This document shows, one piece after another, positions 1-64,000 of a stretch of 64,000 nt of DNA (position 1 is the first letter of the stretch; every line of letters begins with the position of its first letter). The stretch covers positions 40,486,001 to 40,550,000 of the forward strand of contig OX597834.1 of the NCBI GenBank assembly GCA_951406725.2. Direction: 5' to 3'. The notes below the pieces were generated by a model. It saw only the letters and a program-made list of their open reading frames with translations. It was not told where the DNA came from and made no database searches. A program made the translations under genes and the position numbers. This DNA is from Octopus vulgaris. Its lineage: Eukaryota.

Positions 1-1450
1 AGTATGTTACTAGTACCTAGGCATAGGCGAAAATGTATCATATGAAGGCACTGTGCATAAAGATAGAGCGACCCGAGAGTATTACACTAGACTTAGGAAA
101 ATATGGCAGTCGGAACTCTCCTCTTACAACAAAACAATATCCCACAATGCATTTGCTGTACCAGTGCTGATCCCAACATTTGGGATACCTGATTGATCTG
201 TAGAGAAAATCTACTCCATAATATATCAAAGCCCGCAAAATCCTGACAACAACTGGGAACTTCCGCAGAAACAGTGATGTTGACAGGGTCTACCTAAGAA
301 GAAATGAAAGTGGTAGAGGCCTGAGATCAGTGCAGACGGCCTTCGAATGCCGTATGGTATCACTCAGGCAGCTTTTGCTAAACAACAACAGCAAAAATAA
401 ATATATCAGTGCAGTCCTGTACGGAGTTGGCAGTGCACTCCTCAAGAAACACTCTCTTCCTGGTAGTCTACTATACATCCCCCAAACAGCTGGGCTCTCT
501 TAACTCAGAGAAGACACGAATGGAAAGCACTCAGCATACAAAAAATAAAAAGACCATGCATAGGTATGTTGCCCGGAAGCTTGAAGAAGACAGTAGAGTT
601 GACACGAAGCGCAGCCTCTCTTGGATACAAAACCACTACATCACATCACACTTTGAGGGCTATGCCTTTGCAATCCAAGAACAGGAGATTACCACCAAGT
701 ACTTGGCGAACAAGAGAGACAGTGACGCTCTTGTAATCCCAAGGTGCAACCGCATGTGAAGGCTATGTCATGTTTCTGTGGAAGACATCATGCATGTGAT
801 TAGCAGCTGTCCTAAAATGTCGTCACGGTACTACCTCCCTATGCGGCACGATGTTGTTGCTAAAACAATTTACAATGCCATCCGCAAAAAGACTGTCCTG
901 AAATAAACTTTTAAAATCTCTCTGTTACGGAATACTTTCATAAACACCAACTCAAGGAAAACTGGTGGAATATTCCCATCAAAACTTCCGTCAAATGTAA
1001 ACATAACAAGCTGGATATTGTTGTTTGGGACAGAGGGGCAAAGGTATGTGCCACCATAGAGGTCAGCTGCCCTGCAGATATAAATATCTCTTTGAAAATC
1101 AAAGAAAAAGAGGATATCTAGGGACAACTGCTTCGAAACCTACAGCTTCCATATCCAGTCAATGAATTCATATTCTTACCGATAATAATTGGAGCACTAG
1201 GTTTTGTTAGTAAATGCTTAAAGGAGAATCTGGATAAACTGGGATTTTCAGAAAGAGAAATCGACCGGCTCATTCGTACATTACAAGTTCAATCTGTGAG
1301 TGGAACAGTAAAAATATGCAAGACTTTTCTCAAATTCCAAATGCGAATTTGTCTGTGTTAACTACATCCCAAAGATGGAGCCTTGTATCTTTGTAAGAAA
1401 CCAGTTCCCTCCTCAGTGGAAGGTTTATAGCTATTAAAAAATAGAAGAAA
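1..1450 (+). pseudogene. Degraded RLE-type non-LTR retrotransposon (R4/Dong-like), 3' part, running off the window start
   Basis: Manual translation gives DRVYLRRNESGRGL, FEGYAFAIQEQ, zinc knuckle M*RLCHVSVEDIMHVISSC (first Cys replaced by a stop), MRHDVVAK, KHNKLDIVV..IEVSCP (PD-(D/E)xK nuclease region) and PIIIGALG. Multiple stops and frameshifts; followed by (CATA)n at ~1452-1471. Confidence 0.85.
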
Positions 1451-2027
1451 CACATACATACATACATACATAAGGATTTAAAGGATGACGGTTAAATCAC
1501 GATACCTTCCTTCGCTACCTTGCTACTGGACAATGGAATCGTCCACACACGAACGGACGGAATGGGTGCTACTTGAACAGATTTGAACTTATGTCTACAC
1601 GAACAGAAGTAACCTGGTTTTAAACAACAGTAACAGCAGCAACAATAACAACAACAGATTCAGATAAATCAATACCGTGAAAGTACATACACTGGAACCG
1701 AGAATGGAAACCAAAACTCTTTTAGCGTATTTAAATGAGCGTTTTATGACGTAAGACATGTCCGCCTTTATTGGTTCTAATGTAATATCGTTATGTATGG
1801 TTTTTATAGGAAGCAGAAGGTCAATTTGGAATAATATCGCAAGGAGCGCGGGCAATGGACATTTAAAACAAAGGAGAATTTTTTAAAACTCTTTCTCTTC
1901 CATCTTCATCATCTTCTTCTACACTTTTTCTCCCTCAGACATTGATTCTCATACCTGGTGATGATGGAGGCTGCGGAGGCACGGTGTAAGCAATGATAAG
2001 ATTAATTTCGAGATTCGCTGCTCTACA

Positions 2028-4280
<2,253 letters not shown>

Positions 4281-4967
4281 AGATAATGTCCTCATAGGTT
4301 TACCATCCATTTCATATTGTCTTCCCAACAAGATGAAGTTAACGGAAGGTCGGCAACAGCAACAGCACCCACAACAACAACCACAACAACAACAAGAAGA
4401 CCAACAGTGACAATGAATTGCTAGTAGTCACCTAGAGAGAAGGGTAGATGGAGAGTCGGGTAGGGGAGAAGACTGGAGGAATGTTACAGATCGGAAGAGT
4501 CAGAAGCATACACACACGCACAGCCGCAAATACACACATGTACACACACTCCTACGAAACAGACACACACAAACATACACACACACACACACACACACAC
4601 ATGGGGGCATGTGTGTATTATTATTATTATATACGATACGAATATTACAGGCAAACCCGCACAGAAGAGGGACATAAATACACATTGCGATAAGATAAAG
4701 GAATTGGGTAAAAACCTATGAGAAACACAAGGAATGAGGTGGCGCGTATGAAGAGGATGTATATGTGCGTGGGTACGCGCGTGTGTCTGTGTATGCACAG
4801 ACATATACATATATATATATAAGTGTGTGTATATGTATAGACAACAAAAGAATTCCGTATATATATATATATATACACATAACTTAGAATAACTTAGAAA
4901 GGTTTTTGGCCAGTATTGGCCCAGGCCATGTCTAACTTAATAGCACCACCTGGCGAAGTCTTTCAGT

Positions 4968-7900
4968 TCAGGATTTGGGCACCAAGGCCCATTCGAGCAG
5001 AGAGTTATTGTTTGCGGAGACATATCCGGGTGTGGATGGTTTGTCCGGTACTGTTTGAAGGAATTTGTCCAAAGACTTCTTGAATTTTGTGTGGTCAGTT
5101 TCTTTTTTGACGTGTCCTGGTGTAATGTTGAAGAGAGCGGGTCCAATTGAGGTGAAATAGTTGTGCCGTATTGTCGTTATGTGATGCGATTTAGATTTTT
5201 GTTGTGGACGGATGGCACGTGGTCCAAGCCTTGGATGCATTTTGAAGGTGATGCCAACATCATTCGGACAGTGCTGATGGAATATTTTCCACATCATACA
5301 GATAATGTAGCGTTCACGGCGTCGTTGGAGTGAATACAATTTCAGCTTCTCTAGTCTACCCCAGTAGTCAAGGTCTGACATGCCATCTATCTTTTTTGTG
5401 ATTGACCTTTGGGGAGCTTCAATTCTCATAATATTTTGTTTTGTGTAGGGAGACCACAGTGGACAGCAGTATTCAAGGTGGGGTCGGGCAAAAGTGGAGA
5501 AGAGAAGGATAATATTGTGGGAATCTCTCGACTGGAAGGTTCTGAGAATCCAGGAACACATTCTGCAGGCCATGTCAACTTTGCTGCTTATATGTGTAGC
5601 CCAGCTTATGTTGTTGTCCACTGTTACTCCCAGGTCTCTGATGTTGTTGGATGCCATGAGAATTTCTCCAGAAGGAAGAGAGTATGGGAGTTTCAGAGCG
5701 TCCTCCCTTCCAAAGTGGATCAGTTCGAATTTGTCTTCATTTAGCAACATGTTATTCTTTTCCGCCCATTGGACAACAGCTAGTAGGTCTGACTGAAGGT
5801 TTATTCGGTCATCCACGCCATTGATGACCTTCTGGAGCTTGGAATCATCAGCGAAGGTTCTGATGTTGCTGTGTTTGATGGTGTCAGTAATATCATTTAT
5901 GTAGATGATGAAGAGAAGTGGGCCCAACACAGTGCCTTGTGGGACACCACTGCTGACTTTGGCTGGGCTGGATTTGACTCCTTCGACTACAACATGTTGG
6001 GTTCTGTTAGAGAGGAAGCACTTGATCCATTGCAGCAGCTTTCCAGTGACACCAATATTGGACAGCTTTCTCAGAAGGATCTTATGATCAACCCTGTCAA
6101 AGGCCTTGCTGAAATCAAGGTAGATGACATCAGTGTTGGAACCCTCTCCCAAGGCTCTCAAAATGTCATCAAAATGATGCAGTAGCTGCGTCAGGCAATC
6201 TCTCCCATTACGGAATCCATGCTGGTTGGGGTTCAGCATATTATGACTCTCAAGGAAGTGAGTCATACGCGATCTCAGCACCCTCTCAAATACCTTGATG
6301 ATATGAGAGGTGAGTGAGATTGGACGGTAATTCACGGCAAGCGATTTGTTTCCTTTTTTGAAAACTGGGACAACAGACTGGGATAGAAGGTCTTCTGGTA
6401 TATATCCAGCATCCAATGAGTTCCGCCACAGATTGGCTAGAGGGGGTGCAAGTTGGTTTTGACACATCTTCAAGACACAAGCAGGGAACCTATCGGGACC
6501 TACTGCTGAATTATGCTTCATTTCCTTTATTGCTGCTAAGACATCAGGAGCGCCAAATGTTATGTCCGATAAAGTGTATTGGGGAGTAACATCACTGATA
6601 CAGCCCAGATCAGTCATATCAGGATTGCTGAAAACAGAGCAATATTGTTTCTGCAATATTTCTCCCATGGTTTTGGCATTGTCTTGAAGAATACCATTTT
6701 CATCAATCAGAGGGCCAACAGCAGAACCAGTGACTCTGTGTTTTTTTGCAAATGAAAAGAACACTTTGGGATTGAGTTTGATCTTCTCAATGGCCCAGGC
6801 CTCTTCAGCTCTTCGCTGACTATTGATGATAGACATCATGTTGTTTTGGAGTTTATGTTTTTTAATCTCTAGCGACGAGATGGCAGTCAGGTTGGTGTGT
6901 TGCTGTTGACAGTATTTCAGCATGTTGATCTTTTTGTTGATTCTTTTAATTTTCCTTATGAGAGATTTTCTATTTCTAGGGATTCGACACTTAGATTTGT
7001 TTGCAGATCTTAATGGGGTGTGTCTTGCACATATGTTCGTGATGGTGTCTACAAGTGACTGCCAGGACTTTTTGATGTTAGTGGGTGTGTATGTGTGCGT
7101 GAAGGACCAATCGACTTGTGCAAGATCATTATTGATCGCTTCCCAGTTTGCATTGTGGAAATCCATAGTGTCAAATGGATGAACAGGAGGGATGACATTT
7201 GTTTTGCATTTTGGCCAGTGAAATCTCAGATCACAGAGAACCATGTCATGGTCGGAGAGTAGGGTTTTCTCCACTGCAATATTGTGGATAGTATCAGTGT
7301 GATTGCTGAAAATTAAGTCTAAGACGTTTTTGTGACATCTCGTTGGTTCGAGTACCAGTTGGGACAAGAAGAAGTCATCCATGAAGTCAAGAAGCGATTC
7401 CACTGCCTCCCTGTCAGGGGTTGAGAGAGAAGAACCTGGCGGCAGACTGTTTATAGACCAGTCAACCCCGGGAAGGTTGAAATCTCCCATCATTAAAATG
7501 TTGTCAGGTTGACACTGCTGAATGAAACACTTTATGCTGTTGAGGCATTCCTTGAAGCATGGTACGGGCGTTTGGGGTGGTCTGTAGAGCCCAACTACTG
7601 TTAAGTTGTTGGTTTGACTGAATACAGCGACTGCTTCGCAGTATCCATTCGAAAATATGTTCATGGCTTCTGTTGAGAATGAATCATGGACATAAATGGC
7701 AGTCCCACCCTTTCTTCTGCCAACACGATCAGCACGAATGGTTTTGAAATTTTTAACTTTCACCTCGGCTTCCAAGTGGAGGTCACTAAGATGGGTTTCA
7801 GTGAGGACGAAGAAAGGGATGTGGTTTGGATGGGCCTCGACCCAGTCCTCCAGGAATCTTATCTTCCATTTTTGTGTATTGGTGGAAGGGCTGATGCCTT

Positions 7901-7985
7901 GGGCATTAAGCAGAAATGTTGAGGCGAGAGTGGATGGTTTTAATTGTTTTGGTGATTTGTTTATTTGATTGCTTTTTAATGGCAT
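4968..7985 (-). CDS. LINE ORF2: apurinic-like endonuclease + reverse transcriptase (1005 aa)
   Basis: APE motifs LLNAQG, LTETHL, GLYRPP, MGDFN, LDLIF, LSDH. RT motifs PVFKKG, NYRPISL, QHGFR, YLDFSKAFD, SGVPQG, FADD, RDLGV. C-terminal RPHLEY and LYSLQRRRERY typical of the CR1/L2 group. Confidence 0.97.
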   Translation of the reverse strand: MPLKSNQINKSPKQLKPSTLASTFLLNAQGISPSTNTQKWKIRFLEDWVEAHPNHIPFFVLTETHLSDLHLEAEVKVKNFKTIRADRVGRRKGGTAIYVHDSFSTEAMNIFSNGYCEAVAVFSQTNNLTVVGLYRPPQTPVPCFKECLNSIKCFIQQCQPDNILMMGDFNLPGVDWSINSLPPGSSLSTPDREAVESLLDFMDDFFLSQLVLEPTRCHKNVLDLIFSNHTDTIHNIAVEKTLLSDHDMVLCDLRFHWPKCKTNVIPPVHPFDTMDFHNANWEAINNDLAQVDWSFTHTYTPTNIKKSWQSLVDTITNICARHTPLRSANKSKCRIPRNRKSLIRKIKRINKKINMLKYCQQQHTNLTAISSLEIKKHKLQNNMMSIINSQRRAEEAWAIEKIKLNPKVFFSFAKKHRVTGSAVGPLIDENGILQDNAKTMGEILQKQYCSVFSNPDMTDLGCISDVTPQYTLSDITFGAPDVLAAIKEMKHNSAVGPDRFPACVLKMCQNQLAPPLANLWRNSLDAGYIPEDLLSQSVVPVFKKGNKSLAVNYRPISLTSHIIKVFERVLRSRMTHFLESHNMLNPNQHGFRNGRDCLTQLLHHFDDILRALGEGSNTDVIYLDFSKAFDRVDHKILLRKLSNIGVTGKLLQWIKCFLSNRTQHVVVEGVKSSPAKVSSGVPQGTVLGPLLFIIYINDITDTIKHSNIRTFADDSKLQKVINGVDDRINLQSDLLAVVQWAEKNNMLLNEDKFELIHFGREDALKLPYSLPSGEILMASNNIRDLGVTVDNNISWATHISSKVDMACRMCSWILRTFQSRDSHNIILLFSTFARPHLEYCCPLWSPYTKQNIMRIEAPQRSITKKIDGMSDLDYWGRLEKLKLYSLQRRRERYIICMMWKIFHQHCPNDVGITFKMHPRLGPRAIRPQQKSKSHHITTIRHNYFTSIGPALFNITPGHVKKETDHTKFKKSLDKFLQTVPDKPSTPGYVSANNNSLLEWALVPKS

Positions 7986-9202
7986 GTGTAGTGGGGTAAT
8001 AGTGGTGGATGGCGGTGGGTGATAGCTCGGATGTTTTTTTCCAGTTCTTTTGCTAGATTCATTATAGCTAAAAAAGAGGAAGAAGAGGTGGTTTCCTGTC
8101 TAGGGAACCGCAGGTGACTGTGGCTGCGGCTATTTTTATGTGAGTGGTTATCTTTAAATGTCCGACGAGTCCCCGGGAGATGGGTAAAGGGGCAATCCCT
8201 GTGCAAACACAATCTGTCTCGCTGGGAATAGCGGCAGATTTGGGGATTCCTTGTTTGAGATATTGGTGGTTGTGGTGATGTATTATGGTGGTTGCTGTTG
8301 TAGTTTGTGGGGATAGAGCGTTTTGTTCCAGGTAAATGGGTGAATTTGCAGTCTCTATCAGTGCACAGTCTATGGCGAAGAGAATATCGGCAAATGATGG
8401 GGTTTCGAGTGGGTGTGTAGGTGCGTGTATGTGTGTGAGCTGTGAAAGGTGTAGATGATAGTTTGAAGTTTTGGCGACCTTTGTGACCTGTAGGAGGTAA
8501 ATTCCTTGAGATAGCATTAGTAGTAGTAGCTGTAGTAGTAGTAGTAGTAGTAGGTAGAAGAGATGTTGACGGTGGTAATGATTGAGGAGGTCGATTCCAA
8601 GACAAAGATGTTTGTCGATATATAGTGGGAGTAGTACTAGTAGTAGTAAGCAGAGGAGATGGTGTTGACAATGATGATGATTGAGCTGCTGGGGCAGTGA
8701 AAGGAAGGGGTGGTGCTTCCTGCTGTGTGACCCTGATGACTGGGGGGTCAATCGTTTCATTTAGCAAATCGGCCATTGTAGATGAATCAAGGAGTGGTTC
8801 ATCCTGTTGTTGTTGTTGAGGTTGTTGTTGTTGCCTCTGAGGTTGTTGCTGCTGAAGTTGTTGTTGTTGCTGTAACTGTTGTTGTTGTTGTTGTTGCCGC
8901 TGAGTTTGTTGTTGTTGAGGTTGTTGTTGTTGTTGTTGCGCCGGTGATGCGTTGGAAGAGAAAACAGATCTCAGTTTATCGAAGTGTTTATTTATTAATT
9001 TAAAAGCAACTTCGATTTGTTTTAATTTATTTTGGATCTGCTGTTCAGATCGAGTTTGCAAATGGTGAACTGTTCGTTTAGCAATTTCGTTCAGACACGA
9101 AGCACCTATGCTCTCTGTTTCGGTAAGGCCATGCCATGTGTTGATAAGAACGTCGACTTCATTATCAGACCAGTTTTTGTTGGATTTTTGGTGGCTAGCC
9201 AT
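7976..9202 (-). CDS. LINE ORF1 (408 aa): Myb/SANT-like N-terminus, polyQ and S/T/P-rich linker, two CCCH zinc fingers
   Basis: WSDNEVDVLINTW...IAKR...RSEQQIQNKLKQI fits a trihelix/Myb-like pattern. Repeated ICRYSLRHRLCTDRDCKFTHLPG and ICRYSQRDRLCLHRDCPFTHLPG (C-x8-C-x4-C-x3-H). Lies directly upstream of, and overlaps, ORF2. Confidence 0.88.
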   Translation of the reverse strand: MASHQKSNKNWSDNEVDVLINTWHGLTETESIGASCLNEIAKRTVHHLQTRSEQQIQNKLKQIEVAFKLINKHFDKLRSVFSSNASPAQQQQQQPQQQQTQRQQQQQQQLQQQQQLQQQQPQRQQQQPQQQQQDEPLLDSSTMADLLNETIDPPVIRVTQQEAPPLPFTAPAAQSSSLSTPSPLLTTTSTTPTIYRQTSLSWNRPPQSLPPSTSLLPTTTTTTTATTTNAISRNLPPTGHKGRQNFKLSSTPFTAHTHTRTYTPTRNPIICRYSLRHRLCTDRDCKFTHLPGTKRSIPTNYNSNHHNTSPQPPISQTRNPQICRYSQRDRLCLHRDCPFTHLPGTRRTFKDNHSHKNSRSHSHLRFPRQETTSSSSFLAIMNLAKELEKNIRAITHRHPPLLPHYTCH

Positions 9203-9955
9203 TCTGGTTGATATGTTTTATTAAATTTTATTTTGTTCGTTCGTTTTGTTGATTACTTTTAATTATTATTATTATTTTTTTTTTTTTTTAAGGAGAAGTA
9301 TGTAGAATTGATTGTACAGAATGTTTGTTGTAATACTGAGAAGTTTGTATTTGAATTATGAGCTTGTAGTTATTTTATCTTTCTTTTCTTTTTTTTCCCC
9401 TCTTTTTCTAATTTTTAATGTGTGGGTGATCCTTTAGTTATCAGAAGGTGTTTGAAAATATTTGGTCGTTTGAAAATTATGAAAATAGTTTGTGGTTAAG
9501 GAAAAGTCTACTCACGAGTTGGGAAAAAGCGTGGTTTCAAATATACAGGAATATATGTGATGGTCAATTACGACGAATGTAGCTGTGAAGCTTGCTGCTG
9601 ACCGGCGCAGAGAGGAATGTATGTATGTATGTATGTATGTATGTATGTATGTATGTATACACACACACATTCATGCATATATATTTTTAAGAATACATAT
9701 ATGTACATTCTTACATACATACGTACATACAAACATGCATGCATGTATGTATACATATATGCACATATATATATATGTATAGAGGTGTGAGCGCTGATAC
9801 GTACATACACACACACACATACATTTATATATATATGCACACATACATACATACATACATACATACATACACACACATACATACATACACACATACACAC
9901 ACACATACATACATACATACATACATACATACACATACATACATACATACATACA

Positions 9956-9989
<34 letters not shown>

Positions 9990-10359
9990 CACACACACAC
10001 ACATTGACACACATACATCTAACGATACGAGCCGGATGCAATCTCGGAATACCATCACTCTATCGGATGGCTATTAAAATCTGAAGGCACAAAAGCTGTG
10101 TGCATGGCTGGGAAGGTGTTTCCCAGCGGAAGGTGACTTTTATGCTCGATGCAGACGGCGTAGAAATGGTGGAATCTGCCGTATAATATTGGATGGGTGG
10201 ATTGACAATGGATGTTTTGTGAGGGAAATGAAATAGAAACAACAAATGCAGGTTCATGTTCTCCACATTGTCTCTGTTTATTTATGTGTGTTTGAAAATA
10301 TTGAAGCAACATATAAATGTGTGTGTGTCTGTGTGTGTATGGGTGTGTGGGTGTATAGG

Positions 10360-10428
<69 letters not shown>

Positions 10429-10441
10429 GGATCGATCGATC

Positions 10442-10528
<87 letters not shown>

Positions 10529-10529
10529 C

Positions 10530-10615
<86 letters not shown>

Positions 10616-11318
10616 CAGTTGTCGATGGCCTATGTTTCATATATTGAGCTGATTTAAGTACATAAAAACTGATAGAATGAGAAAGAGAGTGTACTCCACT
10701 GAAGATACGCAATGGTCAAGGGACGGTGTTAACCACGTGACAGACCCAAGTCTGCTGGGCAAGGTTTGTAGGGGAGAAAGTGAATGCGTTGTATTTGAGT
10801 GTGTAAGTTGTGTTTCTATGAGTACAAGTATGTGTACGAGAATACGTGATTAAGACAGAGAGAGTACAAGTATGTGTGTGTTTGTGCGAGTGTTTGTGAG
10901 AGTTTATACTAATCAGCGATTTATCCGCGAGATTTGAATGTGCATACAGACACGTGTGCAAGTCTGCAAAGATGTGAGTAGATGTTGTGATATATGAATG
11001 TCTGTGTGCTTAAATAAATAGCAGTGTGCAAATACGTCTGCACTTCAAGCGCTAGAATCATGCGACACTCAAAAGTCTAGATAAATAATTTTAAAAAGCC
11101 ACGGCTCGTAAAATATTCCTAAATTTTAACTGTTTAGAAATGTTTCCAAAATTTAATTCAAACGGAATGATGTTGTATGGTTTGGGAAGAATTTTGTATA
11201 AACCTTTAGCATAAGATGGTGAAGAATGATATATATATTTTGTGGGTGTATATTTTGTGGTTTTTCACCTAAACCGGAACAAACTGGCAGAAATGCATTC
11301 GCTACTGTGCATATAGGT

Positions 11319-11395
<77 letters not shown>

Positions 11396-11464
11396 TGTGT
11401 GTACAGGTGTATTGTATGCGATTGCGTACTTAATTGTATCTATGGACATGTATATGTGTGTGCG

Positions 11465-11495
<31 letters not shown>

Positions 11496-11560
11496 ATGTG
11501 TGTGTGTGTGTGTGTTAAACACTGCATGCATGTATATATGCATAAGTAATCATGTACATG

Positions 11561-11622
<62 letters not shown>

Positions 11623-11700
11623 GTACACACACACTCGTACATGTTTACATGCAGATACATGGGTACAAGGTGTGGCCAATAAATAAACGCACACACGAAC

Positions 11701-11735
<35 letters not shown>

Positions 11736-12192
11736 CACACGCGCACGCATAGAGGCGCGAGCGCACCTACTTTTGTCCACGGCTGCAATTTGTCACTGCG
11801 TTATTTTGTAATGTTTGTGGTTTATTGGGCGAACACTTCGACGCGTGTTGCTTGGGCGGTGTTTGATGGACTCCATAACTCAAGTCTGCTTTGATCTCAG
11901 GAAGGAAGTATGATGGTGTGAGCAACCACGTTCCCTACATATCAAAGTCACGTTTTATTTCAATAGATTCAACATTGACCGACTGGTGACATTTTCCACT
12001 GAACTGCAGTTGCTTCCCTGCATCGCTTTTATTGCCACACAAAACCGACTACAAAGGAACCGGATAAATTATAGGTTTCGCATTCAATTAATAAGACTTT
12101 CTAATTAAAACTAAGTAATCACGCTCCAGTTTAATCATACACATATGCGCATACGCACACATGGTATGATGTGAATATGTGCGTGTGAGCGT

Positions 12193-12252
<60 letters not shown>

Positions 12253-12253
12253 C

Positions 12254-12284
<31 letters not shown>

Positions 12285-12569
12285 ATGTATATATATATAT
12301 GCATGTATTTGTATTAAAATGTATACATGTATATATATATATATATATATGTATGTGTATATACATACATACATATATATATGCAAACATACATACATAC
12401 ATACATACATACATACATACATACATGCATACACACACGTACATATACGTCCATGATTCTATAAGCATATGGCTACGAGTATTATATATGTGTATATATG
12501 TATATTTATGTGTGCGTGTGTATCTACATATAAACGTATGTTTGTAGGTATATATGTAGAGCTATATGC

Positions 12570-12612
<43 letters not shown>

Positions 12613-13149
12613 GATAAATATAGATGTGTATATGTATGTGTGTACATCTATATATATAAACATACACATACCAGTATATATATATCTGTATGTCTGTACG
12701 TCTGTAAGTATGTACGTATGTGTGTGTGTACGTATGTATGTATGTATGTATGTATGTATGTATGTATGTATGTATGTATGTATGTATGTATGTATGTATG
12801 TATATGCATGTATGTATGCATATGTGCGTACTCTTCATAATTACTCGAGTAAGCAGTGCGTGTCTATAGTGTATACGGATATGTTGCATGTACAGCAAGG
12901 TTAATTAACTATTAAGTGTGTGTATGGTCTTGGATGTGTACGTGTGTATGCGTATGAGTGTGCATGTGCTCGTATGCATGTGTATGTATGATGCACATTT
13001 AACCATAGGCTAGCTCAAATTACGCTTTAATTGAACATTAAACTAAAAATATTTTACTAAAGCAAAATTATAGTAATATAATCTCGTGGTAACGTGTTTA
13101 ATAACAACGTAGGAGCCATTAAATAGAGAACAAGAGAAGAGGGCAAAGT

Positions 13150-13236
<87 letters not shown>

Positions 13237-13252
13237 GATGGATGGATGGATG

Positions 13253-13318
<66 letters not shown>

Positions 13319-13321
13319 GAC

Positions 13322-13372
<51 letters not shown>

Positions 13373-13375
13373 GAC

Positions 13376-13459
<84 letters not shown>

Positions 13460-13764
13460 GATGGATGGATGGATGGATGGATGGATGGATGGATGGATGG
13501 ATTGTTGGTGGGTGGGTGGGTGGATGGGTGGGTGGGTGGATGGGTGGATGGGTGGGTGGATGGATGGATGGATGGATGGATGGGTGGGTTTGTTTTGGTG
13601 AATGGATGGATGGGTAGGTGGGTGTTTGGGTGAATGGAGTGATGGATCGATGGATCCATCGATCGATCGATGGGTGGATGGATGAATGGGTGGATGGATG
13701 AATGGGTGGGTGGATGGATGGATGGATGGATAGATACATGAATGAATGGAATAATAGAGGGAAT

Positions 13765-14125
13765 TTTCTTCAGGTCGAGTAACCCATCCCGCTCAAAAGG
13801 TCCCTGAATAAGGGTTGTTTAAGGATGTTGAACGAAACACCCATGTTTCCAGAGGTGAATTATTCAAGCCACAAAGAATCCCTCTCAACACATGGCTACG
13901 ATGCTCCCCCACTACTTCTGCTCGTGATCAGAGATGCACATATCGTCAGCCACTAAGGGACATACTCAACTGGTTAAGGTCAAACAACTGACAAGCAAAT
14001 CTGTGGTATTGAGCAGAATATTTGCTGTAGCCCATCTTTTATACCAAGACAAAACAATGTACATGATAACACTTCCAATCAGTTAAGATCAGAAGCCATG
14101 AGAGCCACTGCCTGGTACTGCATCT
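13765..14125. mobile_element. Interspersed repeat, unclassified retroposon-like
   Basis: A reverse-complement related copy lies at ~50280-50500; this copy abuts an (ATT)n tract. Confidence 0.6.
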
Positions 14126-14165
14126 GAGCATCTATTATTATTATCATTATTATTATTACTACTAC

Positions 14166-14201
<36 letters not shown>

Positions 14202-14237
14202 CATTATTATTATTATTATTATTATTATTACTACTAC

Positions 14238-14273
<36 letters not shown>

Positions 14274-14318
14274 CATTATTATTATTATTATTATTATCAT
14301 TATTATTACTACTACTAC

Positions 14319-14366
<48 letters not shown>

Positions 14367-14372
14367 TACTAC

Positions 14373-14444
<72 letters not shown>

Positions 14445-14720
14445 CGTTATTAAAACAACATGAATGACAAAAAGATAAATTGCGGCAGTAATGACAACAG
14501 CTAACATTTTAATAGAGGCAATATAACAGAGACAACAGCAGCCACAACGACGACGGCGACAGTAACAATTATAAGAACAATGAATAGGGAGACAAAAACA
14601 ACAACAATACCAACAACAGCAATTACAGAGACATTAAATGCAAGATGGTTGACAATAGTTATGAAAATCGATCATGTAACAGCAACAACAGTATTAACGA
14701 CAATAATAATAATGATAATA

Positions 14721-14798
<78 letters not shown>

Positions 14799-16039
14799 GT
14801 AATAATAATAATAGCAACAATGGTTCGTAGAATCTAGAGAGAGGTAGAGAGAGGTTTATAAACAGTTTTCTGTTTATATACACAAGCATTTTGTTGTGAA
14901 GTGAGGCGGACTTTAGTAAAATATCAACAGAAGCATCTCGCCATAATCTGTAGACATTTTCCTATGAAAATTAGGAAGACATATTGAAAACGAGGAAACG
15001 ATAAGAAAAACAAATTGAAATATAAATAGCGAGGTAATAAAAGCAAACTCCTTCACAATATGAAATATTGGTGAGGAAAGAAATAATAATATAATAATAT
15101 ATAATAATAAAATATATGTATAATGCAGATAGCGTAAACGAATTTTCTGGTTTATCGTATGAGAAAAATATCGTCTGCTTTATCGAGTTTCGTTTCAGAC
15201 GAACATTTGCTTCGTATGGCGACGTTAATATATTATACAAAAGAATGAAGAGTCTTTCTTTTAAGCTCCATAACGGTTGTAGTAAATATAACTGTGCTAA
15301 TAAAATAGACGTTGTCTACAAATGGAATTGTCCGAACCAAACCAAAACAAAACAAAAGAGTGGAAACGAAAAACAAATGTAAAAATATTGTGTTTTTCCT
15401 CGACTCGCCCAAAATACATAACGTTCAGGTAATAACTCTGGCTTCAGAAATGTAAAGCAGTTATATTGATTTCTTTTAGAAGAGACACGAGGCCAAATAT
15501 ATCAGAGAAATAAAGTACATTCCATTGATTCAACCCCATAATATTACTGCTATAAGTAAACTAAGTAGGGGTCCTCTATGCGTTTACTCAAATCTGCTTG
15601 AAATAGCAGCCAAAATCCTTCTCAAATCAATCCAGACAGTCTTAAAAAAGGAAGGGTATTTTAAATACTCCTAATGAGACGGGATGGCTGCAATTGGAAC
15701 GCCGTTGGGTTAAACAACTGCTATATATAGGGAATCTCTACGAGGTCACTCAACCTGCTAGAAATAGCAGCCCAATTTTATTACGTCATCTAATGTGTGC
15801 TTCACCATGAAGGACATATTAGATATCGCAGTTCCATAGACTGGCCAGTTAGAATCCTTCCCATCATATGTCTACATGGTCAGGGTAGACCTAGGGTTAA
15901 ATAGCAATAACAAAAAACAACTATTGTGAAGGAAAATACTGCGTCTGCCTAGGCTGGATTAGATTTCAGAACTGAAGAGGTTAAAACTAGTTTAGTAGCA
16001 CAAAACAAGAGAAACAGAACTCAATACATAAGTGTAAGT

Positions 16040-16434
16040 TATGGATTATTATGGAAGCACTCCGTCGGTTACGACGACGAGGGTTCCGGTTGATCCGATC
16101 AACGGAACAGCCTGCTCGTGAAATTAACGTGTAAGTGGCTGAGCACTCCACAGACACGTGTACCCTTAACGCAGTTCTCGGGGATATTCAGCGTGACACA
16201 GAGAGTGACAAGGCCGGCCCTTTGAAACACAGGCACAACAGAAACAGGAAGTAAGAGTGAGAGAAAGTTGTGGTGAAAGAGTACAGCAGGGATCACCACC
16301 ATCCCTGCCGGAGCCTCGTGGAGCTTTAGGTGTTTTCGCTCAATAAACACTCACAACGCCCGGTCTGGGAATCGAAACCACGATCCTACGACCGCGAGTC
16401 CGCTGCCCTAACCACTGGGCCATTGCGCCTCCAC
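16040..16434 (-). mobile_element. tRNA-derived SINE with 14-bp TSD
   Basis: Minus-strand head GGCGCAATGGCCCAGTGGTTAGG (A box) ... GGTTTCGATTCC (B box). TSD ACATAAGTGTAAGT at 16026-16039 and 16435-16448. 3' half is shared with 18820-19145. Confidence 0.9.
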
Positions 16435-16554
16435 ACATAAGTGTAAGTAGAGTCACACAAATACTTCAACTCGTCCATTTGTCCGGATATTGCTGCATGC
16501 CTGTTCAAAGAGTTTGAGTTTGTATATAGAACTCATTAGTTAATGGGCGGGTGA

Positions 16555-16895
16555 AGGCAAATGGCTCAGAGGATAGGGCGTCGGGCTCACAATCATGAGG
16601 TTGCGAGTTCGATTCCCCGACCGGACTGTGCATTGTGTTCTTGAGCAAAAAACACCTTATTTCATGTTGATCCAGTTCACTCATTTGTAAAAATGAGTTG
16701 CGGCGTCACTGGTGCCGAACTGCATCAGCCCCTTTGCCTTTCCCTTGGATAATATCGGTGGCATAAAGAGGGGAGGCTGGTATGCATAGGCAACTGCTGA
16801 CCTTTCATAGACAACCTTTCCCGAAATTGTGCCTTGGAGGGGAACTTCCTAGGTGCAATCGCATGGTTGTTCATGACCGAAATGGGTCTTTTACC
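16555..16895 (+). mobile_element. tRNA-derived SINE with CORE-like segment
   Basis: A/B boxes TGGCTCAGAGG and GAGTTCGATTCC, then GTGTTCTTGAGCAA. A related copy lies on the minus strand at ~62700-62990. Confidence 0.8.
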
Positions 16896-16934
16896 CCCAG
16901 TAAAGGGACGTAGAAGACAGAAACTAAATATTCT

Positions 16935-17169
16935 GAAGGCGGCGAGCTGGCAGAAACGGTAGCACGCCGGGCGAAATGCTTAGTGGTATTTCGTCTGCAG
17001 TTACGTTCTGAGTTCAAATTCCGCCGCGGTCGACTTTACCTTTCATCCTTTCGGGGTCGATAAATTAAGTACCAGTTACGCACTGGGCTCGATGTAATCG
17101 ACTCAATCCCTTTTGTCTGTCCTTGTTTGTCCCCTCTATTTTTAGCCCCCTGTGGGCAATAAAGAAATT
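16935..17169 (+). mobile_element. tRNA-derived SINE (family A) monomer with 16-bp TSD
   Basis: Head GGCGGCGAGCTGGCAGAA, B box GAGTTCAAATTC, tail GTGGGCAATAAAGAAAT. TSD AGAAACTAAATATTCT at 16919-16934 and 17170-17185. Many other copies occur in the window. Confidence 0.92.
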
Positions 17170-17814
17170 AGAAACTAAATATTCTTATGATCACAGGAAT
17201 ATAGCAGGCAAGTTGATTCGATGAAATGAGGTATTCAACTGCAGATTCGGCGACTTGCATGAAAATTTTCCGCACTGTATAAGATGGATACAAGCTATGG
17301 CTTTTCTCTGAAACTTGTCTTTATATAAGTAATATCTGCCTTATTATTGCTGCTTGTGGGATAATATTTATTTTCTAATAGAATGAGATAATTGAGCTGT
17401 CAGACTTGGGAAAATTATGAATATTTGACTCAATTTATATTATGATAGGAGGAGAGTGGCTGTTATAAGCGTATACGGTATGAGCGTGCGTTTGATCGTA
17501 TATATATCTGGATGTCTATGTGTGTTTGTCTTTTGTTGTATGGATGTGTGATGTATCTAATACATACAGCTTACACGTAATTTGATCATAAATTAATAAA
17601 TAAATATGCACATTATAAAATACGGCATGTATATGTGCGTATGTATATATACAACGTTAAGATGTGCTGTGTACGCATCACAAATAACCAGTTACATCAG
17701 AGTTCAAATATAGTTTACTGTGTTAAACTCGGAAAGTCATGGGTAACATGCATGTCCATGTACAACGTTGCATACACTGGGAAATTGGCTATAGTGCATA
17801 AACAGAGCATAATA

Positions 17815-18045
17815 TATTGGGTTGTCCGGGAAATTCGTACCGATTTGTAGTAGCTTACCTTTCGACTTATTTAAGAACATGGTTGAGTCCATAAAATAGG
17901 ATTTGACTACGCCTCCATTTAGAGCACAGTTTAAGCTATCTTTTCGTGGAAGAAGATTTATATTCCTATAACCTGTGTTAATTCTGTAACCCTTTAAAAT
18001 GGAAGATAAGAAAATTCCTTTTCAGCACTTGATGCTTTGGGAACC
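17815..18045 (+). mobile_element. Mariner 5' remnant
   Basis: TA-TTGGGTTGTCC TIR-like start. ORF begins MEDKKIPFQHLMLWE, resembling mariner transposase N-termini, then breaks off. Confidence 0.55.
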
Positions 18046-18066
18046 AGAAAAAAATTGCTGCAGCTC

Positions 18067-18112
18067 GGCACCTGAAGAAGGCTGGAAGGTATATCAACTG
18101 AAACGTTGTGTT
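18067..18112 (+). ncRNA. Minimal, degenerate type I hammerhead motif (Penelope-type)
   Basis: GGCAC-CTGAAGA-a-GGCTG..CAACT-GAAA-CG-TT-GTGTT: core present, palindromic AACGTT stem III, imperfect stem II. Confidence 0.5.
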
Positions 18113-18819
18113 AACAACAAACAAGATGAGGACAAATATCTGTCAAATGTAAATAATGTAAATAATGTAAATAATGTATATGGTTCCTCATCTCTTAAAT
18201 ATAGAACTGTAGATATGTGCCTATATGTTATATGCGTCTATGAATTTGACTTAGGGTTCTTGTAAAATATGCGGACGTATATCATAATTCTTTAAAGTGT
18301 CGTGGTGCTTACTTTTAGTTTTCTATTGCGCAAACATAGCGCTAATACGGCACGACGAGTCCATGAATTTTGTTTTCCAGTTTTTATTTCCACTTTTCCA
18401 TCTTACATTTCTTTTTATATTTCTATATTCCTTTTAATTGTCCTTATTTTTTGAACTTCAACCTATACGAAAACAGAATTGAATTTTGTAGCACACGTAC
18501 TTTCTTACGTAAGAATTATTGAAACAGCTGTAGGAAAGAATATTTTGAAATATCACTATTGTTTTCTGCTGTTCTTTTGAATGTGTGTTTGTGTGTCTGT
18601 GTGTGTATGAATGCGTGTCTGTGTATGCATGTGTATGCATGTGTGAATATGTGTGTGTATGTGTGTGTGTGCGTGCATGTGCGCACGCGCGTAAGGATTA
18701 AAGAGAAAGAGGTGCCGGTGCAGAATGAATAAACTTAGGACATGGTGGAAGGTGTTAAGAAGCGTCCCAATCACGAGTTCTACGTACCTAAACATGCATG
18801 TATGAATCAAGGAAGTGAA

Positions 18820-19145
18820 AGTGCGTGGCTTAGTGGCTAGGGTATTCGGCTCACGATCGTAAGGTTGTGAGTTCGATTTCTCGCGGTGCGTTGTGTTCTT
18901 GAGCAAGACACTTTATTTCACGCTGATCCAGTCAACACAGTTGCAAAAATTAGTAGTACCTGTATTTCAAAGGGGGCCAGCCTGATCACGTTCTGTGTCA
19001 CGCTGAATCTCCCTGAGAACAGCATTAAGAGTACGCGAATCTGTCTGTAGAATGCCCAGCCACTTGGACAATAATTTCACAAGCAGACTGTTCCGTTGGT
19101 CGGATCAACTGGAACACTCGCCGTCGTAGCCGACGGAGTGCCGGT
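18820..19145 (+). mobile_element. tRNA-derived CORE-like SINE
   Basis: TGGCTTAGTGG A box, GAGTTCGATT B box and GTGTTCTTGAGCAAGACACTT; 3' half matches the SINE at 16040-16434. Confidence 0.8.
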
Positions 19146-19635
19146 TCTTTTTTTTTTTTCATTGTTAGAATTCTTCCCAAAAGCAAAGCTAGTTGCTAAC
19201 AAAAAAAAAGCCCCATCGCTGGGATTTGAATAACAATAACGTAAAGTGTTAGATGCTGAACTTTAAAAGTCTTACATATATCTACTATTCTGTATATATA
19301 TATTTACAAACACACACACACATGCGCGCGCATAGACACATAGATAAATATGCACATACGTATATAGGCATGTCTCCTGGAGATTAACCTGACAGACATG
19401 TAAGATAAAGAAAATAGAATTATAGTGTCAACTAAACAAAACAAAGAAATAATTATTTAAAAAAATGAGTGTCAGCCATTTTTATTTCTTAGTCAATCTT
19501 TCAATTGTGAATAATGATCAAAAAATAAAGATTGACAGCTTCAACGCAGACTATCATTGATGGATATTGTGTGAGTATATGGCTGTAAGGTGAAGTAGGC
19601 GGTAATAATTTTACACACGCACAAACACTTACGCA

Positions 19636-19676
<41 letters not shown>

Positions 19677-19875
19677 TCTCTTTTACTCTTTTACTTGTTT
19701 CTGTCATTTGACTGGCCATGCTGGAGCACCGCCTTTTAGTCGAGCAAATCGACCCCAGGACTTATTCTTTGTAAGCCTAATACTTACTCTATCGGACTCT
19801 TTCGCCGAACCGCTAAATTACGGGGACGTAAACACACTAGCATCGGTTCTCAAGTGATGGCGGCGGGAGACAAAT
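19677..19875 (-). mobile_element. SINE family B, 3' part
   Basis: Matches copies at ~34420-34600, 51050-51372, 52230-52440, 57010-57190 and 63070-63345; tail GGCGGTGCTCCAGCATGGCC..AAACAAGTAAAAGAG. Confidence 0.8.
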
Positions 19876-19877
19876 TC

Positions 19878-20336
19878 TGGTACTCATTTAATCGACCCCG
19901 AAAGGATGAAAGGCAAAGTCGATCTCGACGGAATTTGAACTCAGAACGTAGCGGCAGACGAAATACCTATTTCTTTACAACCCATAAGGGGCTAAACACA
20001 GAAGGGACAAACAAGGACAGACAAAGGGATTGAGTCGATTATATCGACCCCAGTGCGTAACTGGTACTTAATTTATCGACACCGGAAGGATGAAAGTCAA
20101 AGTCGACCTCGAAGGAATTTGAACTCAGAACGTCATTTAACCCCTTGTGGGTAGTAAAGAAATAGGTACTTCGTCTGTCTTTACGTTCTGAGTTCAAATT
20201 CCACCGAGGTTGACTTTGACTTTCATCCTTTCGAGATTCGATAAATTAAGTACCAGTTGCGTACTGGGATCACTATAATCGACTGGCCCCCTCCTCCAAA
20301 ATGTCAGGCCTTGTGCCTTGAGTAGAAAAGAATATT
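19878..20336. mobile_element. Two family A SINE multimer fragments in opposite orientation
   Basis: 19878-20133 on minus and 20136-20336 on plus; each contains the tail-to-internal junction AAAGAAATA|GGTA(T/C)TTCG. Confidence 0.8.
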
Positions 20337-20706
20337 GATCGACCTGGACTTATAATAATAGACATTTGCCTCAGGTGCGGCGCGATGAATTCGAACCGGA
20401 AGCCATGTAGATGCAAATGCACGTTTTACCAAATATCCATACCTGCGCTCGTGTAGGAAAATCCATACCTTTTCTAAAATTAACTGACGTTGCAGAAGGC
20501 AAATAACTGCAGCTTGGAATTGTGGCTTTTCATCATACACTTATAAACTTCTGTCCTCTCTCTCTCTCTCTCTCTCTTCTTCTTCTTCTTCCCCTTTCTC
20601 TTCTCTCTCTCTCTCCCTCTCCCTCTCCCTCTCCATCTTCTCTCCGTTTAACGTTTTCTCTTTCTCCCTCTCTCTCTCTCTTTTTATCTATCTATCTATA
20701 CGCACT

Positions 20707-20738
<32 letters not shown>

Positions 20739-21402
20739 CTCATATCCATACACACATGCGTGCACACGCACACAAACATATCCATACACACATGCGTGCA
20801 CACGCACACAAACATATATATATATATACACACACACACATATGCATATATATATGTACATATTTGTATATGTGTGTATGTGTGTTTGTGTGCCTGTGTG
20901 TATACACACGCACACTCACACACACATATATATCTGTCCAACTGCCTGTCCACCACGACGACCGCTACCACGAGCACGACCACCATCGCCACCACCTCCA
21001 CCACCAACACCACCGCTTGCCGCTGCGTCATCCATGCATTCTGTGACGACCTAAATTGCCAATTTGAACATTGGTGTCCTAACGAATTAATTGTTAATGA
21101 CTTATTAAGCTTGATTACTCTTCTTGATAACGACTTTTTAGAAAATATTCTTTCCACTTGGTTGACAGTTGAAATCTTCATCTAATTTTCTCTAATCCGC
21201 CATTTTCACAACGAACTGTCATAATAATGACATCAAATTTAAAATCTTCTCAGAGTATTTTCCTTTCCCTCCTCCTTGCTCTGTATTATCATCAACGCTT
21301 TTCTTTTCTCCTCATCTGAACATGTGTAGGCGAAGGCTTGGTTGTGTGATTAAGACGATTACTTCCTAGCCATGGAGCCTAGAGTTCAGTCCCACGGCGC
21401 GC

Positions 21403-21441
<39 letters not shown>

Positions 21442-21445
<4 letters not shown>

Positions 21446-21598
21446 ATCCAAACAAGAAAGCACAAAAAACACAACAACGCGAGGACGTGGAACAAATATA
21501 GTATTATTGGACGCTCAGGAAAGAAGGAGGGTTTAACGTTTCGAGCGGAGCTCTTCGTCGGAATAGGAGAAGGGAAGACACAGGAAAAAAATCGCCAT
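21442..21598 (-). mobile_element. Penelope-like terminal remnant with degenerate hammerhead-like motif
   Basis: Minus strand CCGACGA-a-GAGC-tcc-GCTC-GAAACGTT; similar to ~50758-50960 and ~57840-57960; each abuts a (TA)n tract. Confidence 0.5.
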
Positions 21599-21600
21599 GC

Positions 21601-22008
21601 ATATAAAAGAAGTTTGAAAAGGCCACTGTATAAGATAAGTTTTAATTTTCTTGGAGATTTTACATCTTTCGGTTCTTCTTGAAAAAACGAACCTTATCAA
21701 ATATATTGTTAAAAATTAAGTGTAATAAAAAAAGTTCATAATTGTTTCTCACTAGTCTCAACAGAGTCCACGTGGTGGTGTTTTGTAGTGGCGGTGAGGG
21801 AGAGCATAATGGCTGTCTTGTGCGTTGACTAGAATCGTTGGCTGTTGACACTAGTAAGAAACAATTATGAACTTTTTTTTATTACACTTAACTTTTAAAA
21901 ATATTTTTGATAAGGTTCGTTTTTTCAAGAAGAACCGAAAGATGTAAAATCTCTAAGAAAATTTAAATTTATCTTATATAGTGGCCTTTTCAAACTACGT
22001 TTTTATAA
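21601..22008. repeat. Long inverted repeat (foldback/MITE-like)
   Basis: Arms ~21601-21764 and ~21842-22008 are reverse complements with scattered mismatches, separated by a ~77-bp spacer. Confidence 0.9.
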
Positions 22009-22409
22009 ATACCGAACTGCAGTGCTAGCTTCAAATCGCCAAATCGCCAAATCGTCTTTTAAGACTGGATAACATAATAGGAAATCATTGCTGGACATTT
22101 CTCTCTCAATATCCTGTTGATGGAACAATTTAAACAACCAACAGGAACCTCCGACAAATCAATGGCGAACTTTCAAAATTTCTCTCTCACTTTCCCCCTT
22201 TCTCTTCTCTCTTTCTTTCTTTCTCGCTTTCTTTCTTTTTCTCTCTCTTTTCTTTTACACCTTTCGTTTTCACTCTCGTCGGCTTAACACCAGTGAAACG
22301 AGAAATTGTGGCGGCTTAGGCTCTGAGTCATAGCTTCGTTGCGTCAGTGACGGAGAAAAAAGGTGCTTTAAATTTGAGATTACTATGTACTACCTAGACA
22401 CACTTATAA

Positions 22410-22456
<47 letters not shown>

Positions 22457-23085
22457 AATATAAACAAAGGCACAGACATATATATACATACATGCATACA
22501 TAAATATATACATACACATGTACGCGTTTACACATGTGAGGGTTTTGCTCGGTTCAGCCTGGATAATCCGATAAGTGCACCCTAACCGCACCGCCCGACA
22601 CATTCGACAAAATGGACACCCAACAGTATTGAAAAGCAGTTATCGAAGAAATCCCGGCGATCAATTAACGTAATTGGCCGTGACAAATATATATGATGGA
22701 AAATCTTGCGTTTCTCTCGCTTCATACGTACTAACACAGATACACACACACACACACATACACAAACGCACGCAATATACATATGCATATAGACTCACAT
22801 ACAAAATATATGCGGACGTACTTACATATACATACATACATGCATACATACATGCATGCATACATACATGCATACATACATACATACATACATACATACA
22901 TGCATACATGCATGCATACATGCATACATACGTACGTATGAACATACGTACATACATACATACATACATGCATGCATACATACATACGTACGTACGTACA
23001 TACGTACATACATACATACGTACATACAAATATACACACATGCAGGCATACATACACATATACATGCATACATACTCATACAAGC

Positions 23086-23123
<38 letters not shown>

Positions 23124-23206
23124 ACGCACAAACGCATACGCATCCATACATTCGTACATACATACATAAATATAAATACATGCATATATATATATATGTG
23201 CTTAAA

Positions 23207-23250
<44 letters not shown>

Positions 23251-23673
23251 CGCAAGTATGTGTGTGTGTGTCTGTGTGTGAATCGTGACGTATGTGTATA
23301 CACCAAACATAGACAAACTAATATAGTTACAAAGTCAGCGAGTATTAAACGTCTACCTCTGAGTACATTCGAACGCACACGGTGTGGAGAAAATGGGGGA
23401 GGAGTGTTAGTGGAGTGGTGTTGAAGTGGTGATGGTGGTGGCGGTGGTGGTGGTTCTGGTGTTAGATGGTGCTATTGATGATGATAACGATAATAATGAT
23501 CGTCATAACGATGATGGTGATGATAATGATGATGACGATGACGACGACGACAACACCTCAACGGCGACGGTGATGACAATGACGGATGACGATGACGGAG
23601 ATGATGACAATGATGATGATGATTATGGTGGTGGTGGTGGTGGTAGTTTTGGCGGCGGCGGCTTTGGCGATTG

Positions 23674-23719
<46 letters not shown>

Positions 23720-24314
23720 GGTGGTGGTGGTGGTGGTGGTGGTGGTGGTCGTGGTCGTGGTCGTGGTCGTTGTGGTGGTAGTGGTGGTGGTCGTGGTGGT
23801 GCTACTGCTGCCACTGCTGCTGCTACTGTTGAGGACGACGACAACAACGACGATGATGGCAGCGGTGCTGATGACGACGGCGATGACTACGATGATGATG
23901 ATGATGCTGACGTGTCATTTCAATCATTAATTTCATAGAGTGAACCCAGTCACCTCATTATTACTTAGCTGGACTTACAGGCTGAGTTAATCTCGCTAAG
24001 CTCCCGCTGAAGCTGGAAGCATGCACCAATGGATTGTATTTCATGGCGGCATTTGTTAACAAAACATTCGAGAATTTTCACTGCACTGCACCGTCGCTTC
24101 TCTTTAACACCTACACCTATGGCTTCCATCAACAGCCTCGTATTTCTAACACTTGTCATCAGCCATTCTCGCATTTCCGTTTTTCTCGCAAAATACTCAC
24201 ATGCACACACTTACACACATCTATGTACATTGTTATACACGAGGAGTGGAGGGGGGGGATGAAACGTTCTTGGATCTGGGTAAAAGAAAATATCGGAGAG
24301 TCATTTAAAGAAAA

Positions 24315-24695
24315 CTAGCAGTATCGCCCGGCGTTGCTCGGGTTTGTTTCGACCCTTTAGAATTGGAATTTTTGAAAAGTAAAAATTTTGCATTATGTAG
24401 CTTGTTATTCTCTTTAAGTGAACATTTTTCTAGTTGAAATACACCGAAAAATGGCGACACAGCAGTCAAAAAATCGTAAAAAATAGGGATTTTCATAGAA
24501 AAAAAAGCACCTTTTTAATGTAAATAATTTTTGGTGTTAACATGGTCCGATTTCTGCAGAAGGAAGAGCAAGCCTTCTTCTATCATACTCTCAATTTTGG
24601 TCAACTTGCGCTGCAGGGTCTCGGAGGAGATAGTGTTAGTTGAAGGCTACCAAACCTGCCATACACAGACAACTTCGGCTTTATATATAGAGAGA
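24315..24695 (-). mobile_element. Non-autonomous Helitron
   Basis: On minus: A|TC start, subterminal hairpin CCCGAGCAACGCCGGG, CTAG|T end; similar copies at 48272-48662 and 63604-64000. Confidence 0.85.
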
Positions 24696-24838
24696 TTTTA
24701 TTCAACATATTTCTCCCTTAGATTCACACACTTATTGCAGCGGTCCTTCAGTTTTTCGGAGCCCTATGAAAGGACTCAGAAAGTTGAACCACTAGCCGGG
24801 CGTTTTGCGACATCCTTAAGGCCAGCAACTTTTCAGCA

Positions 24839-24916
<78 letters not shown>

Positions 24917-25903
24917 TGTGTGTGTGTGTGTGTGTGTGTGTCTGTGTGTCTGTGTGTGTCTGTGTGTCTGTGTGTATACGTATTTATATATGTATATTGA
25001 CAAACCGTATGTGACAACGCAAGAAGTACGCTTCAATATCGTTGGAAATGAAGAACTATATTGAATGACACAGAATAAAAACTGAAACTCTTCCGAAATG
25101 TGAACCGAAGATGTAAAACCTGATCAATTCATTCACAAACCTCAACTCCATTGAATGTGTCAGCAGCAAACAATATCCCGGTCGTTACGTTTCACCAATC
25201 ACCGAGTTCACTTGGTGTATAACACCGGCTCTGGGTGCTGTGGTAGTACTTTAGGATGCTGTAGAGGTGTCTAATCATGCAGTGGGAAGCAATGTGTGGT
25301 TTACTATAGTTTGCTATAGCATTACATGTTGCCGTTCGTAATAGCGAAAAAGGACCGAAGGCGGCGAGCTAGCACGCCGGGCGAAATGCTTAGCGGTTAT
25401 ATATGTGTACGTATGCGCGTTTGTACATGTGTGCATGTATACGTGTGTGTGTGTGTTTGTACATGTGCGAATGTGAACATATGTGCATGTGTGTGCATGT
25501 AAGTGTATGTTTGCGTGTGTGTGTTATATATGTGTATGTATGCGTGTTTGCACATGTGTGCATGTGTACGTGTGTGTGTGTGTTTGTACATGTGCGAATG
25601 TGAACATATGTGCATGTGTGTGCATGTAAGTGTATGTTTGCGTGTGTGTGTTATATATGTGTATGTATGCGTGTTTGCACATGTGTGAATGAGTACGTAT
25701 GTGCATGTGTGTGTGCATGTATGCGCGTATGTTGTGTTTTTCCCCACCCCGTCCACCTGCTGCGCCATCACCTTCATAGTCACGTCTCACTGATTTCCAG
25801 GTATTTCATCTTGTTGTTGTTGTTGCTAACGCTTTGTTTTTAATATTATTTATTTTTACGTTGCCGTTTTTACAGTTTTGTTTGTTGTTGTTGTAATTGC
25901 TGC

Positions 25904-25958
<55 letters not shown>

Positions 25959-26335
25959 GATACTGCTGCTGCTGCTGCTGTTGTTGTTGTTGTTGTTGCC
26001 CTTGTTGTTGTTGTTGTTGTTCTTCTTCTTCTTCTTTCTGTTGTTGTTGCTGTTGTTATTGTTGTTGATGATGCTGCTGCTGCTGTTGTTGTTGTTGTTG
26101 TTGCCCTTGTTATTGTTGTTGTTCTTCTTCTTTCTCTTTCTGTTGTTGTTGTTGTTCTTCTTCTTCTTCTTCTTCTTCTTCTTCTTCTTCTTCTTCTTGC
26201 AACATTCCTCCTGCATCCATAAAAAAAAACAAAATCACCAATCCGAAAATTCACCGAAGCGTGAATTTTTTTTTTTCAATCTACAAAGATTTCTTTTTAA
26301 ATGTCAAACAATGCACATCCCTGAGTGTGCATCTC

Positions 26336-26385
<50 letters not shown>

Positions 26386-27439
26386 ACTGTAAGGATGCGA
26401 GTGTATTTATGTATAAATGCGAGTGTGCGTATGTGTATATGTATGTATGTGTATGTATGTGTACGTATGTGTACGTATGTGTATATGTGTATGTATGTGT
26501 ACGTATGTGCATATGTATGTATATGTTTGTATGTGTATGTATGCGTACGTATGTGTATGTATGTGTATGCTAATGCGTGTATGTGCGTGTGTATATTTTT
26601 GTGTGTATGTATGAGTGAGAGGAATTGTGTGAGAGCATGGTGTATTTATGTGTGCGTGTGTGTATGTGTGTATGTGTGTGAATGTATGCATTTGTATGTG
26701 TGTGTATTTGTGTGTGCATATTTGTGTATTTGTATGTGTGTGTATTTGTGTGTGTGTATGTGCATGTATGTATTTGTATGTGTGTGTGTTTGTGTGTGTG
26801 TATGTGCATGTATGTATTTGTATGTGTGTGCTACTGTGACGGGTGCGCATTTATATGTGTATATCGTAAGCGCCCATGTGTCTGTGTGTATGTGTGTGTA
26901 TGTTCATGGTTCATGTGTGTATGTGCATGTGTATATATTTGTGTGTACGTATGGGCAAGAGTAACTGTGTGTGAGCAAGTGTGTATTTATGTGCGCGTAT
27001 ATGTGTGTGTGTGTGTGTGTAAATGTGCATTTGTGTATATGTGTGTGCATGTGTGTATTTGAATGTGTGTGTGTGTGTATGTGCGTGCATGTGTGTATTT
27101 GAATATGTGTGTGTGTGTGTCCCCTAATCACCACTTCATTACTAGTGATGCAATGCGCAGATGCAAGTGTGTATGAAATCGTGCGAACAAACGTGAATTT
27201 GAAGATCCGAATGGAATTTTCAGAGTAAAAATGCGTACGTGTGTACATGTACAGAGTTGTGTGGGTATGCGTGTGTGTGTGTGTGTGTGTGTGTGTATAA
27301 GTATGTGTTTGTGTGTGCATGTATAATTGTGTGTGTGCGTGTAAATGGGTGTAAGCGTTTACCATTTTGCTTCAATGAGAAATCATTATATTTATTTATT
27401 TATTTATTCATTTTATCATCATTATTATTATTGTTATTA

Positions 27440-27516
<77 letters not shown>

Positions 27517-28142
27517 ATTAAGAACAAATATAATTAAGTTACAGTCATTAAGTTTTAGTGATTTCCACAAAAGATTTGATTGGCTGGGGTAAAACTACAA
27601 AAACTTCATCTTCGTGCAGTGTGCATGGAGCAGGACGATCTCAACATAACTACTTTCATCAGATTGCAAACATTTAAATTACATTCTCAAGAGAAATTTG
27701 GGCCCAACACTAAACGCTAGGTATACGTACATGGGCCTGTTTGACGGTGAAGTATTTCGGTCAAGCGTCCGATATGCAATGCAAGTGTCAGATTAAGACG
27801 TATAGATGCCCTAAGCACTTTAGTGCCCCCCATGTATATGTAATTCAAAATTTAAACAATTATAAGCCAAGGAATAGATTTTTATATTTCGAAATGAAAC
27901 AAAACTAACAGTAAGATGGAAAATAGTATTTATTTTTGTATACTTCTAATTCATTTATATTTTAAAAGTTTTCCACCCACCTACCCACCCCCCATTCTTT
28001 TATTGCAAAGTCTTTCATCAGATCCTCACAATGACACCATGAATACTTCGAAACTATATTTCCGATTATGTAAACCACTTCGAATATTATTTTAGCAAGT
28101 TTAAAGTGATTTCTTTTGTGCCGTAAACCATTTACCATTTCT

Positions 28143-28375
28143 TATTTCTTTATTGCCCACAAGAGGATAAACATAGAGGAGACAAACAAGGACAGATAAA
28201 CGGATTAAGTCGATTACATCGACCCCAGTGCGTAACTGGTACTTAATTTTTATCGACCCCGAAAGGATGAAAGGCAAAGTCGACCTCGGCGGAATTTGAA
28301 CTCAGAACGTAACGGCAGACGAAATACGGCTACGCATTTCGCCCGGTGTGCTAACGATTCTGCCAGCTCGCCGCC
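28143..28375 (-). mobile_element. SINE family A monomer
   Basis: Reverse complement of the 16935-17169 element, with head and tail complete. Confidence 0.88.
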
Positions 28376-29383
28376 GTATTAAATCATCTTATAATGAAGT
28401 CAACAGAAAACACTCTAAACGTCGTGCAGTAGATGAGACGTATCGTCTGCAATTCAGTGATTTATTTAGTGATTTATTTAGCTAAGCAGAATAGGTTTGT
28501 TCTCCGCTTGATCTGTTTTACTTTTCTCTGTTGAATTGTTTTTAACATTAATACGATTGAATATCTTTTACACTAAAAGACTTAGCAATTAATTCGTAAA
28601 TTTATAAATTTATTCACATATATACAGTAATACCTATTTCTTTCCGTAAAACTGCTTGCAACAACAAGAGAAATAACGAAAACAACAGCAACAACATTAC
28701 GCTGTGACTGTTTAGTACAATAGCTTTATTTCTTTAATTAGTAACGCTTACTTATTTAGAGAAATCAGTCAATTATAAGTGTTCTATAATCTATAATCAA
28801 TAAGTTGGTAAGTCAGAAGAGGTATTTTGGAAAAATATAAAATGCTAAATCCAAAATGGCCGTTTATTTTTTAGTTATTTTTAATGGGTTTTGTTGTCGT
28901 TGTTTTTTTTGCTCTGAACTATGGCTGGGACGCGTGTTTGTGTGTGTGTGTGCATTAAGGGAAGGTTTGTGCATGTATGATGGAGGCATGTGTGTGCATG
29001 CATGAGAAAGAGAGAGAAAGAATGAGAGAGGGAGAGAGAGACGGAGCATGTGTATGTTTGTACAAAAGCATGTTTGGTTTGTTTGTGCATGCTTACGCAT
29101 GTGTACAGCTGAACTCGTGTTTCTGCTCAACGTGAGTGCATGCGCACATTTGAGTGAATACCTATGTGTGTATGTGCATGTATGCGTGTATATATATATA
29201 CGTATATGTATATATATATTATATAAATATATATATATATTTAGATATGTATATATATATATGTGTGTGTGTGTATATATAAATATAAGTATATATACAT
29301 ATATATACACATATATACATATATATGTATTATGAATGTATATATATATATACATGTTTGTATGTATATGTATATATATATAC

Positions 29384-29438
<55 letters not shown>

Positions 29439-29684
29439 TATACTGTATATATATATATGGATATATATATACATATATATATGATTGTATATATATCATA
29501 AATCGTGTGTGTGTGTGTGTGTGTGTGAACATGCATATTTGTGCGTTTGTGTATGTTTGTGCACGCGCGCATGCGTATAAGTATATGTCCATTTTTTTTT
29601 TTAATATTAAATGAATGTCTGTAAAATTTTGCCAAGTGTAATTAAAGGCACGGTCATACGTCAGCATCATCATCATCACCATCG

Positions 29685-29723
<39 letters not shown>

Positions 29724-29731
29724 CCACCATC

Positions 29732-29799
<68 letters not shown>

Positions 29800-29849
29800 T
29801 ATGTTATGCATGCACACAAACACATACATATATATGTATGTATGCATAC

Positions 29850-29891
<42 letters not shown>

Positions 29892-30213
29892 CAATATAAT
29901 ATAATATAATATAATATAACATAATATAACATAATATAATATGATACAAACATACATATACATATGTATATACACGTACACATACATGCGTGCATATATT
30001 AGATGTTTACTGTCCTATAAAAGAACTCATTGAATGCATATAATTGATTAGTCATACGTAAACCAGATACATTAATCGATCTTCTTAGAATGTTATTGGT
30101 AACGTTGGATAAACATTTCCTACGTGTTGCTGTTGTTATTGTTGTTGTAGTCTATATGCTTCGTTTTCATCATCATCATCATCATCATGATCGCTATTAT
30201 TACTATCATTATT

Positions 30214-30255
<42 letters not shown>

Positions 30256-30378
30256 CTTGCTGTTGCTCTTGTTCTTGTTGTTCTTCTGTTGATGTTAATA
30301 TTGCTGATCTTATTAAATGTATGGTCGAGATGGAGAATATTTGAAAACGAAAACAGCAGTCATAATAATAACAATAAT

Positions 30379-30416
<38 letters not shown>

Positions 30417-30513
30417 TAACAATAACAATAATAATAATAATAATAATAACAACAATAATAATAATAGCAATAATGATAATAATAATAGTAATAATAATAA
30501 TAATAACAATAAC

Positions 30514-30582
<69 letters not shown>

Positions 30583-30588
<6 letters not shown>

Positions 30589-30699
30589 CACTTTCCGTAC
30601 AATAACCATCAGAGCATCACAACAAATCACAGCACATACCCAAGGCACACAGAGCTGCGCTCGGTAGTGAAGTGAAAGCACGCTATAAAAATAAAACTA

Positions 30700-30703
<4 letters not shown>
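30583..30703 (+). mobile_element. Probable 3' terminus of an R4/Dong-like LINE embedded in (TAA)n
   Basis: KTLSVQ* resembles the end of an RLE ORF; short UTR with AATAAA runs directly into (TAA)n; (TAA)n on both sides. Confidence 0.5.
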
Positions 30704-30797
<94 letters not shown>

Positions 30798-30814
30798 CAA
30801 CAACTACAATAATG

Positions 30815-31045
30815 TACGCTGCAGCTTGTGGGCAAACACGAAAGCAGCAAAAGATCACATTCTCTTGTCAAGGAAGATTGCAAATTCGCAAGGGAACTTG
30901 GCATTAACCCTGAAATAGATGAAGAACCTGAAAGCGATGCCACAAAACAAGGTGAACGGATCAAGCAGACTGCAAAAAAAGAACGGGCAGAAACAAATCG
31001 AGGAGTGGTGGAACCAGAAGCCTTTGCTATGGGCAATATATACTT
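30815..31045 (+). pseudogene. R4/Dong-like LINE internal fragment
   Basis: QLVGKHESSKRSHSLVKE..ELGI..IKQTAKK, then frameshifted EEWWNQKPL, resembling the W..KPLHG motif between RT and RLE. Confidence 0.5.
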
Positions 31046-32015
31046 CCCTTCCCCAAGTTTCCAGCTATATTTGAACATCTCTTAACTTTCACTTGCCCTA
31101 GGATGTCAGGTGTATCCTTGCAAGTGATTGCATCAAACATGCAGATTAAATAAAAAAAAAAGGAAAGAAAATAATAGTTTCACATTTTGGCACAAGGCCA
31201 GCAATTGAAAGGGAGTGGTGTCAATCGATTATATCGACCCCAGTTTTTAACTGGTACTTTATTTTTTCGGCCGTGAAAGGATGAAAGGAAAAGTAGTCTT
31301 CGGTGGCAATTGAACTCAGAACGTGAAGAGTCGTTCCCGTACAAGAAGCACAACGACATTATCAGCTCAGCCCCACCCCTAATTGAAATAATCGATTATT
31401 GATGTCTACTGATTTGACAAGATAATTGAGACTTTGGAAAACAATATTAATGTTTGTATATTAAATGCAAGATCGGTGGGGGGGGGGCAATTGAGTATAA
31501 AATAATACAATTTATGACATATACAAGCGGATTGGAGTGGGAAGAAGGTCTGGATAAGGGGAAGGATGGGAGTGAGGGAGAGAGAGAGGGGAAGGGGAGC
31601 AGAGAAGAAGAAGAAGAAGAAGAAGAAGAAGAAGAAGAAGAAGAAGAAATAGGAGAAGATGGAGGAGGAGGAGAAGAAGAAGAAGAAGTAGTAGTAGAAG
31701 AAGAAGAAGAAGAAGAAGAAGAAGAAGAAGAAGAAGAAGAAATAGGAGAAGATGGAGGAGGAGGAGGAGAAGAAGAAGAAGAAGAAGAAGAAGAAGAAGA
31801 AGAAGAAGAAGAAGAAGAAGAAGAAGAAGAAGAAGAAGAAGAAGAAGAAGAAGAAGAAGAAGAAGAAGAAGAAGAAGAAGAAGAAGAAGAAGAAGAAGAA
31901 GGATGAACAGATAGAGTTATAAATATTAAGACATTGGAGAGAAAAAAATATAGAAAAGGACAGCTTAAGATATTGAGGAAGAAAATAAGGTTGGGAACAG
32001 AAGGAATAACTGGTA

Positions 32016-32107
<92 letters not shown>

Positions 32108-32250
32108 CAACAATAATAAAAGCGGACATAAATACAGGGCACTGAACAGGAAGTATGATATTGAAAGAAAGGGCCTGAAAGTGGTAATGGTGGGACTGAA
32201 AAAGCGCCTCGATGCAAAGAAAGAAAAGATGGTAAGATCCTTTTTTTTTA

Positions 32251-32646
32251 TCTTTTCTACTCTAGGCGTAAGGCCCGAAAATTTTAGGAAGTGGACCAGT
32301 CGATTAGATCGACCCCAGTGCGCAACTGGTACTTAATTTATCGACCCCGAAAGGATGAAAGGCAAAGTCGACCTCGGCGGAATTTAAACTCAGAATGTAG
32401 CAGCAGACGAAATACCTATTTTTTTACTACCCACAAGGGGCTAAACACAGAGATGACAAACAAGGACAGACAAACGGATTAAGTCGATTATATCGACACC
32501 AGTGCGTAACTGGTACTTATTTAATCGACCCTGAAAGGATGAAAGGCAAAGTCGACCTCGGCGGAATTTGAACTCAGAACGTAGCGGCAGACGAAATACC
32601 GCTGTGCATTTCGCCCGGCGTGCTAACGATTCTGCCAGCTCGCCGC
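32251..32646 (-). mobile_element. Family A SINE dimer
   Basis: Full monomer joined at 32416/32417 to a second unit lacking the head and ending in an alternative tail (..CCTAGAGTAGAAAAGA). Confidence 0.85.
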
Positions 32647-32871
32647 ATTCTATTGTTTAAATAACGAAAAGCAAAACGTATTAGGTCAATACCTGTTGTA
32701 AACATACTCCTAAAAAGGACTGCCTAAAAGGACAGGAGGGTCAAGACTGGCACGCTTTTTTCTAATAAGCTTGCTTGATCATGATCAGAATTGTCTCGGG
32801 GCTAAGCAACAACAACAGCTAACACTTAATCAGTTGTAAGATCGTCAACAAGACTCTTGTTCTTATGTATA

Positions 32872-33092
32872 TATTTCTTTACTGCCCACAAGGGGCTAAA
32901 CATAGAGGGGACAAACAAGGACAGACGAAGGGATTAAGTCGATTACATCGACCCCAGTGCGTAACTGGTACTTAATTTATCGACCCCGAAAGGATGAAAG
33001 GCAAAGTTGACCTCGGCGGAATTTGAACTCAGAACGTGACGACAGACGAAATACGGCTAAGCACTTCGCCCGGCGCGCTAACGTGTCTGCCA
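32872..33092 (-). mobile_element. SINE family A monomer
   Basis: Same sequence family as 28143-28375. Confidence 0.85.
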
Positions 33093-33731
33093 AACATGTG
33101 AGGGTATATGTGAGTTTCTGTGTATGCGTATATATGTGTGTGTGTGTGTGTGAGTTTCTTTGTGTGTATCTGTGAGCATGTGTGTGTGTGTGTGTGTGGC
33201 TAATCGTAATTGAGTCTGACGTTGAAAGATAGGTTTTATCGACCTATCCGTGCCTCGACCAGAAATTGTAAGCATGAAATGTAAAAACGGCTCAACGAGG
33301 AATTAAGCATGCGTTGAAAGATTTGGAATAATTCTGCGACATTACCAGGAATCGACATCAAATTGGCATCGCTCTTTGTGATTTACATTCTTTTGTCACA
33401 ATCGTGTAGGTCTCTTTTCGTGCCGTCGTTACATGAAATACGTTTTATGGGCAATTCAGTGATAGGTGCATTATGGGATACTAGTTGCTGGTTATCAATA
33501 AAATTGAACCTGCGAGCGGCCTTTCTGAAATTTGATATGACACGGAATGACAGGAATCATGAAACCGTTGATTGTAATATATGGGAATTGCAGAAGAGAG
33601 AGAGGGGTGAGAGGGAGAGGAGGAGAGGGAGAGGGAGAGAAAAGAAGAAAAAGAAAACGAAAAACAAAACAACGATGGGTTTTACGAGAGACCAAATTCC
33701 AGGCCTTCCATTACAGTATGAGAGTATGAGA

Positions 33732-33778
<47 letters not shown>

Positions 33779-33801
33779 CACACACATATATATATATGTA
33801 T

Positions 33802-33833
<32 letters not shown>

Positions 33834-33874
33834 GTATTCACACACATATATATACACACACATACATTATGTGG

Positions 33875-33910
<36 letters not shown>

Positions 33911-34005
33911 TACATATAAACGCATATGTATTTACACACATTGCACACTTACATGCCCACCCACATACTCATTCACTCTCACACACACACGCACACACGC
34001 ACTAT

Positions 34006-34053
<48 letters not shown>

Positions 34054-34082
34054 TAGAGAGAGAGATAGATAGATAGATAGAC

Positions 34083-34139
<57 letters not shown>

Positions 34140-34205
34140 TAGATAGACACATAAACACATATACATTCACATACATTGCATATGTACATGCCCAACCACC
34201 ATGCA

Positions 34206-34248
<43 letters not shown>

Positions 34249-34807
34249 ACACGTGCGTGCTCGTAAGTGCGCGCACTTATATTTGTAATTGTGCAATGTT
34301 TTAAAGAAAACCTCTCGTGTTCTCGTAAGCGCCATAACATTCTCGCGTTCAGTCGGCCATTTTCTGTAACACAACAGATACGTAACAGCAAGCTTTCTTT
34401 ATCTTTTATGTTTTATTTCTTTTCGCCATTGGAATATTGTCATGCTGGAGCACCGCATAGGAAGGTTCAATCGGACAATAGCACCTCACTATTTCTTTAA
34501 TTTTAGTAATTATTCTATCATTCGCTTTTGCCGAAACCGCTACGTTACGAGGATGTAAACAAACCAACACCAGTTATCAAGCGTGTAGGGGAAACAAACA
34601 CAAACATACACACATACAAACACGAGCAATGACGCGCGCCGGCACACACATATACACATATACATATATGCTGTTGACATCATAAGAATTCTGAAATCTC
34701 CAGGACATGAAATAATTCTTTTTAGAAATGCTCAATCTCGAAGCGAGTAAAGCTATAAATAATAGCTTGTAAAAACTCTTTGGATAGAAAAAGTTGAAGG
34801 CTACCTA

Positions 34808-35326
34808 TTCCTTTCATTCTTTCGAGGTCGATAAAACAAGTACCAGTTGAGCACAGACGTCGATGAAACTGATTTACACTCTCCCCCGAAATTGCAGACC
34901 TTGTGCCAAAATTTGAAACCAATTAATCAAAGGACAAAATATGCTTAGAGGCATACCTTTCGTCTGCTCGGTTTGAGTTCAAATTCCGCCGGCGTCGATT
35001 TTGCATTTCATCATTTTGAGGTTGACAAAATAAGTATCACTACAGTGATCGATTTAACCATCCCACCAAAAAAAAAAAATTGCTGGCCTCGTGTCAAAAT
35101 TTGAAACCATTAATTTTAATTTTGCAAATGGAGGCGGCGAGGTGGCAGAACCGTTATCACGCTTGGCGGCACATCGTCCGTCTTTACGTTCTGAGTTCAA
35201 ATTTCGCCGAGGTCGACCTTGCCTTTCATCCCCTTTCGGGGATCGATAAAAAATAAATGCCAGTCGAGCCCTGGGGGTCGATGTAGTCAACTTACCGTCT
35301 CCCTGAAATTGCTGGCCTTGTGCCAA
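34808..35326 (+). mobile_element. Three older family A-related SINE copies in tandem
   Basis: Repeated CTTTCATC..GTCGATAAAA..AAGTACCAG..GGCCTTGTGCCAA units, diverged. Confidence 0.7.
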
Positions 35327-35435
35327 GCACTGAATAATTAGTTTAATTAAGTTTGCTTATTGTTAATGAAATCACCAGACACTTGCATTGTCGACCCGAT
35401 TAAAACTGCAATTACCCAGCGCATATTAAAGGCTT

Positions 35436-35485
<50 letters not shown>

Positions 35486-35523
35486 ATATACACACATACA
35501 CATACACTCACTCACACACACAG

Positions 35524-35554
<31 letters not shown>

Positions 35555-35668
35555 CACACACACATACACACACATACACACACATACACACGTACACACA
35601 TACACACACAAACACACAAACTCACACACACACAAACATACACACACACTCATACACACATACACACA

Positions 35669-35715
<47 letters not shown>

Positions 35716-36187
35716 CACACACACACACACGCTCACACACACACACTCATACAAACATACACACACACACTCACACACACACACACACACGACACACACA
35801 CACACACGCTCACACACATACACTCATACAAACATACACACACACACACACACACACGACACACACACACACACACGACACACACACACACACGCTCACA
35901 CATACCCTCGTGCATGTGAGTAAGTAAGCGAGAGATAATGTTTCATAGATATTTTATAATCAGAAAAATGACCATTTTCTAGATTATTCTCATTTAAGCC
36001 AGTCAGACCAACTTCTAACAATTGATTTCATTAACTCGGTGCAAAAGATAATTAGTATAGCTAATTGCTACATGTTGCTTTCGCATGTTCCTTGTCTTTC
36101 TTTTCACAGCCGTATACCCACCCGTATACCCACCCGTATACCCACCCGTTTGCATGACAACTCGCACGTGTATAATCTTCTCCATTG

Positions 36188-36247
<60 letters not shown>

Positions 36248-36268
36248 CTCTCTCTCACTCTCTCTCTA

Positions 36269-36302
<34 letters not shown>

Positions 36303-36554
36303 ACTCACTCTTCTTCTCTACGCTTCAAACTTGAACTTTGCATGCATCAACCTTTATCTTGCATCTCATTGGTTCTAGCCAGTCAAGGCCATCATCATCA
36401 TCATCATCATCATCATCGGCAGCACCATCATCGTCGTCATCATCGTCATTATCATCGTCATCATTATCATCATCGTCATCATCATCGTCATAGGCAGCAG
36501 CAGCATCGACATCATCTTCATTGTCATCATCATCATCGTTATCATGATCATCAA

Positions 36555-36602
<48 letters not shown>

Positions 36603-37523
36603 TGTCCTCGTCGTCATCGTCGTCGTCATCATCATTGTCATCACCATCATTATCGTCATCGTCATCATCATCATCATCATCACCACCACCATCACCATCA
36701 TTATCACCATCATCATCATCACCACCACCACCACCACCACCATCATCATCACCATCTCCATCATCCTCATCACCACCACCACCACCACCACCACCACAAC
36801 CACCACCACCATCATCATCACCATCTTCATCATCATCGTTCCTACAACAACCACGCTTTACAAAACCCTCACCGACGTTTCATAACTCCTCAAATACGAC
36901 ATCATTGCCAATTGCATACGTAATATCCTTCTATTAAACATACACAAAGAAACACTCACACATGCGTGTACACGCTTGTAGACATATACATATACATACA
37001 CACATACACGCACGCACACTCACACACATACACACACATACAGACACATGCATACGCAGACACACACGCATACATACATACTCATACACACTCACACACA
37101 CACATACACAGGCGCATATACTTTTAAACTCACGTACACATACTCACAAACACACATTCACAGACACACACACTCACTCACTCACGCACATACACACATG
37201 AACTCACAGTCACGTACACATACACGCACGCACACATGCACACTCACACAGACGTACACACGGATACACACAAACATGCATTCACATCCACATATACACC
37301 CGCACACGTACGCATCCACACTCCTCAATGTGCACAATTTCCCCGCCACAGCACACACACATACACAAACATACACACACACACACACACACACGTGCAC
37401 ACACACACAAACACACACACACACACACACACACACAAGGAAACCTATTTTCTTATATTCATCTTCGTCCTGCGGGCGTGGCTGTGTGGTAAGACGCTTG
37501 CTCCCAACCACATGATTCCGGGT

Positions 37524-37965
37524 TCAGAACGTAGCGGCAGACGAAATACCTATTTCTTTACTACCCACAAGGGGCTAAACACAGAGAGGACAAACAAGGA
37601 CAGACAAACGGATTAAGTCGATTACATCGACCCCAGTGTGTAACTGGTACTTATTTAATCGACCCCGAAAGGATAAAAGGCAAAGTCGACCTCGGCGGAA
37701 TTTGAACTCAGAACGTAGCGGCAGACGAAATACCTATTTCTTTACTACCCACAAGGGGCTAAACACAGAGAGGACAAACAAGGACAGACAAACGGATTAA
37801 GTCGATTACATCGACCCCAGTGTGTAACTGGTACTTATTTAATCGACCCCGAAAGGATGAAAGGCAAAGTCGACCTCGGCAGAATTTGAACCCAGAACGT
37901 TGCGGCAGACGAAATACCGCAAAGCATTTCGCCCGACGTGCTAACGATTCTGCCAGCACGCCGCC
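37524..37965 (-). mobile_element. Family A SINE multimer (184-bp period)
   Basis: Identical junctions at 37550/37551 and 37734/37735; units are nearly identical. Confidence 0.88.
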
Positions 37966-38257
37966 ATTTTATTATTAATATTGCAATCATGTACTTGTTG
38001 TTATAGTTGTTGTTTGTTGTTGTTATTGTTATTGTTGTGGCCATTGTCTTGTGGTTGTTGACATTGGTGCTGTTGTTACCCATATTGCCATTCTCTGTGA
38101 ATGCCGTGTTTCTCATTAAATAAAAAGGATGAAAAAGAAAAAAACCAACGGAATCTACAGATTGTTCCTCAATCGAAACTTAGACCTCACATTTGCTCTC
38201 TCTCTCTCTTTTACTTTCATTACAGCATCAGTAGCAGCAGCAGCGGCAGCAGCAGTC

Positions 38258-38290
<33 letters not shown>

Positions 38291-38346
38291 GCAGCAGCAG
38301 CAGCAACAGCAATAACAACAGCAACAGCAACAGCAACAGTAGCGGC

Positions 38347-38424
<78 letters not shown>

Positions 38425-38489
38425 GGTGGTGGTGGTGGTGGTGGTGGTGGTGGTGTGAGAAGGAAAAAGAGGTTAAGTAGTAGTAGTAG

Positions 38490-38523
<34 letters not shown>

Positions 38524-39072
38524 CAGCAGCAGCAGTAGTCGTAGTAGTAGTAGTAATAGTGATGGTGGTGGCTTTTCTTGTTTGTTATTATTGTTGGTGT
38601 CACTGCTGCTGTTGTTGTTGTTGTTGTTGTTGTTGTATAATGTTGCAGTTCTGTTTCTCGTGCCAATTATTCTCTACATCATCTTTGCCATTAGTCGGTG
38701 TGTAGAACAAAATTCATTAAAAAAACAAACAAGCAAAACATATGAATAAATAAATAAACACTACACGTATGTATATATATATATATATATGAATGTGTAT
38801 GTATGTGTATGCGTCTATTTGTGTATGTGTGTATGTATGCGCCTTTCTGGTGTGTGAAAGAGCGCGTTTTCTCACACTCACGCAGTCAAAATACATACAT
38901 ACTCCACTTAGACATATATACATAAATACATACATATATTCATGCATGCATACATACATACATACATACATACATACATACAGAAATGCATACATGCATA
39001 CATATGCATGTATGCTACATATGCATACGCATACACTGATACATGTATATATATTTATATATCTATATTTAC

Positions 39073-39115
<43 letters not shown>

Positions 39116-39787
39116 CAAACGTGGAAGAAGCAAAACGCACGGCGATACACACACTCGTACACACACGCACGCACATCCACACACACGCACACGCACATCC
39201 ACACACACACGTATACACACACACTCACACATGTACTCTATATATATATATATATTTACGTTTAAACACCGCACACGGCTCTAACGTGAAAACTGGTTAA
39301 CAAGAAATTTGAGAGTATTCCAATTTGTGTAAATATAAAATAACACCAGCGACACCAACACCACCAACAAGAACAACCATTTACACCACCAACACAACCA
39401 CAGCAACAACACCAACACCACCACCACCACCACCACCAACACCACCAACAACAACAACAACAACTAAAACACTAAGCAAGATACAGCAACATCGGGTCGC
39501 TGTCCATATTTAACAGTTAATTGCTTGTTATCCAAATATTGCCCAATTCCAGAAGCTGTATTAATGACATCACAACAAAGAATTCTCACAGAGAGAATAT
39601 CATCACATGACATATTCTCATAAGCGAGTGGAAATTTTTACTGCATTGTTATGCACACACACATACACACGTACACACGTACACACACACGCACACAAAC
39701 ACGCACACACACACACGTACACTCGTAAACACATATGCGCGTATGCACGTGCGTGTGTATACATGCCGACGTATATATTTACACACA

Positions 39788-39851
<64 letters not shown>

Positions 39852-40116
39852 TGTATATATGTGTGTGTGAGTATTCGTGCCGATGTATATCTACATACAT
39901 ACATACATACATACATACATACATACATACATACATACACATATACGTACATACACTCACACACACACACACACACACGCTTAGGTACAACCATCTACAT
40001 ACTCAGCTATATGTACCTGTACACATCCACACAGATATGCGTGAATGCATGTGCATGTGTGTATATGCCAACGTATATATCTACACACACATACATACAT
40101 ATATACACATATACGT

Positions 40117-40147
<31 letters not shown>

Positions 40148-40643
40148 TAAACACATATACATACTTACACAAGTATATGGAAACACACGCACGTACACAT
40201 ACACGTGCATACACACACCTTATTTTGTTTTATTCTGTTTTTTTCACGTTCCTTGAATATTGATTTTTTTTTTTAATTATTAACGATTGAAATGTGAATT
40301 TTCAAAGATTTATAATGATGGTGATGATGATGATGATGATGATGACGACGACGTTAGTATTGTTGCTGTTGTTCTTCTTGTTGTTGTTGTTGTTGTGGTG
40401 GTGGTGGTGGTGGTGGTGGTGGTGGTGGTGGTGGTGGTGGTGGTGGTGGTGGTGATGGTATTGGTGGTGGTGGTGGTAGCGATGGTAATAATGCTAATAA
40501 TAATGGTTTCAAATTCTGGCACGAGGCCAGTAATTTCAGTGGAGGGATTAAGTCGATTGCATCGACTCCAATGCTCAACTGGTACTTATATAATCGACCC
40601 CGAAAGAATGAAAAAAGAAAGCGGATCCCGACTGAATAATAAT

Positions 40644-40729
<86 letters not shown>

Positions 40730-40915
40730 CAACACCAACAAGAAGAGCACTCCAACGTCCTCTCAACTATTAACCAGAGATGATGAAATAAACTCGACTG
40801 CTCTCACAAACGAGAATACTAAAAATGAACCCGACCGCTCCCAGAGATTAACTAAAAAAAAACAAGAAAAATAATCCAAAATCCTTGTCCGGTACCGGAT
40901 CGATCCCAAAATCTA

Positions 40916-41310
40916 ATGAGTTCGTGCCAGTTTTTCAACAGAAAATGGCTAATCATTCTTCATGACAATGCTCGACCACACGTTTCATTAATGATGCTCC
41001 AGAAGTTGAGGGAACTTGGCGACGAAGTTCTTCCCCAGCTTATTCCCCAGACCTTTCTCCAACCGACCTCTACTTTTTCAAGCACCTTGATGGTTTCCTG
41101 CGAGAGAAGGAGTTCGAACAATCAAACCGATGCTGAAAGTGCGTTCAAAGAGTTCATCAACTCCAGAAATCCAGGTTTTTATGTTACCAGAATAAACAAA
41201 CTTTTAACTCGTTGGCAAAAATGTGTTGATTGTAATGGTGCTTACTTTGATGAATAAAATTTCTGCATTGTTGAAATATATTGCGATGAATTACATGTTT
41301 CAAAACGTTA
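40916..41310 (+). pseudogene. Mariner transposase C-terminal remnant
   Basis: ILHDNARPH, frameshifted PAYSPDLSPTDLYFFKHL, and RWQKCVDCNGAYFDE are DD34D mariner motifs. Confidence 0.9.
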
Positions 41311-41329
41311 CTTACTTTTTACGTGTGTA

Positions 41330-41553
41330 TACGAGGGTGCGCTGAAAAGTTCCTGGCTTTAAGGGTATCACGAAAGGGCTAGTTGGAGGCTCAAACTCCT
41401 GAGTTCTTTTACAGGGCTTGGAAAAATACTGAAGGACTGCTGCCATAAGTCCGTGAATGTGAGAGGGGAATATGTTGAATAAAATCATAACTAAAACGAT
41501 CCTCCTGTATTTTCTTTTATCAAAAGCCGGGAACTTTTCAGCAACCTCTCGTA
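41330..41553 (+). mobile_element. Mariner-derived MITE
   Basis: TIRs TACGAGGGTGCGCTGAAAAGTTCCTGGCTTT and AAAGCCGGGAACTTTTCAGCAACCTCTCGTA with TA ends; internal remnant ..HKSVNVRGEYVE* resembles a mariner C-terminus. Confidence 0.85.
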
Positions 41554-42322
41554 CACTTAAATGAGATAGAATAAACGCAGATAAACGTAAATATACTCCC
41601 ACTGAAACCTCACACTTTACCATTTACATCCAATGATATAACAGCTCTCAAGGAACGTAGAGAATCGTTGACACAGACTTACTAAACAATCGCCATTATA
41701 CACATAGATATCGAACATGACAAAAATATTTCGTGCATCGCTCAGCAACGTACATTGACATCTATTCAAATTCATCGACGAATCAATGAGAATGTGAAGC
41801 ATGGGTCCATATTGCTGTAGTATTTCGTTCACGATTTCATTGTCAATACGCCATCATGGAAATACAAACGCAACTAGGAAATAATAAAGGAAAACAAATA
41901 AATTCAACGTTTGTTGGGTTTTTTTTTATCTCTGTTGTCTTTTGTATGGTCTCCATCGTACAACTCATTATTCATCATGTTCTTACAACTAAGTTTTTTT
42001 TCTTTACTTTTTGATTTCTTAGTTGCATTTGTATACATAGATTACATGTATACATAGATTACATGCATACATATATACATACGTACGTATATATATGTAT
42101 ATATAAGCATATATACGTATGTATATGTATATATATATATGTATATGTGTAATGTATATATATATATATATGAATGTAGATATAGATGTGTGTATATATT
42201 TGACTTTATTTATATATGTATGTATATATATATATATGATTGTATACATATGCTCATCTATCTTTCTATACATATATGCATATACATACATATATATATA
42301 TACATATATATATATGTATATT

Positions 42323-42353
<31 letters not shown>

Positions 42354-42389
42354 GTATGTGTATATATATATATACATATATATGTATGC

Positions 42390-42423
<34 letters not shown>

Positions 42424-43219
42424 AGTTACTTTGGTCTATTGGTCAATTTAATTTTTTTGTTTCGTTTAGTTCGTTTCCTTCGTTTCCACTCGTATTTTCT
42501 CTTTGATCATTGTTTATTCTATATTATATTTGGTGTCTTTTTTTTTTCCTTCCAATTCTGTTGTCTGGTCTTCCTTTTATTTTGCTACCATCTTCTTTTT
42601 TTTTTCTAACTTTCTGGTCACTCTTTCTTTTTTCATTTCAATCCTATTTCATCTTCAGCGTTATGGACTGTTTTTTTCATTTCCAGTCTTTGTTTGTTTT
42701 TTTTTTCACTCAAATCTTTTTTGTCTTCAATCGTCATTTATTTCTTCAAATGAAATCTTCTGCAAACGCGTTCTTTTTCTCTCTCTAAAAATTTCCCGAT
42801 CTTTCTTTTTCTTCTGTCCTCAATATTTTTCTGTGATCTTCTGGTCTAACTTTACTTGAATCACCATTTTTATCTCTCTCCCCTCGCCTGCTGTAAGTTC
42901 TATCTTCATTTTTTTCCATCTTTATAAAATGTCACAATGGACTTACATTTTTAAAAATTGTGTTTCATTTCTATTTGATGAAAGTTTAAATTCTGTATAA
43001 CATTCACTCACGTTTTAACGCTGGTTTTGTTTTTCAAGTAATTTTCTGCAGAACAAAACACGGGTTTAAAATGGCTAACTTTCCAAATCTGGTATATAAG
43101 ATCTTGATTAAGATTTCACATTCCATTTTTTTTTTTCTAAATATTCTACTTTGTGAAAAATATTTAATATTTTTGAAATGCTTTCAAAATGACGTATGTT
43201 GGAAAACAAGCAAACGAAA

Positions 43220-43295
<76 letters not shown>

Positions 43296-43334
43296 CATCT
43301 ATCTATCTACCTTCTTACCTACCTACCTACCTAC

Positions 43335-43394
<60 letters not shown>

Positions 43395-43586
43395 TTGTAT
43401 GTCTGTCTATCTGTCTGTCTGTCAGTCTATCTATTTTTCTGTCTGTCTTATCTATCTATTTATCTATCTAACTCCCCCTCTCTCTCTCTATCTATCTTTC
43501 TATCTATTTCGAGAGTTTTTAAAATAAATACATAAAAAAATAACGACAAAATTGAAGTCTATAGTTTGCAATTGTAAAACGACATG

Positions 43587-43670
<84 letters not shown>

Positions 43671-44741
43671 CACACACACACACACACATATAAAATATAT
43701 AAAACTCACACATGCACACACACTTTTATATTATTTTGCGGGCTTTTTACGATTGCAAGCTTATTGAGTTCAAATTTTGTCACGTTTTTGTATTTCATTT
43801 TATTCGCATTCGTTCCGTTTTCTCAATTTCTTTCTTCTTTTTATACATTTTTGTGTTAAGGTACATTATCGAGAGCCTGTTGAATAGCTCTTCTATTCAA
43901 AACCTTATGTCATCGTCTATGCCTTTTTTTGTTTTCATATTTATCGTTTTGCGTTCTGTTTGAATTTTCTTCACAGATAGAGAATGAAAAATGTCTAACT
44001 ATTGAAACCTTATGTATCCTGTAAAAAAAAAGCCCAAAGAACAACAACAAAAAGCTAAAAAGATCTATTTTTATCATCTAGTTTTGATTTATTATACATT
44101 ATATTTTCATATTATTTTCAGTTTATTTTTCATATTATTTTTTCAGTTTATATACATTTATATATTATTCAGAGACTTTCAAAATGGCTAACTATTCTGA
44201 GCTTCCTCGGTCTTTCCAGTTATTTATGTATTTATTTATATAGTTATGTATTTATTTATTTATTTATTTAGCAATTTGTATCTGTACAAAATGAAAACGA
44301 GGTTACATCAAACGACATGCCACTGAAAGGCATCGGTAGGTAAAGTGTAAAGCTTTTAGGAGAAAAGTAAGGATTAGAGCACGAGAAGGAAGATATATGA
44401 ATAAAAAAAGAAGAAAGAGTGAGAAAAAAGCGAAAATATTATGAATAATAAATGAATAAATAAATATATATGCAGAAATAAGAAAGTATTCACCCACTCT
44501 CACACATAAAAAAAATATATATGTAGTTTCTAAAAATGCATCATACTAGTAATGATGTTTCAATTGAGATTCAGAAAAGTGCAGTCCAGTTGCAAGGAAC
44601 TACAATATTATTGAACAGGCCAATCATATTACACTGCTTGCTTCCTCCCCACTGGCATCAAGGAAGAACGGAAGCAATCGAACCATTTCTTGTGAAGTAC
44701 GAGTCTTTTCCGGCACAGCAATACATTTGATGAAGTAATCG

Positions 44742-44840
<99 letters not shown>

Positions 44841-44922
44841 TATGTGCACATTTATGATTATATATAGTATATAAGTGTGCATCTTTATATGCAAATATAT
44901 TTATATGGGTATGTGCGTCATG

Positions 44923-44971
<49 letters not shown>

Positions 44972-45214
44972 ATATGTGCACATTTATGATTATATATGCA
45001 TATATAAGTGTGCATCTTTATATGCAAATATATTTATATGGGTATGTGCGTCATGTGTATATATATATATATATATATGGTAAGTAAATTGATATATATA
45101 TAGATACATATACACAAGCACACACACATATATCTATGCACACACAGACACAGACACACATATGCACACACATTCATAAATAAATGTAGACGCATATATG
45201 CATATACATATACA

Positions 45215-45275
<61 letters not shown>

Positions 45276-46588
45276 ATACACACGCATACAAGAAATGTTT
45301 ATGCACACACATACACACATGTATATATATATGTATGTACATATGTCTGTATGTTAAGACGAGGATATTGACTACCAGAAAAGAATATTAAAAATGAGAC
45401 CCCCAATTGATATGATTAATATTGTACAAATTTGTAACACTGCAATGCACACACACACATGTACATACACACACACGCACACACACACACACACACACAC
45501 ACGCACGCACACACACACACACACGTATATATATAGATACATGGTGTGCAAATGGATCTATTTATGCATAAATATCTATACATACTGTGCACATGTATGC
45601 AAATATACACATATGTACATATGAATATATGTATATACATATTTATACATATTTATATATATATATTTATATATATATGTATGTATATATGTATATATAC
45701 ATATGTATATATGCATATATATGTATGTAAACATATTTAATACAAGTATATACATAAACATATATATATATATACATAAATATATATATATATACGTAAA
45801 TATATATATATACATATATATATATAAATATATATATACATATATATATGTATGTGTGTGTGTGTGTGTTGTGTGTGTGTATACATACATACATACATAC
45901 ATTAATCTACATTTGTAAGCATGTATACATGCACATGTAGACACACACACACATAGATAGATAGAGAAATTGATAGAGTGATAGATGAGCAAGCACACGC
46001 ACTCATACATACACACGCTCGCACAGACAGACACACACACACACACACACACAGACACACTGACGCACACACGCACATAAACACACACTTGCATGCATAT
46101 GAAAGAACACATGCCTACACTTCCTGCGTTACATACGTTTTTTATTCACCTTGTATAAGCCAGCCGCACTCATAGAAATTCCTCGGTTATTTTAAAAACT
46201 GTAAAATAGTTGGAAGTTGGTAGGGAAACAAGGAATATAAGGGTGGGGCACAATGGGTAATATTTATTGTATTTTTGATTTTGTGAAGAAATATATATCT
46301 TTACAAATGTTCACTACTTTACAAAGATTATATCATCTAAGCGAATGACCTTCTTTAAATGTATTCACAACACTATTGCGTATTCAGAACACCATTTCAG
46401 AAAATCATCTTTGTTTTCCTTGAGAATGCAAAAGACAAATTTAGGCGGGCAAAATGAGTAAGACAAAGACAAGGTCAATTTGCCCTTTCCGTTCTTTAGA
46501 TTTACGTTTTAAAACAGACTCATACACATCAATATCCATCCTTAGACATTAAGAAGGGGTCGGAAATGCAGCAAAAAATCAAACATGT

Positions 46589-47555
46589 ACTCTTTTACGC
46601 TTTTACTCGTTTCAGCCATGCGGTCGTGGTCATGCTGGAGCACCACCATGCTCTTTCTGATTTCCTCAGTCCGGGTGTTTCACATCACCGCTCTTGCTTG
46701 TGCCTTTGTCCCGGTTACATTTGGTACATTTGGTGTATAAGGGAGTTCGATTCCGCTGTCCTAGGGAACAGCACTTCATATCGGACTGTTGGTTCATCCG
46801 GTATTGTGGAGAGTAGGAGGGCTACTTCCCATTTGAAGGCATCTGCTTCCACCTTATGCAGATTTCTTAATTTTTGTGGCAGGGCCCTGAAGAGCTGTGG
46901 CCCTTTGAACCCTAGACTATTGCAGTACCTGATCCTGAACTTAGAGTGGAAGGTACTTTAGGTAGAATACAATGGCGGCCACTTCTGGCATTTGTCTAAC
47001 ACTCAATACCGAAGTTAGGTACGAATACTTCTAGGATTTTCCGTATGTATATTATTGAATGTCTCTCACGCCTTCGCTCCAGGGAGTGAAGCTGTAGTTT
47101 TCTCACCCTATCTCTGTAGCTCATCCGCTGCACTGTTCAATATTTTTAGTGTAGTGGTCTTGGACTGCTTCAAGCTCCGCTGTTACTTTAGCACTATGTA
47201 GTAACCATAACTGGGAGCAGTAATCCAGGCGGCTGAGAACAAAGGTTCTCCACAGGGACAACATAGTTTCTTGGTCTTTTGTCTTGAAGGGCCACAGTAT
47301 CCATCCTGCCAGCTGTCTGCACTTTGCTGACATCTTGCTTAATGTGCGTATAAAATGATGCATCATTGCACATACTGATCCCCAAATCTTTCACTGCCTG
47401 TGATTCTGGGATTGTAGTTCCTTCGGGTCCTCTATATGTAGATTGTACTCTATTCGCTGTATTCGTAAGTTGATAGTACAGTGCTTGAAATTTTCCAGCA
47501 TTAGACTGCATGTTGTTTATTTCGGCCCACTTGTATATGGAATTTAGGTCCGGCT
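46589..47555 (-). pseudogene. 5'-truncated, degraded CR1/L2-group LINE, relative of the intact element
   Basis: VKDLGI, CRQLAGWIL, SRLDYCSQLW, HSLERRRER and STIPDEP parallel the ORF2 C-terminus at 4968-5800; frameshifted. Confidence 0.85.
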
Positions 47556-47869
47556 GTATAGGTCAAATGAAAGAGGTTCTTGGAAAAATGGCACGTGATA
47601 TGAAATTAAGGAAATTCGACTATGTCTAAGAACTCAACACGAAATAGTCTCTATAGCTCCTTTTTGATCTGCAAAAGTGGCTCTCTTCTCTATATATTTA
47701 CATATCATACAGTTAGAAAGATGAAATGATTGAAATTACTCGTTACTCGTTTTGCCCCACTTTAGTGGTCTTTCTTTCGAAAATTGAAAATTGAAAATTA
47801 TAAAATTAGACGTTCGTGAGAGGGAAAAAATTGATTTGGAATCCAACAGAGAATTTTGATTGTTTAGCA

Positions 47870-47909
<40 letters not shown>

Positions 47910-48271
47910 ATGTATGTATGTTTGTATCTATCTATCTATATACATACATGTATACATACACACACATACACGCACACACACATATGCATATTCATACACA
48001 TACACACACACACATACACATACATACATACATACTTACATACATACATACATACAAAGACAAACACTCACATGTGATTAGGAAGACGAGATTGCCAGAG
48101 AGAAATATGGAAGGAAAGGGAGGAGAGGACAAAAGATAGATAGACAGATAAAGAGAGAGGGGAGAAATAGAGAGAGAGAGAGAGAAAGAGAGTCAAAGAG
48201 AAGAAGAAAGACAGAGAGAGAGAGAAAGGAGTAAAACATAAGAAAACAACATTGAACAAATCATATTGAAA

Positions 48272-48662
48272 TCTCTCTCTATATAAAGCTGAAGTTCTCT
48301 GTGTATGGCAGGTTTGGTAGCCTTCAACTAACACTATCTCCTCCAAGACCCTGCGGCGCAAGTTGACCAAAATTGAAAGTATGATAGAAGAAGGATTGCT
48401 CTTCCTTCTGTAGAAGAAAAAGTTCAAATCGGACCATATTAACACCAAAAATTATTTACATCAAAAAGGTGCTTTTTTTCTATGAAAATGCAATTATTTA
48501 CCATTTTTTGACTGCTGTGTCGCCATTTTTCGGTGTATTTCAACCAGAAAAATGTTCACTTAAAGAGAATAACAAGCTACATAATGCAAAATTTTTACTT
48601 TTCAAAAATCCCAATTCTAAGGGTTGGAAATAAACCCGAGCAACGCCGGGTGATACTGCTAG
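48272..48662 (+). mobile_element. Non-autonomous Helitron
   Basis: A|TCTCTC start, CCCGAGCAACGCCGGG hairpin, CTAG|T end. Confidence 0.85.
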
Positions 48663-48722
48663 TAAATATAAAACTTGATGTGATGTGAAAAACATAAGGT
48701 AATGTTGTTATTGTTGTTGTTT

Positions 48723-48757
<35 letters not shown>

Positions 48758-48866
48758 GCTGTTGTTGTTGTTGTTGCTGTTGTTGTTGTTGTTGTTGTTG
48801 CTGTTGTTGTTGTTGCTGTTGTTGTTGTTGCTGTTGTTGCTGTTGTTGTTGTTGTTATTGTTGTTG

Positions 48867-48898
<32 letters not shown>

Positions 48899-49403
48899 GT
48901 TATTGCTGTTGTTGATTTTGGTGTTGTTGGTGTTTTTTTTTTCCGTCCACTATATTCACTCAAAAGGCATCAGCTGGCCCCGAAGCAATTACAGAAGAAA
49001 TTTGCCCAAGGTACCAACCAGTGGGACTGAACCCGGAACCATGTGGTTGAGAAGCAAGCTACTTACCACACAACCACACCTGTTCTTATGTGTTGCGTGT
49101 TACGACAAATTAACTCGCCTTCTCCTAAGAGATGCTATCTTCACGTCCAAGTCTACGCCTGACATTGTCAAAAGACAAATGGCTGGCGTTCTAAGTACAA
49201 GAGATTGGCAGCTGAGAGATTCGCCTTCCATCACCTCAGCTGCCACCGTTTCACAACCAAAATGAATCAATTAACCAAAATCTTGGCGATTCCAGAAAAC
49301 ACTTTCAAAACGTTATCATTTTCATGTCTCCATAAAAAGAAAAAAAAAAATTCATGATAATTTTGTTTATCACATGATGTTGTTGCCGTCGATGTTGTTG
49401 CTG

Positions 49404-49440
<37 letters not shown>

Positions 49441-50203
49441 TAGTGATGGCAGCGGCGGCGGAGGCGGAGGCGGTGGTGGTGGCGGTGGCGGTGGTGGTGA
49501 TGGCGGCGGCGGCGGCGGTGGTGGTGGTAGTGGCGGTGGTAGTGGTGGGGGCGGCGGTGGCGGTGGTGGTGGTGGTGGTGGTGGTGGTGGTATGGCGGCG
49601 GCGGCGGTGGTGGTATGGCGGTGGTGGTGGTGGTGGTGGCGGTAGTGGTGGTGGTGGTGGTGGTGGTGGTGGCGGTGGTAGTGGTGGGGGCGGTGGTAGT
49701 GGTGGGGGCGGCGGTGGCGGTGGTGGTGGTGGTGGTGGTGGTGGTGGTGGTGGTGGCGGTGGTGGTGGTGGTGGCGGTGGTAGTGGCGGCGGTGGTGGTG
49801 GTGGTGGTGGTGGTGGTGGTGGTGGTGGTGGTGGTGGTGGTGGTGGTGGTGGGGGCGGCGGGGGCGGTGGTGGTGGTGGTGGTGGTGGTAGTGGTGGTGG
49901 TATGGCGGCGGCGGCGGCGGCGGTGGTGGTATGGCGGCGGCAGTGTTGGTGGTGGTGGTGGTGGTGGTGGTGGTGGTGGTGGTGGTGGTGGTGGTGGTGG
50001 TGGCTTTGGTGGTGGTGGTATGGTGTTGTTGGCATTGTTGTTGCCGCTAAATGTTGTTGTAAATGGTTGTTTTGGTTTTACTTTTCCTGTCTGTGTGTCG
50101 TACAGAAACTAAAGAGAAGAGATAAGACAGGCGAAAATGAAGCTCACTTTCCATAAAGATTTTGGTCATTTCCTGTTTTTTGTTGGTTATAATCAGAAAT
50201 AAG

Positions 50204-50251
<48 letters not shown>

Positions 50252-50575
50252 TAACAATAATAATAATAATAATAATAATTCGGGGAGCATCATAGCCATG
50301 TGCTGAGAGGAATTCTTTGGAATTTGAAAGATTTGAATAATTCACCTTTGGAAACATGAGTACTTCGTTCAGTATCCTTAAACAACCCTTATTCAGAGAC
50401 CTTTTGAGCAGGATGGGATACTTGACCTGAAGAACATTCTAACTGGGCCCCCACCTGCAAGGTCATGCGTGGTTTATCTTGATATGAGATCACCATGTCG
50501 TGCCAACCAATGCCTTGTGAGTGAATTTGGTAGACAGAAACCATAATAATCTTGTTACGTACAAACATACATATT

Positions 50576-50611
<36 letters not shown>

Positions 50612-50614
<3 letters not shown>

Positions 50615-50742
50615 GATGTCCCAAAAAAATGTATACACATAGTGGTTCGGCAAAAGAGAACGATAGAATAAGTACTAGGCTTACAAAGAATAACAAATTT
50701 ACAATTATTTAAGGTGTGTATACATTTTTTGGGGACACCCTG
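50612..50742. mobile_element. Small Tc1/mariner-type MITE with internal SINE B fragment
   Basis: TIRs CAGGATGTCCCAAAAAAATGTATACAC and GTGTATACATTTTTTGGGGACACCCTG, flanked by TA repeats. Confidence 0.75.
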
Positions 50743-51049
50743 TATATATATATATATAGTCAATTCAAAAATAGAGAAAACGAAAGAAACAAACGAACAT
50801 GTAGACGTTGCGCAAACAATGTATTAATAAGACGCTCAGAGAAGGAAAAGGGTAGTAGTTTTACGTTTCGAGCATAGCTCTTCTTCGGAAACAGAAAAAA
50901 AATCAGGAAGTCCAAGACGAAGGAGAAAAAAATAATCGCCAACAATCACATACGGTTACATTTTTGAAGTGACCGGAAGTAGAAAGAACGAAGAAAAGTG
51001 CTTTCTGAGAAAAGAGAGTGTAAAAGTGGTCAGTATGTTTGTGTATGCG

Positions 51050-51372
51050 TGTGGACAAGTGTTTCCTAATGTAGCCTCCGGACTACCAAAGCCTTGTGAG
51101 TGAATTTGGTAGACGGAAACTGAAAGAAGCCCGTTATATATGTGTGTTATATATGTATGTATGTGTATTTGTGTGTCTGTGTTTGTCTTCTCACCATCCC
51201 CTGATAACCGATGTTAGCGTGTTTACGTCCCCGTAAATAGCGTTTCGGCAAAAGAGACATATAGAAAAAGTACTAGGGATACAAAGAATAAGTCCTGGGG
51301 TCGATTTGTTCGATTAAAGGCGGTGCTCCAGCATGGCTGCAGTCAAATGACTGAAACAAGTAAAAGAGTAAA
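51050..51372 (+). mobile_element. SINE family B, body and tail
   Basis: GCCTTGTGAGTGAATTTGGTAGACGGAAACTGAAAGAAGCCC .. GGCGGTGCTCCAGCATGG .. AAGTAAAAGAGT, repeated across the window. Confidence 0.82.
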
Positions 51373-51395
51373 ATGGATTATACATACATATATAT

Positions 51396-51452
<57 letters not shown>

Positions 51453-51560
51453 TCTAGCAAAATCTATCCGACAAACGGCAACGGGAAACTCAGAGTAACA
51501 GGTTTTGTTGAATTTTCTGGTGCTTTGAATAAAGTATATATGTATATATATATATGTATA

Positions 51561-51622
<62 letters not shown>

Positions 51623-52092
51623 TGTATATATATACGTGTGGGTGTAAAAATATACGTATGTGTATATAAAAATATACACGTATGTGTATAAAAGAATGAA
51701 TTGTGTGTAAGTGTGTGTGTGTGCATTCATACACACACACATACTTAACACACACACACAGAACACACACACACACGCACGCACGCCCTCATACACACGC
51801 TCGCGCCGTATAATAGAAACGAAAATAAAAATAAAGAGAGATCAAAGCAGAAAACATATATAATGGATAAATATTTCTGGGCATTAATGGCTTCTTTCTT
51901 TTTTTAATAGTTCGTCGTATTATGTGAGCTGTGTACGTGAAGAAAGTGTTTGGTTCGAATAGAAGATTAACAAGACGGCCATTTGCAAGAAATATACTGT
52001 TGCATTAAGTTTAGGCAGAATATTTTTACGCAAGATCTTTACATTGAACCGAAAATTCGTTGGTGAATATATACATTCACAGTAATGATTCC

Positions 52093-52175
<83 letters not shown>

Positions 52176-52436
52176 GTATGTATGTATTTATGTATGTATG
52201 TATGTATGTGTATATGTATGTATGTCTGTATAAGTTTGTGAGTCTGTGTTATTCACCGCCACCGTCGCCTGACAACTGAAGTTGGTGTGTTTACGTCCCG
52301 TAACTTAGCGGTTCGGCAAAAGATACAGATAAAATAAGTACTAGGCTTACAAAAAGTAAGTCCCGGGTCGATTCGTTCGACTGAAGGCGGTGCTCTAGCA
52401 TGTCTGCAGTCAAATGACTGAAACAAGAAAATGAAT

Positions 52437-52480
<44 letters not shown>

Positions 52481-52485
<5 letters not shown>

Positions 52486-53340
52486 CAACTTCAGTTATCG
52501 ACCATAATTCTGAAAGTCTGTTCGAAAACCGAATTACTCGAGAACCAAAGAGATGAATTCGTTTCCAAGCTCCAGATGAATGCTTATTTTGATGCTTACA
52601 CTATATATTTTGATATAAAAACGTTTATTCAAACTGCAAATAACCTACAAAATTGTGTTATTTCTTAGATGGAGTCCCCTTTCATAAAACCTTCTGGTAG
52701 CTGTCTTTCAGGGGTTTCTTCCCTTCTCTGTCTCTTTGGTTCAGATAAATCTTTCTCTGGAGTTTCTTTTCTTTTTTCTTTCAGTAAAAACCTGTCCAAT
52801 GTTAGTTGTTTTTGCCTGCGTCGTAAAATATTTCAAAAAGGAGACCTGACATTGTCATTGAGAAGTCTTACTGCTCTATTTGCTACCACTGTATTATCAG
52901 GGTGATATTTTCCCACAAAGCTTTGCACATCACCCCATTTGGCAGAAATGTCTTTGATTAAAAAACTTAGGACGCCCCCCTTCCTTCCTTCTCCTTAAAG
53001 GACATTTCCTCAGTCGAAGTCTTTTGCTGTTCATTTCGAAGGTGTACATTCTCTTCGATGGTAAGCTCAGAACGGTGGTCTCCCCCCAGCACTTCAATAT
53101 CTTCACTGACGTCTCCAAGCCCATAGATTTTCCCATAGTTTTTACATGCATAAATAAATGGATGGATATCCGTCTGTTTCGACGAAGTGGATTCAGTGGT
53201 AGAATCAGCCAAACTTTCACTTCTTTCAATTAGCCAGTAAGTCGGTGACCATTCTGCGGTTACATGTACTCTTAAAGACATTCTCAAGTAGAACCAGCGC
53301 TGTTATCCTTTGAATTAGAGGTATAATCCACAGGACGAGC
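52481..53340 (-). pseudogene. Tigger/pogo-like DNA transposon 3' remnant
   Basis: Fragments EDIEVL..SELTIEE, KWGDVQSFVGKYHPD, NRAVRLLNDN and RRRQKQLTLDRFL resemble Tigger transposase C-termini; TIR-like end abuts (TA)n. Confidence 0.65.
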
Positions 53341-53852
53341 TTTTGTACAGTATCCCCTCTCCCTAAATTCATTCTCAAGATATAGCTATAGAGAATTTAC
53401 ATTGGCCTACAGTGCTACGTAGTGATGGGATCGAAACCGGGACCTTGCAGTTGCGAAGCAAACTCGTTAACCATTCGGTCGCACTTAACTAATATGTGTG
53501 TGTGAGTGTGTATGTGAATGTGTGCGTGTGTGTGTGTGAGAGAGAGAGAGTGTGTGCATCTGTCTGTATACATATATATATGAATGTATATATATGGGGG
53601 GGTGTATATACATATGTGTATATATATATATGTGTGTGTGTGTCTGTATATATATATATGAAACAGCTGGAATATTCATTGTCGAAAGCGATGTAGGATC
53701 TGTTTATTTTCACATGCATATCTACGTGTGTATGTATATGTACATATATGTGTGTGTGTGTGCGCGCGTGTATGTGTATGTATATATATTTATATTATTA
53801 TATATGTATGTATACATATATATTTATATATATGTATATATATCTATGTATG

Positions 53853-53886
<34 letters not shown>

Positions 53887-54096
53887 CATATATCTATATA
53901 TACATACATATATCTATATATACATACATATATCTATATATACATACATACATACATATACACATGCATATATGCTATCGGGGCGGCATCATTCGAAAGT
54001 GTAAAGCGCATTGTGACCAGCAATGTATAACATCATCCGATAGTCTGATCGATCACATGATTAATATCACAAGATCACGCGATATGTGTGTGTATG

Positions 54097-54140
<44 letters not shown>

Positions 54141-54229
54141 CATACATACATACATACATACATACATACATAGATATATATATATATATATAGACTATGT
54201 ATGTATGTATGTATACATGTATGTTATAT

Positions 54230-54269
<40 letters not shown>

Positions 54270-54406
54270 CATACACACATATCGCGTGATCTTGTGATCA
54301 TGTGATGTATGTATGTATTGTATGTATGTACACGTATGATGCCGCCGTATATATGTATGTGATATGTATGTATGTATATATAGATATATATATATGAATA
54401 TATATG

Positions 54407-54460
<54 letters not shown>

Positions 54461-55413
54461 TTATACACACGCACACACACACACACTCATATGTATGCAC
54501 ATATATATGTGCGTGTCTGTCTGTGTGTTTGTGTGTGTGTGTGTTTGTGTGCGCTGGGCAGTGGGCAAAACAGAAGACATCACGGAACAGGTTATATGGA
54601 TATATATTAGTGAGTAATTTTATGTGATTGTGTGTATGAGTGTACGTATACACATTTTTGCACGCGCACACACACACACACATGCATATATATATATACT
54701 TACACGCATACGCACATCCATGTATTCATACATTACAGTCATAAATACATACATACATACATACATACATACATACATACATACATACATACATACATAC
54801 ATACACACATTCATACATTCATACATTCAGACATACATACATAAATACATACGTACATACATCACCGACATACATACACACCCACACACGTTTCCTTGCG
54901 TGCGTTCATGATATGATTGATGGCAGCCATGTTTGAAAGACGTCAAACTGTTCGTCTGGTTGCCATTACGTTATTCTATGTATCTATAATGTTTTATGTA
55001 TAACAGCGTGTAGAATAACGGTGAACTTCAATATGTATATATATGATATGCACTTGTGTGTCTGTCTCCATAGACATCTAGAAGATGCAGGGATGGGAGT
55101 GCATCTTCATCAATGTACTTTTCTCTCATTCTCTTTTACTCTTTCCCTCTTCATCTCATTCTCTCTCTCTCTGTTTCTCTCTGTTTTTCTCTCTCTCTTT
55201 CTCTTGTTCTCGAATATGGTGTGACCAGCGAGGCATGAGTCCTCCTGTTCATCCTCTCTCTTTTTTATATATATATATATATATATATTTGTTATGCCGT
55301 CAAGTTCAAAGCAATGATGAAAAGCCTGTAATCTCCTTCATCTCTTACATTAACTAGTTCTTCCCGTCGTATCTCTTTCTCTCCTTCTCTCTTTCCTTCT
55401 CTTTGTCCCTCAG

Positions 55414-55448
<35 letters not shown>

Positions 55449-55736
55449 TTCTGTTTTCCAGTAAGCCGCTTCATTATCTGGAATAACGCAAAGATGCACA
55501 CAAACGACAATTTATTTGGTACATATGGATGTGTGCGTGTCTCTGGGCATATATATGTGTGTGTGCGTGTGCGTGTATGTCTGTATGCATGTGTGTGTAT
55601 GTAAGTATGCTTATATATATATATATAGAGAGAGAGAGAGATAGATATAGATATACGTGTGTGTATATATGTGTGGGTGCATGTATGTATATGTATGCAT
55701 GCAAGTATATTTGCATGTATTTAGTTATATATATAC

Positions 55737-55839
<103 letters not shown>

Positions 55840-56028
55840 TATATGTATGTATGGATATATATGTATATATATATATATATATACATAGATATGTATGTAT
55901 ACACGTGTATGTATATACAGAAACACACACACATTTTTATATATATATATATATATATATTTATATGTATGTATGGATATATAGATAGATAGATAGATAT
56001 GTATATATACATGTGTATGTATATACAG

Positions 56029-56095
<67 letters not shown>

Positions 56096-56630
56096 CACGC
56101 ACACATACACAAACAAACATAAGCACTGCTGAGTGGTTAAGAAGTTCATTTGGCAACCAAAGAGGTCTCAGGTTGAATTCGACTACGTAACATGTTTAGT
56201 AAATGTCTTCTACCGTAAACATGATTAGATCCAGCGTTACAAGTGAAACCGGAGACAGTGTGGCGATCGGTAAGAGTTCGTGTCTGTTCATTAAGGGATC
56301 CGCCTGTGTGACAATGTGCCACATAGTGACACAGCGTCGCGTTGATGAACACGTTACCAATATACCGTAACATGTCTCTAAAAGGCTCAGCAACTTACCT
56401 GCCAACCCTATGAACAGGTTGTTCATTTGATGAAACAGCTGGAATATTCATTGTCGAAAGCGATGTAGGATCTGTTTATTTTCACATGCATATCTACGTG
56501 TGTATGTATATGTACATATATGTGTGTGTGTGTGTGTGTGTGCGCGTGTATGTGTATGTATATATATTTATATTATTATATATGTATGTATACATATATA
56601 TGTATATATATGTATATATATATATCTATG

Positions 56631-56708
<78 letters not shown>

Positions 56709-56729
56709 TTTGAAATATTGTCTAGGTAT

Positions 56730-56803
56730 ATGCAGCTGATGAAGACAAATAAAATCTACGTATTTGTCAAACGTATTTGAAGAGTCTGAAACCGGTCCTG
56801 CAT
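56730..56803 (+). ncRNA. Type I hammerhead ribozyme motif with complete core
   Basis: Stem I ATGCAG/CTGCAT; core CTGATGA (56736-56742); stem II AGAC/GTCT; GAAA; palindromic stem III ACCGGT; GTC cleavage triplet ending at 56797. Confidence 0.7.
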
Positions 56804-56811
56804 TATCCGAT

Positions 56812-56943
<132 letters not shown>

Positions 56944-56944
56944 C

Positions 56945-56986
<42 letters not shown>

Positions 56987-57788
56987 ATATATATATGTGT
57001 GTGTGTGTGTACTCTTTACTCTTTTGCTCTTTTATTTGTTTGTCATTTGACTGCGGCTATGCTGAAGCACCACCTTTAGTCGAAAAGATCAACTCCAGAA
57101 CTTATTCTTTGTAAGCCTAGTACTAATTCTATCGGTCTCTTTTTGCCGAATGGCTAAGTTACAGGAACGTAGACACACCAACATCGATACATTGATACCC
57201 ACTACATCCACACCCACACCCCACATATCCCACTCCCATATACCCACCCTTACCTCCACACCTCCGCTCCCACATCCTCAGCCTACATCCACATCCTCAT
57301 ACCCACACCCACACCCCAGCCTCACATCCCTAAGCCCCCATACCACCACACCACACATCACCACACCACCACAACACATCACACCACACCACTCCAAACA
57401 CACTAGCACTGACCACTTCCCAGCACCCACACCACACACCATTACCTGTTCACACCATCATCCGCACGCCCACACACCGTCATCTACACATCCACACATT
57501 ACAGACACAAACACTTACACACGCACACATCCACACGTCAAAGTCACTAGCCCCTGTTCACACACACATGCACACACGCACACACACTCATTCTCACATA
57601 CACATACGCACGCGCACCACGGTTTTGGGTTCTCCAGTACTTTATTATCTCCCCTTCTTCCTAGCTTTCTTTTAAAACTTTTTCGTAACCAGTCGCCATG
57701 ATTGATCGCTTAATTCACAAGTTTTTTTTTATTCTCTCTCTCTCTTTCTCTCGCTTTCTCTTTCTTCTCTCTCTCTCTCTCTTTCTCA

Positions 57789-57826
<38 letters not shown>

Positions 57827-58027
57827 TTATTTCCTCATATTTCTCTCTGTTGAAGAGCGTATGCTCGAAGCGTAAAAGACTTTCTCACTTTCCCGAGCGT
57901 TTAACGCTTGTTGTTCATACACCTGTCTTCGTCTTTTGTTTTTCTGTAAATTTCAACTATATATATATATATACATATATATGTATGCATGTGTGTGTAT
58001 GTGTGTACATACATACATGCACTTATG

Positions 58028-58058
<31 letters not shown>

Positions 58059-58079
58059 ACATACATACGTGCACTTATG

Positions 58080-58122
<43 letters not shown>

Positions 58123-58684
58123 ATACATATGTGTGGGCGCTTAATAGTGTAGTTGTGTCTCGTGCACTATTATAAATATGTGTGTGTGTACATATGTAGA
58201 TATGTGTGTACATACATACGTGTGTGTGTGCGTGGGAGCTTAATGGTGTAGTTGTGTCTCTGTGTGCGCATGTATATGTGCGTGCTCGCCAGCGTGCGAA
58301 CGTGTCTGTGGTCGTGTGGGCGTGTGTGCGTGTGTGCGTGTGTGCGTATGTATAAATGATTCTGTTGTCTTTTTTTATTTCCCATAAATCTTCGCACGTC
58401 GACAGCAATGTCGACGTAGCTGGCATCTGTGTGAAATCAAAGACAAACAGCCATCTCCTCCGCATCTTTATTTCCTCATCAAAAGAATCTGTTGCTTCTC
58501 TGACACAGCCATGGAATCTTTCCTTTGGCCGTCGCAGAATCCTTCACACCATGTGACCATCGTTTTAGCTATGGCACGCCATACAATATTTCGATAAATC
58601 ATTCCGTTGCGGCAACAAGCACACACACACACAAACGTACACACATATTAAAATGACGTGCACATATACACACACACACACACG

Positions 58685-58729
<45 letters not shown>

Positions 58730-58978
58730 ATACTAAAATGACGTGCACGCATATACACACAAATACACATCAACATACACACACATACGTATACACGTAA
58801 ATACGCGCGCAGATAGACACACACACACATACACATACATACGTATCACATGTATAGGCGCATGCACACACACGCACATTCACACACACACACACATACA
58901 CTAAAAATCACATACACTCATATAAATACGTACATGCACACAAAAAGACGCAAAAACACCTACACATTTTATATGTGC

Positions 58979-59016
<38 letters not shown>

Positions 59017-59740
59017 CGCACGTCGCACGTATACACACACACACACATACACACACACATAGATATATAGACACACACACACACACATATGTATATAAGA
59101 GTGTGCGTGTGTGTACATTCATGCCTGTTTATATGTGTGTGTACGTGCTTATGTGTGTGTGTTTGTGTAAATGTGCGTGTGTTTGTGTCTGTGTGTTTGT
59201 GTGTGTGTAAGAACATTTGCATGGAATGGCTTCTGCATGACAAACATATAGTTAAGTGCAGGCTGTCATAGTGCTGATAGTAACCTGAAAATCATGCTTA
59301 ATTAATTCATCGACGAAATTATAGTTGGAACAAAACACGTCTTCAGTGTTAATGAAAATTAATCTCAAAATGCGTAAGGGAGAGAACTCTCAACATTTCA
59401 ACAGCCCGAAGTTTAAATAACGTAATGAGTTTATTCTTTTGCCAGCTATTTATTTTTGCCATTAAATAAAGACGCTTTGCACATGAGGAATATGATGTAT
59501 TTTTCTTTATGCGTGAGATTATCTTCCCTCATCGCAGTTCGATCGACCTTTAGGTTACACCGCAAAGATCATCGGGCGGAAAAGAAAATACGCAAAACGA
59601 ATGATTGATTATTAGCGTTGCAATCATTGTACATTGTAATCTGTGAAAATTATTGGAGTCTGTTATTGCCTGTATGTAACAAGGTAAGGTAGCTACTCTT
59701 CGAGATATCCGCTAAAAGTACTCTTAGCACATGACGGCTA

Positions 59741-60626
59741 CATGGACTACGTTTAATCCGGCACTTTTGCTAGACCGCCCCTTCCTCCACGGACTACGTT
59801 TAATCCGGCACTTTCGCTAGGCCGCCCCTTTCTCCATGGACTATGTTTAGTCCGGCACTTTGGCTTGACCACCCCTTTCTACGCGGACTTCGTTTAATCT
59901 GTCACTTTGGCTAGACCGCCCACTCCTCCTATGTCTACGTTTAATCCGGCACTTTGCTAGACGACCCCATCCTTCACGGAGTACGTTTAATCCATGAAGT
60001 ACGTTTAATCTGGCACTTTGGCTAGACTGCCCACTCATCCAACGTCTACGTTTAATCCGGTACTTTGGCTAGACCGCCCTCTTCTACACGACTACGTTTA
60101 ATCCAGAACTTTGTCTAGACTTCCCCATCCTCCATGGACTACGTTTAATACGAAATTTTGGCTAGACCGCCCCTCCTCCACGGACTACGTTTAATCCGGC
60201 ACTTTGGCTAGACTACCCCATCCTCCATGGATGACGCTTAATCCGGCACTGGCTACACCGCCCACTCTTCCACTGACTACACTTAATCCGGCATATTGGC
60301 TAGAGCGCCTCCTCCTACACGGCCTACGTTTATTCCGGCACTTTGGCTAGACCGCCCCTCCTCCACGGCTTACGTTTAATCCGGCACTTTGGCTAGACCG
60401 CCCCTCCTTCACGGCTTACGTTTAATCCGGCACTTTGGCTAGACCGCCCCTCCTCCACGGCCTACGTTTATTCCGGCACTTTGGCTAGACCGCCCCTCCT
60501 CCACGGCTTACGTTTAATCCAGCACTTTGACTAGACCGCCCCTCCTCCACGGCCTACGTTTAATCCGACACTTTGGCTAGACCACCCCTCCTCCACGGCC
60601 TACGTTTAATCCGGCACCTTGGCTAC
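59741..60626. repeat. GC-rich minisatellite, 46-47-bp unit, about 19 copies
   Basis: Unit CTACGTTTAATCCGGCACTTTGGCTAGACCGCCCCTCCTCCACGG(A/C), contiguous, with no spacers. Confidence 0.95.
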
Positions 60627-61052
60627 ACATATATTACGGCACACATACTTCTATAATCTATATGCATATGTATCTACGCACCCATATATCCGGTTTCACG
60701 TACGGTATGCAAATGTATATGATTAATATACACCGATTCTAAAGGAGTTGAAAACTTGCGGATTTGAAGCCTCTTTCTCTTTCTGGCATTCACTCACACT
60801 TCCTCTATATCTCTCTCTCCCAATGCTACTGTATGCCTCAACTTCTATCTCTCTCTTTCTCCCTCTCTCTATCTATCTCTCTCTCACTTTCACACACACA
60901 CACACATACACTCACTGTTGTGTTTGTTGTACGCAAATATACATATCCGCTCTGAGCTAACGAGTAACTATGAATAGAAAAACATGATGTTCTTGGGACA
61001 ACAATCATTCTTGTATTCTACCAAAATATCTTCCATAACATCCTAGGAATGA

Positions 61053-61093
<41 letters not shown>

Positions 61094-63537
61094 GACACAC
61101 GCACACACACACACAAATACAGGAACATATATACACAAATATATACAGACATACATACAAACACACACACACACATATATATATACGTACATATAGGTAT
61201 ATGCATCCACACACATACACATATAAGCACATACATATAAACACAATTACATATAAACACATACACATATAAACACATATACATATACATACATATACAT
61301 ATAAACACATATACATATAAACACATATACATATAAACACATATACATATACACACATATACATATAAACACATATACATATACATACATATACATATAA
61401 ACACATATACATATACATACATATACATATAAACACATATTCATATAAACACATACATATAAACACATACACACGTACACATATAAACGTGTATGTATGT
61501 ATATATATATATAACGCGTATACACATGTACGTATGCGTATGTAATGTATGTACGTACACACATACACACACTCACGTTCGTACATTAATGGAAAACGAG
61601 CATATAAAAGTGCATATAAAAGTATGTAAACCTTGATTTGAATAACGCTCCGAGTAAAATCCAGACAGGAGACCATCAACTGAAAAGGTGGGAGGGGGGG
61701 AGAAACGGAGGCGGGGAAAAAAAAAGAAGAAGAAGGAAAACCAAGAAGGATGAAGAGGCAGAGACAGAGACGGGGGATAAACGTGATGTATGCAACTGGT
61801 ATAACGTTACAACAGCCATCGTACCACCTTATCGCTTGTTGTTCAACGGATATATCTCAACGTGTTTATTGATTGCCAAAAGAAGAGGAAAAGAGAGAAA
61901 GTAGAAAACATGGCGAATCTAATTATTTTAATTTCAACCGGTTTCTTTTTTTTTAACTTTTTTTCCTTTTTTATTTCTGTCTTTCCTGCACTAAAACAAT
62001 TTTCCCTGTTTAACTTCTTCGTTATATTTGCCTGTGTTACTTACATTAGCTTATTTCTTCGTTACACCTAGCATCGAGCCGCCATTTCTTTGCTCCTGTC
62101 TTCCCCTTTCTCTCCCTTTTTACTGCTACTCTTTATCTATCTATCTCTCTAGCTCTCTAGCTCTCTTACTCCACCTCTTTTCACCTCTCCTCTTTCCTCT
62201 CTTTCCACTCCTCTTTCTTCTCTTTCCTTCTGTGTCTCTAATTCAGGAAAAACCAGTCCAATTTGTGTGAAAGAAGCGTGAGTTCAGGTAACATTTCATA
62301 CTGACGCAGGAATTGTTACGTGGTGAGGAAGACACAGACATGGCTTTGTGGTAAACAAATTTACTCCGTATCCAACTGGCTTCGATTTCAATTCTGCTGC
62401 GCAACACCTTGTACGATTGCTTTCTATTATAGCCTCGGGTTAACCAACAATACCTTTAGAATAGAATTTTATCCTTTCCTTGCACCCCATGTAGACAAAC
62501 AAACATTCCAAACACCCTTGATATCTTGTCATTCTCACCTCTAACATAATTGCCTCTGTATCATCGGCTCATCCGCCAGCTGCCTTATCACAGCTTCCAA
62601 CGCACCTCTGTATACGGCACAACCTCCACCCCTACTCCTCAACTCTTCGAGTCAGTCAACAAATTGGAGCTCAGAGAGTTTTTATGCCAACTACGAAAGT
62701 AAAAGCCCCCCTTCGGTCAAGAATGACCATGGGATTGCACCTAGAAAGTCCCCCTCCGAGGTACAAGACCATCAGTTGCCCATGCATATCAGCCTCTTCT
62801 CTCCACGCCAATGATGTTATCCAAGTGACAAGCAAAGGGGCCGATTCAGCTTGGCGCCAGTGACATCACAACTCGTTTCTGCAGCTGAGTGAACTGGAGA
62901 AACGTGAAATAAAGAAATAAAGTGTCTTGCTCAAAAACTGAACACACCTCATGATTGTAAGTCTAACGCTCTCATTGCTGATCCATACGCCAATTACTGC
63001 CGGAGGTACATTTACATTCTGCCCTGACCCGTCAGAAATAGTTTGATAGATGGCTGAAAATATCCTTTGAGGTATGTGCGATAAAAACTTTGCTTCCCAA
63101 CCACGTGGTCCCGGGGTCAGTTCTACTGCGAGGCACCTTGTGCAAATGTCTTCTACTATAGTCTTGGACAGACCAAGGCCTTATGAGTGAATTTGGTAGA
63201 CGGAAACTGAAAGAAGCCCATTGTATGCGTGAATGTGTGCCTTTCTATCTGTGTTTGTCCCCTCCCCGCCCCCAAAACTCCATCACCGCTTGCCAACAGG
63301 AGTCGATGAGTTTACATTCTCGTAACCTAGCGGTTCGGCAAAAGTGACCAGTACGCAACTGGTACTTAATTTATCGATCCCAAAAGGATGAAAGGCAAAG
63401 TCGACCTCGGCAGAATTTGAACTCAGAACGTAAAGACAGTGATGTATGGTAAATAAACAGACGACATAACGTATACTGAGTGTAAACCGGACAGGAGACG
63501 AATATTTCATCAGTTATCAACCAATAGTTAACACTCG

Positions 63538-63603
<66 letters not shown>

Positions 63604-63604
<1 letters not shown>

Positions 63605-64000
63605 TCGCAGTATAGCCCGGCGTTGCTCGGGCTTCTTTTCTTTTCGACCCTTTAGAATTGGAATTTTTGAAAAATAAGAATTTTGCATTATGTAGCTTCT
63701 TATTCTCTTTAAGTGAACATTTTTCTGGTTGAAATACACCGAAAAATGGCGACACAGCAGTCAAAAAATCGTTAAAAAGATAGGGATTTTCACAGAAAAA
63801 AAGCACCTTTTTTTACATAAATAATTTTTGGTGTTAACATGGTCCGATTTGGATTTTTTCTTCTACGGAATGAAGAACAAGTCTTCTTCTATCATACTCT
63901 CAATTTTGGTCAACTTGAGCCGCAGGGTCTCGGAGGAGATAGTGTTAGTTGAAAGCTACCAAACCTGCCATACACAGACTCCAGCTTTATTTATATATAT
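63604..64000 (-). mobile_element. Non-autonomous Helitron (5' end at window edge)
   Basis: Collinear with 24315-24695; terminal CTAG mutated to CGAG. Confidence 0.8.

Follow-up and report, generated by a model that had tools for sequence, protein, structure and literature searches.

A full-length non-LTR retrotransposon with overlapping ORFs

The 64,000-nucleotide stretch of the Octopus vulgaris genome analyzed here (the window) contains, on the minus strand, a full-length, young non-LTR retrotransposon, denoted family A, that occupies approximately positions 4880..9617, with the 5' limit placed from the similarity among three copies, which ends at 9616. The element is flanked by microsatellites, and its 3' end consists of short tandem repeats; the ends are approximate, and no target-site duplication is discernible, with both ends located within microsatellites. 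The first gene, ORF1 (7976..9202, minus strand; ATG at 9202, TAA at 7978-7976, within a frame that is open from 9217 to 7976), encodes a predicted protein of 408 amino acids that consists of a Myb/SANT-like N-terminal domain, a linker with poly-Q and Ser/Thr, two CCCH-type fingers and a short C-terminal tail that is conserved between families in the tail alignment. The Myb/SANT-like domain (8975..9178; residues 14-81 of the open frame) matches the Pfam family PF13837 (Myb_DNA-bind_4) with an E-value of 1e-4 and a score of 23.1 bits, under the cut-off of 27. The first finger (8336..8392), with the pattern C-x8-C-x4-C-x3-H, was read off the translation; the second (8180..8236), with the same spacing, was recognized from the translation and a weak Pfam match, and the Nab2-like CCCH match in ORF1 (E 0.006) is likewise under the Pfam cut-off. 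A search of the ESM Atlas yielded no usable match for ORF1, and a protein word-index search returned 8 homologues.

The ORF2 frame (4968..8099, minus strand; 1043 codons) is shifted by -1 relative to ORF1, with codons that begin one base 5' of those of ORF1, and encodes a linker, an APE endonuclease and a reverse transcriptase. The endonuclease Asn codon is at 7907-7905, the endonuclease match in Pfam spans 7865-7248, and the reverse transcriptase is located at 6353-5622, with PF03372, PF14529 and PF00078 all exceeding the Pfam cut-off; Pfam searches gave no match to RNase H in ORF2 and none to a protease domain in this element. The succession of APE and reverse transcriptase in ORF2, along with dispersed copies, many of them 5'-truncated, and the simple-repeat 3' end, identifies an APE-type non-LTR retrotransposon. 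The 3' UTR (4880..4967, minus strand) is mostly common to the sister family B and terminates in short tandem repeats, not in poly(A); the 3' UTRs of A and B are nearly identical over about 40 nt but carry different terminal short tandem repeats. The copies inspected (window positions 4967-4880 and loci L071-L073) adjoin microsatellites of the (TA)n type, a location suggestive of a target preference.

In accord with the preliminary description of this sequence, ORF2 is in the -1 frame, is closed upstream by a TAG (8100..8102), runs through 38 codons before its first Met at 7985 and overlaps ORF1 by 124 nt, all of which was confirmed on the minus strand. Both heptamers singled out in that description also stand in the phase of ORF1, namely, U_UUU_UUA (T_TTT_TTA in the DNA; 8069..8075, ORF1 Phe377-Leu378, 24 nt past the TAG), which is the candidate -1 shift site, and A_AAA_AAC (8033..8039). 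The ATG (7983..7985) lies 7 nt ahead of the ORF1 stop and is made by Thr and Cys codons of ORF1.

A search of the 2.8-Gb host genome produced 804 candidate copies, 40 of which were scored; all 40 are 98-100% identical, so that family A is young, and the junctions at 30 loci show scattered point changes and five T-run indels, and nothing else. Because copies that similar provide no test of junction conservation, conservation within family A was dropped as a criterion. When the ORF1 peptide is recoded synonymously, the window copy acquires an in-phase heptamer within the first 75 nt with P 0.50, and its -1 frame stays open with P 0.39. The junction signal of the family A copy alone is thus not beyond chance, and the shift-site signal comes from the relatives of this element.

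Conservation of the heptamer in the clade

Family B, found by a Myb-domain search of the host genome, has an ORF2 that is 80% identical to that of A, an open -1 overlap of 127 nt and U_UUU_UUA in phase. In all 15 aligned copies of this family, C_AAA_AAC replaces the second heptamer and CTG replaces the ATG; the first Met of the family B ORF2 is codon 205, deep in the endonuclease and far past the endonuclease Asn (codon 67). Family C is represented by one intact junction, in a copy that is broken further on, with the heptamer in phase and CTG where A has the ATG; in L076, an older C-like copy, the T run has decayed. Family D (62% identity) has the heptamer 3 nt past the -1-frame stop, and 25 of its 26 junctions keep six T (the 26 were recovered from 37 search loci, the others being family A, truncated or diverged). 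The family D ORF1 (L257:944-2290) combines a Myb-like N-terminus with about seven CCCH-like fingers, compared with two in A. Beyond the host genome, U_UUU_UUA is in phase in the metagenomic relatives L101, L104, L105 and L106, with 37-42% ORF2 identity. Thus, in 9 of the 9 junction types of the clade, the heptamer, which is the shift site of HIV-1, is in phase, and no stop interrupts the -1 frame between the heptamer and the end of ORF1. The candidate shift site lies 32-89 codons ahead of the ORF1 stop, and the overlaps extend over 124-280 nt. A stop in the -1 frame is located 3-12 nt ahead of the heptamer in 7 of the 9 junction types (L072, L186, L257, L101, L104, L105 and L106), with a distance of 24 nt in A and 51 nt in C.

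In a quick tree from which C was left out, A, B, D, L101, L104, L105 and L106 group together with SH-aLRT support of 100, and the same group without D has FastTree support of 1.0; these trees hold unnamed loci only, without named reference elements. Given the peptide, the chance of the exact heptamer is 0.004-0.048 per junction, and the product over D1 and the four metagenomic rows, multiplied by hand, is about 3e-9. In comparison with A, D has an identical-codon rate of 0.46 and the four metagenomic rows have rates of 0.34-0.40, and TTA accounts for only 7 of the 96 Leu codons of ORF2 in A, 2 of 91 in B and 11 of 102 in D. With the synonymous distance near saturation and TTA rare, plain inheritance of the codons is a poor explanation, and by these comparative measures the candidate site U_UUU_UUA is conserved beyond the peptide requirement.

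The second heptamer fails the same comparison: A_AAA_AAC is found in family A only, with C_AAA_AAC in B and no counterpart in C. Of the two shift sites initially claimed, then, the alignments retain U_UUU_UUA, so that the clade has one conserved candidate shift site, not two; A_AAA_AAC, rejected as a second site because it is family-specific, is probably incidental.

Junctions of distant LINE relatives

A metagenome scan detected 80 loci, of which 37 were retained and 43 dropped (37 lacked an 800-codon ORF, 5 lacked an upstream ORF and 1 remained open up to the end of its contig). Among the 37 distant LINEs, ORF2 is in the -1 frame in 26, in the +1 frame in 6 and in frame in 5 (P 5e-6 against one third, with the lineages treated as independent, which they are not, as in all P values for the distant LINEs). 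An in-phase canonical heptamer occurs in the first 75 nt of the overlap, a limit set once the data had been inspected, in 22 of the 28 -1 junctions when A and B are included and in 20 of 26 without them. For the 28, the background of the elements themselves predicts 1.7, and synonymous recoding that holds the ORF1 peptide fixed predicts 6.7 (P 3e-14); in the two other phases, heptamers are present in 2 and 3 of the 28. In the group with A_AAA_AAC, much of the signal can be attributed to the conservation of an Ala-Lys-Asn-Leu peptide (per-locus P 0.37-0.56). The heptamers of the distant relatives are A- and G-rich, and the domains of their ORF1 include PHD or esterase. Two rows of the 37-row scoring, L123 and L159, are broken copies that were mis-parsed, and L136 and L137 were scored as not -1, yet have U_UUA_AAC adjoining a stop.

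The canonical heptamer is lacking in 6 of the 28 -1 junctions, 3 of which have G_GAA_AAC in phase. In these three loci (L109, L129 and L144), G_GAA_AAC is found within the first 40 nt of the overlap, where close relatives have G_GGA_AAC or A_AAA_AAC, and precedes a common ORF1 peptide resembling [YF]xFxV[VI]G, making it a candidate non-canonical shift site. In a separate branch (L158, L173, L178 and L179), the junctions are +1 or in frame and lack a heptamer in phase, which indicates that the translation strategy varies by lineage.

RNA structure around the site

A 3' stimulatory structure is typical of retroviral-type frameshifting, though not universal. We folded 70 nt starting 5 nt past the site and, with minimum-energy folding, detected no conserved 3' stimulator across 25 junctions (median z 0.0) and no conserved structure 5-9 nt downstream of the heptamer. 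The preliminary description had already remarked on the missing strong downstream stem-loop in this element, and the folding bears this out (at stimulator spacing, z -0.6 and +0.6 in one calculation and -0.1 and +0.6 in another). A hairpin with the heptamer in its 5' arm is predicted in the window copy (8039..8081, z -2.4), not at stimulator spacing. Hairpins including the heptamer are confined to families A (z -2.5), B (-5.9) and C (-2.3) and absent in D and L101-L106 (z +0.6 to -0.7); a hairpin that spans the heptamer would be melted once the ribosome occupies the site. Strong hairpins at classical spacing were found only in L111 and L132, and in B a strong hairpin is directly adjacent to the site. 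In L111 (1413-1520) and L132 (1614-1700), which are relatives with an esterase ORF1, the heptamer, an ORF1 stop within 3-6 nt and a strong hairpin (z -2.4 to -3.4) make up the classical layout and spacing with a short overlap.

A candidate -1 frameshift and its alternatives

Two features expected of a -1 frameshift site, namely, a canonical heptamer that is in phase with the upstream ORF and a -1 frame that stays open beyond it, are present throughout the clade. We consider it likely that low-level -1 ribosomal frameshifting at U_UUU_UUA gives rise to an ORF1-APE-RT fusion protein of about 1411 amino acids, and the inference of a gag-pol-like fusion made in the preliminary description is supported by the heptamer and the stop-free -1 overlap that persist in related families. 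The observations behind this reading are that the heptamer is in phase and conserved, that no start codon is conserved, that no spliced copies were found and that fused copies are rare. Most ribosomes would read ORF1 through to its stop and produce the 408-residue protein, whereas a small share, while their Phe and Leu tRNAs occupy the heptamer, would shift one base backwards and continue to the ORF2 stop. The resulting fusion (378 + 1033 = 1411 residues) would retain the Myb and CCCH domains and carry the linker, with about 55 residues before the endonuclease, and APE-RT in place of the ORF1 tail. With no conserved 3' RNA stimulator, the shift efficiency is probably low. LINEs are thought to need a low ratio of ORF2 to ORF1 products, and a low shift rate would fit such a ratio.

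In its predicted mode of action, the candidate site most likely works like retroviral gag-pol frameshifting minus the conserved 3' stimulator. Common to this element and the retroviral and coronaviral systems are the X_XXY_YYZ heptamer in the phase of the upstream ORF, the -1 overlap and the polymerase encoded downstream without a conserved start. The differences are that this is a non-LTR element; that minimum-energy folding reveals no conserved stem-loop 5-9 nt downstream; that, unlike in the retroviral type, the shift would occur 32-89 codons before the ORF1 stop, excluding the conserved ORF1 tail from the fusion; and that no protease domain was found, so that the fusion is presumably not self-processed.

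Among the alternatives, the one that fares best, although we deem it improbable, is termination-reinitiation, whereby ribosomes would terminate at the TAA of ORF1 and reinitiate at the ATG located 7 nt before it (CTG or TTG in the sister families), releasing a free ORF2 protein. Coupled restart is described for SART1 in passages of PMC3894237, PMC5972666 and PMC10275272 and proposed for L1 in PMC5972666, which gives UAAUG coupling and a downstream structure for the former and a 63-nt spacer for the latter; in a passage of PMC5009743, L1 ORF2 initiation is said to be independent of its AUG. Like SART1 and mammalian L1, the present element would have a bicistronic LINE RNA and scarce ORF2 protein, and the AUG of family A adjoins the stop; unlike in those elements, ORF1 and ORF2 share a stretch of 124-280 nt, and conservation does not extend to the AUG. 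The ATG that had been put forward in favor of reinitiation is real in A, where it is kept in 68 of 73 locus records (some of them duplicated), and missing from the sister families, so that only 1 of the 9 junction types has an ATG near the ORF1 stop. Near-cognate codons are present within 30 nt of the stop in B, C and D1 (CTG or TTG at -7 to -10) and in L105 (only ACG, at -13), but the xTG triplets near the stop are by-products of ORF1 Cys codons, and a start codon at or near the stop is not conserved. In D2, L104, L105 and L106, that is, in 4 of the 9 junction types, the Leu-Asn codons of an endonuclease motif form the ORF1 stop, such that a restart there would cut off the first strand of the enzyme. 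The nearest upstream in-frame ATG is 58 nt away in D2 and 139 nt away in L104, more than the separation of up to 29 nt that is quoted for some viruses in passages of the literature, and L105, L106, B, C and L101 have no in-frame upstream ATG. The UGGGA motif is absent from the approximately 150 nt ahead of the stop in A, B and D. Reinitiation, moreover, does not account for the conserved heptamer or for a frame that is already open 32-89 codons ahead of the stop. Restart may nevertheless serve as a second route in A and also in B, C and D1.

That no recoding signal exists at all, with Phe-Leu kept for an ORF1 helix, the codons inherited by chance and ORF2 produced, for example, by internal initiation, we regard as very unlikely. 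Between A and B, conservation is higher in the ORF1 tail than in the -1 linker, and A alone is within chance, as this explanation would have it, but the exact codons persist over a near-saturated synonymous distance, and the heptamer enrichment survives the peptide-preserving null.

Splicing, in which the pyrimidine run and the AG at 8069-8068 would serve as a 3' splice site joined in frame to ORF2 from an upstream ORF1 donor, is even harder to credit. A good polypyrimidine-AG is found in A, B, C, L101 and L104, most of which also have a TRA triplet shortly upstream, so that the acceptor noted in the preliminary description holds for A; it is missing, however, in D, where the heptamer is followed by C (CTG) so that there is no AG, and in L106, where ATG follows, and the heptamers of the distant relatives are A- and G-rich. 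Spliced RNA should be copied into the genome, yet a pattern search of the host genome, for post-AG sequence with a non-T three bases upstream (a T-bearing donor exon would escape it), found no spliced copies against 381 intact junctions: the three candidates (1 + 2 pattern matches) are one 5'-truncated copy and two point variants.

Transcriptional slippage, whereby RNA polymerase would add one U in the T6 run to yield an in-frame fusion mRNA, can be set aside with comparable confidence since, although the T run is unstable, with 103 copies one T short that recur across the family B tree, the instability runs towards deletion, the fusing +1 length occurs in only 9 copies and -2 in a few, +1 RNA copies should dominate if they were the source of the ORF2 protein (given cis preference, the RNA that yields this protein is expected to be the one copied), and the conserved terminal A and the other heptamer types would be left unexplained.

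The T6 run (window positions 8075-8070) is, in its own right, a hotspot of recurrent one-base deletion in family B and A junctions (e.g., L066:1700-1800 and L214-L233), with 103 five-T copies versus 381 with six or more. Of the five-T copies, 96 of 100 among the matches listed belong to family B, in which a perfect 7-bp hairpin immediately follows the T run; other T5, A6 and A7 runs are far less variable than the T6 of the shift site. The hotspot is possibly caused by reverse-transcriptase slippage, although it may be an assembly artefact. The idea that the five-T copies of family B constitute a subfamily that uses a +1 shift at UUU-stop was rejected: T5 and T6 copies interleave in every subgroup of the family B tree, as expected of recurrent errors. 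In L017, L039, L069 and L070, ORF1 and ORF2 are fused into frames of 1416-1468 codons through the loss of two bases from the T run; these fusions look sporadic.

Relation to known elements and implications

The element resembles the Jockey/CR1 group (CR1, L2, Daphne, Crack and others) in having an APE-RT ORF2 without an RNase H match and a short-repeat 3' end, and differs from it in the Myb and CCCH domains of ORF1. In the literature searched, which included few subscription papers and did not include Repbase Reports, we found no description of a conserved slippery site in animal LINEs. Early accounts of individual LINEs from insects and fungi noted that the ORFs overlap and that a frameshift might be involved. 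The closest precedent comes from Dictyostelium, where, according to a figure legend in the review PMC5911963, ORF2 of both TRE5-A and TRE3-A requires a -1 frameshift; the passages of that review that bear on these elements contain neither a slippery site nor an experiment. TRE5-A and TRE3-A are amoebozoan, tRNA-gene-targeted, L1-type APE LINEs, whereas the present clade resides in an animal genome and its site was identified by conservation. For Paramecium LINEs, a +1 shift, restart or read-through is suggested in part of PMC5405496. Passages of PMC5009743 name HeT-A among non-LTR elements, favor unusual initiation for mammalian L1 and list shifty heptamers. By word look-up, Myb, CCCH, frameshift and overlap are absent from the accessible text of the ORF1 survey PMC4120745 and of PMC13343379, and the word frameshift is absent from that of PMC11203168 and PMC10294476; the available portions of PMC5006619, PMC1965478 and PMC1925062 hold nothing on this point. 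Passages of PMC3894237 and PMC5009743 treat the translation of LINE ORF2 as an unsettled question. The cases that have been worked out involve restart.

The conserved seven-base site makes a retrovirus-style answer to this question testable. We also entertain, more tentatively and with a confidence that falls a little short of even, a wider proposal, namely, that in much of the CR1-like radiation of LINEs the reverse transcriptase arises by -1 frameshifting as part of a gag-pol-like fusion of ORF1 and ORF2, which in the present clade would form at a bare, stimulator-free U_UUU_UUA, at a level possibly set by the element's own RNA-binding, CCCH-containing ORF1 protein. Under this proposal, the ORF1 half of the fusion would also tether the enzyme to its own RNP. 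If the frameshifting reading is true, many annotated LINE ORF2 proteins would be mis-started; of 150 database homologues, 59 have their start within the endonuclease, a weak hint given that fragments behave alike. The active enzyme would then carry the Myb and zinc-finger domains of ORF1. A stimulator-free site that is kept across lineages at about 40% protein identity would, furthermore, be a natural model of basal -1 slippage.
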